This document shows, one piece after another, positions 1 through 64,000 of a stretch of DNA of 64,000 nucleotides (position 1 is its first letter; each line of letters starts with the position of its first letter). The DNA is from Pirellulales bacterium (GTDB lineage Bacteria; Planctomycetota; Planctomycetia; Pirellulales; PALSA-1355). The notes under the pieces were generated by a model. It was given only the letters and a program-made list of their open reading frames with translations, searched no databases and was not told the DNA's origin. The DNA lies in NCBI GenBank assembly GCA_963733035.1, contig CAVTBU010000008.1, forward strand, positions 256,001 to 320,000. The letters run 5' to 3'. The position numbers were made by a program, and so were the translations under genes.

Positions 1-190
1 CGAAAGGGAAGGATGGCGAAAACCTGGTCTGGCTACGAGCATATCATAGGCCAGCCATCGATCGTGCGTCCAGACTGGACTACGTCAATCGTCCCACTCC
101 GCGGCCCTGAAATCGCGCAAGAACAATGAACGATAAGCCTGGCACCTTCGACGCTGGCGCCGTTGCGTCGTCCATCTCCGTTCAAACAAG

Positions 191-1162
191 CTACTTGGCC
201 GCGGGCGCACGGACCGGAAAGCCGAGTTGCTTGTCGACAAGATTGCGCAACGGTCGGCCGGCCAGATAGCGCGTAAGATTATCGCAGAAGAAATCCGTCA
301 TCTGGTCGATACGCAACCGACTTTGTCCGGCAACGTGGGGTGTGATGATCACGTTCGGCAGATCCCACAATTTACTAGTCGGGGGCAACGGCTCTTGCTC
401 GGTTACGTCAAGCGCCGCCCCCGCCAGGTGTCCGCTTTCGAGCGCATCGATCAGGTCGCGCTCCACTACCAATGGTCCGCGGGCCACATTCACCAGCAGC
501 GCCCCTTTCTTCATCGTTGCCAGTTCCTTCGCGCCGATCATCCCGCGGGTCGTTGGTGTGAGCGGAGCCGAGAGTATCAAGATATCGACCTCGGCCAAAA
601 GCTCGATCAGACGCTCCGCCGGCCAGAGAGCCTCAACGTAGTCGGGCTTATCGATCGGGAATACATCGGTTGCCAGAATTCGAGTTTTAAAGGGGCTGAG
701 CACTTCCGCAATCCGCCGCCCGACGCCGCCAAAACCAACAATCCCCAACGTGCTGTGGTGCAAATCGCCGGTCGGCCGTCGCACGAACTCTTTGGCTTGT
801 TGGGCCCGAAAAAAGACCGGCAATTTGCGGGTCAGGGCGGTAACGAGGGCCGTGGCGTGCTCAGAAACCTGATCCGCCAGCACGCCGGACGCGCTCGTGA
901 CGATAATTTCGGATTCAATCACCGACGGCACGAGACAATGATCGAGTCCCGCTGCCGACGATTGAATCCATTTCAATCGCCCTCCTTGGACCACGGCAGG
1001 CCAATCCATGGGAACCTTCGCGTGGCCGCAAAAAATGTCGGCCCGCAGAATCTCGCTAGCAATGTGTTGCTGGCCAGCATCGACCACCTCGGCCATTCCG
1101 GCCACGCTTGCGATTTGATGGTAGTGCCGCCGTTCAACTGGATAGCAAAGAACAATACGCAT
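191..1162 (-). CDS. D-2-hydroxyacid dehydrogenase (NAD-binding)
   Basis: GIVGFGGVG Rossmann motif, NVARG, LDV..EP and TPHVAG catalytic motifs; start placed at MRIVLC. Confidence 0.9.
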   Translation of the reverse strand: MRIVLCYPVERRHYHQIASVAGMAEVVDAGQQHIASEILRADIFCGHAKVPMDWPAVVQGGRLKWIQSSAAGLDHCLVPSVIESEIIVTSASGVLADQVSEHATALVTALTRKLPVFFRAQQAKEFVRRPTGDLHHSTLGIVGFGGVGRRIAEVLSPFKTRILATDVFPIDKPDYVEALWPAERLIELLAEVDILILSAPLTPTTRGMIGAKELATMKKGALLVNVARGPLVVERDLIDALESGHLAGAALDVTEQEPLPPTSKLWDLPNVIITPHVAGQSRLRIDQMTDFFCDNLTRYLAGRPLRNLVDKQLGFPVRAPAAK

Positions 1163-1503
1163 CGGAAACCGCAAAGCTGATAACCATGGAGTGGAATCGC
1201 GTCAATCGTACCGTCCGCCACGCCCGGGGAAAACTTCAACTGATCGGCCGCGGACGAGCATCTCTCGAACTGGTCGGATCAATCCATCGTAGTTACACCC
1301 AGCAATTGCCCGGTCGATTTGCCCCTCAAACTCGCAAAATCCTCTCGGCTGGCGGCTGGATTAAACAGGGTGTCACGAGGTACAATGTGATCTGTGGGCC
1401 TGCTGCAGACGCTCCCCGCCTCGGCGTCTTCGTGCGTTTCGATGCCGCACGAATCGGCCAACCGACGATGTTACCGCCCACCGCCCCAAGGAGAATTCCC
1501 CTC

Positions 1504-2451
1504 GTGTCTTATCGCTACGGCATTAGCACCGCCACGGTCATTATGCTGGTCGTGTTGCGGATCAACATTGGATGGCATTTCTTCAACGAGGGAGTCAAGC
1601 ACTATACGGATCCCGCCTGGTCGTCCGAAGGCACGCTACGCAGCGCTACCGGACCGTTGGCGTCCTTTTATCAATCGTATTTGCCCGACTACCATGGCAT
1701 GGACGCATGGCTACATGAGGAGCGGCCTGACAAGGAAGCTGATGCGGCCAAAAGCTGGGTCCAGCAGGTCGAAAGCGACCTCGAACGGCGGCGCGAAGCC
1801 TTCGCACGGCACTACGGGCTCGACAAAAAGCAGCAAGACGAATCGGTGAAGGTCACGCGTGAATTCCAGGCCCTGGTCCGTTCGTGGGGAAATGCCCGGC
1901 GGGAAGAATTGGCCAACCACGTCCATCAATGGCGCCGCGCCCGCGGCGTTGAAAAGTTGCCCGATGCGGAGGACGTGCCGTTTCGCAAACAACGCCTGGC
2001 CACCAACCACGCGGCCCTCAAGGCCGAAGCCACGGGTTGGCGGACCGAACTTTTGGCCCTGGAATTGGACCACGAAACAACGCTTGGCGAGCTGTTGACC
2101 GCGCAACAGCGCGACATGGGACCGTTGCCTCGCGCGCGCACTTCGATCGATCAGGTCGATGACATGATGACTTATGTTATCATGGGAGTAGGCGGTCTAT
2201 TATTACTCGGGCTATTCACACGCACGGCCTGCCTGGCCGGCGCGGCGTTCCTGATGTCCGTGGTTTCTATGCAGCCGTTTTGGGTTTCCGAGGCCCTTCC
2301 AACCTACAATCAACTGGTCGAAATGTTTGCCCTGCTGGCCCTGGCCACCACGCATGTGGGACGCTGGGGCGGCCTCGACTTCTTTGTCCATTATTTCATC
2401 TTTGGGCGCACGGCCGCGACGAAAGGCAATAGCGATGTATCTCAGTCCTGA
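1504..2451 (+). CDS. DoxX family membrane protein with a large soluble helical insert
   Basis: LRINIGWHFFNEG N-terminal DoxX helix; GLLLLGLFTR and GRWGGLD C-terminal DoxX motifs; AAGGAG before GTG at 1504. Confidence 0.75.
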   Translation: MSYRYGISTATVIMLVVLRINIGWHFFNEGVKHYTDPAWSSEGTLRSATGPLASFYQSYLPDYHGMDAWLHEERPDKEADAAKSWVQQVESDLERRREAFARHYGLDKKQQDESVKVTREFQALVRSWGNARREELANHVHQWRRARGVEKLPDAEDVPFRKQRLATNHAALKAEATGWRTELLALELDHETTLGELLTAQQRDMGPLPRARTSIDQVDDMMTYVIMGVGGLLLLGLFTRTACLAGAAFLMSVVSMQPFWVSEALPTYNQLVEMFALLALATTHVGRWGGLDFFVHYFIFGRTAATKGNSDVSQS

Positions 2452-4150
2452 AGAAAAAGCCGTCGGCAAGGACAATTTTTACAACGTGCTCGGCGTTACC
2501 CGCCGCGACTTCCTCAAGGCGGGTATCGCCGCCGGGGCCGTCTCAGGCGCAGGCCTGGGTGCGATGTATTTCGGCTACGGCTCGTCAGTCAGCAATCCCC
2601 TGCGTGTCGGCGTGATCGGCACGGGCGACGAAGGCAACGTGCTGATGGGCGCCATTACGCCCAGCTACATCCAGGTTGTCGCTATCGCCGACATTCGGCC
2701 CTACAACGTCCATCGCGCCTTTCACGGCGATCATTCGAGCGACAACGCGCTGCGAGTTCGCTGCGGGCTGATGAGCAAATATGACTGGAAGACCGAAGAC
2801 GAAGCCCGCAAACACGTGAAGGTCTACGACAAGGACTATCACGATCTGTTGGCCGACAACGACGTGGAAGCCGTAATTATCGCATTGCCGCTCCACCTGC
2901 ATGCCCCGGTCGCCATCGAAGCGATGAAAGCCGGCAAGCACGTGCTGACCGAAAAGCTGATGGGCCACAGCGTTCACGAATGCAAGGAGATGGCCCGCAC
3001 GTCCAAAGAGCTCAACAAGATTCTGGCCACCGGTCACCAGCGCCACTACAGCGTGCTGTACGACAACGCCGTCGACACGATCCGCCGCGGCATGATTGGC
3101 GACATTCACATGATCCGCGCTCAATGGCACCGCGGCAATTTGCCCGGTCGCGATAGCTGGTCGATGCCGCTGCCGAACGAGGAGATGGCCAAACGCATTG
3201 CACGTCTGAAGAAGGACATCGAAACGGCGCAAGGTGTGACAATCGACTCAAAGCTCAAGTCGCTGGAAAAGGAGCTATCGAACGCCCGCGAAAACCTGAT
3301 TGACAAGCTGCAGGGACAAGTTGCCCAGTTGGAAATGCAGTACATGGACGGCAACGTCAAGGCCGAGGACTACGGCTACGAGGAAATCACCCTGGCCAAC
3401 GGACATCGCCGCAGCGCGTTGGAGGAACTCATTCGTTGGCGGCTCTGGAATCGCACGGGCGGCGGCCTAATGGCCGAACTGGGCAGCCATCAGCTCGACG
3501 CGGCCGGCATCTTCATCAGTGGTCTGCGCGACGACGGCAAGAAGGCCCTGCCACTGAACGTGGCGGCCGCGGGCATGCGTTCGCTATTCCCGCTCGACCG
3601 CGATTGCGAAGATCACGTCTACTGCGTCTACGAGTTCCCCGGCCCCGAATACGAAAGCAACCCGGACAAAAAGATCGGCGTGATGTACTCGTCGATCAAC
3701 GGCAATGGTTTCGGCGGCTACGGCGAAACCGTGCTGGGCACCGACGGCACTTTGATCCTCGAACGCGAGGCCGACGTGATGCTGTTCAGCAATCGGGCCT
3801 CGACCACCACCAGCCTCACCGTCTCGAAGGGCTCTGCTGGCGGCCCCACGCTCGACACCACGCAAAGCGGCGGCGGCGAGGCATCCGTTGCCACGCAGGC
3901 TATCGGAGGTCCGGTCAGCCGCGGCTACACCGAGGAACTCGAACACTGGGCCTGGTGCATCCGCAATCCCGATCCCGAAAATCAGCCGCGCTGCAAGCCC
4001 TCGGTGGCGCTGGGCGATGCGGTGATCGCGCTGGTCACCAACATTGCCATGCGCGACAACCGCCGTATCGATTTCAAACCGGAATGGTTCGAGATCGATA
4101 GCGACGAAACCCCGGAAGGCGTCAAACCCGACCTTGGCCGCTACGCGTAG
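2435..4150 (+). CDS. Gfo/Idh/MocA family oxidoreductase with Tat signal
   Basis: TRRDFLK twin-arginine motif, GVIGTGDEG, AGKHVLTEK, GGGLMAELGSHQLD; overlaps the DoxX stop. Confidence 0.9.
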   Translation: MYLSPEEKAVGKDNFYNVLGVTRRDFLKAGIAAGAVSGAGLGAMYFGYGSSVSNPLRVGVIGTGDEGNVLMGAITPSYIQVVAIADIRPYNVHRAFHGDHSSDNALRVRCGLMSKYDWKTEDEARKHVKVYDKDYHDLLADNDVEAVIIALPLHLHAPVAIEAMKAGKHVLTEKLMGHSVHECKEMARTSKELNKILATGHQRHYSVLYDNAVDTIRRGMIGDIHMIRAQWHRGNLPGRDSWSMPLPNEEMAKRIARLKKDIETAQGVTIDSKLKSLEKELSNARENLIDKLQGQVAQLEMQYMDGNVKAEDYGYEEITLANGHRRSALEELIRWRLWNRTGGGLMAELGSHQLDAAGIFISGLRDDGKKALPLNVAAAGMRSLFPLDRDCEDHVYCVYEFPGPEYESNPDKKIGVMYSSINGNGFGGYGETVLGTDGTLILEREADVMLFSNRASTTTSLTVSKGSAGGPTLDTTQSGGGEASVATQAIGGPVSRGYTEELEHWAWCIRNPDPENQPRCKPSVALGDAVIALVTNIAMRDNRRIDFKPEWFEIDSDETPEGVKPDLGRYA

Positions 4151-4355
4151 CAGTCGGGGGTCGAATCTGTCTCCGCCGTCTGCCCAAGAAGCGGCTTTCC
4201 TTGCCAGCGATGCCGTATTGTTGCGCTTATCGTGGTCGACGTACGGTCACGCCCTCGCTCTTCGCACGCGGCGGGTTGAACTCGCGGCAATTCCCGCACT
4301 ATGATGTCCGGCTGTTCGCCGCACCGCCGACTTCATCTCACGAGGAGCACCTGCC

Positions 4356-5198
4356 GTGGAAAAATGGCCCCTGGGCGTATTTGCCAGCATCGACGCTGGA
4401 TTGGGCGTGAAGCTCGAAGTGGCCCATGATCTGGGCGTTCCCACGATTCAATTGCATGCCCCCGCGAAATCCACCCGCACGGCCGGTAACGCAAAGCGAT
4501 TTCTCGATCGGCTCTCGGATTTCGACATTCGTATTACGGCCGTGTTCGGCGGCTTCGAGGGAGAAAGCTATGCCGACATCCCGACAGTCACACGCACCGT
4601 CGGGCTTGTGCCGCCCGAAACCCGTGCCGACCGAACCAAGGAGATGAAGGAAATTGCCGACTTCGCCCGGTTGCTCGGCGTCGACGTCGTCGCGCTTCAT
4701 CTCGGCTTCGTGCCGCACGAGCCTAGCGATCCGCTCTACGGCGAAGTACTGTCCGTCACGCGTGAGTTGTGCGACCACTGCCAGAGCCAGAACCAAAACG
4801 TGCATTTGGAGACGGGCCAGGAATCTGCCGATTCGCTGCTGCAATTCATCACCGGCACGCAGCGCGACAATCTGTTCATCAATTTTGATCCTGCCAACAT
4901 GATCCTGTACGGTTCCGGCGAGCCGATCGAAGCCCTGGAAAAAGTCGGCCGCTACGTCCATAGCGTCCACTGCAAGGATGGGAAGTGGGCAGCCAATCCG
5001 GGTAACGAATGGGGCCAAGAAGTTCCCCTCGGCGAAGGCGACGTCGACATGGAACGCTATCTGCGCACTCTGGACAAGATCGGTTATCACGGCCCGCTCA
5101 CCATCGAACGCGAAATTCCGCAGGAGCCCGAACGTCAAAAGGCCGAGATTGGCCGAGCGCTGGCACTGCTCACCGAACTAAAGCAAAAGATCGGTTGA
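4356..5198 (+). CDS. Sugar phosphate isomerase/epimerase (xylose isomerase-like TIM barrel)
   Basis: LETG, NFDPAN, VHCKD and LTIERE metal-ligand motifs; GAGGAG RBS. Confidence 0.85.
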   Translation: MEKWPLGVFASIDAGLGVKLEVAHDLGVPTIQLHAPAKSTRTAGNAKRFLDRLSDFDIRITAVFGGFEGESYADIPTVTRTVGLVPPETRADRTKEMKEIADFARLLGVDVVALHLGFVPHEPSDPLYGEVLSVTRELCDHCQSQNQNVHLETGQESADSLLQFITGTQRDNLFINFDPANMILYGSGEPIEALEKVGRYVHSVHCKDGKWAANPGNEWGQEVPLGEGDVDMERYLRTLDKIGYHGPLTIEREIPQEPERQKAEIGRALALLTELKQKIG

Positions 5199-5277
5199 GC
5201 AGATTAACTGAACCATCGGCGGAGCCCGCGTGTCTGGGTGCGTTGGCGGGGGCGATTGTCGTTCGGAGGAGCTTCCG

Positions 5278-5775
5278 GTGAGCGATTTGAGTGACTTACG
5301 CATTGTGTCGGCCGCCGAGGCGGACGTGCCAACCATTCTGCGGCTGATCCGCGCCCTGGCCGACTACGAGCGGATGTCCAGCGCCGTGACAGCCACCGCG
5401 CAAGACCTGCGAGAACGTCTCTTCGGCGCGAACCCCGTGGCCGAAGTCGCCATCGGCTATGTTGGCGACGAACCCGCCGGCATCGCCGTATTCTTTCATT
5501 CGTTCTCTACATTTCTTGGCAGATCGGGCATCTACCTGGAAGATATCTTCGTCGAAGAACAGCACCGCGGCCGCGGGTTGGGCAAGGGCCTGATGCAATA
5601 CGTCGCGCAACTTGCCGTCGAACGAGGCTGTGCGCGATTGGAGTGGGCCGTGCTCAACTGGAACGCACCGGCAATCGGCTTCTATCAGAGCCTCGAAGCC
5701 AAGCCTCAGGATGAATGGACCGTGTATCGACTCACCGGTAAGCCGCTTGCGAGATTAGCGGCTCAACGCACATGA
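5278..5775 (+). CDS. GNAT N-acetyltransferase (diamine acetyltransferase-like)
   Basis: YLEDIFV...RGRGLG, WAVLNWNAPAIGFY; GGAGGAG upstream of GTG. Confidence 0.9.
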   Translation: MSDLSDLRIVSAAEADVPTILRLIRALADYERMSSAVTATAQDLRERLFGANPVAEVAIGYVGDEPAGIAVFFHSFSTFLGRSGIYLEDIFVEEQHRGRGLGKGLMQYVAQLAVERGCARLEWAVLNWNAPAIGFYQSLEAKPQDEWTVYRLTGKPLARLAAQRT

Positions 5776-7058
5776 CCAAGCGAGACAGCAACGCTGCCCT
5801 GGCATTCATTTTCGTAACTGTGTTGATCGACACGATCGGGTTCGGCATCGTGATGCCGGTAATTCCAAGCCTGATCATGGAATTAACGCACGTCGACGTC
5901 AGTCGGGCGTCGCTCTATGGCGGCTGGCTGGCGTTCGCCTATGCGAGCATGCAGTTCATCTTTGGCCCGATCATCGGCAATCTCAGCGACCGTTTCGGCC
6001 GTCGTCCGGTGCTCCTCCTATCGCTATTGGCGTTCGGCGTCGACTACTTTTTAATGGGTCTGGCACCGACGATCGGTTGGTTGTTCGTTGGCCGGGCGAT
6101 AGCCGGCATCGCAGGCGCCGCTCATACAACCGCCAACGCGTACATCGCCGACGTTAGTCCGCCCGAAAAGCGTGCGCAGAACTTCGGCCTGATGGGAGCG
6201 GCATTCGGCCTGGGATTCATCTTTGGACCGGCACTTGGCGGATTGCTCGGTGACTATGGGGCCCGGGCACCGTTCTTCGCGGCTGCGGCGCTGGCGCTGT
6301 TGAACATGGCCTATGGCCTCTTCGTCCTGCCCGAAAGTTTGCCACGCGAATCGCGCCGCCCGTTTCATTGGCGACGAGCCAACACGTTGGGCACGGTCCT
6401 GCAACTCCGCCAATACCCCTCGATTAGTTTGCTCGCGACGGTCCTCTTTCTTTGGATGCTCGGCCACCAGGTGCTACCCGCCACCTGGGCCTTCTACACC
6501 CAGCAGAAGTTCGAATGGTCGCCGACCGAGATCGGTTTTTCCCTGGCGTTTGCCGGCGTGCTGATGGCCACCGTGCAGGCCGGTATGACACGCGTGCTCG
6601 TGCCGCGCCTCGGCGAACGAACGGCCGTGCTGATCGGGATGACGGCCGCCGGGCTCGGCTACCTGGGCTATGCCGCTGCCTGGCAGGGCTGGGTCATGTA
6701 TCCGTGCATGGTGGTCGGAATGCTGGCCGGGCTGACATTCCCGTCGCTCAACGCACTTATGTCGCATCGGATTCCCAAGTCGTCGCAGGGAGAACTGCAA
6801 GGCGCGGTCGCGAGCCTATTCAGTCTAACCGCCATTCTTGGGCCGGTAATGATGACGCAGCTCTTCGGCTACTTCACCAGCGAGGCAGCCCCGTTCTACT
6901 TTCCTGGCGCGGCATTTGTCTTTGCAACCGGCCTGGTGCTAGTTGCCTTGATTCTGTTCGCTCGCGCCTCATCGCCGCTCGGCAAATGGCTGCCCGAAAG
7001 CGAGCCGGCCGAAACTCTCGCAAATACGCCGACTGCGCCACTCGCGTCCGAACTTTAA
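5772..7058 (+). CDS. TetA-like MFS efflux transporter (DHA1)
   Basis: About 12 hydrophobic segments, motif [12 protein letters not shown], motif [15 protein letters not shown] overlap with the GNAT gene. Confidence 0.9.
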
Positions 7059-7087
7059 CTCCAGCGAGGCTTGCACGTTGAACGGGC

Positions 7088-7387
7088 TCACTGCCTGCTC
7101 GCCGACTCGCCTCGCGGCACGCGTGGACGCAATAGCCACAACACAATTAACACGGGAATCGCCAAAATCAGCAACTTTGGCCGCAGAATAACCAGGAACA
7201 GCATCACGCCGCCGGTAACAGCCAGCCACCGTGGAACATTTTTCACTTGCGGGTAGGCAAACCACCAAACTGACATCATCAGACCAACTCGCAGGCACCC
7301 TCCCGAGATTGCTTCATCGACCTGGTTGCGCATGACGATGCCGGCGATCAGCAACATCACGGCGAACAGTCCGATGGCGGCGCGCAT
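7088..7387 (-). CDS. Small hypothetical membrane protein
   Basis: 3-4 hydrophobic segments; last gene of the minus-strand operon; start uncertain. Confidence 0.6.
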   Translation of the reverse strand: MRAAIGLFAVMLLIAGIVMRNQVDEAISGGCLRVGLMMSVWWFAYPQVKNVPRWLAVTGGVMLFLVILRPKLLILAIPVLIVLWLLRPRVPRGESASRQ

Positions 7388-7461
7388 GCTTTCGATTATC
7401 ACGACTCGAGTAGCGGCTGCCCAGGGCAATGCGGTGAAGCCGGCCACCAGCATTCCAAAGC

Positions 7462-9447
7462 TCAGATACGGTCAAGCGAGTCAAACCACTGTACCAGGGC
7501 CTCAAGCTCTGCGGGCGTAAGATACCGAGCCTGCTCGCCAACCTTTTCGACTACGACCGGATACTTGGCCTCGCGCAACTGCTCGATGCCCGCCTCGACG
7601 GCTTTGGTTCGCTCGGTCTTTGTGGCCAGCGTCGTATAGAAAGCCAGCCGATGCACTGGCTCCGGTTGCGGCAGGCGGGACAGACGCGGCAGGGGAGCAT
7701 CAACGACGGCTACCGCCCGCACGATGTCCAAATTGGTAAGACCAACCAGGTACGCCATGGCACCGCCTCCTTCGTGGCCATGCAGCACGACGCGGGCTGG
7801 ATCGATCGAGTAGGTCTTGGTCGCAGCATCGATAAAACGACGGATGATACGGGCCTCGGTCGGTTGCCATTTAGACTTCTCACCGGATTTTGGAGCAAGA
7901 AGGATGAAACCGTATTGCTCGCAAAGCGGCTTCCAAAGCGCGATCAGATCCTGTTCGTCAAAACCGCCGGGTGCATGTAACCAAACAATTAGTCCATGCG
8001 GCGCGTCGGGCGTGTAGTCCGCGGGCACATAGGCAACGCACTCGTTCTCAAACTCGGGAAGCTTAATCGGCACACTACCGACTTGTGGCCCAGCGGCAGC
8101 AGCCGGCGCCGGCTCGCTCGACTGATAGGCGGGCGGCAACTTGCCCGGCAACATCTCAGGCAGTGTGCCAAGTTGCGGGTTGACCAGCAGTGTTTCATCG
8201 CCGCGTTTCACTTCCACTGCGACCGATTCGCCGGGCGACAATGTTTGCAGCGTTTCGAACATCGAACCGGTACGTTCGACCTTCTGGCCACCAAACGAAA
8301 TCAATAGGTCGCCCGCTTTCAGGCCGGCGCTGGCTGCCGGACTGTCAGGGTAGACGTAACGCAAAGAAACACCGCCCTCGGTCGATTTACCACGCATCGG
8401 CAGCACACCCAGAAACGGTGTCACATAGGGGTCCACCTTGTCGATCAGCTCGATTTCGCGCACGATGCGCTCGTCGCCGCGGAGTGCGATGACCTGAACT
8501 TTCTCACCGGCATACTTTGGACCCAGCGCGTGCTTGAGTTGGGCCTGACGCTCGATTGTCTGACCGGCGAGCTCAACGATCTTATCTCCCGCGCGAAGGC
8601 CCGCCTTGAAAGCCGGTGCGGTGGCAGCCGCGGCAGCAATGACCGGCTGCGTACCAAAGAGGTCGTCTCCCTTGAGCGAAATGCCAAGCAGCCCCTGGTA
8701 GAGGTCCTGGCCCTGTTTCATTTGCGGCAACACTTGCAACACGGTTTCAAGCGGGATTGCGAAGCCGATTCCGGAGTCGTACCATTCGACGCCGGCCACG
8801 TCGCCGCTGCCTTGGGGCGACATTGGCACAAGCACTCCCAAGACCCGCCCTGTGATATCCACCAGCGGCCCGCCGTAGTTGTTCGGGGAGACCTTGGCAT
8901 CGGTTTGGATTGCCTTGCCCCAGATGCGATCGAGCGCGCTGACGATGCCCATCGAGACATTTGGCCTCTCGGCCTCGAAAGTGCGCCCCACCGCCAGCGC
9001 CCATTGACCGACATGCATCTCGCCGATCGGCACCGGCTCGGCAGGCACGAGTTCGTCTTCAACATCAACTTTCAGCAAAACGACCATGCGGCTGTGGTCC
9101 GTGGCCACTAGCTTGGCCGCGTGCCGCTTGCCACCTGGCAACGTCACCAGAATCGAGTCGGGCTTTTGAGCAAAATTGAACGCGCTGGAAACGATGTAGC
9201 CATCGGACGAAACGACCAGCCCAGTTGTTGGCCCCGTACCAACGAGCATGCGCCCTAACCGTTCCAGTCCACCCACGGTTTCGATACGCACAACCGCCGG
9301 CGCCGCGCGCTCGACGGCCGCCTGCAAGGCCCGCTCTTCGCGCTCGGAAATCGACTCTTGCGCATGCGCGGTGCCAATTGCAACCACGGCAAGCATGGCA
9401 GCGCACAGCAATTCCCGTCCGAATCGATTTATGTTGCGAGTCATCAC
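7462..9447 (-). CDS. HtrA-like trypsin domain (degenerate triad) + 2 PDZ + alpha/beta-hydrolase-like domain, secreted
   Basis: Signal peptide; IQTDAKVSPNNYGGPLV; AGLRAGD/AGLKAGD PDZ motifs; IDPARVVLHGHEGGG esterase-like strand. Confidence 0.85.
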   Translation of the reverse strand: MMTRNINRFGRELLCAAMLAVVAIGTAHAQESISEREERALQAAVERAAPAVVRIETVGGLERLGRMLVGTGPTTGLVVSSDGYIVSSAFNFAQKPDSILVTLPGGKRHAAKLVATDHSRMVVLLKVDVEDELVPAEPVPIGEMHVGQWALAVGRTFEAERPNVSMGIVSALDRIWGKAIQTDAKVSPNNYGGPLVDITGRVLGVLVPMSPQGSGDVAGVEWYDSGIGFAIPLETVLQVLPQMKQGQDLYQGLLGISLKGDDLFGTQPVIAAAAATAPAFKAGLRAGDKIVELAGQTIERQAQLKHALGPKYAGEKVQVIALRGDERIVREIELIDKVDPYVTPFLGVLPMRGKSTEGGVSLRYVYPDSPAASAGLKAGDLLISFGGQKVERTGSMFETLQTLSPGESVAVEVKRGDETLLVNPQLGTLPEMLPGKLPPAYQSSEPAPAAAAGPQVGSVPIKLPEFENECVAYVPADYTPDAPHGLIVWLHAPGGFDEQDLIALWKPLCEQYGFILLAPKSGEKSKWQPTEARIIRRFIDAATKTYSIDPARVVLHGHEGGGAMAYLVGLTNLDIVRAVAVVDAPLPRLSRLPQPEPVHRLAFYTTLATKTERTKAVEAGIEQLREAKYPVVVEKVGEQARYLTPAELEALVQWFDSLDRI

Positions 9448-10517
9448 GGTTGCACGGCTCCGTTATCGCTCTTGAGCTCCACTTCCACCAGCTCCTGACC
9501 GCGCATTAGCACGAGCCGGAGCGTAGCGCCATGCTCGACGTGTGCCAATTCGTCTCGGAATCCCTGGCACGAATGCACCAGGTGATCCCCGAGGAAGACA
9601 ATCAGGTCATCCGGCTGAATGCCCGCCGCAGCTGCGGGCGAGCGAGCGCGCACCAGGTCAACATAGGGGGGCGTACGCTCCAGCACGTCGGGCACCAGCA
9701 CCAGCCCCAGGGCGGCCAAATCAACCGCTTCGGCAGGCTCCAGCGGTGGCTGGTCTTCCGATGGCCGAAACTTGCCGGCCAGGATTTGTTCGATCGAGTT
9801 CCGCAACTCCTCGATCGGTATTGCGTAGTTCAGCCAAATGTTGTTCTGCGCGCTGCGGAGTTCCTTACCAAGCATGCCCAGCAGTTCACCGTGTTGATTG
9901 ACAAGGGCGCCGCCGGCCGCGCCTGGGTTATTGGTCATCGCGTCGAGCACGTAGACCGACCCCGTGTATGGCGACTCAAACACGCCGCGCCTGGCATCGA
10001 GCCGGGTCTTCACAGCAACTACGCCATGCTGCACGCTGGCCGGTTCGTCGCCGGTCGCCACGCCAAACAAGTTGCTGAAGGCCAACACGCGGGTACCGCC
10101 GCCAGCCGGCACGGCCGCGGCCAGATCGAAATGGGGTAACTCTTCGGCTTCGATCTTCAATACGGCCAGTTCCAACCGCGGATCAGCTCCCAACAATTTC
10201 GCTTCAAACCGCCGACCATCATCAAGCGTGGCCGTGACGTAATCCGTATCGAGCACATAGCTCCAAACCGTCAGCACGTGCCCCGAGGCGGAAATCAGAA
10301 ATCCACTCTGATACGGCTCCAGGCCGCTGATTCCACCCGCGCCGTAGATCTTGACCATCTTTGGCTGGTTCTCGTCAATCATGGCTGCAAACGAGTCCGC
10401 CGCGCTAGCCCGCCCGACAAGCAGCGCCGTCAGCGCCCAGGTGACTGCCGCGAGGCGAACCCCTGCGTTCCCTATTGCCTTACCTCGGTCGTTTGTCCTT
10501 CGCAATTCACTCCCCAT
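9444..10517 (-). CDS. HtrA-like trypsin domain (degenerate triad) + PDZ, secreted
   Basis: SGFLISASG, DAMTNNPGAAGGALV, SPAAAAGIQPDD. Confidence 0.85.
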   Translation of the reverse strand: MGSELRRTNDRGKAIGNAGVRLAAVTWALTALLVGRASAADSFAAMIDENQPKMVKIYGAGGISGLEPYQSGFLISASGHVLTVWSYVLDTDYVTATLDDGRRFEAKLLGADPRLELAVLKIEAEELPHFDLAAAVPAGGGTRVLAFSNLFGVATGDEPASVQHGVVAVKTRLDARRGVFESPYTGSVYVLDAMTNNPGAAGGALVNQHGELLGMLGKELRSAQNNIWLNYAIPIEELRNSIEQILAGKFRPSEDQPPLEPAEAVDLAALGLVLVPDVLERTPPYVDLVRARSPAAAAGIQPDDLIVFLGDHLVHSCQGFRDELAHVEHGATLRLVLMRGQELVEVELKSDNGAVQP

Positions 10518-12346
10518 CCTGCGGCCCCTCCACGTTGAACCCGTAGTGTTTCACGAGGAACAGATAGCCGTAGCCGTCACCATGCCGCACCTCAATGCGG
10601 CTGGGAAGCCAACGACCGGAAAACTCCTGGAAGTGATCGAAATACAATTCGCACGGGTCGACATCCAACTCGGGCGTCATATCCATCGCGATCAGATTGC
10701 CATCGACCGGATCGCAGTAGAACCGGCACTCGACGTCGTCGTACGACGCCTCTAGCACGTCGCAAAGTCCTTCCTTCCCGGCGATCGGCATCGTCCCCAG
10801 GTACGTCACCTGCCCAAAGTTCTCGAGGCCTTCAACGAGCAACCGCCGCCACGTGGCCAGCGAAGCGAGCAGTCCACCGCTGCCAGGCGGCTCGCGATGG
10901 TTCGACAGACCGCCGGTCAGCTCCACGCGCAGTTCGCCGGCGGGCAATTTGAGCGCCGCCTCGTCCGGGGAAAACTCGAGCCGAAACTCCTCTTGCGCCG
11001 GTGAGTCCGGTGAGCGTCCACACGCCCTGGCAGTCGGCATAGCCGCCCCGACCGACGATTCCCGCCCAAACTCGCTCGCGCTCGAGTTGGTTGAAGTAGT
11101 AGTTGACGTATCCCGGCTTGGCGATGAAATGCTGTTTGACGATTTCGGGCATCGGTGGTGCCTTCTTGCGTGCCGGCCGCGGCATCGGAGTTGGCTCTTC
11201 GCCCGGCTTTCCACCTGGTTCTCCCTTTGGCAGTTCTCCCGGCTCGGGCATTGGGCCATGCGGATCCTGCTGTTCGGCTTTGATCATTTCCTCGAGTTCG
11301 ATTTGAGCATGCACTCCGCGAAGCCGCACGAGCACATCGTACCGCTCACCTTGCCGCCGAAACGATAGTGGCACGCGCCACCCGCGCGGAAAGATGCCGA
11401 GCACGTTCTTGAATTCGTTGACCGTGTCGATCGAGCGGCCACCGAAGGCCACGATCTCATCCCCGTAGCGCAGGCCGCGACGATAGGCGTCCGATTCTTC
11501 GAGTATATCGTCGACGATCACGCGGCGATTCTCATCGCTACGCACGACCGCCCCGAGCGTGGCATGATCGGCAATCCGACCGCTCTTCAGATGGCCGAGA
11601 AAATTCTTGATCTGGTTGATGGAAATCGCGTAGCCCACGCCGACATTCACGCGGCCCCGCTTTTCGAACGAACCTCGGCCGTTGATGCCGATCAACCGCC
11701 CTTGATCGTCAAACATTGGACCACCGGAGTTGCCGGGATTGATTGCGGCATCGGCCTGAATGCAGTCGGTGTATTCCAGAATCGTGCCGGCCGGATACTG
11801 GTAGCGATGCACGCCCGAGATCACGCCGTAGGCCACCGTCGGCTGAAAGTCGGTCGCCAGCAAGAACGGATTTCCGATCGTGAAGCACCAGTCGCCCACG
11901 CGCACGCGATCACTATCGGCCAGCTCGGCCGCCGGAAAATCGGTGCGGCCCAGCAGCTTGATCAGGGCCACGTCGCCGGTCGGATCGAGCCCCACAATCA
12001 CCGCGTCGTAAAGTTTGCCGTCAGCCATGCCGCATTGCATCGCGTCGCCGGTGGCGCTGGTGACGTGGAAGTTCGACAGGGCGTAGCCATCGGGCGAAAT
12101 GACGACGCCCGAGCCGCCGCCCTGTCCGCCCGGCGAGAACACCGCCAATGTTGAGGCGACGCAGCGCTTCACAACGGCAATCCGCTCCTGCTCCGCCTTC
12201 AGTACGGCCGGATCGACCTGAGCCATGCCAAATGATGGCAACAACAGCAGCGCCGCAATGGCAGCCAGATTTCGCATGCTAATCAACCGCATTCCGCAAT
12301 TCCTCCGAACGTGCTTGTCCCTGCGCCGCTGGATTAGGTCCTTCAT
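10507..12346 (-). CDS. HtrA/DegP-like serine protease with PDZ and C-terminal extension (one apparent frameshift near 10997)
   Basis: Intact triad SNFHV, DPTGDVALIK, DAAINPGNSGG; ORF 10832-12346 continues into the 10507-11259 frame; true start may be further downstream. Confidence 0.8.
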
Positions 12347-13545
12347 TTCGTCACTTGAGCGTCGCCCAGATCGAGCCGATCGCCCACGTCGAGCCCTTCG
12401 CCATAGTCGGCCAGGATTTCCAGCCGCCGGGCTCCGGCGATTTCAAGCTCCAGTGGCAATGGTGGATCGGTCCCCTTGACTTCACCGTGCCACAACACTT
12501 TGCCGTCGCCGGAAATCGTCAGACGCACGCTCCCTGTCTCACGAGTCGAGTCGTCGATACCCACGATCGTGCGGAATAATCGAAAATTGCCAGGGAGTTT
12601 GTAAACGAGCTCAGTGCGGGAAGCCAGCGCCAGGCCCTTGCGAAACACCTGGCCATCGAGCCGCAAGGGGCTTTGCTCGAAGCCGGTGTCGCGTCGGTAT
12701 TCGTAGAATCCCAGTAAGCCTTGGGGTGGCTTCTCAAAACCGAAGAGCGGAGTAAACGTCACGCTTTCCGGCTCCAGGTCGCTCAGGTAGACAATCTTGC
12801 CGGAGGAAAAATCGAAACGGGCCACGTCGACGAGCGGCATTGCGTACGTCGTACCGGCAGTCGTTGCGACTTTCAACACGTCGTCTGTCAGTTCGACCGA
12901 CCGCATGGCAAGTCGCGTTCCGTCGGTAGCTACCAACTTCCCAATGGACTCGGGCAATTCCATTGCTCCGGCCTGCGAATAAGCGATGCCCGCGATCTTG
13001 CCCAGTTTGACCGCAACCGTCTCGCCATCGAGATCGAACTGACACGTTTCGGAATTGATGTCGCGCACGACGCCTTCGAGGTAGTCGAGAGCCTCCTCCT
13101 TACGAATCACAAGCAGGTCACCGGCGGTTTTCATCTCGGTGATATCAGACCATTGCTTGGCCAGTTTCGGGTCCTGCTCGATCGCCGAACCAAACCGTAC
13201 CGAACGGACGGCCCGGGTGGGAAGCTCTCGCGACTTATCGGCGGAAATCCGCACCGTGGCCATTCCTTTCGTCACCTCGTAGCCGATGGCGGGCAGCTCG
13301 GAGCCGCCACGCAATTCAATCCACAGCGGTGCGCCACTGGGCGACACATTTCGCGGTGTCCGCGGGGCCAGAGAGGCGAGCGTCGACAACGGCAAGTTAA
13401 CTGGTCCCGAATCAGTCTGGAGCACGAGCTCCTTGGACGACAGTGCCGCCAGTTCGCCCACGACAGTATGACCGTCGAGCGCATGGGCCTGAAAAGGCAC
13501 AGTGGTGGCCAGGGTGGCCGTGATCAATACGCTAAGCATCAACAC
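12343..13545 (-). CDS. NPCBM/NEW2 domain secreted protein
   Basis: Signal peptide; YLSDLEP...LRLDGQVFRKGL...VGIDD...GDGKVLW C-terminal NPCBM pattern. Confidence 0.8.
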   Translation of the reverse strand: MLMLSVLITATLATTVPFQAHALDGHTVVGELAALSSKELVLQTDSGPVNLPLSTLASLAPRTPRNVSPSGAPLWIELRGGSELPAIGYEVTKGMATVRISADKSRELPTRAVRSVRFGSAIEQDPKLAKQWSDITEMKTAGDLLVIRKEEALDYLEGVVRDINSETCQFDLDGETVAVKLGKIAGIAYSQAGAMELPESIGKLVATDGTRLAMRSVELTDDVLKVATTAGTTYAMPLVDVARFDFSSGKIVYLSDLEPESVTFTPLFGFEKPPQGLLGFYEYRRDTGFEQSPLRLDGQVFRKGLALASRTELVYKLPGNFRLFRTIVGIDDSTRETGSVRLTISGDGKVLWHGEVKGTDPPLPLELEIAGARRLEILADYGEGLDVGDRLDLGDAQVTK

Positions 13546-13556
13546 AAGTTTAGGCC

Positions 13557-14636
13557 CTATTTCTCGACGCTTTCTTCGGTCGCAAGCTTGCGGAAGTATT
13601 GTTCGATCATATCTCGATAGTGGGCAGGGAACTCCTGGCCAATCTGTTGCAGTGCTTCGTCGCGCTGCTTGGGTGGCAAATCGCCCCAGCCGCTGCCGTC
13701 GCCCACCGGTTTGTTGGCAACTTTGCCTTCCCCCTTGCCACCCATCGGCATGCTATCTGGCAGAGGTTGCAATGGCGCATTTTGGCCGCCGCCCTGGGCG
13801 GCTGCTGCTGCGGCCGCGGCCGCTTGTTGTTGTTTTTCCAACTCCTCGATGAGCTTGTCGAGCGAGGCGATCACGCCGTCTTCGACTTCGCGCACCTTTG
13901 GGCCCGGCACGTCCCAGGTCGAGCCGACGGCGAATGTCTTCCATCCGCCGGGCAATGTGGTCAAGTGAGTCTTCCTTCAATCCCTCCAAGTCGGCTTGCA
14001 TCAGTCGGCACAGCGAGGCATATCGGCGCGGATCTCGTCTTCACGCTCGAGCAGCCGCCCGATGGCCGACAATCCTTCGTCTCGGGCCAGCGTGCGGTGA
14101 TAGACCACAGCCTGGTAGAAGAGCAGGGCGGCCGGATCGACCACATCGCCGGTTTTGAGCGTCGTTAGTTGCTCGGCGGCTTCGTCGTAAAGCAACTCCT
14201 GCACAAGCCAGCGGCCGAAGTACAGCCGCAGGTTGTTGCGCAACAGTTCCGGAGTTGCCGGTGCGCTGAGCCAGGTGACATCCGGCAGTGGCGCCGATTT
14301 CCGTGGTTGCGAGCAAAAGTCAACTAGTTCCTTGGCCTGCGGCTCGATCAAGGCGAAGGTCGCACAAGTCAGGTCCAAAAGGTAATCGCCGTCGTCTTCC
14401 ATCGTCGCCGTTTGCCAGAGTGCCTCGGCAGAAGCGCGGCCATTCATGTCGGCGCCCGACGTCTCGAGCCAGGAGAAAACCTGCTGCCGGACGTCCGCGG
14501 TGGAGGACGGCTTCCAAGTCGCGCGCTGTGCAAAGGGCTGATTCGGACGATCATCGGCCAGGACCACGACAGCGCGGCCGCCAACGACGGCCAGCACCAA
14601 GAGCAACGACAGACTTCGCAAACGACTAGCGGTCAT
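13557..14636 (-). CDS. Secreted helical/TPR-like hypothetical protein (two apparent frameshifts, ~14030 and ~13897)
   Basis: ORF segments 14001-14636, 13753-14001 and 13557-13964 join into one plausible protein ending WGDLPPKQR...FPAHYRDMIEQYFRKLA. Confidence 0.65.
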
Positions 14637-16399
14637 CGATTTCTCCCTAGCACGATGTCGCGGGTAACTTTGTGAATCCGCTGTTCCCGTTCCGCCAAAC
14701 GGCGCAGCGCTTCGAGCAATTCTGGTTGATCTGCCTGCTCCGTCTTCGTCAATTCCGCAAAACGCTTGGTCCGAGTGTTGACTCGCAATTGGAGTGCCCG
14801 GATCATCTTCAGTTCCGACAACGTATCGACGAGCGGCATTTCATTTTCGCCGCCGGCCTGCATCGGCGGGGGTTGTTGGCTTTGCTCCTGCATCTCCTTT
14901 TGAGCCTTATCCAGGGCCGTAATCATTTCCTCGAGCGCGGCGATGATGTCCTGTTCGATCCCCTGGGTCATTTCACCGATTTTGGCCTCCGCCAACCGAT
15001 CGCGCACCGTGATCATGTCGTCGCGGATCTCGACGACCGCCTCCGGAAAGGCCACGGCCGAACCTTCTTCCTGCAGCACGGCCAATGCTTTGTCGGCTTC
15101 GACGGCAATCTCCGCCTCCTTGCGACTGAGCCGGCCTGCCTCGATGACGTCATCGCGATCTCGCTGCACCTCGGGCACCTTGTCCAACCGCTGAGTACCC
15201 TCGTAGACTTGCATCTGCGCATCGAGCATCTTGCGGAAGCGGGCCTCGAGCATCGCCAACGTGCGGGCCATTTCCTCCTCGCGCAATTGCCGCAAGATCT
15301 CTTCAAGTTCGGCCTTGGCTTGTTCGAGCTCGCGCAACGCGGCTTCCTGTTTTTCGGTGGCGTCCTCACGCTGCGCCTCTTCGAGCTTCTTTTGCGCTTC
15401 CTGCATGCGCTGTTGGGCTTTCTCCAACCGCTGTTGCGCGGGGTTCTGTTCCGACTGCGGGCTTTGCTGTTCGCCTTGCGGCTGACCCGAATTTGGTGGC
15501 TCCACAGGTGGCGCACCCTGCTGCGGCTTGCCGGCCTGCGACTCACGTTCTGATTTCTCGCTTTGCTGCGACTCCCCCTCGGATTTCTCACCGCCCGAGG
15601 GTTTGCTTTCGGCCTTCTCGCCATCGGATTCTTCATCCTTTGACTTTTCGCTCTCGGAGTTCTTCTCGGCCTTTTTTTCACTTTCCTTGTCTTGCGAGTC
15701 CTCATTAGCGTCTTGCTTGTCTGGCGAGTTCTGTTTCTCTTCTTTGTCGCCGGACTTGCTCTCTTCCTCATTTTTGCCACCGGGCGTGTTCGGGGAGTTC
15801 TCCTCGCGCAGATCGTCGGCCAGCTTGCCTGTCTTGTCCGATAGGTCGCCCTGACGATCAGCCAACTCTTGGGCATCGGCGTCACGCTGCGTGGCATTCT
15901 GAACCGATTTCTGCTCCTTGATGAGCTTGTTGACTCGCTTCAGATATTCGCGAACTCGCTCCTTTTCCGACTCAATACGCTTCGATCGATCTTCGCTGAG
16001 AAGTAGCTCCAAGAGCTTGACCAAGTCGCCATGCACCTCGCTCTGGTTCTTGACGACCGCTGAAAGGCGTTCCTGCTTGAGCAACTCCACCAAGGCGTCA
16101 AACTGCTGGTCAATCGACCGCTCCTTGCTCTGGGCCACCGCCTGTCGCAAGAGTGCCGCGCGACGGGGGTCGGTGGGCGCGGTCAATTCGGCCATCCGCA
16201 ACATCAGCCGCTCGAGCTCGCGGAACCGATCGGCTACCTGCTGCTGCTTGCTGAGCAGGGGGTCCGCCGGCGCCGCGGGCGCTTCGTTGTCCGCCGCTGC
16301 AGGAAGGGACGGATCGTCCGGCTCCTGGGCCGCCACGGATGGAAGCCCAGAGAGCCACGCTCCACCGAGTACGATTGCTGCCAGCCAGGCTATTCTCAT
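14633..16399 (-). CDS. Secreted coiled-coil protein with acidic low-complexity linker (DUF4175-like)
   Basis: Signal peptide, long heptad-rich helices, E/K/S/Q-rich linker. Confidence 0.75.
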   Translation of the reverse strand: MRIAWLAAIVLGGAWLSGLPSVAAQEPDDPSLPAAADNEAPAAPADPLLSKQQQVADRFRELERLMLRMAELTAPTDPRRAALLRQAVAQSKERSIDQQFDALVELLKQERLSAVVKNQSEVHGDLVKLLELLLSEDRSKRIESEKERVREYLKRVNKLIKEQKSVQNATQRDADAQELADRQGDLSDKTGKLADDLREENSPNTPGGKNEEESKSGDKEEKQNSPDKQDANEDSQDKESEKKAEKNSESEKSKDEESDGEKAESKPSGGEKSEGESQQSEKSERESQAGKPQQGAPPVEPPNSGQPQGEQQSPQSEQNPAQQRLEKAQQRMQEAQKKLEEAQREDATEKQEAALRELEQAKAELEEILRQLREEEMARTLAMLEARFRKMLDAQMQVYEGTQRLDKVPEVQRDRDDVIEAGRLSRKEAEIAVEADKALAVLQEEGSAVAFPEAVVEIRDDMITVRDRLAEAKIGEMTQGIEQDIIAALEEMITALDKAQKEMQEQSQQPPPMQAGGENEMPLVDTLSELKMIRALQLRVNTRTKRFAELTKTEQADQPELLEALRRLAEREQRIHKVTRDIVLGRNR

Positions 16400-16424
16400 G
16401 GGAAAAGACTCTCGGGGGGATCCT

Positions 16425-18670
16425 TCACTCGATCAGACTGCGGAGATCCTTCTTCTGTTTCTGCTTGGTCTCTTGGTTTACTTGCTCCTGGTTCTCGATG
16501 ATCTGCGCAACATATCGAGCGCCTCGTTGAACGTCTCCAACTCTAACATTTTACCAAGAACGCCCTGCATCTCGACGAGAATCGCGTCGATTTGGGTCAA
16601 CGACTGAGCTTGGGTCGTCACAGCCCGGGCTGGATCGGCCAATTTTCCGCCCAGTTGTTTCAGCTTTTCCAAAAGGGGTGGGAAGCGGTCTTGAGAAATT
16701 GCCTTGAGCGGGTCGGCAATGCCTTCCTTGAGGCGGGTCTTGAGCTCCTCAGTATCGATGCGGTTGTTGATCAGCTCCAATCGAATGTCGTCAAATGCCA
16801 GGCCGAGCTCAGCCACCTCGTGCTGGCTCCGCTCGCAGTTTTGTACGACGCGCTCTACCTGCACGGCTGGCGAGAGCCGCTGAGCCGCGGAGATCTCCAC
16901 GTCCGCGACGTTGTCGTCCGCAACGCTTGCCGATGGCCCCGCGGCAACATCGGCGGGTTGCGGTTCAATTCCGGCCAATAAGTCGCGTGTATCGGTCAAC
17001 TCCTCGATCATCGTCTCGAAGCGGCGACGCAACAGCAGCTCGCGTGCTTCGAGCATCGATCGCAATTGGTCCGGCGTCACAACATCGAGCACGTAATGCT
17101 GACTACTGCCGACATTGGGTCCGCCCGGCAAGGAACACGCGTCGGCCGCCTGTACTGCCCAGTGAAGCCGCTGTTTGGGCACGAGCTTGAGATCGGCCAG
17201 CTCCATCGCGCCATTGAGCGTCAACTGCTCCTCACCGCTGGCCACGGTGTCGAACGGCCGCTGCTGGGGTTCGGCTTCGTCGACGTGATAGTCGAACCAA
17301 ATCCGCGACACGCCATAGTCGTCGGTCACCTCGCCACCGGCAGGCAGACGTGCCGCGGGAGTGATGGCCGTGCCGATCCCCTTGAGCGCGACGTTCAACT
17401 GCGGCGGTTCGTCAGCGACTGCCGATAGTGTGAGTCGCACAGCGTCGCGGCTCTTGATGCCATCGGTGTCGCTAAGTGTGAACAGCAGTGTCTTGTCAGC
17501 ATCGAGTCGGCCAATGGCAAACTGGAAATGCTCTTGCGCCTGACCCGTTTCGGCGGCGAGTTCGATGCGGTGCGTCACCGGCGCGGCCTCCTCGGCCACG
17601 TCGTCGATCTGTACGGCAACGAGGGGCTTGTTGGCTTTGGCAAGAATAGTGATCTGTGTACCGCGCGGCACCTGCATCAGGCCGGCCACCGGAATAGCAC
17701 GGGTCGAACGATGCATGTAGCTCGGATACTCGCAATGGAGTGTCATGTTGCTGATCGTGGGACTATCAACAACATCGAGAAAGTACGGGCCTTCGCGATC
17801 GTCGCCGCCGGACACGTGAAACTCCAGCGGCGCAAGGACACTCTTGAAGGAGTAGGCATATGGTTGAACCTGTCCCTCGCCTCGCGGCACTACGCCTTCG
17901 CGGCTCATGTTTTCGCGGCCACGCACACCCTCGACGGTACGATAGCGAACCTCGACAACTTCCGGGACGACATTTCCCAATGCCGCATTGGCATTAACCA
18001 CCAGATCCCAATCGCTGCCACGGGCGATCTTCACGCGTCCGCTATCGCCAAAGCCGTCAACCGAGAGATGCGTCTTGCGCGGCCAGAGTTCGCTGGACAG
18101 CAACAAGCTCCGACTTGCCCAGGTGGCAAGGGCCGAGGGAGCTGCGACGGCAAACAGGCCCACTGACAACACTAGCGCCACGGCCAGACTCGCTCGTCGA
18201 ACCAGCGGCGCGTTGTTGAACACCGCGCCAAGATGGATCTGGTTCGCACCTGTCAAGGCCTGACGATGCGCCCGAGCCAACATTTCGGGGTTAAAGTCAG
18301 CCGCATGGTCCGGTCGCTCGGACAATTCGACCGACGTCAACAAGCTGTCGTGAAATTGCACGAAACGGCGCTCCAACAGCACCGCCATATTGCGGTCGTG
18401 CAATCGAACCAAGAGGCGAGAGAACAGGAAGCGGTAGACAACGTATCCGAGCGCTGCGCCGGCCGCCGCGAGCAGCACGATGCGCAACGGCACTGGCGGC
18501 TCGACCAACCAATCAAACGCCAAACTCAGCCAGAAGGCTACACCCAACAGCACAAGCGCGGCCGCCAGGCCATCCGCCCAGACATACGCGCGAATCCGTC
18601 GGCGCAAACGGGCAAGCAGCGATTCGATCGCCGGCGCGAGCTTCGTGTTGGGTTCAACGTCGGTTGCCAT
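16425..18670 (-). CDS. Membrane-anchored Ig-like/coiled-coil protein (DUF4175-like; apparent frameshift ~16505)
   Basis: Three N-terminal TM segments, DDYG motif; the helical C-terminus continues as IIENQEQV...LRSLIE* in another frame. Confidence 0.7.
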
Positions 18671-18673
18671 GGT

Positions 18674-21138
18674 TTAAGCCAGCTTCGAAAGTCGGCGAAT
18701 GAGCCATTCGAGACACAAAACGCCGCAAACGGCGATTAGCAATCCCCGCATCCAACGGAAATCGAAATCGCGGTCAGTCACTCCCGCTAGGTAGGTTGTT
18801 TCCGTCCGGTCCTTGAGACGCGTCGCCAGGGGCGGCAACCCGCGACTGCCCAGCACGGCGTCGGCGCCGACATAGTAGGTGCCTCCGGTGCGCGACGCCA
18901 ACTCCGAAAGCAGCGAGTCGTTTCGTTGCGGGCTTTCTCGTTCGACGTCCGGCACGCGAACCTGGATGCGGCGGGTGAGCACCTCCTCGTCGCTGTCGGG
19001 CACCGGCAACTCGAGACGATACGTGCCTTCCTGCAATGCCGCGAATTGACCGACGTACATACCCTTGCGCCGGATCAAGTGTCAGCCGCAACGTTTCGCC
19101 CATGCTATCCGGCCGTGCAATCTGCAGCGCCACGCTCGGCAGGTCGAGTGGCTCGAAGCGCGCATCGCTGAGCTGCGCTCGCACGATCACCGGATTGCCC
19201 AGCAAATAGCGATCGCGGTCGACCAGCAACATGCCGCGGCTTGATCCCAACAGCAAACGCCCCTGGGAAACATGGCGGATCAGTTTCGTATAGAGTTGTT
19301 CGAAGTAACGGTCGTCCAAGGCGCAGGCGCCACATCTCGCCACTGCCCAAATAAAACACGCGCCCCGAACCGTAGAACTGTCCGGCCAGGTACACCGGCT
19401 GCTCGTTGCCGCTGGCGGCCTCGGGATCGGAATAGCGTCCGTAGACCGTCGCTCCCGGCTTCGCCCCGCGCACGCCATAGTATCCATAAACGCCGGGAAA
19501 ATCGGACCAAATCTGCTGGCTGCCGCTGCCGGTTTCCGCCAGCCACAAAAACTCAGCCTCGAAACCCTCGCGTGAAAAGTCGATCGGCCAGGGTGTTGTC
19601 GACCCAAAGCGTCCTTCCTCGAAAAGTGTCAGCCGACGATTGAATTCGACCGGATACAACCCGCGCAGCTTCGCCAGTTTTGGGTCCTGCACCCAGCGAT
19701 CCATCTCGACCGGACCGGCCAGCAGGATCAGGCCACCCGCCTTCTCGGCGACCCAACGCTCCAGCAAGTCGACTTGCGTCGGCTCCAGCTGCCTCCAATC
19801 CGGATCAAATCCAATGACACAGTCGTATTCGAACATTTCCTGGGGCGTGCTGGGAAACGTCGTGAGAATTCGATCGGCGTCCTGCGAGGCTCCCTCGGTG
19901 GCCGACTGCAGCCAGACGTCGACGCTGACTTCTTTGTCGCGCTTGAGCAGGTTGCGGAGAAAGATGTATTCGCGCGTCGGGCCGCTGGCCACCAGCAGCA
20001 CCTTCGTCTTGCGATCAACGATTTCTACGTCTACTTCCTGCCTATTGTCATTGGGGTTGCTATCCTCGGGCGGGACCTTTACGCGGAGGGTAAATACACG
20101 GCGTCCACGCTCGGCCGGCGTGATATCGAACTTCACGGGCACGACCTCGCCGCGTCCCCCAAGGGTTATCCGTTCGCTGGCTTCGAGCGTGCCTTCGTTG
20201 CGGGAATTCTCCTCGCCCGCTGGTCGCGAGAGCAATTCCACTGCCACGGTTCGGTCTGCCAGCCCTTCCGATTGCAGGTAACCGGTGACCTGAAAACTGT
20301 CGCCAGGAAAGGCACGCGCCGGAGCCACCAAATCGCTTACGCGCACGTTAGCCGGACGCCGATCGGAACCAATGCCGACCGTGTAAATGGGAATCTTTGC
20401 GTCGCGAGCCGCGGCGATCGCCACGGCCGGATCGATGCCGGCATTCTGCCCCCCATCACTAAACACGACTATTCCGGAGACCGGAGATGTTCGCTCTTCG
20501 GTAATCAGTGTGCGGAGCGATTGACCAAGTCGCGTCTCGCTCCCACGCGGCAACAAAGCGGCTTGCCAGTCGACTGCTTTTTGATCCTTGGTCGCCGCGT
20601 TGCTCGCTGGCTGCTCGTCCGGAGCAGTCGACTTCTTCGCGTCGTCCGACCTGGCCGCCGGCAGCTTGCCAAGTGTCGCCACGCGATCGAGATCGCTGTC
20701 GAATCGTGACAACTGCACGTCGTGCCGCTGCCGCAGCGTATCAAGGAGTTTCCCATCCCCGAGTACCGTCACGACCTGTTCGATACGATTGGGTGTCGCG
20801 GGTACGGCCGAGCCCGTGGAATCGTGTAGGCCCATGCTCAAGCTGGAATCGACCAGCACGAGCACTCGCGAGTTGTGAACGACTTTCCGCTCCGTCCGTT
20901 TTTCGAATTGCAGGTAAAACACAAGCAAACCGGCCAAGGCAGCCAGTCGCAACGCCAACAGCATCGCACCTACGCCACGGCGCAGTTCGACTGAGTCGCG
21001 GCGGTACATCCACACGGCGAAGGCCACGACGGCGGCGCAAATACCTGCCAGCACCAGATAGTGCCACCGTTCGGTGTACTCCTGCAGTCGCGAGAGTTCG
21101 TAGGTGGTGCGCGTTTGCGCCAGCAACGTTGGCAGCAT
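18674..21138 (-). CDS. VWA domain membrane protein with GATase-like domain (apparent frameshifts ~19322 and ~19068)
   Basis: MIDAS DSSLS, VFSDGG; ERWV..GGLILLAG; C-terminal TM LCLEWLIRRL; three ORF pieces join. Confidence 0.8.
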
Positions 21139-23452
21139 CAGGCACGTCCCTCCTTGGCGCGCGGATGATAGCTGCACGCATAGGCCAACGCCTGCTCGGC
21201 CAACAATATGCAGACCAACAGGTACAGCAGGCTCTCACCTAGATTGAACCCGGCCAATTGGTGCGGATTGTAGTTGATATCCTGGGCCTCGTGGTACTCA
21301 TAGCGAACGCCGTCAAGTTGCCCGGCCAGGGCCGACGCGTTTAGTTTCTTCAAATCGCCCTCGTCCGGTACGACGTTCACGGCGAAGCGTTCGACGAGTT
21401 CGGCACCGCCAATCTTCGTTAGCCGTGCCTCGTAAATGCCACTCGCGTCAGTCTCGTTGAGAACCGCGACACGCTCGGTTGTGTTCCCGATGTTCCGCAA
21501 GCGACTGGGCAGGAGAGATTTTCCGGCGGCATCCGAAGCCGCATCTGGCGCCGGTGGCGTATTGCGCACCGGTGGCGCGGCGTCCACCGAGAGGCTCGCG
21601 CCGCCCAATTCGCGCGGCATGACAAACCGCACTTGCGGCATGAATTGTGTCGTATCGACAGGCAGACTCAAAGGCGATCCAACCTGGCGCGTCGTATCCG
21701 GATGACGACCCTCAGCCAGGTAGGACTGCAGTTCGAGCATCGCCACCACGAAACTCGGGTTCCCGCGTGCCCAATTGTTCCAGCTTCCCAATTCCGTCTG
21801 CAGCGGAGAAGCCTTCGTCAAGAAAGCCACGACTCGTCCCTCGCCGTATTGACGCTCGACCACCAGCGGAGCTTTGTTGCGCAAGCGAGCGATGACACGC
21901 GTGCTCGAATCGGGCTCGGGCAACCAGTTTTTCTCAGCCGCAAAGTATCGATTGATCGTCACGGTGTTCAAGAAACTGTTTCGCTCACCGGCAAACACTG
22001 AAAAGATCGGATGGTCGGTCACCTCGATATCGGGCGCCTTCTCCAACCGGTCGACGATCAATTCGTCAGGACCCTGCAATGGCAGCGGAAACAATCCCTG
22101 ACCTCCGCGATACAGGCTATTATTGAAGAAGTCGGCTCGCGACCTTTCGCCCAGGAAAATCCCCAAACCACCACCCGACTCGACAAACGACTCGAGCGCT
22201 GCAATCTCGGACGCATCGAGCCGGTCGATATTTAACAGATAGATCGTTTCAAATTGATCGAGCGGATGGTCGCGCAGGTAGTTTGGCAGTTCGACGAGGG
22301 TGCGTAGACCGCTGGCAACCTTTCCTCCGGGCGACAGCGCCGACGTAAGAAAGAACGCATCCTGGGCACGCGCGTCGCCGTCGATGACAAGCACTTCCAC
22401 GGCCTTCGGTACGTCGATCACGAGCGAACGGCTGTTGTCAGCGCTGACCGCATCGGTTTGCAGGTGAGCGACGAGTTCGTGTTGGCCCGCCGTTTCGAAC
22501 AGCACCGGAAAACGCCGCATGATCGTCTTGCCTGCGGGAATTTCCTCAAAGACTACCGGGGGGCGAGCGTGGCCGTCCTCCTCCAGGGCCACCGAAACAC
22601 TCCGAGCGTCGTTCGGCCCAAAATTGCGCACCGCGATCTCAACCAACAACGGCACACCCGCAGCGCGGGTGCCCACGCCGGGCCGAAGCGTCGCCACGGC
22701 CAGATTCTGATGAACATTGTCGACGCAATTGACCAGATGCAACTGGGCGCCAGCGGAATTGACGGACTCCAGCGACTTGCGAAGTGCCACAGGTTCCTGC
22801 CACTGATTGGCGCGAAAATCGGAGACAATATAAATGACACGATCCTCGTCGTCGCCCCGTGGTGGCAAGCGACCAACCGCGTCCAGCGCCTCTTGCGGGT
22901 CGGCGGCTGTTTCCGACGGCTGCAGCGACCCGAGCACCCTTTCTAGCTTCGATGCAAATTGACCGTCGACGGCGGCCTCAAGCAGATCCGGCTGGGTTCC
23001 GCGTCCCAACTGGTGGGCGCGCGAAAGCGCAACAGCGTAAACACTTGGGGAGTATCCTGCCGTTCGGCGCTGGCGGCCAACCGGGCAATCACGCCTTTGG
23101 CTTGCTCAAACGCCGTGGTATCGGCCCAGTGATCCGACATCGAGAAGCTGTCGTCGATGAGCACGATGTGATGCGTACGGCTGCCGCCAAACAGCGCCCC
23201 CCATTTATTTCGCATCAGCGGCTGGGCAACCATCAACACGACCGCGGCGACAGCCAACATTCGCAGCAGCAGCAACAATAGTTGCTTGAATAGGATCGAC
23301 TTTCGATGGCGCTTCTGACTCTGCAGCAAGAACTCCATCGCCGCCCACTTCACACGGCGATGCCGCATCAAGTTGATGAGGTGGATCAACACTGGCAGAC
23401 CGACGAGCGGCAGCCCCCACCACAACAGCGATTCGTAGACAAAACTCGGCAT
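21138..23452 (-). CDS. BatA-type N-terminal double-TM / VWA domain protein (apparent frameshift ~23025)
   Basis: LPVLIHLIN...WAAMEFL BatA N-terminus; DDSFS MIDAS; IVSDF; C-terminal TM. Confidence 0.8.
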
Positions 23453-24352
23453 GGATAACCTGGTGCAAGGTCGACCGCTGGTCGCTACCTCCGCAGCATC
23501 TGCCTCCGGTCGTTCAAAAACGTCGCTAGTACGCCGTCCAACGGCTCGCTGGTGCGCACAAGGGTATAGTGCGCGCCGTCGCTTGCGCAGCCGTGACGCA
23601 CTTCAGACAAATACGCGTGGAGCGCCTCCAAATAACCCTCACGCAATGCCCTGGGATTGCAAGCCAGGTGCTCGTCAAGTTCCAAGCTTTCAAAACGCAT
23701 TGGACCGTTGAATTCGAAGTCCAATTCCGCGTCGTCCATGACATGAAACACCAGCACGTCGTGTCCATGCTGCCTGAGCAGCTTGATTCCCTTGAACAGT
23801 CCCTCGCGGTCGACCAACAAGTCCGAAACAAGAATCATCATGCCGCGGCGCGGAAACGTTTCGGCAGCCACCCGCAAGATCGGCCCGATGTCGGTCTTTT
23901 CTTGCGGGCCGCTGGCCTCGAGCGCCTGAATGATGGAATTCAGATGGCTACGCTTGGTCTTCTGCGGAACCTTGATGCGCACGGCCTCGTCGAACGCAAC
24001 ACAACCCACGGCATCCTGTTGGCGGAGCAGCAGATAACCCAGGCAGGCGGCAATCGTGCAGCCGTACTCGTATTTGCTGGTCTCGCCGGAGTTGTACTGC
24101 ATGCTCCCCGATACATCCACGACCAGCGTGGCCCGCAGGTTCGTGTCTTCTTCGAACTGTTTGACGTAGAAACGATCCTGCTTGGCCCAGACTTTCCAGT
24201 CGATGTGCCGCAGTTCATCGCCGTGGGTATATTCCCGATGCTGCAGGAATTCGACCGACTGGCCGAAGTAGGGGCTCTTATGAATGCCCGACAAGAACCC
24301 TTCCACGATGTGGCGGGCTCGCAAGTCGAGCCGAGCAATGCGGCCAATCGCT

Positions 24353-25399
<1,047 letters not shown>

Positions 25400-25468
25400 C
25401 GGGTGAGGTTCCTCGGGATGCGGTGAATGTCTCGTCTTCGTGCAGGGAGCCGACGCGGGGCAGGGGCG

Positions 25469-26509
25469 CTAGCGCTGATAAATCGGCAACGCGCCGTTCT
25501 CCAGTTGCAGGATGGTCAGGTTGATCGCAGTAGTGTAGATGGGACCGATATAGCCTTGATTCCAAAACACGAACTTGCCACTCTCGGTAGCTTCGCCGGC
25601 CAGGCGGGCAAAGATCTTGTCGCGGTACTCTTCCCAGGGCTGGCCCCCTTCGCGATAGAGCACCTGCGCGTAGTAGTAATGGGCGTAGTGCCAGTGGCCG
25701 AAGCCCTGGTTGGAAATGTCGGAAAGGTTCCGGCGGCAATACGCTTCGAGCTTCGGCACGTACTCGCTATCGTATTCGCCGGCATTGAACAGGCAGGCGA
25801 TGGCCGCGGCCGTAATAGCCGGACGCCCACCACCACCCTTGGAACTGTATTGTACGGCGCCGTCGGGCAGGGTGCATTCCTGGATATAGTTGATGGCCCG
25901 GTCGATGATTTCCTTGGGCACCGCAATCCCGGCGTTGCGGCAGCCCCGCAACCCCTGCACTTGTGTGATGGTCGTCGATCCCTCGTCAAAGTCGTTACCG
26001 TCCTTGGCACTCACATAGCCCCACCCGCCGGCCGCGGTCTGCGCCTGGCCGGTGAAAATCACGGCCCTAGTCAGGACGTCGATCAGGTCGCGGCGGCGAC
26101 TCTCGTCTTCTTCCTCGCCCAACACCTGCGACAGAAACAACATCGAATAGCCATGACCGTACGTGTAGCGATCGTCGCGCGTCGGGTCGCCGATCAGCCC
26201 GTTGCTACGACTGCGCGAAATCAGGTAGTCGACCGCCATGCGTATGTTCTTGGCGTACTTTCCCTGCGTGGTTGTCGATCCCTCGGCCAACAGGGCCGTA
26301 CCGGCCAGGGCCGTCATCGCCGTCGGGTAGCGACCTTCACTTGCACTCCAATGTCCCAATCGCGATTGCGTGCTGGCGATCCAATCGAGGCCCCGTCCGA
26401 CCAGTTTGTCGATCTTGGCATCGTCGGCCGCCCACACAAGGTGTGTTGGAACAACAAGCGGCAAAGACGCCAGAACGAGAGGCAACAGACTTCGGCAAAA
26501 TGACATCAT
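25469..26509 (-). CDS. Prenyltransferase/squalene oxidase repeat (alpha-alpha toroid) secreted protein
   Basis: Signal peptide; Q...GHW and QTAAGGWGY QW-like repeats; GCRNAGIAVP. Confidence 0.8.
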   Translation of the reverse strand: MMSFCRSLLPLVLASLPLVVPTHLVWAADDAKIDKLVGRGLDWIASTQSRLGHWSASEGRYPTAMTALAGTALLAEGSTTTQGKYAKNIRMAVDYLISRSRSNGLIGDPTRDDRYTYGHGYSMLFLSQVLGEEEDESRRRDLIDVLTRAVIFTGQAQTAAGGWGYVSAKDGNDFDEGSTTITQVQGLRGCRNAGIAVPKEIIDRAINYIQECTLPDGAVQYSSKGGGGRPAITAAAIACLFNAGEYDSEYVPKLEAYCRRNLSDISNQGFGHWHYAHYYYAQVLYREGGQPWEEYRDKIFARLAGEATESGKFVFWNQGYIGPIYTTAINLTILQLENGALPIYQR

Positions 26510-26563
26510 TGAACGTTCAACCCGCGGGTGGCGCGCGTGGCCGCTGAGGAAATTCTCATTGGG

Positions 26564-29500
26564 CTATTCATCGCTGGCGTCCGTGTCCTTGAAAATCGAC
26601 CTTTCGACCGGAAAACCAAGCTGTTCGAGCACGATGGCCACCGCCTGCTCTCGGTCCATGGCGGCCGCCGGGCGCTGCGGCTGGTCGGCCTGATCGGTAT
26701 ACGTCAGCACGATCTCCTGGTTCGGCAACGATATCGTCACGCGCTGGTCCGCTGGTTCGCCTAGCAGAGTGCAACTCGAAATCGTCGTCCCCTGCAAATC
26801 GTCCTCGTGAAACACGACTTTTCCGCTCCGTTTGTCGATGCACATGACCGACAGCCGCGGGTCGCGCGAGCTGATCGGCCCGGGACTCGTCATTTGCCTG
26901 AGCAACACCAGCACCGGCAGGTCGCGAGGTTGACTGAGCAACAAACCATGCTGCGACACGGGTACCGGCGCCGGCCATAGCGCGGCGCCCGTCTCACGAT
27001 CGAACGCATAGACGTGCCCGGTTAGCAGCGGACAATCCGGGCCGCTCGGGTAAGGTTGCACGGCGTGGCTGCTCTTTGCCGGGGCAGCTGTGTGCGTAGC
27101 CAACAGGTACCCCCGTTCCCACGGCAGAAGGTGAATTCCCAGCAGCGTTTTTTCCTTTTGCAACTTCGTCTGTGACAGGCGTTGGCCATCGGTCAGCCGA
27201 ACGAGCGTAAACTCGCCATCCGGTTGGAACACACCCGCTACCTCATCGGCCACGAGGGCGGCCTTCGAACCGGCGGCAAAACGGAACGACCAAACTACTT
27301 GGTCGGAAAACAGATCGCGCATTTCCAGCACGTGACCGTTGCCGCTCGTCTTCCACGAAAGCAATTGTCGCCCCAGCGTCGTCATACGATCCTCGACGCG
27401 CGCGATGTGGCGCGTGCCGATTCGTTCGCCGGTCGCGGCATGCAGCACCAACGTCTCGCTGTCGCCCGGCGGCGCCGCGAACAGGTACTCACCGTCGCCA
27501 AACAGGTCGACTCCGATGGGCAGATTCTTGCGCATCCAGATCGTCTTGCCCGACAGCGGATCGACGCAGTACAGGTCGTGCAGTCGCTGGAAGCAAACGC
27601 CATCGGAAGTGACCGGCCCGATCGTGCCGTAGCGACGGCCATAGCCGTCTTCGGGAATGAACCGGGTACCTCCCCACTTCAGATTCACGGCGCGCGGCAC
27701 GACCGTTTGCATCGTCGCCAGGCCACCGATCTGGTCATTCAGATCCTCGGTCCACAGCACGCGATTCGACAGCGAGTCGCCGGTACGAAGCGTATCAATC
27801 GCCAACAATTGCGTGCCCACCGACAGCACCACCAGCCCGCCGTGCGCGCTGGCATAGCTGATCGAAGGGATACTGTACGCGCTGCGAGCCGCCATCATCC
27901 GCCGCGTGCCCTGTTCCGAGAGCAGAATCCTGAAGCGACTGGCACCAACGCTGTCTTCGGCCACCAAATACTGTTGTGCCTCGTGAACGACCGACAAGCT
28001 GACGTCGCGAAACAACGGTCCACGTGGTCCGACGATTTCCAAATTTGACGCGTGTTGTCGGCGAATCGCCCTCGCGCCTCGCGAGTTCTTTGCGACTTGA
28101 ACGTCGACGCGCCCCTTGGCCCAAGCATTCTCGGCTAACTGACTCCGCGCCGGGTCGTCGGCCGGTAGCTGTTCGACGAGTTGACGTCCGGTCTGTCCGT
28201 CACGGCACAGCACGTCAGCAAAACGGGTGTTCAACAGCCGATAGTAGACCGCGGCGACTTCCGAGCGGCCAGCCGCCCGCAAGGCCATCGCCATCCGCGC
28301 CGTCGCGGGCCCGGCCTGGGTGTCGTCAGGAGAAAGAATCTCATCGGTGAGCAACAAATTCTGCTCGAGCAGATCGTCTGCGGTGAGCCGCTCTGCCAAT
28401 GCGGTCCGCACGCCGCTCGCCGCCGGTTGAGGTCCAAAGATGTTAACAAACCAGCGAAGCGTTTCCGTGGAGTCCGCCGCGAGCGAGTCTTCCAGGCGGC
28501 GGCTGATCGCCGCATCGATTCGGGCGACCGTTTCAGGATCGGCCGCTTGCCGCAACCGAGCCAATTGTTCCCGAATCCAACGGTCACGGCGTACGCTGAG
28601 TGCGTCGTCAACTTCGTCGATTTCCCACGGAGATTGCTCGTCAATCAGTGCCAGCCAGGCTTCGAATGCGGGCCAGACATCCCCAGCGTGCTGAAGCCCC
28701 ATGGCTTTGAGCCGCAGATATTCCACGCGATGCCGTGGCTGTTCAATTAGCTCCTCCAACTCCGGCAGGCTTCCGCGATACGCCGCAAAGTCAACGCGCA
28801 GCCCTTCCAACAAGCTCTCGATTAACCGCGCTCGCGTCGTCGCGTCGGCTTCCAGGCCGTAGGAGCGCCGAAACAGGTCGATCGCGCCGGGCAAGTCCTT
28901 TTCATCTAGCTTGATCTCACCGAGCGATGTCAGGGCCCGCGGATCGTTTGGTTTATCGGCCAACAGGGTTTCGATCCGCCGCTTGAGGGCGTCGAGCTGG
29001 TAGTAGGCGTCAACGTAATCGGGCCCCTGCGAGATGATGCTGTCTCGATAGCAAATCAAGTTGCCCGGTATATTGCCCGAACGGCTGCGCCTGTGTCGAC
29101 GATTTTCCCATTGCCCAGATCGATGCGGGCCACTTCCGCGGAAGTAAGCGGCAGAAAGTAGAAACCGTCGCTATGGAACCCTCGGCCGCTGGGCATCGAG
29201 CCATCAGGCAGCGGCATGTTCCAAACCCGTTTGCCGTCGCTCAACTGCACCGCCGAAACCCCTTTGTGCCCGACGAGGATCGCCCGTCCGTTGTCCACCG
29301 CGGCAACGTAGAGATTCGTGCCGCGGGGCTGCTTCCATAACTGTTCGCCATCCTGCAATCGCAAACAAAAAAGCTCGTCGGTTTCGGTAGGCGTGATCAA
29401 CACTCGACCATCGGCGATCGTGATGCTGCTGTCCGTCCAATGCTCTTCGGAACGCTGGTCGCTGCCAGCATAGATCGCCGCCCGAACGTTAAATCGCCGG

Positions 29501-31257
29501 TTGCCCATGAATTGGGCCCGCGGATACTGATATCCCCACAGCAGCGAACGCGTGGAAAGGTCGATGGCCACAACCGCCCCCGCCGCCGTAGGGCAAACAA
29601 GCACGCCGTCGGCAAAGCTGGGCGCAACGCCGGCGTTGCGGCGGAGCTTATCCTGCGTTACTGGCGGATCCACCACGGCCAATTGCTGCGACCACTCCAA
29701 GGCTCCCGTTTCCGGCGAAAGGACCACCAGTCGAATCTCCTGGCCTTTCACTTCCACCAACGCATAGAGATGTCCCATCAGCGGCAAAGGCGGCCCTAAG
29801 AAGAATGAACCGGCCAGCTTCGGCTCGTCCTCGCCGGTCAGGCCACCGACCACCCATTTCAGTTTGCCTTGGGTGCGCAATTCCCGTGCGGCCAAGCGAT
29901 TTGTCCCGCGCGTGTTCGTGCTATAGCGACGCTGCCCGTTGGGAAGGACGGTCATCACGACGTTGGACGTCAGTCCCGCAATGCCCAGGTCTTCCAGGTA
30001 GTAGACCCGCTCGGCATCGCTCGCGAGCGTGCCGTAGGTCGTGTCTTCCCACATCCGCCCGTCGAGACCGGCCAACAATTGTTGCGTGGCCGCGCCCGAT
30101 TGCCTCGACGCCATGGCACGCAGGAATTGCTCCAGCGACTCGTCCCCAGCGGCATACTTCCAGATCAATTTGCCGGTTTCGAAATCGATCGCCTGTAATG
30201 CGAATGCGGTGCGCATCAATATGACGTCGGCCACGGCCAACGGATGCATACTCGGCAATGCCACGATGTCCTGGCTGAGATAGTCGTGACGTAACTTGCT
30301 GACAAACTCCTCGATCGCTGCGTCATCGCAAGTGCGCTGCCGCCAACGCAAACTAAGCAGCGGCGTTCCGCCGGTGCTGACGGCATTCCGCGTTTCGTCT
30401 CCGCGGAACATGACCCACTGATCCGTCTCGCCATGGGCCGCCTGCGGCTGCTGGCCAAAATTGCTTTCCATCCAAGCGAGCGCCTGACCATCACCGGCAA
30501 ACAGTTTTACGCGCTTACCTGCCAGCGAAACTTCGCCGGCGGAAAAGCGCCGGCGGAACTCGGCCAACGTCTGCCGCGCTTTATCCGATTGTCCCGCACG
30601 CAACCAACAAGTAGCCAGCGAGAGCGACAGCGCCGGTTCGAGCACCTCCGCCGCGTCCGGAACATTGTAGAGCCGCTGGAAGCACATGGCCGCGGCCAGG
30701 GGACGATTTTGATCGAGGTAGTGTCGTCCCAGCAGGTAGGTCGCCTCGGCCCCCGCCTGTGTGAAAAAGAAGCGCCGCGATACGTCCGCGATTCGCATCA
30801 AATCGCCCGCCGCAGACGCTTCTTTCAGCGCCTGACGGGCTCGGGCGCCAAATTGCAATTCGTACGATTGCCGACCGTCCGGGGGCAGCTTGGAGAGCAA
30901 CCGGCCCGACTCGGCTTTTAGACTGCGGAATACCGGCTGGTCGGGATGGGGTTTGAAAAAAAAGTCTTCTGGCCCCTCAAGAAGCGAGCCCAGCAGGCGC
31001 ACCGCTTCGCCGTAACGCCCTTCGCCAATCAGCTCGTCGGCCATTTCCAGCCGGCGTTTGGCTTGCCGATCCGGAGGCAAGAACACACCATCAAGCCCGA
31101 TTTCGTCGGACTCCACCTGGTTCAAAACGCCACCGGCAACGGCCAATGCACGAATGGCCGGCGATTGAGCGCGGGCCACGTTTGTGACGTTCCAGACACT
31201 CAAGATTGCCAAACCGACAGCGGCCGCCAGCCCACGCGGTACTTTCCGTCGCATCAT
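26564..31257 (-). CDS. Large PQQ-like beta-propeller / TPR protein (apparent frameshift ~29088)
   Basis: Repeated AID..TGK..W propeller blades, TPR-like helices, signal peptide; ORFs 29056-31257 and 26564-29059 join through RSRSGNIPGNLIC. Confidence 0.8.
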
Positions 31258-31450
31258 GTGGTGTCTCCCTCACACCCGATTTCGTCTGGCGGCCACATTG
31301 GGGCATTTCCATCCGCCACGACCCGTGTCTCAATCGTCACGCGCTGCTCATGGTCGCGACCGCGCAGCTTTGCACACGGACCGGCGCCTCTAGGTTCTGT
31401 TTCCACGCTCGAAACGCTGATACAACGCTCAAAGTCTATGTGTACAGTTT

Positions 31451-31479
31451 ATCTTACCGTTCCAACGAGCCGTTCACAA
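31451..31479 (-). promoter_or_regulatory. Candidate sigma70 promoter for the 24 kb operon
   Basis: TTGTGA-N17-TAAGAT on the minus strand, ~200 bp upstream of the first gene. Confidence 0.35.
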
Positions 31480-31869
31480 GTATTGGCCACAGCCCGATTT
31501 AAATCCAGAGAGACCTCGCCGCCAGCGATGATTTGCCTCGGTCCCGCATGAGAGCACACCCCGGATTCGTCGTTCGGTGTGACGTGACGTTGCGGCCGTA
31601 GCGGTTACACCGATCAAACGGCTCGCGCGGCCCGATTCGATGTTGCCAACGACGGCCCCCCGCGCCGTAAGCGCCGCCAAACACCAGCTGCGTGGCGTCC
31701 TTTCACCGGCACCGGACGGGGTAGCGCGACCGGATTTTCGAGTTTTTTCCGCGAAAATGGGGGTTTTGTGGCTTGCAATTTCAGTTAGGTCGATTTTAAT
31801 CATCGCGTCCTTTCAGTGAAGGACGGGCAACTTAACCTCTAGCTAAACCCACAAGGAGGGTCGAATACT

Positions 31870-32202
31870 ATGGCGAAAGCCGCAGCCGCCGCAAAGAAAG
31901 CTCCCAGCAAGTCGGAAGTGACCAACAACATTGCCGAGGAGACCGGTTTGACCAAGAAGCAGGTCGCCGCCGTCCTGGAAGCCCTCGCTGGCGAAATCAA
32001 GAAGAACCTGGGTAACCGAGGCCCCGGCGTCTTCGCCATCCCGGGCCTGGTGAAAATCGAAAAGAAGAAGGTCCCGGCTCGACCGGCTCAGAAGAACGTT
32101 CCGAACCCGTTCAAGCCGGGCGAATTCATGGACCGTCCAGCCAAGCCGGCCAGCGTCAAGGTCAAGGTTCGTGCGCTTAAGAACCTGAAGGACATGGTCT
32201 GA
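31870..32202 (+). CDS. HU family DNA-binding protein
   Basis: IAEETGLTKKQV..VLEAL, IPGLVKI, PAR..NPF..GE...PAKPA; AAGGAGG RBS. Confidence 0.9.
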   Translation: MAKAAAAAKKAPSKSEVTNNIAEETGLTKKQVAAVLEALAGEIKKNLGNRGPGVFAIPGLVKIEKKKVPARPAQKNVPNPFKPGEFMDRPAKPASVKVKVRALKNLKDMV

Positions 32203-32394
32203 GGCACTAGCCCGCCGCGATACGGCTCGTGGAATCTGCGAACCGTTCCCAGCCGATTTGGGAAACTGCCGCCTGATGACGGCGCTTCGCAACACACATG
32301 TCCGCTCGGCCAGATTCGCCTCACGCCCCGCACTTGCGGGGCCGTGAGCGAATCTGGACGAGCGGTTTCATTGCGCCCTGACATTGCAAGCGAC

Positions 32395-32844
32395 CTAGCG
32401 CGCCTTGACCTTCGCTTTGGGACGTACAGTTCGTCTCCCGGCGTGGTCGAGTCGCTCCAAGTCTGCCAGCGTCACGTGCCGCAATCGATCCGAGAATCGC
32501 TTAGCGTTCTCTTCACAGAGCTCATTCACGTAGGCGATGGCCGAACGTTGCGCGTTGCAGGCTGCTTCAAGAATGCTGGGGTCGAGTCCACTCTCCACGC
32601 CCAGCACGATCTCGAGCAGCGAGATGTCGTCCGGTGCTTTAGCCAGGGCGTAGCCACCACCAGGGCCGGACGTCCCGCGTAGCAAGCCCGCATCAACCAA
32701 CTTGCGCAGCACGCGATAAAGAAACCTGGGGGGAAATCGACAACCACGTGCAATCCGTGACGCGGTCACGGGACCATCGCGTGTCAACCGCTCGATTTGC
32801 AGCAACACGCCAACGCCATAACTAACCGATAGGGTCAGTTTCAT
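32395..32844 (-). CDS. Rrf2 family transcriptional regulator
   Basis: FLYRVLRKLVDAGL..GPGGGYALAKAPDDISLLEIV; GGAGGAG RBS. Confidence 0.9.
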   Translation of the reverse strand: MKLTLSVSYGVGVLLQIERLTRDGPVTASRIARGCRFPPRFLYRVLRKLVDAGLLRGTSGPGGGYALAKAPDDISLLEIVLGVESGLDPSILEAACNAQRSAIAYVNELCEENAKRFSDRLRHVTLADLERLDHAGRRTVRPKAKVKAR

Positions 32845-33147
32845 CTGGGTCTCCTCCACGAGCAAGAAGCCCTTGTAAACTGCCGTCGACCGCTGTCGAC
32901 GGTCATCTGCCCATTCTCATGTTCGCAATTAGGCGCGTTATGACACCAACGAATCGCCGTTCGTAAAAAGAAACGCGAAAGCGTTTCACGGAGAAAAGAA
33001 AACTTGTGAAAGAGCCGTTTCCGCCTCACGACCTCAAGTCAATCACTCGGCATGATGCAGAGTGAGAGGGCTTTGACGCAACCGCGCTGGCCACCCTGCC
33101 GCCAGCCGCGCGGTATCATACCGCGCGCGTACAAGAATGCAAACCTT

Positions 33148-34476
33148 TTATCCCAATTCGCGCAGCGCTTCGATCGGATCCATCGTCGCGGCGCGCACCG
33201 CGGGATACAGGCCGAACACCACGCCAACCGCAACAGAGATTCCAAACGCCAAGGGAATCGACCAACCGACGACCTCGGGTTGAACTTCGCGAATCACTTC
33301 AGGAAGGTTCTTTACAGCAAGTGGAAATGCACCAACTAGCATCGATCGAGCCTGTTGCGTCACGGGACCGCAGGCCAAACCGCAAACAACTCCGCCAATC
33401 CCTCCCACGACCGATAAGACGATCGTCTCAACGAGAAACTGCCGAGCGATGTCCTTCCGCTTTGCCCCCACGGCCCGGCGAATACCGATCTCGCGCGTTC
33501 GCTCGGTAACCGTGGCAAGCATGATATTCATGATCCCAATTCCCCCAACAACCAGGGAAATTGCAGCGATAATCCCCATGAAAATCATGAACATTAGCCG
33601 TGTGGTTCGCGCCTGTTCGAGCAATTCCAACGGTACGGTCACGCCGTAGTCTGGCTTGTCATGGAACTTCGAAAGCGTGGTCTTGACGACCTCCGCAGTC
33701 TCCAAAACGCTGTCGACGGATTTGACACGGAGCGTGATCTGGCTGACTTCCAGAGACTCGCCTTCGAACGAACCACTTCGCTCCGTAATGACAGTGTCGC
33801 CGACCCGCGACCACAGCTCATTGATCGGTATATACACATCACTCGAATAATCCTGCGCGGCCAATGAGCCTCCGATACCCGCTGACGGCGCACGGGCCGC
33901 CACGATGCCGACAACCATGTAATACAGGTTCTCAACGCGCACGGATCGCCCGAGGGCATCCTCAACGGGGAACAAGCGCCGCGCAGTCTCGGCGGCCAGC
34001 ACGCAGACGTTTCGCTTGAACTGTAAATCCGCGTCCGTGAGAAATCGCCCGCGTTCCGTGTGCAGGTGATTGATTGGGGCATACTGCGGAGTGCAGCCGA
34101 CAAGGCGCCCGTCGACCAGATGGTCCTTGCGGCGAAATTCTCGCCTCACCTCGCGGACCGGCAACGCGCGTTCGATCGTGGGAATCGTCGTTTGCAAGCG
34201 ATCGAAATCGCGACGCGTAAGACCATACTTTACGACCCCCTTCTTTTCCTCGTTCGATTCGTCGCGGGGCTTGATCGAACGCACAATGATATTGTCAGCT
34301 CCCAGGCTTTCGATCTGCCGCTGCGCGGCACTGGAAATGCCCTGACCGATGGCTAACAGCCAGATGACGCTGGCCACACCGACCAGGATGCCCAGAATGG
34401 TCAGCGATGAACGTAGCGGGTGTAGTCGCAGGCTCCGCACGCCAAGCTGCCAGATGCGAAGCGTTGCGAAATTCAT
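33148..34476 (-). CDS. MacB/FtsX-type ABC transporter permease
   Basis: GGIGIMNIMLATVTERTREIGIRRAVGA; GLYPA.RAA.MDPIEALR. Confidence 0.92.
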   Translation of the reverse strand: MNFATLRIWQLGVRSLRLHPLRSSLTILGILVGVASVIWLLAIGQGISSAAQRQIESLGADNIIVRSIKPRDESNEEKKGVVKYGLTRRDFDRLQTTIPTIERALPVREVRREFRRKDHLVDGRLVGCTPQYAPINHLHTERGRFLTDADLQFKRNVCVLAAETARRLFPVEDALGRSVRVENLYYMVVGIVAARAPSAGIGGSLAAQDYSSDVYIPINELWSRVGDTVITERSGSFEGESLEVSQITLRVKSVDSVLETAEVVKTTLSKFHDKPDYGVTVPLELLEQARTTRLMFMIFMGIIAAISLVVGGIGIMNIMLATVTERTREIGIRRAVGAKRKDIARQFLVETIVLSVVGGIGGVVCGLACGPVTQQARSMLVGAFPLAVKNLPEVIREVQPEVVGWSIPLAFGISVAVGVVFGLYPAVRAATMDPIEALRELG

Positions 34477-35998
34477 AGCCCGGCGCCTCCCGATGGACTT
34501 GCCGCCGTGGCCGTGCGTTCGTTGCTGGCCTGCCGGGCGTCGTCGCCGGCTTCCGCCACCAGTGTCGTTGCGTCCAAACTCTCGTCGGAAATGTGAGAGC
34601 GCGGATTGAGGAGCACCTCGTCGCCAACCTTCAGACCCTGGCGAATCACGAGAAACTTTTCATTGGTCGAACCTACCAGCACCTGTCGTGGCGCAAGTTT
34701 CTCACCAGATCGCTGTACGCAATAGTACTTGCCACCCCGTTCAAGGACGGCCTGAATCGGCACCTGCAAGGCATCGCTAATTGTCTCTACCCGAATCGAG
34801 ACGCGCGCCGTCATACCCGGACGCAACCCCTTTGGCGGATCGAACACCTCGACGGTCGTGGCGTATTCTTTTACGCCGGAATTGAACCAGTTATCCGGCG
34901 CAGGATACTCGTTGACGCGCGTCACTTTCCCGGAGAGTTCGACGCCTGGGAGACCTTCAATTTCAATCTTGGCCGGCATGCCGGGTTTGATCTGCTCGAT
35001 CCGCGATTCGGCCACCTTGGCCACCACTTGCATTTGCTTTGGGTCCGGCAAGCGAATCACGACCCGCTGCTCGTGGACGACGGTTCCCTGTTTGATTTGA
35101 TATTCGGCGCCCCCCACCGGTCGCGCTCATGGTCGTAAATCACTTGTCCTTCGACAGGAGCCTTTACCAGGCATTTGGCGATTTGGTCGTCGATGACATT
35201 AAGCTTTTTGTTCTCCAGCGCCAACTTGGCCTCGTCGGCCTTTAATTTCGCTTCCGACGTCTTCATCTTGGCATCGAGTTCCGAGAACTTCTTGGGCTTG
35301 GTGTATTCCACCAGGGCATTGAGTTTGACTTTCGCCGCCCGCAGGTCCGAACGGGACTTGGCCAGGCGAAACTCGTCGCTTTGCAACGCCAGCTTGGGGA
35401 TATAGCCGCGCCGCAAGAGCTTCTTGCTGTGCAATACGCTTTCTTCCGCGTGCGTCACCGCCTGGCTGGCCACCAGGATCTCGCCGTTGAGCTTCTCGCG
35501 CTCGGTTTCAAACTCGCCGAACTCGTATTCCTTGCGCGCGATGATTGCCGACTCCAGATCGTTCTTCGATTGGGCAGCCGTGGCTTCGGCCGTGCCGACA
35601 TTGATCAACTGCGTGGTTCGCTCGGCCTGGAGGGCGGCATCGTCGAACCGTACCAGGAAGTCGCCCTCTTTTACGAGCGTCCCCTCGGCAACGATCTCGA
35701 TGATTTTAACCCCGTTGGTACCGGCCGTGCGAGACTGCACTTCGCAGCGAACCAGCACATTGTTGGAGCTCTCCAACTCCCCACGCTCGTTGATGTCGTG
35801 CTCGAATGTGCCGCGGATCACCCGTTGCAACAGTTCCGGATCGACACTTGCTTCGTCGGCAAACGGGTTCACGTACCACATGGCCGAAGCGGTACCGAGA
35901 ACGCCCAGGATGGCCGAAGCAAGCACCAGTTGCCCGACCGCCAGTCCACTCCGCGCGAAGAAAGGTCGCCGGCGGCGGTCCGAGTTGCCCAATCGCAT
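34473..35998 (-). CDS. Efflux membrane fusion (MacA/HlyD-like) adaptor (apparent frameshift in a G/C run ~35112)
   Basis: EGTLVKEGD lipoyl-like motif, coiled coil, KAPVEG, LRPGMTA, VPIQAV. Confidence 0.85.
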
Positions 35999-36305
35999 GG
36001 CCCACCTCTTGAGAGAAGAGTTTTACCGCGCGATCGCAAGCGCCGGACATGCGCAGCCGCCACGCGGAAGACGCTGTTCCACCGGCTGTCATTCTAACCG
36101 CCTATTGGTGGGATGTCACGAGAAGGCGCCCAAATCGGCATGGCCACGCGCCGCTCGCCGATTGCCGCCGGCCGCGAACACAAGCGCGGCCGAGAATCCG
36201 ATAGTTGCCAGCCCTGCCAGCGAGTCGTAGACTCTATGCGCTTTGTTGCGAACAACGGCGATGAGCGGCCCGGCCGCCCGCGCCACTTCCACCGGCGAGC
36301 CACCC

Positions 36306-36671
36306 ATGTCCAAGGCCTTCAAATACACGTTTCTTGAGCTTGACGACTTCGGCGAGGTGCTGGTTGTGCGATTTAACCAGGCTTCGATCCTCGACCAACA
36401 GATCATCGATCAAATTGGCCGCGAGTTCGACCAGGTACAGCTTGAAGCCTCAGGCAATCGAAAGTTGCTGCTCAACTTTCAGACGGTCGAGTACATGTCC
36501 AGCGCTATGCTGGGCAAGCTGATCCAACTGCACCGCCGCTGCAAGGCGGACAAAATTAAGCTCAAACTCTGCGGTATCGCTAAAAACCCGCTCGACGTCT
36601 TCAAGATCACGAAACTCGACAAGTTGTTTGAGATTCACAAAGACGCGCCGGCTGCTTTAAGCACGTTCTAG
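36306..36671 (+). CDS. STAS domain anti-sigma factor antagonist
   Basis: LLLNFQTVEYMSSAMLGKL, VFKITKLDKLF. Confidence 0.9.
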   Translation: MSKAFKYTFLELDDFGEVLVVRFNQASILDQQIIDQIGREFDQVQLEASGNRKLLLNFQTVEYMSSAMLGKLIQLHRRCKADKIKLKLCGIAKNPLDVFKITKLDKLFEIHKDAPAALSTF

Positions 36672-37083
36672 CGACCCGCGCCGCGGATGGTACTCTCGAC
36701 CCGGAGGTGAATTTTCGGGTTACGGAATCTTCCAAATGGCCGATTCCAGGCGCGCGGATTTTGAGGGTCGCATTCGCTCATAGCCCTGCAATTTTTGGAG
36801 GTTTCAGCCCAGGCGAAACTTGCCCGCCGTGGCCGGGGTTGAATCATGGGGCCGGGAAGCGGGAGTTCTCATGCGACGAACCGCGGTAGACGTCGCAACG
36901 TTGTTCCGCGGCCAGGCGCCGCGCTAATGCAAGCTGTCCATTGGCACGTCGTCCATCAAGCCCTATTCGACTGGCGTCGCAACCGGCTCTTGCGAACGAG
37001 CCGACGTTCCCCGACCGCGTCGCGTGTTGAACGAGATTCGATCCCAATTCACATATACGAGTACGGAAATCGAGACGGGGGCC

Positions 37084-38250
37084 ATGGACTCACTTTTGTC
37101 TCGCATGCGAAAGGCATGGCCTCGCCGGTCCCGTCTCACAAACCACTTCAGTGGGTTCACAGCCGATTGGACGCGACCATCCAAGGAGCTGTATTTTGAG
37201 ACTGGTGGCACGACGGCAGAAGTCCTCGACACGGTATGTCGGTTGTTTTCAGCGGGTCGGGACGCCGCGGTCTATGAATACCTGAGACAGAACGCCGCAT
37301 CTCCGCTGCAAATTCCGTTCTACTATCTCGAATTGGTTCGGGGAAATCGTCTCGGGAATAGCATCGTTTCAAACACGCTCACCGCCGAGCAGATGCGGTT
37401 GGGGTACCAATCCATCCTACAGCGGTCTCCGGGGTACAAGGATATTCTGCGCCGATTGCTGCTGATGCGTTCGTCTCCTGACCTTGTCATTAAGACGCTT
37501 TTGAGCAGCAGGGAGGCGATCATGCGAATGCCGCGTCTTTTTACGAGCGCATTTCCTCATGCTCGTCGTTTGTGGCACTTGCACATACCCAAGACGGCCG
37601 GAACCACCTTTTTCACCGCTGCAGTCGAGAGCGGTTGGGGCTTTGTCAACATAAATACGCTTTCAGATTCCCTGGGAAGTGTCCACCGCCTCGCCGGGGC
37701 AATACGGCTCCGTCCCGAAGATGATGGCGATGTGATCATATCCGGGCATTGGCACCTTTTCGACTATCTGGACTGCATACCACGGGAAGATCGCATTTTG
37801 GTTTTCGTCAGGGATCCTCTGGAATTGATGGTGTCTGAGTTCAACTACGCGGTGGACGTGGTCAACCGCCGTTCGAACGTGCATGCCGGAGAGGCCGCCC
37901 CATTCTTCGAACGAGGGCTAGACCCAATGAGTTTCCGAAGAACGTACGACCGCGGTTTCTTTTCGTTCAACCTCCAATGTTCCTACTTGTCCAAACGCGG
38001 AACCTTTCGATCGGCGTTGGATAACCTCAACCGGTGCCATGCGGAGCTGATACCTTCTGAGTACGTGAACCGTGCCATCCTGAGACACTTTCCGCACGTG
38101 GCCGAAAGGCGGGACAATGTCTCAAACAAGTATGTTCACACCGGCGACATTGATCGCACCACGCGCGAAAAGATTCTCGTCCGATGCCATCACGATGTCT
38201 TGCTCTATCAGAGCGCCAAGTGGCGTTTGCAGGATAACGACTTGGGCTGA
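37084..38250 (+). CDS. Sulfotransferase-family domain protein
   Basis: HLHIPKTAGTT 5'-PSB-like motif, ISGH, RDPLELMVSEFNY 3'-PB-like motif; start uncertain. Confidence 0.7.
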   Translation: MDSLLSRMRKAWPRRSRLTNHFSGFTADWTRPSKELYFETGGTTAEVLDTVCRLFSAGRDAAVYEYLRQNAASPLQIPFYYLELVRGNRLGNSIVSNTLTAEQMRLGYQSILQRSPGYKDILRRLLLMRSSPDLVIKTLLSSREAIMRMPRLFTSAFPHARRLWHLHIPKTAGTTFFTAAVESGWGFVNINTLSDSLGSVHRLAGAIRLRPEDDGDVIISGHWHLFDYLDCIPREDRILVFVRDPLELMVSEFNYAVDVVNRRSNVHAGEAAPFFERGLDPMSFRRTYDRGFFSFNLQCSYLSKRGTFRSALDNLNRCHAELIPSEYVNRAILRHFPHVAERRDNVSNKYVHTGDIDRTTREKILVRCHHDVLLYQSAKWRLQDNDLG

Positions 38251-38307
38251 CGGTTTCCGCGAGATCGCTTGAGCTTGTCGCTACCGTTAGAGGTTCAGGC
38301 CACCGAC

Positions 38308-41300
38308 TCAATCGACTGCCGCCCGCCCGCGCATCGCGCGACCAATCCACTCATCCTCGAAGAGTAATGCCCAGTCCCAATCGTCTGCATGCGCCCAGAA
38401 GGCGGCCAATGACGCGGTTGTCGGCGTCGGGGAGGCGGTTGCGACCATGTTCGGCACGCGAATTTGTCGATCGGCGAGCGGCTCTCTCTTCACCGTAGCT
38501 ATTCCAGGAACCACCGTCGTTCGCATCTCGAAAGCGGCATCAGCGGCGGTCGGCGCCGCGATTGCGGGGACCAGGTCCCGATTTCCCTGCAGCCACATAA
38601 GATACCCGATCGCCCCAGGATGCATCCGCGCAATGATCTGATCGGCGGCGTTGACTTTGCCGTCGCGGTTGAAGTCATAAGGGTTGTCGATCGCAACCTC
38701 GAAACCAACGTTCTGACGCACTAGAACTTCATCGCTGGCATCGGTGGTCGGCAGGGAATATTTCGCGTGTGTCGATCCCACCTTATTGCCAAAGAAGTAA
38801 ACCTCCGACGCAGCCAGGCCAGTATGGGCGTTATGACCACCCACCAGATCGTTTCCCGCGACGATCACGCGTAGCCAGCGGTCGACGATCGCCCCGTCCG
38901 GCCAGATGAGCGTCATCCGATCCGAACCGAACAAGCCTTCGCCCGTGCGAACGGTCAGCGAAGTCGGTTCAGGCGCCGAACTCCATCGAAACGTTCGTGG
39001 CACCGTAGTAGCGGAACCGGCTTCACTCCACTCGAAACGAAAATCGGCCAGTCTCGGTGCATTAGCCATGCCCACGACGTCGAACATCAGGCCGTTGATG
39101 CCACGTACATAGCTAGTCACGTTTTCCATGTCGGAGGTATCAGGAACCTGGTAAGCCTGCTTGTCCGTTGCGATGGCGCCGTCATCCTGCCGGCTCGGCC
39201 CACTGGTATAGCCGTCGAAGTACGAATTGTTGTAGAAGAGATGGGTTGCCAATACGGCGGGCGACGGGTCGCGCGGCACAATCCAGGGATCGGCGCCGTA
39301 GACCGGATCGCGCGTGCTGTAAAATAGGGTCCCGCCGACATTTGCAAGACCGTGAGGATAGGCATCGAAATGGTAGGCCGCCGGGGATCGTTTGCTGAGT
39401 AAAACCGTTCCGACGACCGTTCCGTCCGACTGCCAAACTCCGTCGCCAGACAGGAAGTACACGCTGTCGTTGGCAACGATCATTTCCTCCGGCTGCGCGT
39501 ACTCGTCCAGTTGCAATGTTCCGCTGGCTGTACCATCACTCCTCCAAATTCCCCCCGACTTGCCGAACACTAGCGCGCCGTTGAAGTTAACCGCGGGGCC
39601 ATCGTACGAGTCTCCCGCCACAAATGGCCTGGTTCCCGACGCCGTGCCATCGGTTTCCCATAGGACCCTGTTCCAGTTGGCCAATTTCAACGCAAAATAC
39701 AAAACGCCGTTGACATTCGTAAAATCGAACAGTTCCGAGTCGGAGTCCGCGCCCCCTGCCGTGATGTCCGCGACCAGGGCCGTGCCTTGTTCGGTACCGT
39801 CACTGCGCCACAGTTCGTTGCCATGCTCCCCGTCGTTCGCGACGAAATACAGAGTCTCGTTCTCGTATGTCAGATTTGCGACGTCGGCAGCTCCGTGCGG
39901 GTTGATATCTTTGACCAGCGTAGTCCCCGCGTCGGTTCCGTCACTTTTCCACAATTCCAGTCCATGCGAGCCGTCATTGGCGACAAAGTACAGCACTCCG
40001 CCGGCGTTGAGCAGGTTCGTCGGACTCGATCCGGAACTCCCGAGTTGCAGATCCGTCACCATCACGGTGCCGTCCGCGGTACCATCGCTTTTCCAAAGCT
40101 CCACACCGTGGACGCCGTCATTCGCCGAAAAATAAAGCGTGCCGTCGACGTTCGTCAGGTATTGCGGATCGGAACTCCCGTCGGCGCGAAGATCTTTGAT
40201 CAGGACCGTTCCCTCCAGCGTGCCGTCGCTTCGCCAGAGTTCGTTGCCGTGCGTGCCGTCGTTGGCTCGAAAGAACAGCACGCCGCCAACGTTCGTAAGA
40301 AAGTCAGGACGAGAGGACCCAAAACCCGGCTGGATGTCTCTGACAAGCGTTGTTCCGTCGCGTGTGCCGTCGCTGACCCACAGTTCACGACCGATGCGGT
40401 CCGAGTCCGCAACAAAAAACGCCTGGCCATTTACGTCCGTAAACTTGCCGGCGTAGCCATCGTACGGATTGGTCGTATCAATCTCCTTTACCAGTACAGT
40501 TCCAATCGTGGTTCCGTCCGTGCGCCAAAGTTCCCGCTGCGTTGTTCCGTCATCGGCGGCGAACAACAATTCGCTTCCCAAGGCGGCCATTAGTTGCGGC
40601 CGCGACTGATCCTGGCCCGGCCAGATATCCGCGACGAGACGCGTCCCCTGGACTGTCCCGTCCGTGCGCCACAACTCGCTGCCGTGCGTTCCATCATCGG
40701 CCTGGAAATACAAAATGCCGTCAAGGTTGGCCAGCGCACCGCGGACCTCGAGAGTTGGCAGCGTTTCGTCCCAAAGCATCGTTGTTCCAGCGGGGGTGCC
40801 GTCGCTGACCCACACTGGAAAGCCATGCACCCCATCGGAAGTCGTATACGTCAGTTTCCCCTTGTACTCCCTCAACCCGTTGTAGTCGGCCGACGCAATA
40901 CCGGGCGCCGTGTCCATCACGAGTTGCGTTCCCTCCGGCGTGCCGTCAGTTCTCCACAACTCGCGCCCCACGCCGGCACCAATCGCCGTGAAGAACAGCT
41001 GATCGCCCACGGCGGTCAATTGTTCGGGCAGCGACGACTGCATGCCCGGCAGGATGTCGCTCACCAGGAAGGTTCCGTCGGGTGTACCGTCGCTACGCCA
41101 CAGTTCGCGTCCCGAAGTGCCATCGTCGGCGACGAAGTACAGCAGGTCTCCAACCGCCGTGAGAAAATTCGCGTCGGTGGTTCCGGCCACTTCTCGTGGT
41201 AGGTCCATGACCAACAACGTGCCAGCCTGCGTGCCGTCGCTCTTCCAGAGGCCCAATCCGTCAGCGCCGTGCGCCAGAAAAAAGAGCGTGCCGTTCACAT

Positions 41301-41895
41301 TGGTCAAGTGCGTCGGCTCGGAGCCGCCATTCGGATTGACATCCTTGACAAGGTAGGTTCCCGCTTCGGTTCCATCGCTCCGCCAAAGTTCGCTATCGGG
41401 CGACGTTGAACTGGCAAAATACAAGACACCGTTGACGTTCACCAGGTTGGACAGTCCGCCGGGAAGAAACCTCGCCTCCACGCCGCCAACGGCAACCGTA
41501 CCGCTCTCCGTGCCGTCACTCTTCCACAACCGGTCGTTCTCGAGACCATCACTCGCAACGAAAAACAGCGTGCCGTTTACGTTGGTGAGTTGTTCGACTG
41601 TGTACGGGTGGCTGCCGTTGATATTCGGCCCGATGTCGCGCACCAACCGTGTCCCCTCGGTCGTGCCGTCGCTTAGCCACAGTTCGCGCCCATGCACGCG
41701 ATCGTCGGCCACAAAAAACAGTTGGTCCTCTACCTTGGCGAACTCAACGTCGGAGTAATCCAGCGCACCTTCATCCGGGCTTCCGAGGTCAATCAGCAAT
41801 TCCGGCACCGCCGCCAGCAGGTGGCGATTTTCGAGGGCCTCAAAGCGTCGGCACTGATCAACCCCGAGCGACTGCGTCCATGCAGGCCATTTCAT
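38308..41895 (-). CDS. ELWxxDGT-repeat secreted protein with planctomycete C-terminal module and dockerin-like motif
   Basis: FEALENRHLL N-terminal motif; many ELW(R/K)(S/T)DGT repeats; DFNRDGKVNAAD. Confidence 0.9.
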   Translation of the reverse strand: MKWPAWTQSLGVDQCRRFEALENRHLLAAVPELLIDLGSPDEGALDYSDVEFAKVEDQLFFVADDRVHGRELWLSDGTTEGTRLVRDIGPNINGSHPYTVEQLTNVNGTLFFVASDGLENDRLWKSDGTESGTVAVGGVEARFLPGGLSNLVNVNGVLYFASSTSPDSELWRSDGTEAGTYLVKDVNPNGGSEPTHLTNVNGTLFFLAHGADGLGLWKSDGTQAGTLLVMDLPREVAGTTDANFLTAVGDLLYFVADDGTSGRELWRSDGTPDGTFLVSDILPGMQSSLPEQLTAVGDQLFFTAIGAGVGRELWRTDGTPEGTQLVMDTAPGIASADYNGLREYKGKLTYTTSDGVHGFPVWVSDGTPAGTTMLWDETLPTLEVRGALANLDGILYFQADDGTHGSELWRTDGTVQGTRLVADIWPGQDQSRPQLMAALGSELLFAADDGTTQRELWRTDGTTIGTVLVKEIDTTNPYDGYAGKFTDVNGQAFFVADSDRIGRELWVSDGTRDGTTLVRDIQPGFGSSRPDFLTNVGGVLFFRANDGTHGNELWRSDGTLEGTVLIKDLRADGSSDPQYLTNVDGTLYFSANDGVHGVELWKSDGTADGTVMVTDLQLGSSGSSPTNLLNAGGVLYFVANDGSHGLELWKSDGTDAGTTLVKDINPHGAADVANLTYENETLYFVANDGEHGNELWRSDGTEQGTALVADITAGGADSDSELFDFTNVNGVLYFALKLANWNRVLWETDGTASGTRPFVAGDSYDGPAVNFNGALVFGKSGGIWRSDGTASGTLQLDEYAQPEEMIVANDSVYFLSGDGVWQSDGTVVGTVLLSKRSPAAYHFDAYPHGLANVGGTLFYSTRDPVYGADPWIVPRDPSPAVLATHLFYNNSYFDGYTSGPSRQDDGAIATDKQAYQVPDTSDMENVTSYVRGINGLMFDVVGMANAPRLADFRFEWSEAGSATTVPRTFRWSSAPEPTSLTVRTGEGLFGSDRMTLIWPDGAIVDRWLRVIVAGNDLVGGHNAHTGLAASEVYFFGNKVGSTHAKYSLPTTDASDEVLVRQNVGFEVAIDNPYDFNRDGKVNAADQIIARMHPGAIGYLMWLQGNRDLVPAIAAPTAADAAFEMRTTVVPGIATVKREPLADRQIRVPNMVATASPTPTTASLAAFWAHADDWDWALLFEDEWIGRAMRGRAAVD

Positions 41896-41957
41896 TCGTG
41901 TGACTTCCCTGACTGCTTCTGGGGTTGCAAGGTCTAACCCGAGTGAGGGGACAGCGA

Positions 41958-41986
41958 AGTCTAGAAGTACCCAAACGTCAGGTCAA
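41958..41986 (-). promoter_or_regulatory. Sigma70-type promoter
   Basis: TTGACC-N17-TAGACT; the same hexamers recur upstream of the paralogue. Confidence 0.7.
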
Positions 41987-42081
41987 CCGGAGTTAAACAG
42001 GTGCGACGTGCCAAGCTTAATGTCCCGGTGTACGCCTGAAACGCAGACGACTACATTCTTGCGGGCGACAAACCACAACGA

Positions 42082-45000
42082 CTATCGCCCGTGGGAATGA
42101 CCGAGCCCAAACCACCAGTTGTCAACGAGCGACTCGACTCGAGCGTCGTCCGTCGCGGCCAGCGCAAACGCCACGACATCCTGATCTTCGTCGATCGCCG
42201 GCACATCGGGAGTCCAAAGGGCTCCTTGCGGCGGCACTTCCACCGTCGTCGGCGTTGCGATCGTCCCGCCCAAAGCCAATAGCGGCAAGAACCCCACGCT
42301 CGTATGGGCAATCCCCTCGTCCGCCGCGTCGACTTGCCCGTCTCGATTGAAATCATAGATGCTGGTCACAAATTCAGCAGCTGACGCATGGAGGCGAACC
42401 GCAATGGCATCGGCCGCATTCGTGACCAAAAGCCGATCGGGCGAAAACGCGAACGTATCGCCAACCCGATTGCCAAAATAAAACACGTCGCTCTCGGCCA
42501 ATCCGGTGTTCGTGTTAAAGCCGCCCTGGGCATCATTCCCCTTGACGATCACTTGCAGCCACGTATTTTTGATTGCACCATCGGGCCAGATGATTTCCAC
42601 ACGATCCGATCCATTCGCACCGGCCCCCGCGCGAACCGTAATCTCCGCCGGATCAGGTGCGGCCGTCCACAACTCGGGGGCATTGTTCGTGCCAATTCGG
42701 AAATCAAAGTCGGCAGCCGTCAGCGCGCCATGGATGCCCACCAGATCGATCATCAGCCCGTTGATCCCCTTGTCGTAGCTGGTGACGCTGTTGGCCGACG
42801 CGCCCCCCGCACTCGGCCGGTAGGCGACTTTGTCGGTGGCAATTGCCTCATCGTCGGGCGTGCTGGCTTCGGCAGTCATCTGGTCGAACGTCGACTCGTT
42901 GTAAAAGACGTGGCGGCCCACAACGACACTGGCCTCATGCAACGTCCACAGTTCCGCTCCAACCGATGAGTCACGATTGGCAAAGAACAGCTTGCCCGAC
43001 GCGGTTTCCAGGTATTCCGCGTCGATCCGATCGCTGACTTTGACGGTTCCGGACGACGTTCCGTCCGATGTCCACAGGGTCTCGTCATTCGCGAGAAAGT
43101 AGAGGGCGCCGCCCACGTTGATCAACTGTCTCGGGTAAGACCCAGCCGGACCTGGCGCAATGTCCTTGACCAGTTGTGTCCCGACGGTCGTACCGTCGGT
43201 TTTCCAAAGCTCGCTTCCTGTCGCATCGTCGCTTTTGACGAAGTAGCACGTGCCGTCGACTTCCGTTAGTTCGCTAGACCATCCCTCGGCGATCACTTGC
43301 GTCCCCGCGACCGTGCCATCACTTTCAAACAGCGCTCCATGACCCGAATCGTCGATTCCGTCAAAAAGCAATAATCCGCCGAGGCTTTCCAAATACCTTG
43401 TCGATGTCAATTGACGCAGTGCGACCGTTCCTTCTGTCGTGCCATCGCTTGTCCACAAGGTGCGCACGCTGCCGACATCGCGGAGGAAGAACAGACGGCC
43501 GTTTGCATTTGTCAGATACGTCACGTCGGTGCGACTTGTTTCCGGATCAAAATCCTTGACCCGCGTTGTCCCATCGTGCGTGCCGTTGCTTTTCCACAAG
43601 TCGACTCCGCTCCCATCATCGGCAGCGAAAAACAGGTCGCCGCCTACGTGCCCCAAGTCGCTCAGACCTGAGTTGAAGCCCTTGATTAGACTTGTTCCTT
43701 CGGTCGTCCCATCGCTCTCCCACAACTCCTTGCCGTACCTAAAGAACAGCATGCCGTCGACGACGTCGGCATCCCAGTAACCAAACGAATTACTCGCAAT
43801 GCCAAAGTCGTGCACGAGCACGGTCCCTGCCGACGTCCCGTCACTTCTCCACAATGCCGATCCGTACTTGTCGTCGCTCCAGTTTGTAACGTACGTGACC
43901 AAGATCAACGCGACGCCGTTCACGTTGTACATGGAATTCACCGAAGTACCGCGCAGCCCCGGCGTGATATCCTTGACCAACGCGGTACCATCGGTTGTGC
44001 CGTCGGTTCTCCAGAGTTCCTCGCCATGATTTCCATCATTGGCCAGAAAGAGCGTCGTGCCATTAATCCCCACAAACGCCATCGGCCAAGACGATCCGTC
44101 AGTCACCGTGGTGTTGATGTCCTTGATGAGCATCGTGCCCGTGGGAGTTCCATCTGTCGTCCATAGCTCGTCTCCGTACGACCCTGCGTCGCTTGAGAAT
44201 ATAAGGGAGTTGCCAAGCACAACACCCCCTGAGGCGCGGAAACCGCTCGACCAGTCTTCTAACAAGACGGATACGCCGAGATCGTCAGCGCCCCAAAGTT
44301 GAATGACAGTATTGTCGCGCAGTACCTCAAACAACGCCTTGCCGTTAACGATTGCCAATGGACGCACCGAGATTTGATAGCTGGACGAAATCTCTTGGAC
44401 CAAACGGGTGCCCGCTTCCGTCCCGTCGCTCTTCCAAATTCCAACCTGATAGTCCGTCCCCCAAGCCTGGAAATACAGCGTTCCACCCAGGTTGATCAAC
44501 CACCGAGGTTCAGAGCTGCTGTAAGCATGAATATCCTGGACTCGCGTTGTCCCTTCGCTGGTGCCGTCGGACTTCCATAGCTCCACGTCGCCCGCGGAAT
44601 CCATGCCTGCAAACAGCAACTCGCCATTGAGATTGGCCATTCCGACGAAATAACCTGGCAGGCGTACGCCATCGATCATCGCGGTCCCAGCGGCGGTCCC
44701 ATCGCTCTTCCAGAGGGAGTGATGTGCCGGATAATCGGCCTCAAAAAAAAGCGTGCCGCTGACCTTCGTGACCAGCCGGATACCGTCCGACGACGTCCCC
44801 GGATTGATATCCTTCACCATCACTGTTCCGGCGGCAGTTCCGTCACTGGTCCACAGCTCTTCGCCATGCACCCCGTCGTCGGCGGTGAATACCAGCTTGC
44901 CATTCAGCTCCGTCAGGTAGCCCGGCGAACTACTTGCATTACCGGCGGCGATGTCTTTGACCATCATCGTTCCGGAGGCGGTGCCGTCACTCTTCCAAAG

Positions 45001-45477
45001 TTCGCGTCCGGCGTCGCCAGAACCGGCCGAGAAATACACGGCGTCACCGACTACGGCCAATCCGTACGGAAAGTCAGCGTGGTCCGCAGGCATATCCACA
45101 GCAACAACAGTCCCCGCGGAAGTGCCATCGCTTTTCCAGATCCGAAAGGAGTCTTCGTAGTACCAAAAGACCCACAGATGGTCGCCGAAGACGACCAGCT
45201 TTTGTCCAATACCGCGTACGCCTCCGAGGCTCTTGACGAGTTCCGTGCCCGCCTCCGTGCCGTCGGTTTTGCAAAGCTCGGAATCTTTCGTCGTGAAGTA
45301 GACCGCGCCCTGAAACGCCACAAAGTTCGCGGGGTCGGAATCCGCGGTCGTCGCGTTGATGTCTTTGACCAGCGCCGGGACGGAAGTGAGCATCCGCCGC
45401 TCTTCCAGCGACTCAAAACATCGCGACCAAGTTGCGCGCTCAGAGCGCGCGAGCCAATTCCGTTTTATTCGAGTCAT
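42082..45477 (-). CDS. ELWxxDGT-repeat secreted protein (paralogue)
   Basis: FESLEERRML motif; ELWKSDGT repeats; shared C-terminal module; DFNRDGQVDAAD; GGAGG before ATG at 45477. Confidence 0.9.
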   Translation of the reverse strand: MTRIKRNWLARSERATWSRCFESLEERRMLTSVPALVKDINATTADSDPANFVAFQGAVYFTTKDSELCKTDGTEAGTELVKSLGGVRGIGQKLVVFGDHLWVFWYYEDSFRIWKSDGTSAGTVVAVDMPADHADFPYGLAVVGDAVYFSAGSGDAGRELWKSDGTASGTMMVKDIAAGNASSSPGYLTELNGKLVFTADDGVHGEELWTSDGTAAGTVMVKDINPGTSSDGIRLVTKVSGTLFFEADYPAHHSLWKSDGTAAGTAMIDGVRLPGYFVGMANLNGELLFAGMDSAGDVELWKSDGTSEGTTRVQDIHAYSSSEPRWLINLGGTLYFQAWGTDYQVGIWKSDGTEAGTRLVQEISSSYQISVRPLAIVNGKALFEVLRDNTVIQLWGADDLGVSVLLEDWSSGFRASGGVVLGNSLIFSSDAGSYGDELWTTDGTPTGTMLIKDINTTVTDGSSWPMAFVGINGTTLFLANDGNHGEELWRTDGTTDGTALVKDITPGLRGTSVNSMYNVNGVALILVTYVTNWSDDKYGSALWRSDGTSAGTVLVHDFGIASNSFGYWDADVVDGMLFFRYGKELWESDGTTEGTSLIKGFNSGLSDLGHVGGDLFFAADDGSGVDLWKSNGTHDGTTRVKDFDPETSRTDVTYLTNANGRLFFLRDVGSVRTLWTSDGTTEGTVALRQLTSTRYLESLGGLLLFDGIDDSGHGALFESDGTVAGTQVIAEGWSSELTEVDGTCYFVKSDDATGSELWKTDGTTVGTQLVKDIAPGPAGSYPRQLINVGGALYFLANDETLWTSDGTSSGTVKVSDRIDAEYLETASGKLFFANRDSSVGAELWTLHEASVVVGRHVFYNESTFDQMTAEASTPDDEAIATDKVAYRPSAGGASANSVTSYDKGINGLMIDLVGIHGALTAADFDFRIGTNNAPELWTAAPDPAEITVRAGAGANGSDRVEIIWPDGAIKNTWLQVIVKGNDAQGGFNTNTGLAESDVFYFGNRVGDTFAFSPDRLLVTNAADAIAVRLHASAAEFVTSIYDFNRDGQVDAADEGIAHTSVGFLPLLALGGTIATPTTVEVPPQGALWTPDVPAIDEDQDVVAFALAATDDARVESLVDNWWFGLGHSHGR

Positions 45478-45525
45478 CCTTGACCGACCTCCGAGATCCA
45501 CCAACCCGAGCGAGGGGGCAGGGGA

Positions 45526-45554
45526 AGTCTAGATGGCGCGCCAAGGCAGGTCAA
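45526..45554 (-). promoter_or_regulatory. Sigma70-type promoter
   Basis: TTGACC-N17-TAGACT. Confidence 0.7.
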
Positions 45555-45628
45555 TCGGAATCGATCGCCTCGCCCCTCTGCACGGCGTGGCGTTAAGATG
45601 CGAATCGTGAAAAGGCAGTCCGGTTACG

Positions 45629-46465
45629 CTAGAACCGCCAGCCAAAACCCGTATTCGCGAAGAAGTTCGCCGCGTCGGGCGTGACGCCCCAGCCGAGGCG
45701 CAAACCGACTTCCAGGTTGGGCGTGAAGTTGTAGTGCGCGCCGGGGCTAATGAACCCGCGCTGGGTATCCTGGATCCAGCCTTGCGAGTAGACGCCGAAG
45801 TACTCCAGGTGCGCGTGCCAGCGCTCGGTCACCGGAATGCGCAGCACGATCGACGGGCCCCAGCGGTTGAACGCGATATTCCGCTCATTGCCCATCGCAT
45901 ACCGCAGCGCCGAGTCGAGCCGCCAGCCGTTCGCCAGTTCCCAGCCGCCGGAATACGTAACCACCGGCTGCGAAGCCGGTGCGTCGCCGCTGGTGGGCGT
46001 GAAACCCTCGACAATGGCACAGCTTCGCGGAATCCAGCCCCGCTGGTCGGTGAGTGACACTTTCACTCCGTACAGCGTGTGCGACTCATAAGAAACGCCT
46101 TCACCGGTCAGCCCCTCGGAGCTTTCCTCGGCAGTCACCACGTTGCCTGCGCCACCGGCTTCGTAGTTCCAGCCCAGCCGCAATTCAATCCGGTCGGTAA
46201 GGCCGTAACGAAACAGAGTTTCCGGAAAGCTGTTGATGTCCGCGTCATGGCGGTTGTCGATATACGAATACGACGACTCAAGCACGTACCACCCCGTCCC
46301 CACGGTGTCGGTGGCCGGAGTAAACGCATCGCGGTCGGTCTCCAGCTCGGGCAGCAGGTTGAATTCCGAAAGCTGCTCCTGTCCTGCGGCAAATCGGGCA
46401 CCACGGACCAACGGCACAAAGGCCAGCAGGACGATGGAGACGAACATTGCAAAGCGGCGCGACAT
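45629..46465 (-). CDS. Outer-membrane beta-barrel ('transporter'/MetA-pathway-like family)
   Basis: Signal peptide, ETDR.FT, RYGLTDRIELR, alternating beta-strands, C-terminal Phe. Confidence 0.75.
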   Translation of the reverse strand: MSRRFAMFVSIVLLAFVPLVRGARFAAGQEQLSEFNLLPELETDRDAFTPATDTVGTGWYVLESSYSYIDNRHDADINSFPETLFRYGLTDRIELRLGWNYEAGGAGNVVTAEESSEGLTGEGVSYESHTLYGVKVSLTDQRGWIPRSCAIVEGFTPTSGDAPASQPVVTYSGGWELANGWRLDSALRYAMGNERNIAFNRWGPSIVLRIPVTERWHAHLEYFGVYSQGWIQDTQRGFISPGAHYNFTPNLEVGLRLGWGVTPDAANFFANTGFGWRF

Positions 46466-46821
46466 GGACAAGGCATCAAAGAAAACGTTTAGGTGTCGCC
46501 TTGGCTGAGACGAGGCCGGTTGTCTCGCCACGCTGCAGTTCTCTGCTCGTGCGGCCGAATTGCTCCCCCGGCAGCCGATTCGTTTACGGGGAAAGCCGGT
46601 CGTGGTACCAGCTATCGACAGGAGCCTCACTATCGCGTTAGGTCGATGGAAGTTACATCGAGTTCGCAATCCTCCCAAGTTGAGGATCGCTCGGATCGCG
46701 CCGCTCAGTCAAAGTGGGCAAGAGTTGCGGGCACCCTCGCAGTGGCCAAGGGTCGAGCGGGCAGGGGGCCGATCAAAAACTTGATAGCATCCCAAGCAAC
46801 GAATCGCAGGAGTTCACCACC

Positions 46822-46998
46822 ATGCCGTCGATGTTCGAGTTTGTCGTGGTCGTCCTGGCGATGGGAAAAGCACTCTTGATGGTGGGTGGAATCGTCGCGA
46901 GCGTTTGCGCCGTCTCCTGGTCCGCTCGCATCGCCTGGCAGCAGTTGGCCCAGGATGCATCGCCAGCGACTCAAGGGCCGCAGCCTAACCGCGGATAA
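46822..46998 (+). CDS. Small hypothetical membrane peptide (58 aa)
   Basis: AGGAG RBS, long hydrophobic stretch. Confidence 0.4.
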   Translation: MPSMFEFVVVVLAMGKALLMVGGIVASVCAVSWSARIAWQQLAQDASPATQGPQPNRG

Positions 46999-47049
46999 CT
47001 GGCGGCCAGGCACTTCCACGCTCGTCGCCCGCTTGTTGGAAAAAACTGG

Positions 47050-47090
47050 TTGACAATGCGCGCTGTCAGCTGTACTATCGTGCTAGTACA
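47050..47090 (+). promoter_or_regulatory. Sigma70 promoter overlapped by a YtrA-type operator
   Basis: TTGACA-N17-TACTAT; perfect inverted repeat TGTACTA-N6-TAGTACA at 47071-47090. Confidence 0.85.
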
Positions 47091-47111
47091 CAGAAACAGC
47101 GGGGCCGGAGC

Positions 47112-47501
47112 ATGTTTTTTCAGATTGATCCCAACAACGGCCTGGCCATCTACGACCAGATCGTGCGGCAGGTCAAGTTTGCCGTTGCCGGCGGTGTGCT
47201 ACGCACGGGCGAATTGGTCCCCTCGGTGCGCGAATTGGCCCGCGAGCTGGCCATCAATCCCAATACGATCGCCCGGGCATACCGGCAACTACAAGACGAG
47301 CAGGTGCTCGCGGCGGTCCGCGGCACGGGCCTCGAAATTGCCACCGGCGCCGCGCAGCGTTGCCGCCAGCAGCGATTGCATCTCATCCGCGCGCGGCTCC
47401 GCCAGGTGCTCATCGAAGCGCGACACAGCGGACTCGATCCAGACGAAATCCGCAAGCTTGTCGATACGGAATTCTCACTTGTCAGCAAACAAGGGGTTTA
47501 G
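47112..47501 (+). CDS. GntR family regulator, YtrA subfamily
   Basis: IYDQIV, PSVRELARELAINPNTIARAY; short C-terminus; followed by an ABC ATPase. Confidence 0.92.
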   Translation: MFFQIDPNNGLAIYDQIVRQVKFAVAGGVLRTGELVPSVRELARELAINPNTIARAYRQLQDEQVLAAVRGTGLEIATGAAQRCRQQRLHLIRARLRQVLIEARHSGLDPDEIRKLVDTEFSLVSKQGV

Positions 47502-47505
47502 CGCG

Positions 47506-48435
47506 ATGCAACCGGTGATCCGACTCGACGGCGTGACGAAGACCTACGGCTCGCAGCGGGCCCTCGACGGGCTTTCCATCGAGGTGCCCGCCGGAGTCGT
47601 GTTTGCCCTGCTCGGCGAGAACGGCGCCGGCAAGACCACCTCGATCCGCATTCTGCTCGGACTCACCGCGCCCGACCAGGGGCAGGCCACCGTACTCGGA
47701 CTCGACAGCACGCGCCAGGGACAACTCGTGCGCAGTCGAGTCGGGTACGTGGCCGAACGCCCCACGCTCTACGACTGGATGAAAGTCAGCGAAATCGGCT
47801 GGTTCACCGGCGGGTTCTACCCCAGCGGCTTTTACGATCGCTTCTTGCGGCTGGCCACCGACTATCAATTGCCGCTCGATCGCAAGATCAAGGCCCTCTC
47901 AAAAGGGATGCGGGCCAAGGTCTCTTTGGCGCTTGCGCTGGCCCACGAGCCCGAAGTGTTGATCCTCGACGAGCCCACCTCGGGGCTCGACACCCTCGTG
48001 CGCCGCGAGTTTCTGGAAGGCATGGTCGACATCGCGGCCGCCGGCCGCACCGTGCTGCTGTCGAGTCATCAGATTGGCGAAGTCGAACGCGTGGCCGACA
48101 TCATCGCCATCCTCCGCGACGGAAAACTAATCCTCGTCGAAAAGCTCGACGCTCTTAAGGACGAAATCCGCGAACTAAACGTCACGCTCAGCGACAGCGT
48201 GCGACAGTTGCCCCCGATCGGCGGCGATATCCTCAACCAGCGGCGACACCACAACCAGTGGCAACTGCTGGTGCGCGGACTGAGCGACGAACAACTCGAA
48301 TCGCTCCGCCTTTCTGAATGGGTGCACGAACTGGGAGTTCGCACGCCCTCGCTCGAAGAGATCTTTGTGGCCTACCTCAAGCGCGGCGAACCGGATTCCG
48401 GTCAACCGGCCGCCCAACACGAGGTGACCCCATGA
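47506..48435 (+). CDS. ABC transporter ATP-binding protein
   Basis: GENGAGKTT, LSKGM, ILDEPTSGLD, SSH. Confidence 0.95.
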   Translation: MQPVIRLDGVTKTYGSQRALDGLSIEVPAGVVFALLGENGAGKTTSIRILLGLTAPDQGQATVLGLDSTRQGQLVRSRVGYVAERPTLYDWMKVSEIGWFTGGFYPSGFYDRFLRLATDYQLPLDRKIKALSKGMRAKVSLALALAHEPEVLILDEPTSGLDTLVRREFLEGMVDIAAAGRTVLLSSHQIGEVERVADIIAILRDGKLILVEKLDALKDEIRELNVTLSDSVRQLPPIGGDILNQRRHHNQWQLLVRGLSDEQLESLRLSEWVHELGVRTPSLEEIFVAYLKRGEPDSGQPAAQHEVTP

Positions 48436-51400
48436 ACGCCACGCCGCTGCGCTGCCTGCTCTGGAAAGAGTACCGAGCCATCCGGGCGTTTTGGATCGCT
48501 CTGGTGCTGTTGGCCCTGGGGCTGCAAGCATTAATGCTGCTCACGTCCAGCGATCAAGCGCTCACCCAATTGTTTGTCTACAACGTGGCCCTGGCCACGC
48601 CAGTCTTCTTCGCCCTGGGCTGTGTGGGTACCACCTTTGCGATGGAAAAAGAGGACGGGACGTATGAATGGCTGCAGGCCTCGCCGGTCAATGATCGGCA
48701 AGTGCTTGTCAGCAAATTGGTGCTCGCCACGCTTGCCACGGTGGGAATGTATTTCGTGTTGTTGCCGCTTGCGCTTTGGATCGAAGGTGCCGAGCTGCCT
48801 GCGGCCGATACCCTGCGCGGCATGCTCGGCCTCTGGCTGCTGGCCGCCGTCGAAGCCATCGCCTGGGCCACTCTGTTTTCGCTACTCTCTGCTCGGCCGC
48901 TGACGGCCATCGTCCTGGCAATGGTGGTAACATCGAGCCTCACGCATCTAATGGCATGGACCGTTACGCCAGGACGAACCTACCATTTCCACTTTGCGCC
49001 CTACCTGACTGCGGTCCCCTGGCGGTTGGCCGTGATCCTCCCCGTCATGTTGGCCGATGTTTACCTGGGCTTGCGCTGGCTGCACGGAGAGCAACAATCT
49101 CCGGCGATGAAGCGACCATCTTCGCTACAGCAGCGTCTGCGAGCATTTTATATGCGGCTCAGGGCCTGGCCGGCCACTCCGACACAGACCGTGGTCAACA
49201 ACTTGGTTTTATTGACCCTGATCGTTGTTGCCTCCTACACGCTGTTGTGGCCGCTCACTTTGTGGCTAAACAATCCACCTGTGGAGATATCAGGCAGATT
49301 GAGCCGCGACGTCGTCGGCTTGCTGTTGCTGTCGATTGTCGAAGCATCTGCTTGGACCGCGTTTTTCTATTTCCTATCGAGGCGGCCCTGGGGATCGATC
49401 GCGCTCGGACTCGTTACGGCCTCAGTCGTCACCCGAGGGCTAATCTGGCTGATGCCGGGCACGCGTACATATTCCGCGTATGCGTTGTATCATCAAAACG
49501 TCATTCCGTGGAGATTGTTGCTCCTGCTGGTGCTCATCGCGGTAGACATCTACCTTGGCTCCGGCTGGTGGCACGACAGGCATTGGGCGTCCACGCTTCG
49601 CGGGGGGCTTCTCGCGCGAACACGTGATCAAAAAAGCAACGCGCTGTTGCCGTATCTCCAGTGGCGCGATCGTGGCATGATTTTGGGGCATTTGCTTTGG
49701 CAGCATTGGCGGCAGTCGTTGCGGCTGATGTTGCTGATGTCGACGCTGCAGATCGCGATGTCGATGCTGGTGATGTACTCTGGGGCCGACAAGGACAACA
49801 CGCTTGCGATTCTGCCGCTGCTCGGGATGGCCGCCGTGATGGGGGCCTGCGTCTTTCTGCCCGACCAGGAGCGCCGCCATTTCCGTTTTTTCGTCGAGCA
49901 CAACGTGTCGCCGCGCTATGTGTGGCTGACGCGGCTGGTGCCATGGATGGTCATCGCGGCCGCCTCCTCATTCATCGTGATGTTGTTCTGGATCGGCATC
50001 CGCACGTTGGGCAAGCTGGTCTGGGCGATGCTGACGATGTTTCAAGTCTTCACCACGCTCGACAACGGTAACCGAGTCGAGATCAACGCCTACTACACGC
50101 TGCCACCGATCTTCCTCGGTGTCGCGGGGGCCCTGTTGGCCTTCACCATCGGCCAGTGGGTCTCGATGATGGTTCGTAGCGGACTGCTCGCCGGCTTTTT
50201 CAGCCTGCTTCTGGCCGGAACGCTGGGCTGCTGGACACTTGCGGTCTACAGCATGAGCCTGAGTTGGCTAATGTTCATTGCCCCAATTCCACTTGTTCTG
50301 CTGTGGGCCACCTGGCTCCGCGCTCCCGATTGGATTGTGGAAAATGCGACCTGGCGAGCAAGGCTGAAAGCCGGCTCGACGGTCGTCGTGCCGACGCTCG
50401 CATTGCTCGTCGCCGCCCCATTTGCGCATCGCACAAGTTCCGGATGCGTATCCCGGTTTCTCTCCCGCCGTATATGTTGCCGAGATTACTCCCGCGGGGT
50501 TGGCAACCGGCGAATTATATCGGCGAGCGAACGAATTGAGCACACATTTCGGCCTCGAGCCGCGAGAACTACAGCAACCGGAACCATTTCTATCACAAGA
50601 CCAGAGGAAGCGTCTGGACGAGAGTAAGGAGTCGCTGGAGCTAGTCCTTGAGGCAAGCAAGCGCCCGGAATGCTTTCTCGCCAATCCGGCCACACTCGAC
50701 AATTGGCCACAGGTCAATGATCTGGGTTTAACCAACCTGGTACTGGCAAGCGGCCGTTCGTTCGAGGCGGAAGGAAAACTCGACGAAGCCCTCGACCGCT
50801 ACCTGCTCGCATTCAAAGTAAAGGCCGATCTGACCAATCACGCACCGAAATTCCATCAACATGTGTATGCTCGCAATCTCGATGCCTCCGGAGAAAAATT
50901 CAGCGAACTTGTCGGCTGGGCTGCCCAACCGGGTCAGACGGACCAGACGATTCGCAAAGCGATCCAGGCCCTCGAAGCAATCGACTTCAACACGCTACAT
51001 GGCAAGGACTCTCTCAAAAGCAACAATATCCTTTGCCGCCGTTTTCTCGCTGGCGATGAGCAACTTTCGCACCTTTTCTACAACACTAATATGGAACCAT
51101 ACCTCGCTGCCCGGCAAATGCTGCTGAGCAGGCTGATGCCTTGGGAACGGGCGCGGGAAGAGCGGCAGCTCAATCTGTTCACCGGTATCATGCTGAGGGG
51201 ACTCCATCAAGCCGGCGAGGCAATGGCTCGTGGAGAAAACGTGTCGGACTTTGCTGATCCCTATCGGAATCGCCCATGGGAATCTCCCCCGCTTAACATC
51301 GCTTGGCGCATACAACGCTGGGGTGACGGCGTCATCTCGAACGCGATCGCCTTCGAAACCTATCGTCGCGCCACGCTCTTGATACTGGCAATCGAAGCTT

Positions 51401-51843
51401 ACCGCCTGCAACACGGCGAACTGCCGGCGGCACTCGACGATCTCACTGGTGACCCCGGGACGGGGGACGCTTATTTCGAAACCTTGCCGCACGACCCCTA
51501 TTCCGGCCGCGACTTTGTTTACTTTCCGCAAGGCATTCCCCAACCGCGCACGCCAATCGAAACCGCGGAGCTAGAAGAATCTGAACGAAGTTGGTATCGG
51601 CGGTTCAGCGGCACGATCCAACTCGGCGTGCCCTGCCTGTGGAGTCCCGGCATGTATCTGCTGACTCGCCAGCAGATCCCTAATACACCCGCGTCGGAAA
51701 CCGAAGAAACCACCACGCCGGCGCTCATCTACTACAGCTACCGCCACCACCAAAACTTGCTTCAAATCCCCGACTATCACGCGTGGCTGCGCGGCGAGAG
51801 CTTCCCCATTCCCGCTCAGTTGAAAGAAAAACCTGCCGAATGA
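48432..51843 (+). CDS. ABC-2-type permease with internal duplication and large soluble C-terminal domain (apparent frameshift ~50422)
   Basis: LLWKEYR, EKEDGTYEWL..PV; many TM segments; the 50422-51843 frame continues directly after the last TM helix. Confidence 0.75.
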
Positions 51844-51948
51844 ACCGCAAGAAAGCGTCCGCTACTGGCCGCTGACTTTTCGCCGAATCGACACGTCGGC
51901 CCTACACGCACCAAAAATCCATCGCCTATCGCACATGTCTGGCGAAAG

Positions 51949-51977
51949 TTGACTCGCCCCCTTCACGCTATTACACT
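51949..51977 (+). promoter_or_regulatory. Sigma70-type promoter
   Basis: TTGACT-N17-TACACT ~40 bp before the ATG at 52019. Confidence 0.6.
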
Positions 51978-52018
51978 CCGCGCGGGCGTCCACTTTCGGT
52001 TCTGGCGGGAAGGTTCCC

Positions 52019-54055
52019 ATGCGATTTCGCGCTGCTGGCCGTTGGGCTTCGCCGCATTTGGAGCGGCTTGAAGAACGGCGTCTGCTCACGGCCGTCGTCG
52101 GGCAGCAGATCTTCTATAACGACTCGAAGTTCGACGGCAACGACGGCGCGATCAATGCGGCCGACGACGGCGCAATCGCCGTCGACAAGACGCCGTTCCT
52201 CTCGCAGGTCCTGTTCAATGCCCAGCAGATGACCACCAATACCGACTACGACTCGAATCCGAGAGTCTACGGCGACAAGATCGTCTGGCAGGGACGCGGG
52301 GGCACCGATGCCGGCACGGATGATGAGATCTTCTACTACGACGGCGCCACGGTTCATCAGCTGACGGAAAACGCCGTGCCCGACCGCTTCCCGCAAATCT
52401 CCGCCCTGGGCATTTCCTGGGAGCGTGGCACCGGCACGAGCCAGGAAATCATCTACTGGAACGGCACCGAAACGCCGCTCACCAACAACACCGTTTTCGA
52501 CGGCAACGCCTCGCTATCCGACAACCGCTTGAGCTGGGAACACGACAGCGGCACGGCACTCGAAATCTGGAGTTGGGACGGCGTGAATCCGCCCGCGGAC
52601 ATCAGCAATAACTCCGTGGTCGACGTGCTCCCCAATACCGATGGCAACAACACGGTCTGGGTTACCGGCAGTGTGCCCAATCGCAAGGTGCTCAAGTTCG
52701 ACGGCACGACCATTTCAACCATCGGCACCAGCAACCTCAGCATCGAAGACCCGAAGATCGACGGCGCGGACGTCGCCTGGGAAAGTTTTAAAGGCACTAC
52801 CTCCAACGATCGTGAAATTTACTTCTACAACGGCACGACGGCTCAGCAGTTGACCACGAACAGCTTTCCGGACTTCGATCCGCAGGTTTCCGACGGGCAC
52901 GTTACCTGGTGGGGCGGGGTGTTCAATGACTTTCAGATCTACCTTTACGACGGCAACACGATTCGAGCGATTTCCACCGGCATTCGCAACCAGTATCCGC
53001 AAATCGACGGGCAATACGTAGTCTGGTACGGATACGACGGCCACGACAACGAAATCTACCTCTGGGATGGCATCAAGGTCACACAGCTCACCGACAACGA
53101 CCTGGACGATACCAACCCACAGATTTCCGGTAATCACATCGTCTGGCAAGGCCAGGTCGCCTACAACGGCACGACCCAAGAGATCTTCCACGCGTATATC
53201 GATCAGCCGCAGGCTTCACCCGCCAACGTGACGAGCTATTCGCGCGGCATCAACGGCATCATGATCGATCTGGCCGATCTGTCTGCCGAAACCGTGCTTA
53301 CGACCAGCGACTTTCGCTTCAAGGTCGGCAGCAACAACACTCCCGGAACCTGGACCGACGCGCCCGCGCCCGCCGCTATCTCGCTACGGCCCGGAGCAGG
53401 GGAGGGGGGCTCAGACCGACTGGAGATCGTGTGGGCAGATGGCGCAGTCACCAACACCTGGCTCCAGGTAACGGTCGAAGGCAACGACAATGCCGGCGGT
53501 TTCAATACGCACACCGGCCTGCCGGGCAGCGACATTTTCTATGTCGGCAACCGCCTCGGAGACACGTTTGAGGCCACGCCGCAGAATTATTTCGTCACCA
53601 ACGCCGTCGACGAGATCTCCGCCCGCATCCACCTGGCATTCAATCAACCAATCACGAACCTTCGAGATTTCGATCGCAACGGGCTGGTGAACGCTGGTGA
53701 CCAGATCATCGCCCGCACCAATGGCGGCTTCATGATCAAGCTCTATCTCGGTAGCGGCCCGCCCGCGGCTGGACCCGTGGCCGCCGCGCCGGCCGCCGTG
53801 ACCCTCAATGCCGATCCCGGCATGGCGTTTGCGCTGGCCGTGACGACAAAAATGCCCTCTCGAATCGAGCACTCGAACGCGGCGCAGGTCCAGATTCGCG
53901 CGGACAATTCCATCGCGCCCATCAACCGCGCACGACAAAACATCCATGGGTTGGAAGTTACGCATGCAGCCAGGCGTCAACAGGCGGCTCCTACGGAGTA
54001 TCCGGCTGTTGGCCTGGTCGACGAATTGCTCGACTTGCTGTCTGGCCGCCACTAG
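52019..54055 (+). CDS. Planctomycete secreted protein with beta-propeller-type repeats inserted into the shared C-terminal module
   Basis: LERLEERRLL; ~37 aa repeats P.IdG..vvW...EIy.ydG...QLT.N; DFDRNGLVNAGD. Confidence 0.85.
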   Translation: MRFRAAGRWASPHLERLEERRLLTAVVGQQIFYNDSKFDGNDGAINAADDGAIAVDKTPFLSQVLFNAQQMTTNTDYDSNPRVYGDKIVWQGRGGTDAGTDDEIFYYDGATVHQLTENAVPDRFPQISALGISWERGTGTSQEIIYWNGTETPLTNNTVFDGNASLSDNRLSWEHDSGTALEIWSWDGVNPPADISNNSVVDVLPNTDGNNTVWVTGSVPNRKVLKFDGTTISTIGTSNLSIEDPKIDGADVAWESFKGTTSNDREIYFYNGTTAQQLTTNSFPDFDPQVSDGHVTWWGGVFNDFQIYLYDGNTIRAISTGIRNQYPQIDGQYVVWYGYDGHDNEIYLWDGIKVTQLTDNDLDDTNPQISGNHIVWQGQVAYNGTTQEIFHAYIDQPQASPANVTSYSRGINGIMIDLADLSAETVLTTSDFRFKVGSNNTPGTWTDAPAPAAISLRPGAGEGGSDRLEIVWADGAVTNTWLQVTVEGNDNAGGFNTHTGLPGSDIFYVGNRLGDTFEATPQNYFVTNAVDEISARIHLAFNQPITNLRDFDRNGLVNAGDQIIARTNGGFMIKLYLGSGPPAAGPVAAAPAAVTLNADPGMAFALAVTTKMPSRIEHSNAAQVQIRADNSIAPINRARQNIHGLEVTHAARRQQAAPTEYPAVGLVDELLDLLSGRH

Positions 54056-54594
54056 CGGCGCACATGAATACCCGTGGCCGAGACCACGAGCACGCCGAGT
54101 TTGTCGACATGCCCCTTGCCGCGCACGACGACCACCTGATTTTTCTCGACTCCCAGTAGCTTCCGGGCGTCGATGGGCAGCACGTCCCCCTTTTTGTCGC
54201 GAAACTGAACCAGGGCCGTGGCGTTCGCCTTTTGGGCGCGGCGGCGGCAGAACGGACACGTCGCCGGGTCGTGTCCCGGCGTGCTGGCATGATCGGTTTC
54301 AGGCAATGCCTCGGAGAGCAGAAACGAGGCTTGCCCCTCGGCCCAGGGTTCGTACTCACCGGCGCCGATTCTTCCCACCACGACCACATCCTGATCCAAC
54401 GATTCTTCCGCAGTTTCCTCCGACGCTTCTTTTGGCGCCAGCGCATCGCGCGAGTCGGCAATCGACGATGCTCCGGCCGGCTCCTCGACGAGCATCAACT
54501 GCTTGCGCAGCGACGACACCTGGGAATCGGCCTGGCCGCATCCACTAACAATTGCCACTCCCAGCAGCAAAGAAACCCCGACCGTCAGTCGCAT
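54052..54594 (-). CDS. Lipoprotein, OB-fold-like, with HDPATCPFC motif
   Basis: Lipobox VSGC; VVVVGRIG...VVVVRGKG beta-strands. Confidence 0.7.
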   Translation of the reverse strand: MRLTVGVSLLLGVAIVSGCGQADSQVSSLRKQLMLVEEPAGASSIADSRDALAPKEASEETAEESLDQDVVVVGRIGAGEYEPWAEGQASFLLSEALPETDHASTPGHDPATCPFCRRRAQKANATALVQFRDKKGDVLPIDARKLLGVEKNQVVVVRGKGHVDKLGVLVVSATGIHVRR

Positions 54595-54623
54595 GGCGCC
54601 ACTCTCGCATCAGGTGCAGTTGT

Positions 54624-55134
54624 CTATTCCTCTTTCCCTTCCGCGTGGTGGTGATCGGTGCGCTCGTGCAATCGTTCGATCGCGGCGTCGATCTTCTCGG
54701 AATACTCGTCATAGGTAACCTCCGCGTGGGCGTGAATCTGCTCATCGAGCTTGCCGAACAGATTGAACAAATCGTCGACGTCCTGCTTCACCGCTTCGCT
54801 GGCATCGGACGAGTGCGATTTTGCCAGCTCGGGGATCTGCTCCAGCACGTGGCCCAGGTCGTGAAGCGCTTCGTCGGCCTTGTCCTTGTCGCCGGCGGCC
54901 AGGCTGTCGCGAATCGTGTCGCGCAGACTCGACCATCTCAACCGCCTCGTCGTACGTCTCGGCTGCCTCGTGGTCGCCATGTTCGTGCTCGTGGTCATGC
55001 CCCGCATGCTCGTGGTCATGATCGTGCTCGTGATCATCGGCCGTCTCCGCGGTCTGGTCGACCGACGGCGCCTGGCTGCAGCCCAGGCAAAACACGAATA
55101 CGAGCACCCCTAGCGGCAGTAATTGGCGACCCAT
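54624..55134 (-). CDS. His-rich lipoprotein (apparent frameshift ~54927)
   Basis: Lipobox CLGC, (HE/HD)n tract, then helical ADEALHDLGH...DEQIHAH in another frame. Confidence 0.7.
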
Positions 55135-55324
55135 CTTCAATTTCTCCCAAACGCAACCGTTTATTTTACGACAAATATTGCTCCGGAGCCGCCCCGTTTG
55201 CGCGAGCAACTCCCGATGTGGAAACCATATCCCCCCAGGTCGGTTTCGACCAGCCGAGTTTAACCGCGCGCGAGTCGACGCAGGTGCACAACGACCGCAA
55301 ATGCCCGGAAACGCCCGTTGAGAG

Positions 55325-57006
55325 CTAGTTTGCCGGTACGCCGGAAACGATCCCAATCAGCCGTAAGAATGGCGCAATAAAGTCCGGCCAGGCTCCCCAC
55401 AGCCCCGCCACCAGCAAGCCCAGAAACGAGACGATAAGCGCCACGTCCCACAGTGGCGAAGGCCGCAACCGCGGGTCAGTACGGCGGTAGCGAAAGTACA
55501 GTGCGCCGAAGCCCAACATCGGCAATAGCAGAGCCTGCATCGCCCCGGCCAGCAGGATGGCCCGAACCGGATTAATGCCGCTGGCGAACACTGCCAGGCA
55601 CACCACCGGCAACCCCACCGAGAATAGCATCACGGCCCGATCGTGGGCTCGCTGGGAATGCGGGCTGATGCCGCCCAACAGTTTCACGCAGTCGGCCCAC
55701 ATACGGGCGTTGCCAGCCGTCGCCACCAGGAACGTTGAATAAAGTACCGCCAACGCTCCAACCAAGAATAGCCATTTGGCATACTCGCCGAATACTGGCA
55801 CATAGGCCCGGGCCAGGGTGGTAACCATTCGCATGCCGTCGGGATCGAGTCCTTCGTTGTAGAGCACGGCCACGCCCATCATGAAAAACGCCAGCGTGGC
55901 CGTGGTGTAGACGAGCATCGAGCAAAAAGCGTCGTAATGCATCACGCGCAACCAGCCTCGGGCACGCACCGCCCACGCCGGATCGTCCGATCGCCGCCCC
56001 GTGAACTTCGCGTATCCTTTTTCCAGACACCAGTAGGGATAGGCGAACAGCTCGGTCGCCCCGACGCCGATGATGCCGAAAGTGGCCAGCGCCGTGGCCA
56101 TCGGATTGATCCCTTCACTTGCGTCAGGCAAACGAAATGACAGCCCGTCGAGCAATGCCTGACCGCTGATTCGCCACTGCTGGGTGCTCTGCAAGGCCGC
56201 GACGTTTCCCAACGTGATGAAAGTAAACAAGACCACCAGGCAAATCGAAAGGTTTTGGATCAAGCGATAACGCCCGCGATAGAGCAGGGACATGGTGAGC
56301 AGCGTGGCCACCGCGGCCCACAGTTTGTCGTCCCAAGTCCACGGATCGCGCAGCACTTCGCCTCCGCGCACGCGGGCGGCGAGATCGCCGTAGTTGGGCT
56401 CAAGCGTCTTCAACCGTTCGGTGAATAACTCCTGGCCATGCAGGATGCGCTCGCGTCGTGCCGCGTTGAGCTGGTTCAGCCGGACACGGTTTCCCTGCAG
56501 ATCGTCTTCCCATTGCAAGTACCGCTCCATTTCGCCCTGCGAGGGCGTTTCGACAGCGGCTAGATAATCTCCACGCAGCGGGATCGCGATTGCCGCCGCC
56601 TGGCCGACGCCACCCACAATGCCCCCCAATTGCCCGAAGCCGATGACCATCATCGCCAGCCAAAACCAGATGATCCAGTTTACGCGCCACCGTGGTCCCG
56701 GCACCTGGTCGAGTGCGGCCAGCGTCGTTTCGCCGTGGGTGATCGTGTAGCGGCCCAGTTCAATCTGCACAAACACCTTGATCACGCAGCCAATGATGAC
56801 CAGCCACAAGAGCAAGATACCTGCCTGCGCCCGGTCTTGGTCGTGGCGATCAATTCGCCCGAGCCAACGATGCTTCCGGCAATAATCAGTCCCGGCCCGA
56901 GCCGTCGCAGCACGCCCGCCAGCGTCGTGGGCGGCGCAACCACACCGACGTCGTCACGCGGGTCCTGTGACGGGGGAAGTGTGTCGTGATCGTCGATACT
57001 CGCCAT
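55325..57006 (-). CDS. Nramp-like (APC superfamily) transporter (apparent frameshift ~56830)
   Basis: [31 protein letters not shown], ~11 TM segments. Confidence 0.8.
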
Positions 57007-57862
57007 CCAAAACTCTCGCCTGCGAGAAACTCGCGCACCGCCCCGTGGCCGCGACGGTTGATCATAGCGGTCCGACGGAAGGGATACCACGATCGGATTT
57101 CAAGTGACCCAAATCCAATCGAACACCGCGTGTATTCGCGTCTGCTGCTCTCAGTAAGACCGCTTGCTATTTGGTACGACCGACAGCGTTTGCACGGAAC
57201 TTACACGTCCAGAGTCGACAATTCTCGCCTGGGAAACGCCGCGGTCGCTGGTGCGCTTTTTGCGCGTGGCATCACATGCGGCAATCTTCCTTACGAATCG
57301 GGCTGCTGGGCCGGATGGGCGATTTTCAAGCCCCAGCCTGCGGTTGGCCAACGGCGAGCGGTGTTCGGGGGGCAATCCAATGCGTTTTCACGAAAGAGCG
57401 CGAATGGCAATTCGCGCTACCAAAAAAGCCTGCCGGCCTCCCCACCCAGTACGTCGCGGCGTGCCAGGCTCGAAACCGCGAGTCGTGGGGGCGTTTTTGC
57501 TCGCATCGCACAAATCGCATGCGATGGAGGGCACACGGTGCGACGAGCCACGGTAGCGGCGCGAAACTGCACGCGCTCCGTCTCATTCCTACTTTTCCGC
57601 CACGCCCCTTCGTGAGAGGCGCACACAGAATCCCAGGACATATCCTAACTTTTCGGCTATATCTCGGAAAAATAATTGACGTCGCCGGGCACGGAAGGTC
57701 CAATTGAGATTCATGTGGTCCGGAATTCCCCTTCAATCCGTAGATTCCGAATCACCCAACCGCGTCTTATTCCAACGGTGTGCATACACTACAACCTGGC
57801 TAATCGCCCCTGGCGACCTCCCACATCCCTGGGCAGGCCCAGCCCCTTGGTAGGAGCTTCCT

Positions 57863-60800
57863 ATGAACCGAAAGACTCTGTTTGGTCGTGTTACTCGTTC
57901 GTTAACGGCGGAACGTCCCGAGTATGCTAGCGTGCGACTGGAGCCGCTCGAAGATCGCAAGATGCTGGTCGCGACGGTGTACGTGAATGACGACTGGACC
58001 GACATTGATAATCCGGGTGGACCGGTTCAAATCGGTGACTACGTCCAAAGCTCCATCGGCACCGATGGGGTCTCCGTCATCGCCGAGTACGGTTTCGACG
58101 CCTTCGGCACGGTCGAGGGGAGCACCCAACCAGGCGCTGCCACGATTTACGATGCCATTCAGGCCACGAGCACAGGCGGCACGCTGAATCTGTTGGGCGG
58201 CACCTACGCCGAGTCGGACATCGTCATCGATCGTCCCATGTCGTTCCTCGGCCAAGGCACCAGCGGCGCCACCGCCTCGGTGATCGTTCCGGAAGTGGTT
58301 TCGGCCGCTGTGCAAGAAAACTTCGGCGTCGGCACCCACTCGGGCATCATCATCTACTCGCCGACCGTCAACATTGCCAACGTCCGCGTCGACGGTGCCG
58401 GCAACGGTTCATTGGCCGGCAGCTACAACTTCCACCAGGGCATCACCACCCTCTACGACACGCAGAACGGTGGCGACTACAGTTCGCTGCATAACGGTCT
58501 ACTCCCCCTGATCCAACTGGGCCCGGCGGGGAGCGGCGAAGGTGGCGCACCGACCGCCTCGATTCCAGACATCTCGATCGACAGCGTCTCGGTCAACAAC
58601 GCCTACTGGCATGGTGTCACGATTTCGGCCCTGGCCGACTACGCGTTCAATCCGGGTGCTGATAACAACTACAACCTGCAGATCACGAATTCCGAAATCA
58701 ACGACATCGGTGACGTCAAAGACGTCAATCGCGTTGGCGTTCTACTGCAGAACTTGAACGACGCGTTAAACGGGTTTGCCAATGCCGCTTATGTCACGGC
58801 CACGAACACGGGCGTTGGTTTCCGGACTGCAGCCTATGGTTCAGCCCCGATTTTTGGACAAAACAATGTCGCCACCAACCAGTCGTACCTGCGGTTTGTG
58901 ACTGCCGTCGATCCGGTCGTCTATGGTATTGACGTCTCTTTTGAAAACCGCAGCGACGCCTACGGCTGGACCGTCACGCAAAGCGATCCCAACAACACTG
59001 CGGTCGGTGTTCACCTCAATTACTCCCGCTCACAACTGGTGGGTGCCGAGATTCATGGGACCAAGATTGGTGTCGAGGTCCAGAACGCCCCCGTGGCCCC
59101 GACCGGCACCGATGTGTTCTCTGGACTCGGTTGGGAAACGTCGATCACCGGTCCGGCCGGCGCCCCTGCCGGCTCGGTCGGCTGGCTCATCACCAGCGGC
59201 GCCGGCGATCAGTACGCCGTGGACACGACCATCAGCGCGGACGTCGCGATTTCTGGCTTCGATACCGGTGTCAAGATCGAGCAGCCCAACACGCCTGCCA
59301 GCGGCCGGCCGAACACGGTGATCTGGGGTAGCGGCGCTTACTCGAACGGGTCGGCCACGCCCCGGATATCCGGCAACAACACCGACATTGAGGTCGATAA
59401 CAATGGCATATTGAGTGGTGCCCCGAATGTCGCTGGCAACGTCGTGACTTCGGGCAATGGCACCATTGACCCGCGAATGTACAACTGGAAAACCCAAAAC
59501 CCCTACTTCTACGACGGCCCGGGCAACTCCGGGATTGGCAGTGCCGCCCCGGCAAATGCCGATGTGCAAAGCACCGGCAACGTCACCATGGGTAGCAGTT
59601 CGACTTTCTCGGCCCTGCTCACCAATAAGACGACCAGTGGGGACTTGTTCAACTTCAACAGTGCGGCAACCTACAACTTCAGCGCCCCGCCGGACAGTCC
59701 GGTCGATGGCGTGGTACCGCAGCCGTACGGGGCTCTGTTTGGCTGGTACCCACACATCACGCAGTCGGGCGACGGAGTGATGTCGGTCTCCAATGCCATC
59801 AACGGCTATGAGTACGAGTACATGTTCGGCACGAACAACACGCCAATCACCAGCGGTCCGAACGCCGGCAAGTACCAACTCGTCGGCACCGACATTTCCA
59901 ACATGTCGCACATCAACATGAAAGTCATGTTGCGGCCTGAAAATGTCAGCCACATGTTTGCCTTCGGTCTGATTGACTTCCGCGGCAACGCGAATGTCTG
60001 GACGGTCGACGCGACGCAGCTCAGCTCGACGACCTGGACGACGCTCACCTTTAACTTGTTGACGCCGACCATCGACCTGACCGGCCCCGATAGTCACCTC
60101 GACTTGACGAACGTCGCCGGCTGGCTGTTCGGTGGCGACCAGGGTCTGGCCAACGACATGCACACGGTGCCCGTTGGCTTCACCGTGGACGACATCAGCA
60201 CCTCGAGCGTGCCCAACAGCGAGCTCAACGTGACTGGTACCGTGACCTTGGGTGGAGCAGCGCTGAACGTCAATCCGCAGTTTTCGCCGACGGTGGGCCA
60301 GTCGTGGACCATCATCAACAACGATGGGGCCGATGCCGTCTCGGGTACGTTCTCCAGCGTTACGCCAGGCTACTCGGTGTCCTACACCGCGGGCGACGGG
60401 AACGACGTGGTGCTGACGTACACCGGCACTTCTGTGACACCCATGACTGTCGTGGGTCAGCAGATCTTCTACAACAACTCGAGCTACGACGCCAACACGC
60501 CCGCCATCAGCGCCTCGGACGACGCGGCGATCGCCACGGACAAGGCGGCCTTCAACGGCGTGGGAACCGCGCCAACCACGGCGTTTACCAGCTACAGCAA
60601 GGGTATCAATGGCATCATGATCGATGTCACCAATGAGCCCGGCAATTTGTCGCTGTCCGACTTCACCTTCAAGGTCGGCACCAACAACATGCCCAACCTC
60701 TGGGCGAACGCTCCGACTCCGACCGGTTTTTCGATCCGGCCGGGCGCGGGTGCCGGTGGTTCGGACCGGGTGGAAATCATCTGGGCCGATAGCGCCGTTG

Positions 60801-61417
60801 CCAACGAATGGCTGCAGGTGGTGGTCCGAGGAAACGACACGGTCGGTGGCAACTGGACCAATACGGGGTTGACCACCAGCGACGTGTTCTTCTACGGCAA
60901 CCGCATCGGCGACAACTTCACCGGCGAGCCGCCAACACTGGTCACCACCAACGCGGGCGACGAGATTTACGCTCGTAACAACACGGGCTTCTTATTGCCG
61001 GTCACCAACATCACGGACTTCAACAAGGACAAGTTCGTGAACGCGGCCGACCAGATTGTCGCCCGCAACAACGGCGGCTTTTTGACCCGCGTGATCAACT
61101 GGGTTCCACCGGCCGCTCCCGTAGCGTCGCCGTCGGTGGCCACCAGCAGCAGCGATGGGACTGGTTCGGCCGTGGCTTCGGCCCTGGCTATTCATGCCAC
61201 GCCCAGCCTGCCGAACGTACCGGGCTGGATCGCCTCGCGACTGGCCAGCGTGGACCTGAACAGCGGCCCGATCGCCACGGTGTTCACGCACCTGGCCGCG
61301 GCCGACACGCCTCGCACCCGGCAGCTTTTGCAGGCGGTCGATCAACTGGCCGATGATCTCGGTCTCGACGATTCCTTGCTGGATTCGCTGATCGGTGACG
61401 TCGACGAGACCGCCTGA
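57863..61417 (+). CDS. Large planctomycete secreted protein: beta-helix + CBM-like insert + shared C-terminal module
   Basis: LEPLEDRKML; TIYDAI...GGTY.E beta-helix start; GDGNDVVLT; DFNKDKFVNAAD; AGGAG RBS. Confidence 0.85.
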   Translation: MNRKTLFGRVTRSLTAERPEYASVRLEPLEDRKMLVATVYVNDDWTDIDNPGGPVQIGDYVQSSIGTDGVSVIAEYGFDAFGTVEGSTQPGAATIYDAIQATSTGGTLNLLGGTYAESDIVIDRPMSFLGQGTSGATASVIVPEVVSAAVQENFGVGTHSGIIIYSPTVNIANVRVDGAGNGSLAGSYNFHQGITTLYDTQNGGDYSSLHNGLLPLIQLGPAGSGEGGAPTASIPDISIDSVSVNNAYWHGVTISALADYAFNPGADNNYNLQITNSEINDIGDVKDVNRVGVLLQNLNDALNGFANAAYVTATNTGVGFRTAAYGSAPIFGQNNVATNQSYLRFVTAVDPVVYGIDVSFENRSDAYGWTVTQSDPNNTAVGVHLNYSRSQLVGAEIHGTKIGVEVQNAPVAPTGTDVFSGLGWETSITGPAGAPAGSVGWLITSGAGDQYAVDTTISADVAISGFDTGVKIEQPNTPASGRPNTVIWGSGAYSNGSATPRISGNNTDIEVDNNGILSGAPNVAGNVVTSGNGTIDPRMYNWKTQNPYFYDGPGNSGIGSAAPANADVQSTGNVTMGSSSTFSALLTNKTTSGDLFNFNSAATYNFSAPPDSPVDGVVPQPYGALFGWYPHITQSGDGVMSVSNAINGYEYEYMFGTNNTPITSGPNAGKYQLVGTDISNMSHINMKVMLRPENVSHMFAFGLIDFRGNANVWTVDATQLSSTTWTTLTFNLLTPTIDLTGPDSHLDLTNVAGWLFGGDQGLANDMHTVPVGFTVDDISTSSVPNSELNVTGTVTLGGAALNVNPQFSPTVGQSWTIINNDGADAVSGTFSSVTPGYSVSYTAGDGNDVVLTYTGTSVTPMTVVGQQIFYNNSSYDANTPAISASDDAAIATDKAAFNGVGTAPTTAFTSYSKGINGIMIDVTNEPGNLSLSDFTFKVGTNNMPNLWANAPTPTGFSIRPGAGAGGSDRVEIIWADSAVANEWLQVVVRGNDTVGGNWTNTGLTTSDVFFYGNRIGDNFTGEPPTLVTTNAGDEIYARNNTGFLLPVTNITDFNKDKFVNAADQIVARNNGGFLTRVINWVPPAAPVASPSVATSSSDGTGSAVASALAIHATPSLPNVPGWIASRLASVDLNSGPIATVFTHLAAADTPRTRQLLQAVDQLADDLGLDDSLLDSLIGDVDETA

Positions 61418-61432
61418 GGTTTGACAACGACC

Positions 61433-61466
61433 TGTTGGTCGCCCCCAATAACGGGGGCGACCAACA
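61433..61466. terminator. Strong hairpin, probable terminator
   Basis: TGTTGGTCGCCCCC-aataac-GGGGGCGACCAACA, 14 bp perfect stem 15 nt after the stop; U-tract weak. Confidence 0.7.
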
Positions 61467-61569
61467 ACAGTTTGAAAAATCTATCCCAGGCCGACGCTTG
61501 CGCATTGCAGAACGCATGAGGAGGCCCGCAACCGCCTGATTCTTCGACAGATGCGGGTGTTTCGATTAG

Positions 61570-61611
61570 TGGACAGGGGCGGGATCGAACCGCCGACACA
61601 CGGATTTTCAG
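61570..61611 (-). tRNA. 3' half of tRNA-Phe(GAA), truncated at the anticodon loop; attachment-site remnant
   Basis: Minus strand CTGAAAATCCGTGTGTCGGCGGTTCGATCCCGCCCCTGTCCA has anticodon loop, T-arm and acceptor 3' strand; no D-arm or 5' acceptor strand upstream. Confidence 0.85.
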
Positions 61612-61773
61612 GACATCCTAGACAGTTGGTATTTGTCGAAGAATCGCGTATTTCTCGGGAAATACCCAACACTCGAAGTCGGTCGAACCGGATCGAAACC
61701 GGCTGACGGGTTGTCAGGTTGTCAGCTTTTGGGACGGATTTCTAATCCGTGTCCCATCAAACGGGCATCACAA

Positions 61774-62196
61774 CTATTGAAGCGAACTAGCAGCGTCCGC
61801 CAAAAACTTTTTCAGGCGGGCTTCCGTCAATGCGTCTTCTCGTGGCTTATCCAGATTCGGCGGGTACATTTTGACGCTCTCAGACGGAAGTATCGGCTGC
61901 CCGATCAACTCGCCTGGCAAAGAGCGATGACCAGCCTCAGAATGAGCATCGAGCGCGAATCTAGTGACCTTAATGCCACTGTGTTCGACCAAGGCACGAA
62001 AGTATGCGAGCGCAGGAATTACGTGGTTGAACCAATCCTCAGAGGGATGATCGTCGGTGCCCAGAATCGGGTATCGCCAACATGAACCCCCGATATGCTC
62101 CCAGCCAAACCGAAGAAACGCAACTTGAATGCGCGTTCGGTCGTTTGGGTCCTTCACACTAGCCGTCTCTAAATCAAATGAAAACGTGATTGGCAT
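61774..62196 (-). CDS. Hypothetical protein, possible VapD/Cas2-like ferredoxin fold
   Basis: ITFSFDLE...RIQVAF..FGWEHIGGSCWRY resembles the VapD/Cas2 N-terminal pattern; function not established. Confidence 0.6.
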   Translation of the reverse strand: MPITFSFDLETASVKDPNDRTRIQVAFLRFGWEHIGGSCWRYPILGTDDHPSEDWFNHVIPALAYFRALVEHSGIKVTRFALDAHSEAGHRSLPGELIGQPILPSESVKMYPPNLDKPREDALTEARLKKFLADAASSLQ

Positions 62197-62259
62197 TTGT
62201 GCGACCTGAAGGGGTTTGTGGTTCATCAATCAGAATGTCAAGGGGATAGCGCTTCAGAA

Positions 62260-62682
62260 TCACTTCTCCGCGTCCATGTTGACGGCGGTGTAGAAACCCA
62301 TCGGCTCTCGTTCGGGCAATCGTTTGAGCGCAACACACGATAGGTTTATTTGGCTGATATGCTGAATCAACCGTCTCGGATTTCCGTCAACATCGAAGCC
62401 ATCGAAGATGATAAGCACCGGACTTCGGTAGCCGATGGTTTGGACGTACATATTTACGCCACTGCCAGACACGAAGGCGGCGATACCTACATCCTTGTCT
62501 GGTGGCAGACTCTTGTGAAACTCGTTGAAGGCAGCCGCAACTTCATCGCACACGCCAGCAGCGTCTAACTTGTACTTGGCTTCCGCGATTGCTGCATTGA
62601 CTTTGCCTTGAGCCAATAAACTGTTGTACGAGTCGCGGGCAATTGCATCGGTCATTGATTTGAGCCGGTCAAACGCACTCAT
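62260..62682 (-). CDS. DUF6173-like family protein
   Basis: IGYRSPVLIIFDG.D.DGNP..LIQHISQIN...MGF pattern; AAGGAA upstream. Confidence 0.7.
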   Translation of the reverse strand: MSAFDRLKSMTDAIARDSYNSLLAQGKVNAAIAEAKYKLDAAGVCDEVAAAFNEFHKSLPPDKDVGIAAFVSGSGVNMYVQTIGYRSPVLIIFDGFDVDGNPRRLIQHISQINLSCVALKRLPEREPMGFYTAVNMDAEK

Positions 62683-62911
62683 GTCCGATTCCTTCCCTTT
62701 CCTTAACCGCCAGACGGGCGTCCGGGCTGGGTCCGCAGTAGCCTTCCCTGGCAATCGTCCACACTGGGTTCACAAAGTCGCCTTCGCCATAGACGTGGAT
62801 GGCATCGACGTACTTCATGTTCTGCGCGAACAGTTGGGTAGCTTCCTGTTGGGCTTCCTCAAAAGTCGGCCACCAGCCGAGTTGGTTGTCGAACCAAATA
62901 GCGAACTTCAT
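62669..62911 (-). CDS. Hypothetical protein (80 aa)
   Basis: ATGA overlap with the upstream gene and overlap with the downstream gene. Confidence 0.6.
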   Translation of the reverse strand: MKFAIWFDNQLGWWPTFEEAQQEATQLFAQNMKYVDAIHVYGEGDFVNPVWTIAREGYCGPSPDARLAVKEREGIGHECV

Positions 62912-63126
62912 GGTTGTTGCCCTGCCCCGATGATGGTGGTCTTCACAAACTCGTGTTGGCAAGCAGGGTTGAGGCATTGGTGCCGGTAGGTCGTTGACGT
63001 GTGGACCTTCTCAGCCTCGTCTGCAAAGGCGGTTTCCATTCGGGTGATTTCCGACTGAGCCTTGCACTTGGGGCAGGGCACGTTGGTGATGTTCCCCGCC
63101 ACTGGATCGGTGATTCTGGTAGGCAT
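62908..63126 (-). CDS. Small zinc-ribbon protein
   Basis: CPKC...YRHQCLNPACQHEF, similar in pattern to Ogr/Delta-like zinc fingers. Confidence 0.65.
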   Translation of the reverse strand: MPTRITDPVAGNITNVPCPKCKAQSEITRMETAFADEAEKVHTSTTYRHQCLNPACQHEFVKTTIIGAGQQP

Positions 63127-63128
63127 TT

Positions 63129-63224
63129 TTATTTCTTTGGTGGGGCTTTCGGGGCGGGTGGCTTCTCTTGGGTCTTCGTAGGCTTCGGATTCGAGCCGCC
63201 TTTGACTTTCTTGGGATCGACCAC
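63129..63224 (-). CDS. Pro/Lys-rich micropeptide E: MVDPKKVKGGSNPKPTKTQEKPPAPKAPPKK
   Basis: AGGAGG RBS 8 nt before GTG; shared KPPAP motif. Confidence 0.7.
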   Translation of the reverse strand: MVDPKKVKGGSNPKPTKTQEKPPAPKAPPKK

Positions 63225-63236
63225 TAGGCGAACCTC

Positions 63237-63375
63237 CTATTTAGACTTCCGTGGTGGTGGTGCTGGCGGCGCTGGTGGGCGTGCTGGCGGTCGCGGTGGA
63301 GTGATTGGACGCTGTGAACTTCGGATAGGACAGCGGCCATTAAAAGCCGTTGTTGACAGGAATGTTGTCGGACAT
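63237..63375 (-). pseudogene. Pro-rich micropeptide D, interrupted by one extra T: MSDNIPVNNGF/NGRCPIRSSQRPITPPRPPARPPAPPAPPPRKSK
   Basis: GGAG RBS; length 139 nt = 3n+1; removing one T from TTTT restores the RPPAP tail. Confidence 0.55.
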
Positions 63376-63378
63376 AGT

Positions 63379-63579
63379 TCATTCTCCCGATTTCGGTGTG
63401 GCGGGCGGCTGTGCCGTGGTCGCGGTCTGAGCGACCGGAGCGGTGGCCGGGGCGGGTGGTTTAGCTAACGATACGGGCCTGCTTCCTGTCCGGCCAGCCT
63501 TTATCTGCACTTCACCGGGGGCAGGGCCGTTCAACCCTTCCATAATGTGTTCAACAGCGCGTAGTTCGTCGTCGGACAT
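63379..63579 (-). CDS. Pro-rich micropeptide C (66 aa), MSDDEL...EGLNG...AKPPAPATAP...PKSGE
   Basis: GGGAG RBS 6 nt before ATG; shared motifs. Confidence 0.7.
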   Translation of the reverse strand: MSDDELRAVEHIMEGLNGPAPGEVQIKAGRTGSRPVSLAKPPAPATAPVAQTATTAQPPATPKSGE

Positions 63580-63589
63580 TCGAGTCTCC

Positions 63590-63721
63590 CTACTTCGATT
63601 TTTTAGGTGGGGCCGCTGGCGCGGGCGGCTTGGCGGTCTTGGGTGACTTGGCTTGTACACCCTCTTGAAGTATGCGCCGTGTCTTCTGTCCTGTACGTGA
63701 GTAACGGTCTTTGTTTGGCAT
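63590..63721 (-). CDS. Pro/Lys-rich micropeptide B: MPNKDRYSRTGQKTRRILQEGVQAKSPKTAKPPAPAAPPKKSK
   Basis: GGAG RBS 6 nt before ATG; shared motifs. Confidence 0.7.
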   Translation of the reverse strand: MPNKDRYSRTGQKTRRILQEGVQAKSPKTAKPPAPAAPPKKSK

Positions 63722-63732
63722 TATCAACTCCG

Positions 63733-63882
63733 TTAGCTCGGATTCTTCGGCGGCTTGGGCGGGGCTGGCGGCGCTGGCGGCTTCGCTGCCTGCGGTCTGC
63801 CCTGCGCTCCACGCTGACCATCAGTTGCACAAGCGTCTCGCTGCCTGCGGTTTGGTGAAGGGGTTGGAACTTTGCTTCCCAT
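63733..63882 (-). CDS. Pro/Lys-rich micropeptide A: MGSKVPTPSPNRRQRDACATDGQRGAQGRPQAAKPPAPPAPPKPPKNPS
   Basis: GAAAGG upstream; shared motifs. Confidence 0.7.
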   Translation of the reverse strand: MGSKVPTPSPNRRQRDACATDGQRGAQGRPQAAKPPAPPAPPKPPKNPS

Positions 63883-63930
63883 GTTGGTTTGACCTTTCGG
63901 ACTAACTGGCGATTGCGTCTTGCCCAACCA

Positions 63931-64000
63931 TTATACCGGATTCCCGTTCGTGGCCTCGCGCTCGTACACGTATTTTGCAAACTCCACTCGCTCAACATCC
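63931..64000 (-). CDS. 3' end of a gene entering from outside the window (...DVERVEFAKYVYEREATNGNPV*)
   Basis: Open frame to the window edge, co-oriented with the peptide array. Confidence 0.45.
   Translation of the reverse strand, partial: DVERVEFAKYVYEREATNGNPV

Follow-up and report, generated by a model that had tools for sequence, protein, structure and literature searches.

The closest described counterpart of the locus analyzed here comes from Pseudomonas stutzeri, where three small proteins, SEP1, SEP5 and SEP2 (36, 47 and 41 aa, respectively), are encoded directly after the DUF6338 gene Pstu14405_RS12030 in a predicted operon (PMC10433244, Anal Chem 2023). In that study, mass spectrometry of cell extracts, with membrane fractions not analyzed, yielded 85, 114 and 44 spectra, respectively, at 98-100% coverage and with the peptides unmodified. 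The authors regard the SEPs as strain-specific genes of possible de novo origin, without conservation outside P. stutzeri, and raise an antimicrobial role for the proline-rich peptides, citing a review of such peptides (PMC10433244).

The window considered here, a stretch of 64,000 nucleotides from a Pirellulales bacterium, carries on its minus strand (63129..63882) an array of mini-ORFs, pep1 to pep5, with a common [KR]PPAPxAPP tail, in four intact copies and one broken copy. A sequence-only reading had described the array as five head-to-tail ORFs with 3-12 nt gaps, and both the sequence and the ORF list confirm this description save for copy 4, with intergenic gaps of 11, 10, 3 and 12 nt from pep1 to pep5. 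The features of the locus are as follows.

63931..64611 in window-equivalent coordinates (in the window 63931..64000), minus strand: DUF6338 gene, 226 aa (3931-4611 of L001)
63733..63882, minus strand: pep1, ATG at 63882, stop at 63733, 49 aa; N-terminus MGSKVPTPSPNR, center RGAQG, tail AKPPAPPAPPKPPKNPS
63590..63721, minus strand: pep2, ATG at 63721, 43 aa, tail AKPPAPAAPPKKSK
63379..63579, minus strand: pep3, ATG at 63579, 66 aa, tail AKPPAPATAP plus an extension
63340..63375, minus strand: N-terminal piece of pep4, ATG at 63375, 11 codons (MSDNIPVNNGF), TAA at 63342-63340
63342..63345, minus strand: T4 run at the pep4 break (GGC TTT TAA T)
63237..63341, minus strand: C-terminal piece of pep4 in the +1 frame, NGRCPIRSSQRPITPPRPPARPPAPPAPPPRKSK, stop at 63239-63237
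63129..63224, minus strand: pep5, GTG at 63224, 31 aa, center KGGSNPKP, tail EKPPAPKAPPKK
62908..63126, minus strand: zinc-ribbon gene, 72 aa, Ogr_Delta E 0.007 (below the cut-off), phrog_1305 E 0.0013
61568..61611, no strand assigned: distal att repeat, 44 nt, 100% identical to the 3' part of tRNA-Phe, window-equivalent 77486-77529

The DUF6338 gene lies almost wholly beyond the window, with only its 3' end inside, and its stop is 48 nt upstream of pep1. The P. stutzeri locus likewise has head-to-tail genes behind DUF6338 (spaced by 28 and 12 nt, with one overlap of 4 nt), whose products are basic (pI 10.4-11.2) and proline-rich and have a G-x-N-type center followed by P-P-A-P, with R-P ... 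PPPP-K-K at the end. The window differs in carrying five copies, one of them broken, rather than three, in ending its tails in KPPAPxAPP where the SEPs end in a PPPP(P) run, and in having the module within a delimited element that has inserted at a tRNA gene; its host also belongs to a different phylum. The earlier statement that this is not a described system was thus nearly right, there being one published instance, which its authors call strain-specific (PMC10433244), and a literature search on proline-rich small proteins, prophages and Sm-like proteins gave nothing relevant by title or abstract among the matches listed.

Several features of the array are indicative of genuine coding sequences. 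GGAG-type sites stand 7-8 nt 5' of the starts of pep2, pep3, pep4 and pep5 (GGAG 7 nt ahead of the pep2 ATG, GGGAG 8 nt ahead of the pep4 ATG and AGGAGG 8 nt ahead of the pep5 GTG). The GAAAGG of pep1 is weak and 12 nt off. Checked against the ORF list of the present analysis, the assertion that the ORF track fails for all five holds for four: pep1 to pep3 are mis-started and pep4 is omitted, but pep5 is given correctly. In the six-frame translation of the 6.65-Mb genome [KR]PPAP occurs 178 times, five of them within 620 nt of one strand at the array, where by our arithmetic ~0.008 would be expected, and a profile of the five peptides retrieves from the genome only the five array copies (E <= 9e-9; next matches at E 0.47 and 4.5). 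Across the ten tail codons and ten copy pairs, identity amounts to 80/100 and 88/100 at codon positions 1 and 2 and to 35/100 at position 3, and among the 76 comparisons with the same residue in both copies, 29 also share the third-position base. The use of differing synonymous codons in the tail motif is thereby borne out, and the earlier notion of a diversified paralogous cassette in a mobile element, with selection acting on the peptide, is supported.

Two readings would nevertheless leave the ORFs nonfunctional, either as the remains of a decayed long proline-rich gene or as chance frames opposite a plus-strand Gly/Ala-rich gene. Such readings could draw on the broken copy 4, on the atypical codon usage of pep1 and the pep4 tail, where the codon-usage score does not favor the proposed frame (-0.23 vs 0.06 and -0.51 vs 0.11, respectively; it is weakly favorable for pep2, pep3 and pep5), on the identical wobble positions of the antisense frame GGN-GCN, and on a 155-aa plus-strand ORF (63001-63468) antisense to tails 5 and 4 and part of pep3. 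That ORF, however, also overlaps the zinc-ribbon gene, and opposite tails 1 and 2 the frames of the plus strand either span 20 aa or lie out of register. Every copy has its own start and stop and copies 2-5 their own GGAG, which argues against the single frameshifted Pro-rich ORF envisaged earlier, and same-build relatives stand behind DUF6338 in many genomes, three of them, all in P. stutzeri, detected as peptides (PMC10433244). The conserved DUF6338 synteny described below largely refutes decay or chance, to which we give very little credence. The evidence supports the conclusion that the array ORFs code for proteins, one copy being broken or dependent on a shift, and that they form an expanded and diverged array.

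Copy 4 reaches the ~45 aa previously assigned to it only if one T is skipped at TTT_TAA, and as assembled it ends at a TAA after 11 codons. If one T of the T4 run is passed over, the central motif of the family is recovered across the break as N-G-F-N-G, and the tail beyond it matches the five-peptide profile with E 3.6e-9 in a frame without an ATG, GTG or TTG start. Programmed +1 frameshifting in prfB takes place at CUU UGA C, and pep4 resembles it in having a re-pairable UUU U directly before a UAA stop and the conserved remainder of the protein in the +1 frame. In contrast to prfB, however, pep4 has no SD-like stimulator, the 15 nt upstream of the shift containing no GGAGG-like run, and its relatives are all read in one frame with no shift at this point. 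A prfB-type programmed frameshift is not supported, as the slippery UUU_UAA is present but the stimulator and a conserved shift are absent; an assembly error in the homopolymer, or simple inactivation by mutation, accounts for the break as well or better. The T4 run falls outside the public-run contigs matched to the window: two metagenome runs contain single identical 151-nt contigs at 62989-63139 and 63806-63956, together with a further 151-nt contig that differs from 62706-62851 at 15 positions, and low-complexity matches. No RNA run containing the window stretch was present among the matches listed, and a promoter and terminator scan gave signals no better than shuffles.

The sequence-only reading had proposed profile searches for homologous arrays; searches with the peptides alone found none, and the search based on DUF6338 did. 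The five-peptide profile gave three weak matches, all inside larger frames, in 33 genomes of the bacterial family, only pep3 itself among 5.8 billion proteins, and 600 pattern matches on viral contigs, none of which was confirmed. Scanning DNA for KPPAPxAPPK yielded 37 viral and at least 120 genome loci without arrays, the matches being Pro-rich linkers of large proteins, off-frame stretches or, in a few cases, the C-termini of larger, unrelated proteins, and a KPPAPxAPPKK scan of metagenome contigs yielded 13 loci, likewise without arrays.

The upstream gene proved the better guide. PF19865 is present in 22 of 401 genomes of the same class, the source genome included, and in related genomes a single proline-rich small ORF stands behind each of two DUF6338 homologues. 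Under one fixed rule applied throughout, by which a small ORF must start within -120 to +250 nt of the DUF6338 stop, 13 of 20 usable related-genome loci have one to four same-build small ORFs directly downstream. The same holds for 16 of 18 viral-contig loci, many of which carry near-identical peptides and are thus not independent, as against 51 of 1305 other ORF ends (9/270, 11/210 and 31/825). The rule failed at seven of the 20 related-genome loci, and L203 and L207, which belong to the close subfamily, have no such ORF. Several loci carry multicopy arrays (four copies in L199, three in L201 and L196, two in L198, L204 and L205), and the window array is the largest seen in the analysis. DUF6338 is the only constant neighbor of the peptide genes, across phyla and on viral contigs. 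A tblastn search with DUF6338 of isolated phage genomes and a megablast search with a lambdoid-type module of E. coli genomes found none. The module also occurs on one plasmid, for which the partial RefSeq gene table lists DUF6338 and no peptide, and the peptide genes are almost always missed by annotation. The strain-specific or de novo interpretation given for the SEPs is contradicted by the same-build loci found elsewhere.

An alignment of 27 peptides reveals a three-segment build, M-G-S-K-x-P-x-P, then G-[YF]-N-G-P, then [KR]P..PPPP-KK, and the corresponding profile detects 13 proteins at E <= 0.001 among 1.84 billion, all 47-60 aa long and matched end to end. The array peptides lie on the same strand as DUF6338 and directly behind it, and [KR]PPAP is found in all five, four of which end K/R-rich while pep3 is extended; the RPPAPAAPP tail variant is also seen in viral-contig relatives. 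The G-x-[NQ] center pointed out earlier appears to be a family motif, relatives having G-[YFH]-N-G-P. In the array it takes the form GLNGP in pep3, GFNG across the break in pep4 and GGSNP in pep5, with a degenerate G-x-Q in pep1 and pep2. Of 14 database representatives 13 contain G[YFH][NQT]G, as against no more than 8 of the 27 aligned peptides. The start M-[GAST]-[SAV]-K-x-P-x-P, as a rule a feature of the first copy and present in 7 of the 27 peptides aligned and 4 of the 14 representatives, is matched by pep1, which begins MGSKVPTP and fits the first-copy motif MGSK.P.P.P (cf. P0004, P0011, P0013). The only array copy present as a called protein in the public collection is pep3 (P0001), whose two central motifs, GLNGPAP and IKAGRTG, recur in the same double layout in its relative P0010, an ORF of L205, and the closest look-alike of pep5 is the lone ORF behind DUF6338 in L187 (KKGGVNPRAP ... 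PPPPQKPKDK).

Runs of five to nine prolines stand a few codons ahead of the stop in the relatives, and such runs stall ribosomes in the absence of EF-P. The ORFs could hence act in cis, with EF-P-dependent pausing at their Pro-rich ends setting ribosome flow to the next start and the peptides as by-products, and the spacing would suit such a role, the gaps to the next start being 2-12 nt here and the first peptide ORF often overlapping the DUF6338 3' end at other loci. The peptide genes stand after DUF6338 rather than ahead of it, however, and so cannot serve as its leader, and nothing is conserved downstream of them in most loci. Conservation also extends outside the Pro run (MGSK.P.P, GYNGP and the [KR]P with which the tail starts), and the window tails have PPAPxAPP in place of PPPPPP. 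Furthermore, the P. stutzeri peptides accumulate, with 44-114 spectra (PMC10433244). We consider a cis-acting role quite unlikely.

Tandem paralogous short genes with one conserved and one variable part, as found here, are also typical of RiPP-like systems, and the peptides might accordingly be precursors of modified peptides processed near G-x-N. No modifying enzyme, protease or transporter recurs beside the module in the 21 ORFs of the element, 124 ORFs of ten related loci or 109 ORFs of 16 viral loci. The processing near G-x-N/Q suggested by the sequence-only reading finds no support in the three P. stutzeri relatives, which were sequenced essentially full length, unmodified and at 98-100% coverage (PMC10433244), and precursors of this kind appear very improbable.

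The mobile-element setting proposed earlier is borne out by an integrase, a tRNA-Phe gene and a perfect 44-nt repeat. The element measures 15,962 nt and is integrated at tRNA-Phe, with a tyrosine recombinase (PF00589, E 1.6e-12) adjoining the tRNA gene, a direct repeat at the far end and a spacing of 15,918 nt between the att repeat copies (D2), as in tRNA-gene integrative elements. It also encodes a PriCT_2 + AAA_25 primase-helicase, and the DUF6338/peptide module occupies its integrase-distal end. The zinc-ribbon gene, which starts 2 nt past the pep5 stop and belongs to the same operon here, is outside the conserved module, and a search of 400 other genomes from the phylum with its product gave only two matches, both weak. 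A phrog_2448-like protein has three distant viral relatives, without arrays nearby. PADLOC defense models (library dated 2023) matched no family at E <= 0.01 among 20 element proteins and the five peptides.

Similar surroundings are found elsewhere. On viral contigs the module neighbors lambda P, NinG, Q, CI repressor, DNA methylases, a RelA_SpoT protein and Mu-like or other capsid genes, and five of ten related-genome loci lie beside an integrase, AbiEii, HerA, a methylase, or capsid and D5 primase genes, the other five being among ordinary housekeeping-type genes. Together, these data show that the module is old, present in at least two bacterial phyla, largely prophage-borne and conserved at the motif level.

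The DUF6338 protein itself matches PF19865 with E 4.7e-17 and scores 62.7 bits where the cut-off is 26.5. Its AF2 model (pLDDT 84.4) contains helices at residues 4-27, 35-66 and 75-108, with three to four predicted membrane helices, followed in residues 136-211 by a helix (136-142) and beta-barrel strands between 148 and 211. Foldseek returned 49 matches at E <= 0.001, all rows among the matches listed being Sm/LSm chains, with TM-scores by target of 0.45-0.81 for such chains. In VIA-align the best match (4c8q_D) has Z 9.3 and an rmsd of 3.1 over 81 residues, 28 chains reach Z >= 8, and 45 of the best 50 rows are Sm, LSm, Hfq or LSm-like over residues ~131-217. The modeled C-terminal domain shares with these proteins an N-terminal helix and a strongly bent five-strand barrel, while sequence identity to Sm proteins is just 9-22%, and is thus predicted to be an Sm/LSm-like small beta-barrel. 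The barrel-loop residues include a conserved W-P-x-E-W-P-D stretch. To our knowledge, no known Sm protein is fused to membrane helices in this manner. The full protein is predicted to reside in the inner membrane with its N-terminus outside and the barrel in the cytoplasm, a placement that follows from the positive-inside rule applied by eye as its sole basis. MscS-type channels, with three helices and a beta domain, resemble this layout, and no MscS chain appears among the best 50 VIA-align rows. SH3-type polyproline-binding barrels, whose ligand motif class is P-x-x-P-x-[KR], offer a looser likeness, four of the five array tails fitting that motif by eye.

The peptides are modeled without secondary structure (pTM 0.23), the tail being confidently extended, and none of the array peptides has a signal peptide. 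Four of the five are strongly basic, with net charges of +7 to +10 and pI 10.3-12.0 (pep1 +7, pI 11.5; pep2 +10); the exception is pep3, which is acidic to neutral. Apidaecin, oncocin and Bac7 are likewise short, cationic, proline-rich and unstructured; they are animal secreted peptides that act on ribosomes or DnaK and, as known ribosome-targeting proline-rich peptides do, carry PRP-type motifs; apidaecin is moreover encoded as multiple tandem units. The array peptides could by analogy be effectors whose targets, in the host or in a competitor, are ribosomes, chaperones or nucleic acids, with DUF6338 as exporter, channel or immunity protein. In favor of this are the likeness to such antimicrobial peptides or to histone-H1-like basic tails, the basic charge and disorder, the three to four membrane helices and ring-forming fold type of DUF6338, and the tandem copies, which would raise dose. 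Against it, the array peptides lack both a signal peptide and PRP-type motifs and are tied to a membrane-protein gene, and pep3 departs from the basic character of the others. The P. stutzeri report cuts both ways, its authors having raised an antimicrobial role and having found the peptides in cell extracts, membrane fractions not being analyzed (PMC10433244). We regard effectors of this type as rather unlikely.

Instead, we favor a small family of unstructured microproteins that are basic, rich in proline and 31-66 aa long, with one to five gene copies behind DUF6338 in a module that travels as mobile cargo, and with a proposed partnership between peptide and barrel, a reading to which we assign a probability slightly above one half (about 0.55). 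DUF6338 and the peptides would constitute a self-contained module carried by prophages, satellite-like primase elements, at least one plasmid and variable chromosomal islands. Among the functions put forward earlier, ligands for a cognate partner encoded upstream fit best, given the DUF6338 synteny conserved across phyla, the binding itself being putative. The peptides would remain in the cytoplasm and there act as soluble partners to the barrel, which is anchored in the membrane and may assemble as a ring. Docking would rely on the extended [KR]P..PP..PP-KK tail together with the G-[YF]-N-G-P motif, and the variable N-terminal parts and the copy number would tune the module. Co-folding of DUF6338 residues 118-226 with pep1 scored 0.02, a 'no answer' that weighs neither way, and no fused DUF6338-peptide protein was found among 8000 long candidates, which is weak evidence.

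Prophage accessory membrane modules such as lambda RexA-RexB and the Sie proteins offer a functional analogy. Like them, the DUF6338 module is small and self-contained, pairs a membrane protein with a proposed cytosolic partner, and sits in moron positions of temperate phages (in the nin region, by the repressor or by methylases); unlike them, it has no sequence or family relation to these modules and matches no defense model. Such positions suggest an accessory role in phage-host or phage-phage conflict, for example as a membrane switch for exclusion or abortive infection. We tentatively raise the bolder possibility, which we hold to be doubtful at present, of an undescribed class of two-part system in phages and other mobile elements, in which cytosolic polyproline peptides would gate or arm an Sm-like ring anchored in the membrane and the system would determine how an infection ends, through exclusion or abortive infection, copy number and N-termini being engaged in an arms race of which the five-copy array would be an extreme case.

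For the DUF6338 family, these results provide a first structural reading, as a predicted membrane-anchored Sm-like barrel, together with a candidate partner, and the 27-peptide profile offers a means of finding further peptides. Unknown microproteins thus become one half of a pair that can be tested where experiments are feasible, for instance in P. stutzeri and lambdoid prophages, and if a role in phage conflict proves true, polyproline microproteins would be a new kind of component in that field.

On the minus strand from 63882 to 63129, behind a gene for a DUF6338 protein (Pfam PF19865), lie four intact small proline-rich ORFs and one broken copy (pep1 to pep5).

Proline-rich small ORFs behind the DUF6338 gene
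63882-63733, minus strand: pep1, 49 aa
63721-63590, minus strand: pep2, 43 aa
63579-63379, minus strand: pep3, 66 aa
ATG 63375 to TAA 63342-63340, minus strand: pep4 N-terminal piece, 11 codons
stop 63239-63237, minus strand: pep4 proline-rich remainder, 34 codons, +1 frame
GTG 63224 to 63129, minus strand: pep5, 31 aa

The copies are spaced by 11, 10, 3 and 12 nt, the starts of pep2 to pep5 are preceded at 7-8 nt by GGAG, GGGAG, GGGAG and AGGAGG, respectively, the ribosome-site-like sequence ahead of pep1 is weak, and a zinc-ribbon gene (72 aa) begins 2 nt past pep5. The five consecutive ORFs of the sequence-only reading are confirmed, with the gaps it reported, except that the fourth is interrupted by its early TAA. 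The break sits in a T4 run (GGC TTT TAA T), and since removal of one T yields N-G-F-N-G, the central motif of the family, the ancestral pep4 was read straight through; the present break may stem from an assembly error in the homopolymer, from a mutation that inactivates the gene or from a low-level +1 slip on UUU_UAA, and the public-run contigs placed on the window do not reach this site.

Of the 178 [KR]PPAP motifs in the 6.65-Mb genome, translated in six frames, five fall here within 620 nt of a single strand. A comparable Pro/Lys C-terminal tail is found on no other genomic ORF, and a genome search with a profile of the five window peptides retrieves just the five themselves (E <= 9e-9). 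When the ten tail codons are compared between copies, the first codon position agrees in 80 of 100 cases, the second in 88 and the third in 35, so the copies are old at the DNA level and have been held together as peptides. The pep genes are thus under peptide-level selection and do not form a mere DNA repeat, as had been proposed from their synonymous codons. A Gly/Ala frame on the opposite strand, which would share the wobble pattern, is not supported: the plus frames opposite tails 1 and 2 have 20 aa or are out of register, and the single long plus ORF (155 aa) overlaps the zinc-ribbon gene too. Codon usage, scored after training on 2415 long genomic ORFs, is of no help: pep3 and pep5 score best in the proposed frame, pep2 comes out even, and pep1 and the pep4 tail score worse there. 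The odd amino-acid make-up may account for this outcome, which is nevertheless counted against coding. The reading of the ORFs as non-genes is highly improbable.

Searches by the window peptides or the tail motif found no relatives, and the profile search envisaged by the sequence-only reading returned no homologous arrays. Relatives were reached through DUF6338, which that reading could not recognize because just the last 70 nt of the gene lie within the window. Two genomes of the same class each encode a DUF6338 homologue (36-39% identity), and in both it directly precedes one lone small ORF with G-G-x-N at its centre and basic polyproline at its end. PF19865 is present in 22 of 401 same-class genomes, the window's own counted; excluding one locus at a contig edge and two weak partial matches inside large frames leaves 18 of the 21 others, which together with the two found earlier make 20 usable loci. 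We scored same-strand ORFs of 28-90 aa that start -120 to +250 nt from the DUF6338 stop and carry five or more Pro among the final 20 residues and one or more K or R among the final eight. Such an ORF is found at 13 of the 20 related-genome loci (12 of 14 in the close DUF6338 subfamily, the exceptions being L203 and L207, and one of six in the distant one) and on 16 of eighteen IMG/VR contigs encoding DUF6338 relatives, versus 9/270, 11/210 and 31/825 when the same rule is applied at other ORF ends. The remaining IMG/VR contigs (L237, L238) have a look-alike with a shorter tail, the look-alike at locus L189 falls outside the size and offset limits and fails nothing else, and loci L188, L191 and L194 hold looser ORFs rich in Pro/Lys. 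The peptide family is hence linked to DUF6338, in agreement with the earlier suggestion of a partner encoded upstream. Copy number varies as well: four at L199, three at L201 and L196, two at L198, L204, L205 and L224 and one elsewhere, the window's five being the highest number among the loci examined. The DUF6338 proteins of L203 (303 aa) and L207 (294 aa) bear C-terminal extensions of ~70-90 polar or acidic residues; those of L196 (299 aa), L202 (276 aa) and L199 (269 aa) are also extended, yet peptide genes are present.

The window's five peptides were aligned with 22 taken from related loci, 27 in all; both L189 ORFs, L196:1158-1259, L196:535-630 and L198:852-1010 were left out, and an internal ATG was used for the ORFs of L186 and L202 and for a single ORF in each of L204 and L205. 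Three segments are shared: first copies open with M-[GAST]-[SAV]-K-x-P-x-P, the central motif is G-[YFH]-N-G-P, and the C-terminal end reads [KR]-P-x-[ST/P]-PPPP-K-K. Within the window pep1 carries the N-terminal motif, pep3 to pep5 retain the middle motif, of which pep1 and pep2 have a degenerate form, and the tail is present in all five copies; an R-P-P-A-P-A-A-P-P tail variant is common to viral-contig peptides and the window. Against 1.84 billion representatives, the alignment profile matches 13 proteins at E <= 0.001, all of 47-60 aa and end to end, and in a word-indexed collection four, the two named ones being hypothetical. Pfam holds nothing for the five window peptides and lacks a model for 12 other members. 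This is a real family, with few database entries and essentially no annotation. Four of the window peptides are strongly basic, pep3 being the exception, and pep1 is predicted to have no secondary structure (pTM 0.23) and a confidently extended tail. The tail K-P-P-A-P-x-A-P-P-K-K also ends larger unrelated proteins, 0-4 residues from the stop (L086, L087, L101, L179 and L180, from a Pirellulales MAG, Limnoglobus roseus, a Verrucomicrobia MAG and two metagenome contigs, L179 and L180), where it could be either plain convergence or a short linear motif that recurs.

In Pseudomonas stutzeri, digest-free mass spectrometry identified three new small proteins rich in proline, namely SEP1 (36 aa), SEP5 (47 aa) and SEP2 (41 aa), with 85, 114 and 44 spectra and 98-100% coverage, encoded head to tail directly past the DUF6338 gene Pstu14405_RS12030 (PMC10433244, Anal Chem 2023). 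The authors describe them as unconserved outside P. stutzeri and possibly de novo genes, and leave their function open. Like the window family, these proteins have a G-x-N-type centre, next P-P-A-P and then R-P ... PPPP-K-K, and because of this shared build the kind is known from one instance, whose members are made as full-length, apparently unmodified peptides. With relatives of the window peptides expressed in this form, cis-acting, EF-P-dependent pausing as the role of these proline-rich ORFs appears improbable, and a role as RiPP precursors far more so. The window array is an unusually large, diverged example of a kind reported once. The sequence-only reading, which knew of no described system, thus missed this published instance but holds for the conserved module: as far as our searches show, a DUF6338-peptide pairing conserved across phyla and in proviruses is not in print in the literature searched.

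The window corresponds to C8:256001-320000 in a genome of 10 contigs, and 20 kb were read around its end (region L001). A 44-nt perfect direct repeat, at window 61568-61611 and, continuing the numbering past the window end, at window-equivalent 77486-77529, where it forms the 3' part of a tRNA-Phe gene, brackets and thereby delimits an integrated element of 15,962 nt. Together with a tyrosine integrase, these boundaries confirm that the array lies inside a mobile element.

Genes of the integrated element
tyrosine integrase
PriCT_2 + AAA_25 primase-helicase
HNH-like protein; HTH proteins
window-equivalent 66457-67707 (L001 6457-7707), minus strand: 416-aa protein matching phrog_2448 (E 3.1e-40; a family without assigned function)
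integrase-distal end: DUF6338 protein, five peptides, zinc-ribbon protein, 80-aa protein, DUF6173 protein

The 416-aa protein has no sequence match in the PDB and just three, distant, relatives in viral contigs, and it may have a structural role in the element; defence-system models match no element protein or peptide. The 80-aa protein (window 62672-62911, minus strand; MKFAIWFDNQLGWWP...), between the zinc-ribbon and DUF6173 genes, is Trp-rich and without family match. Between the primase-helicase and HNH-like genes lies a G+C-rich tandem array (L001 15123-15314, window-equivalent 75123-75314; period 8 or 16 nt, GCGGGCGGGTCTGCGG-like, ~14 registers) that could represent iterons or an origin. 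Single 151-nt contigs identical to window 62989-63139 and 63806-63956 come from two studies, one run being from salt marsh and the other a soil metagenome, and a public-run piece has 90% identity at window 62706-62851; an identical or closely similar element may occur elsewhere, coverage being very thin.

No constant third gene accompanies the module in the neighbourhoods scanned. These comprise 124 ORFs at ten of the 20 related-genome loci and, for 16 of 18 viral contigs, about three ORFs per side, or 109 out of 212 candidates; two loci with partial matches only were excluded from the viral set. On viral contigs the module lies between lambda P and NinG/Q or adjoins the CI repressor, N6/N4 or C5 DNA methylases, a RelA_SpoT protein, NA37, YqaJ recombinases, or Mu-like or other capsid genes, often opposite in direction to its neighbours and close to contig ends. 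Five of the ten related-genome loci have ordinary neighbours, the other five mobile-element or defence-type ones.

Mobile-element or defence-type neighbours at related-genome loci
HerA and radical SAM
AbiEii
L215 9763-17035 (genome G302): Phage_capsid_4, D5_N/DUF5906 primase and HTH_17 by the DUF6338-peptide module
integrase, S8 peptidase, AAA ATPase, UmuCD-type proteins
DNA methylase

The L215 locus is a second small element, with a layout like that of the window's primase element and of phage satellites. The module is also found on one plasmid record, whose incomplete table annotates the DUF6338 gene and lacks the peptide gene. Its distribution over viral contigs, genomic loci and a plasmid identifies the module as self-contained accessory cargo of mobile elements.

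An AlphaFold2 model of the window DUF6338, built from 21 aligned homologues (mean pLDDT 84.4), comprises helices 4-27, 35-66 and 75-108, a poorly defined linker, and a helix plus six strands at 136-211. Foldseek returns 49 PDB matches at E <= 0.001, those listed all being Sm or LSm chains (TM-score by target 0.45-0.81), and with an independent aligner 45 of the best 50 matches listed are Sm, LSm, Hfq or LSm-like chains, the best at Z 9.3 and rmsd 3.1 over 81 residues (model residues about 131-217). As modelled, DUF6338 thus combines membrane helices with an Sm-like barrel. The loop past helix 1 and the stretch past helix 3 are Arg/Lys-rich and the helix 2-3 loop is acidic; judged by eye, the positive-inside rule would place the barrel on the cytoplasmic face, the side on which the signal-less peptides would also be.

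We propose that the peptides could act as soluble partners of the barrel, docking by their extended basic polyproline tail and G-Y-N-G-P motif, possibly at its conserved Trp/Pro-rich loop (W-P-x-E-W-P-D); the barrel would form a ring, like Sm proteins, and the module would serve phage-host or phage-phage conflict. The family and operon assignment is very likely, direct binding to DUF6338 and a role in conflict are both tentative, and the explanation as a whole, family, module and proposed working, we put at a probability of about 0.55. The basic charge of most window peptides and the predicted membrane helices could also be read as free-standing cationic effectors with DUF6338 as their exporter or immunity protein, which we consider unlikely. 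The earlier interpretation of the array is, overall, partly supported. The wider result, a conserved DUF6338-microprotein module carried by prophages and other mobile elements in two or more phyla, appears new and can be tested directly.
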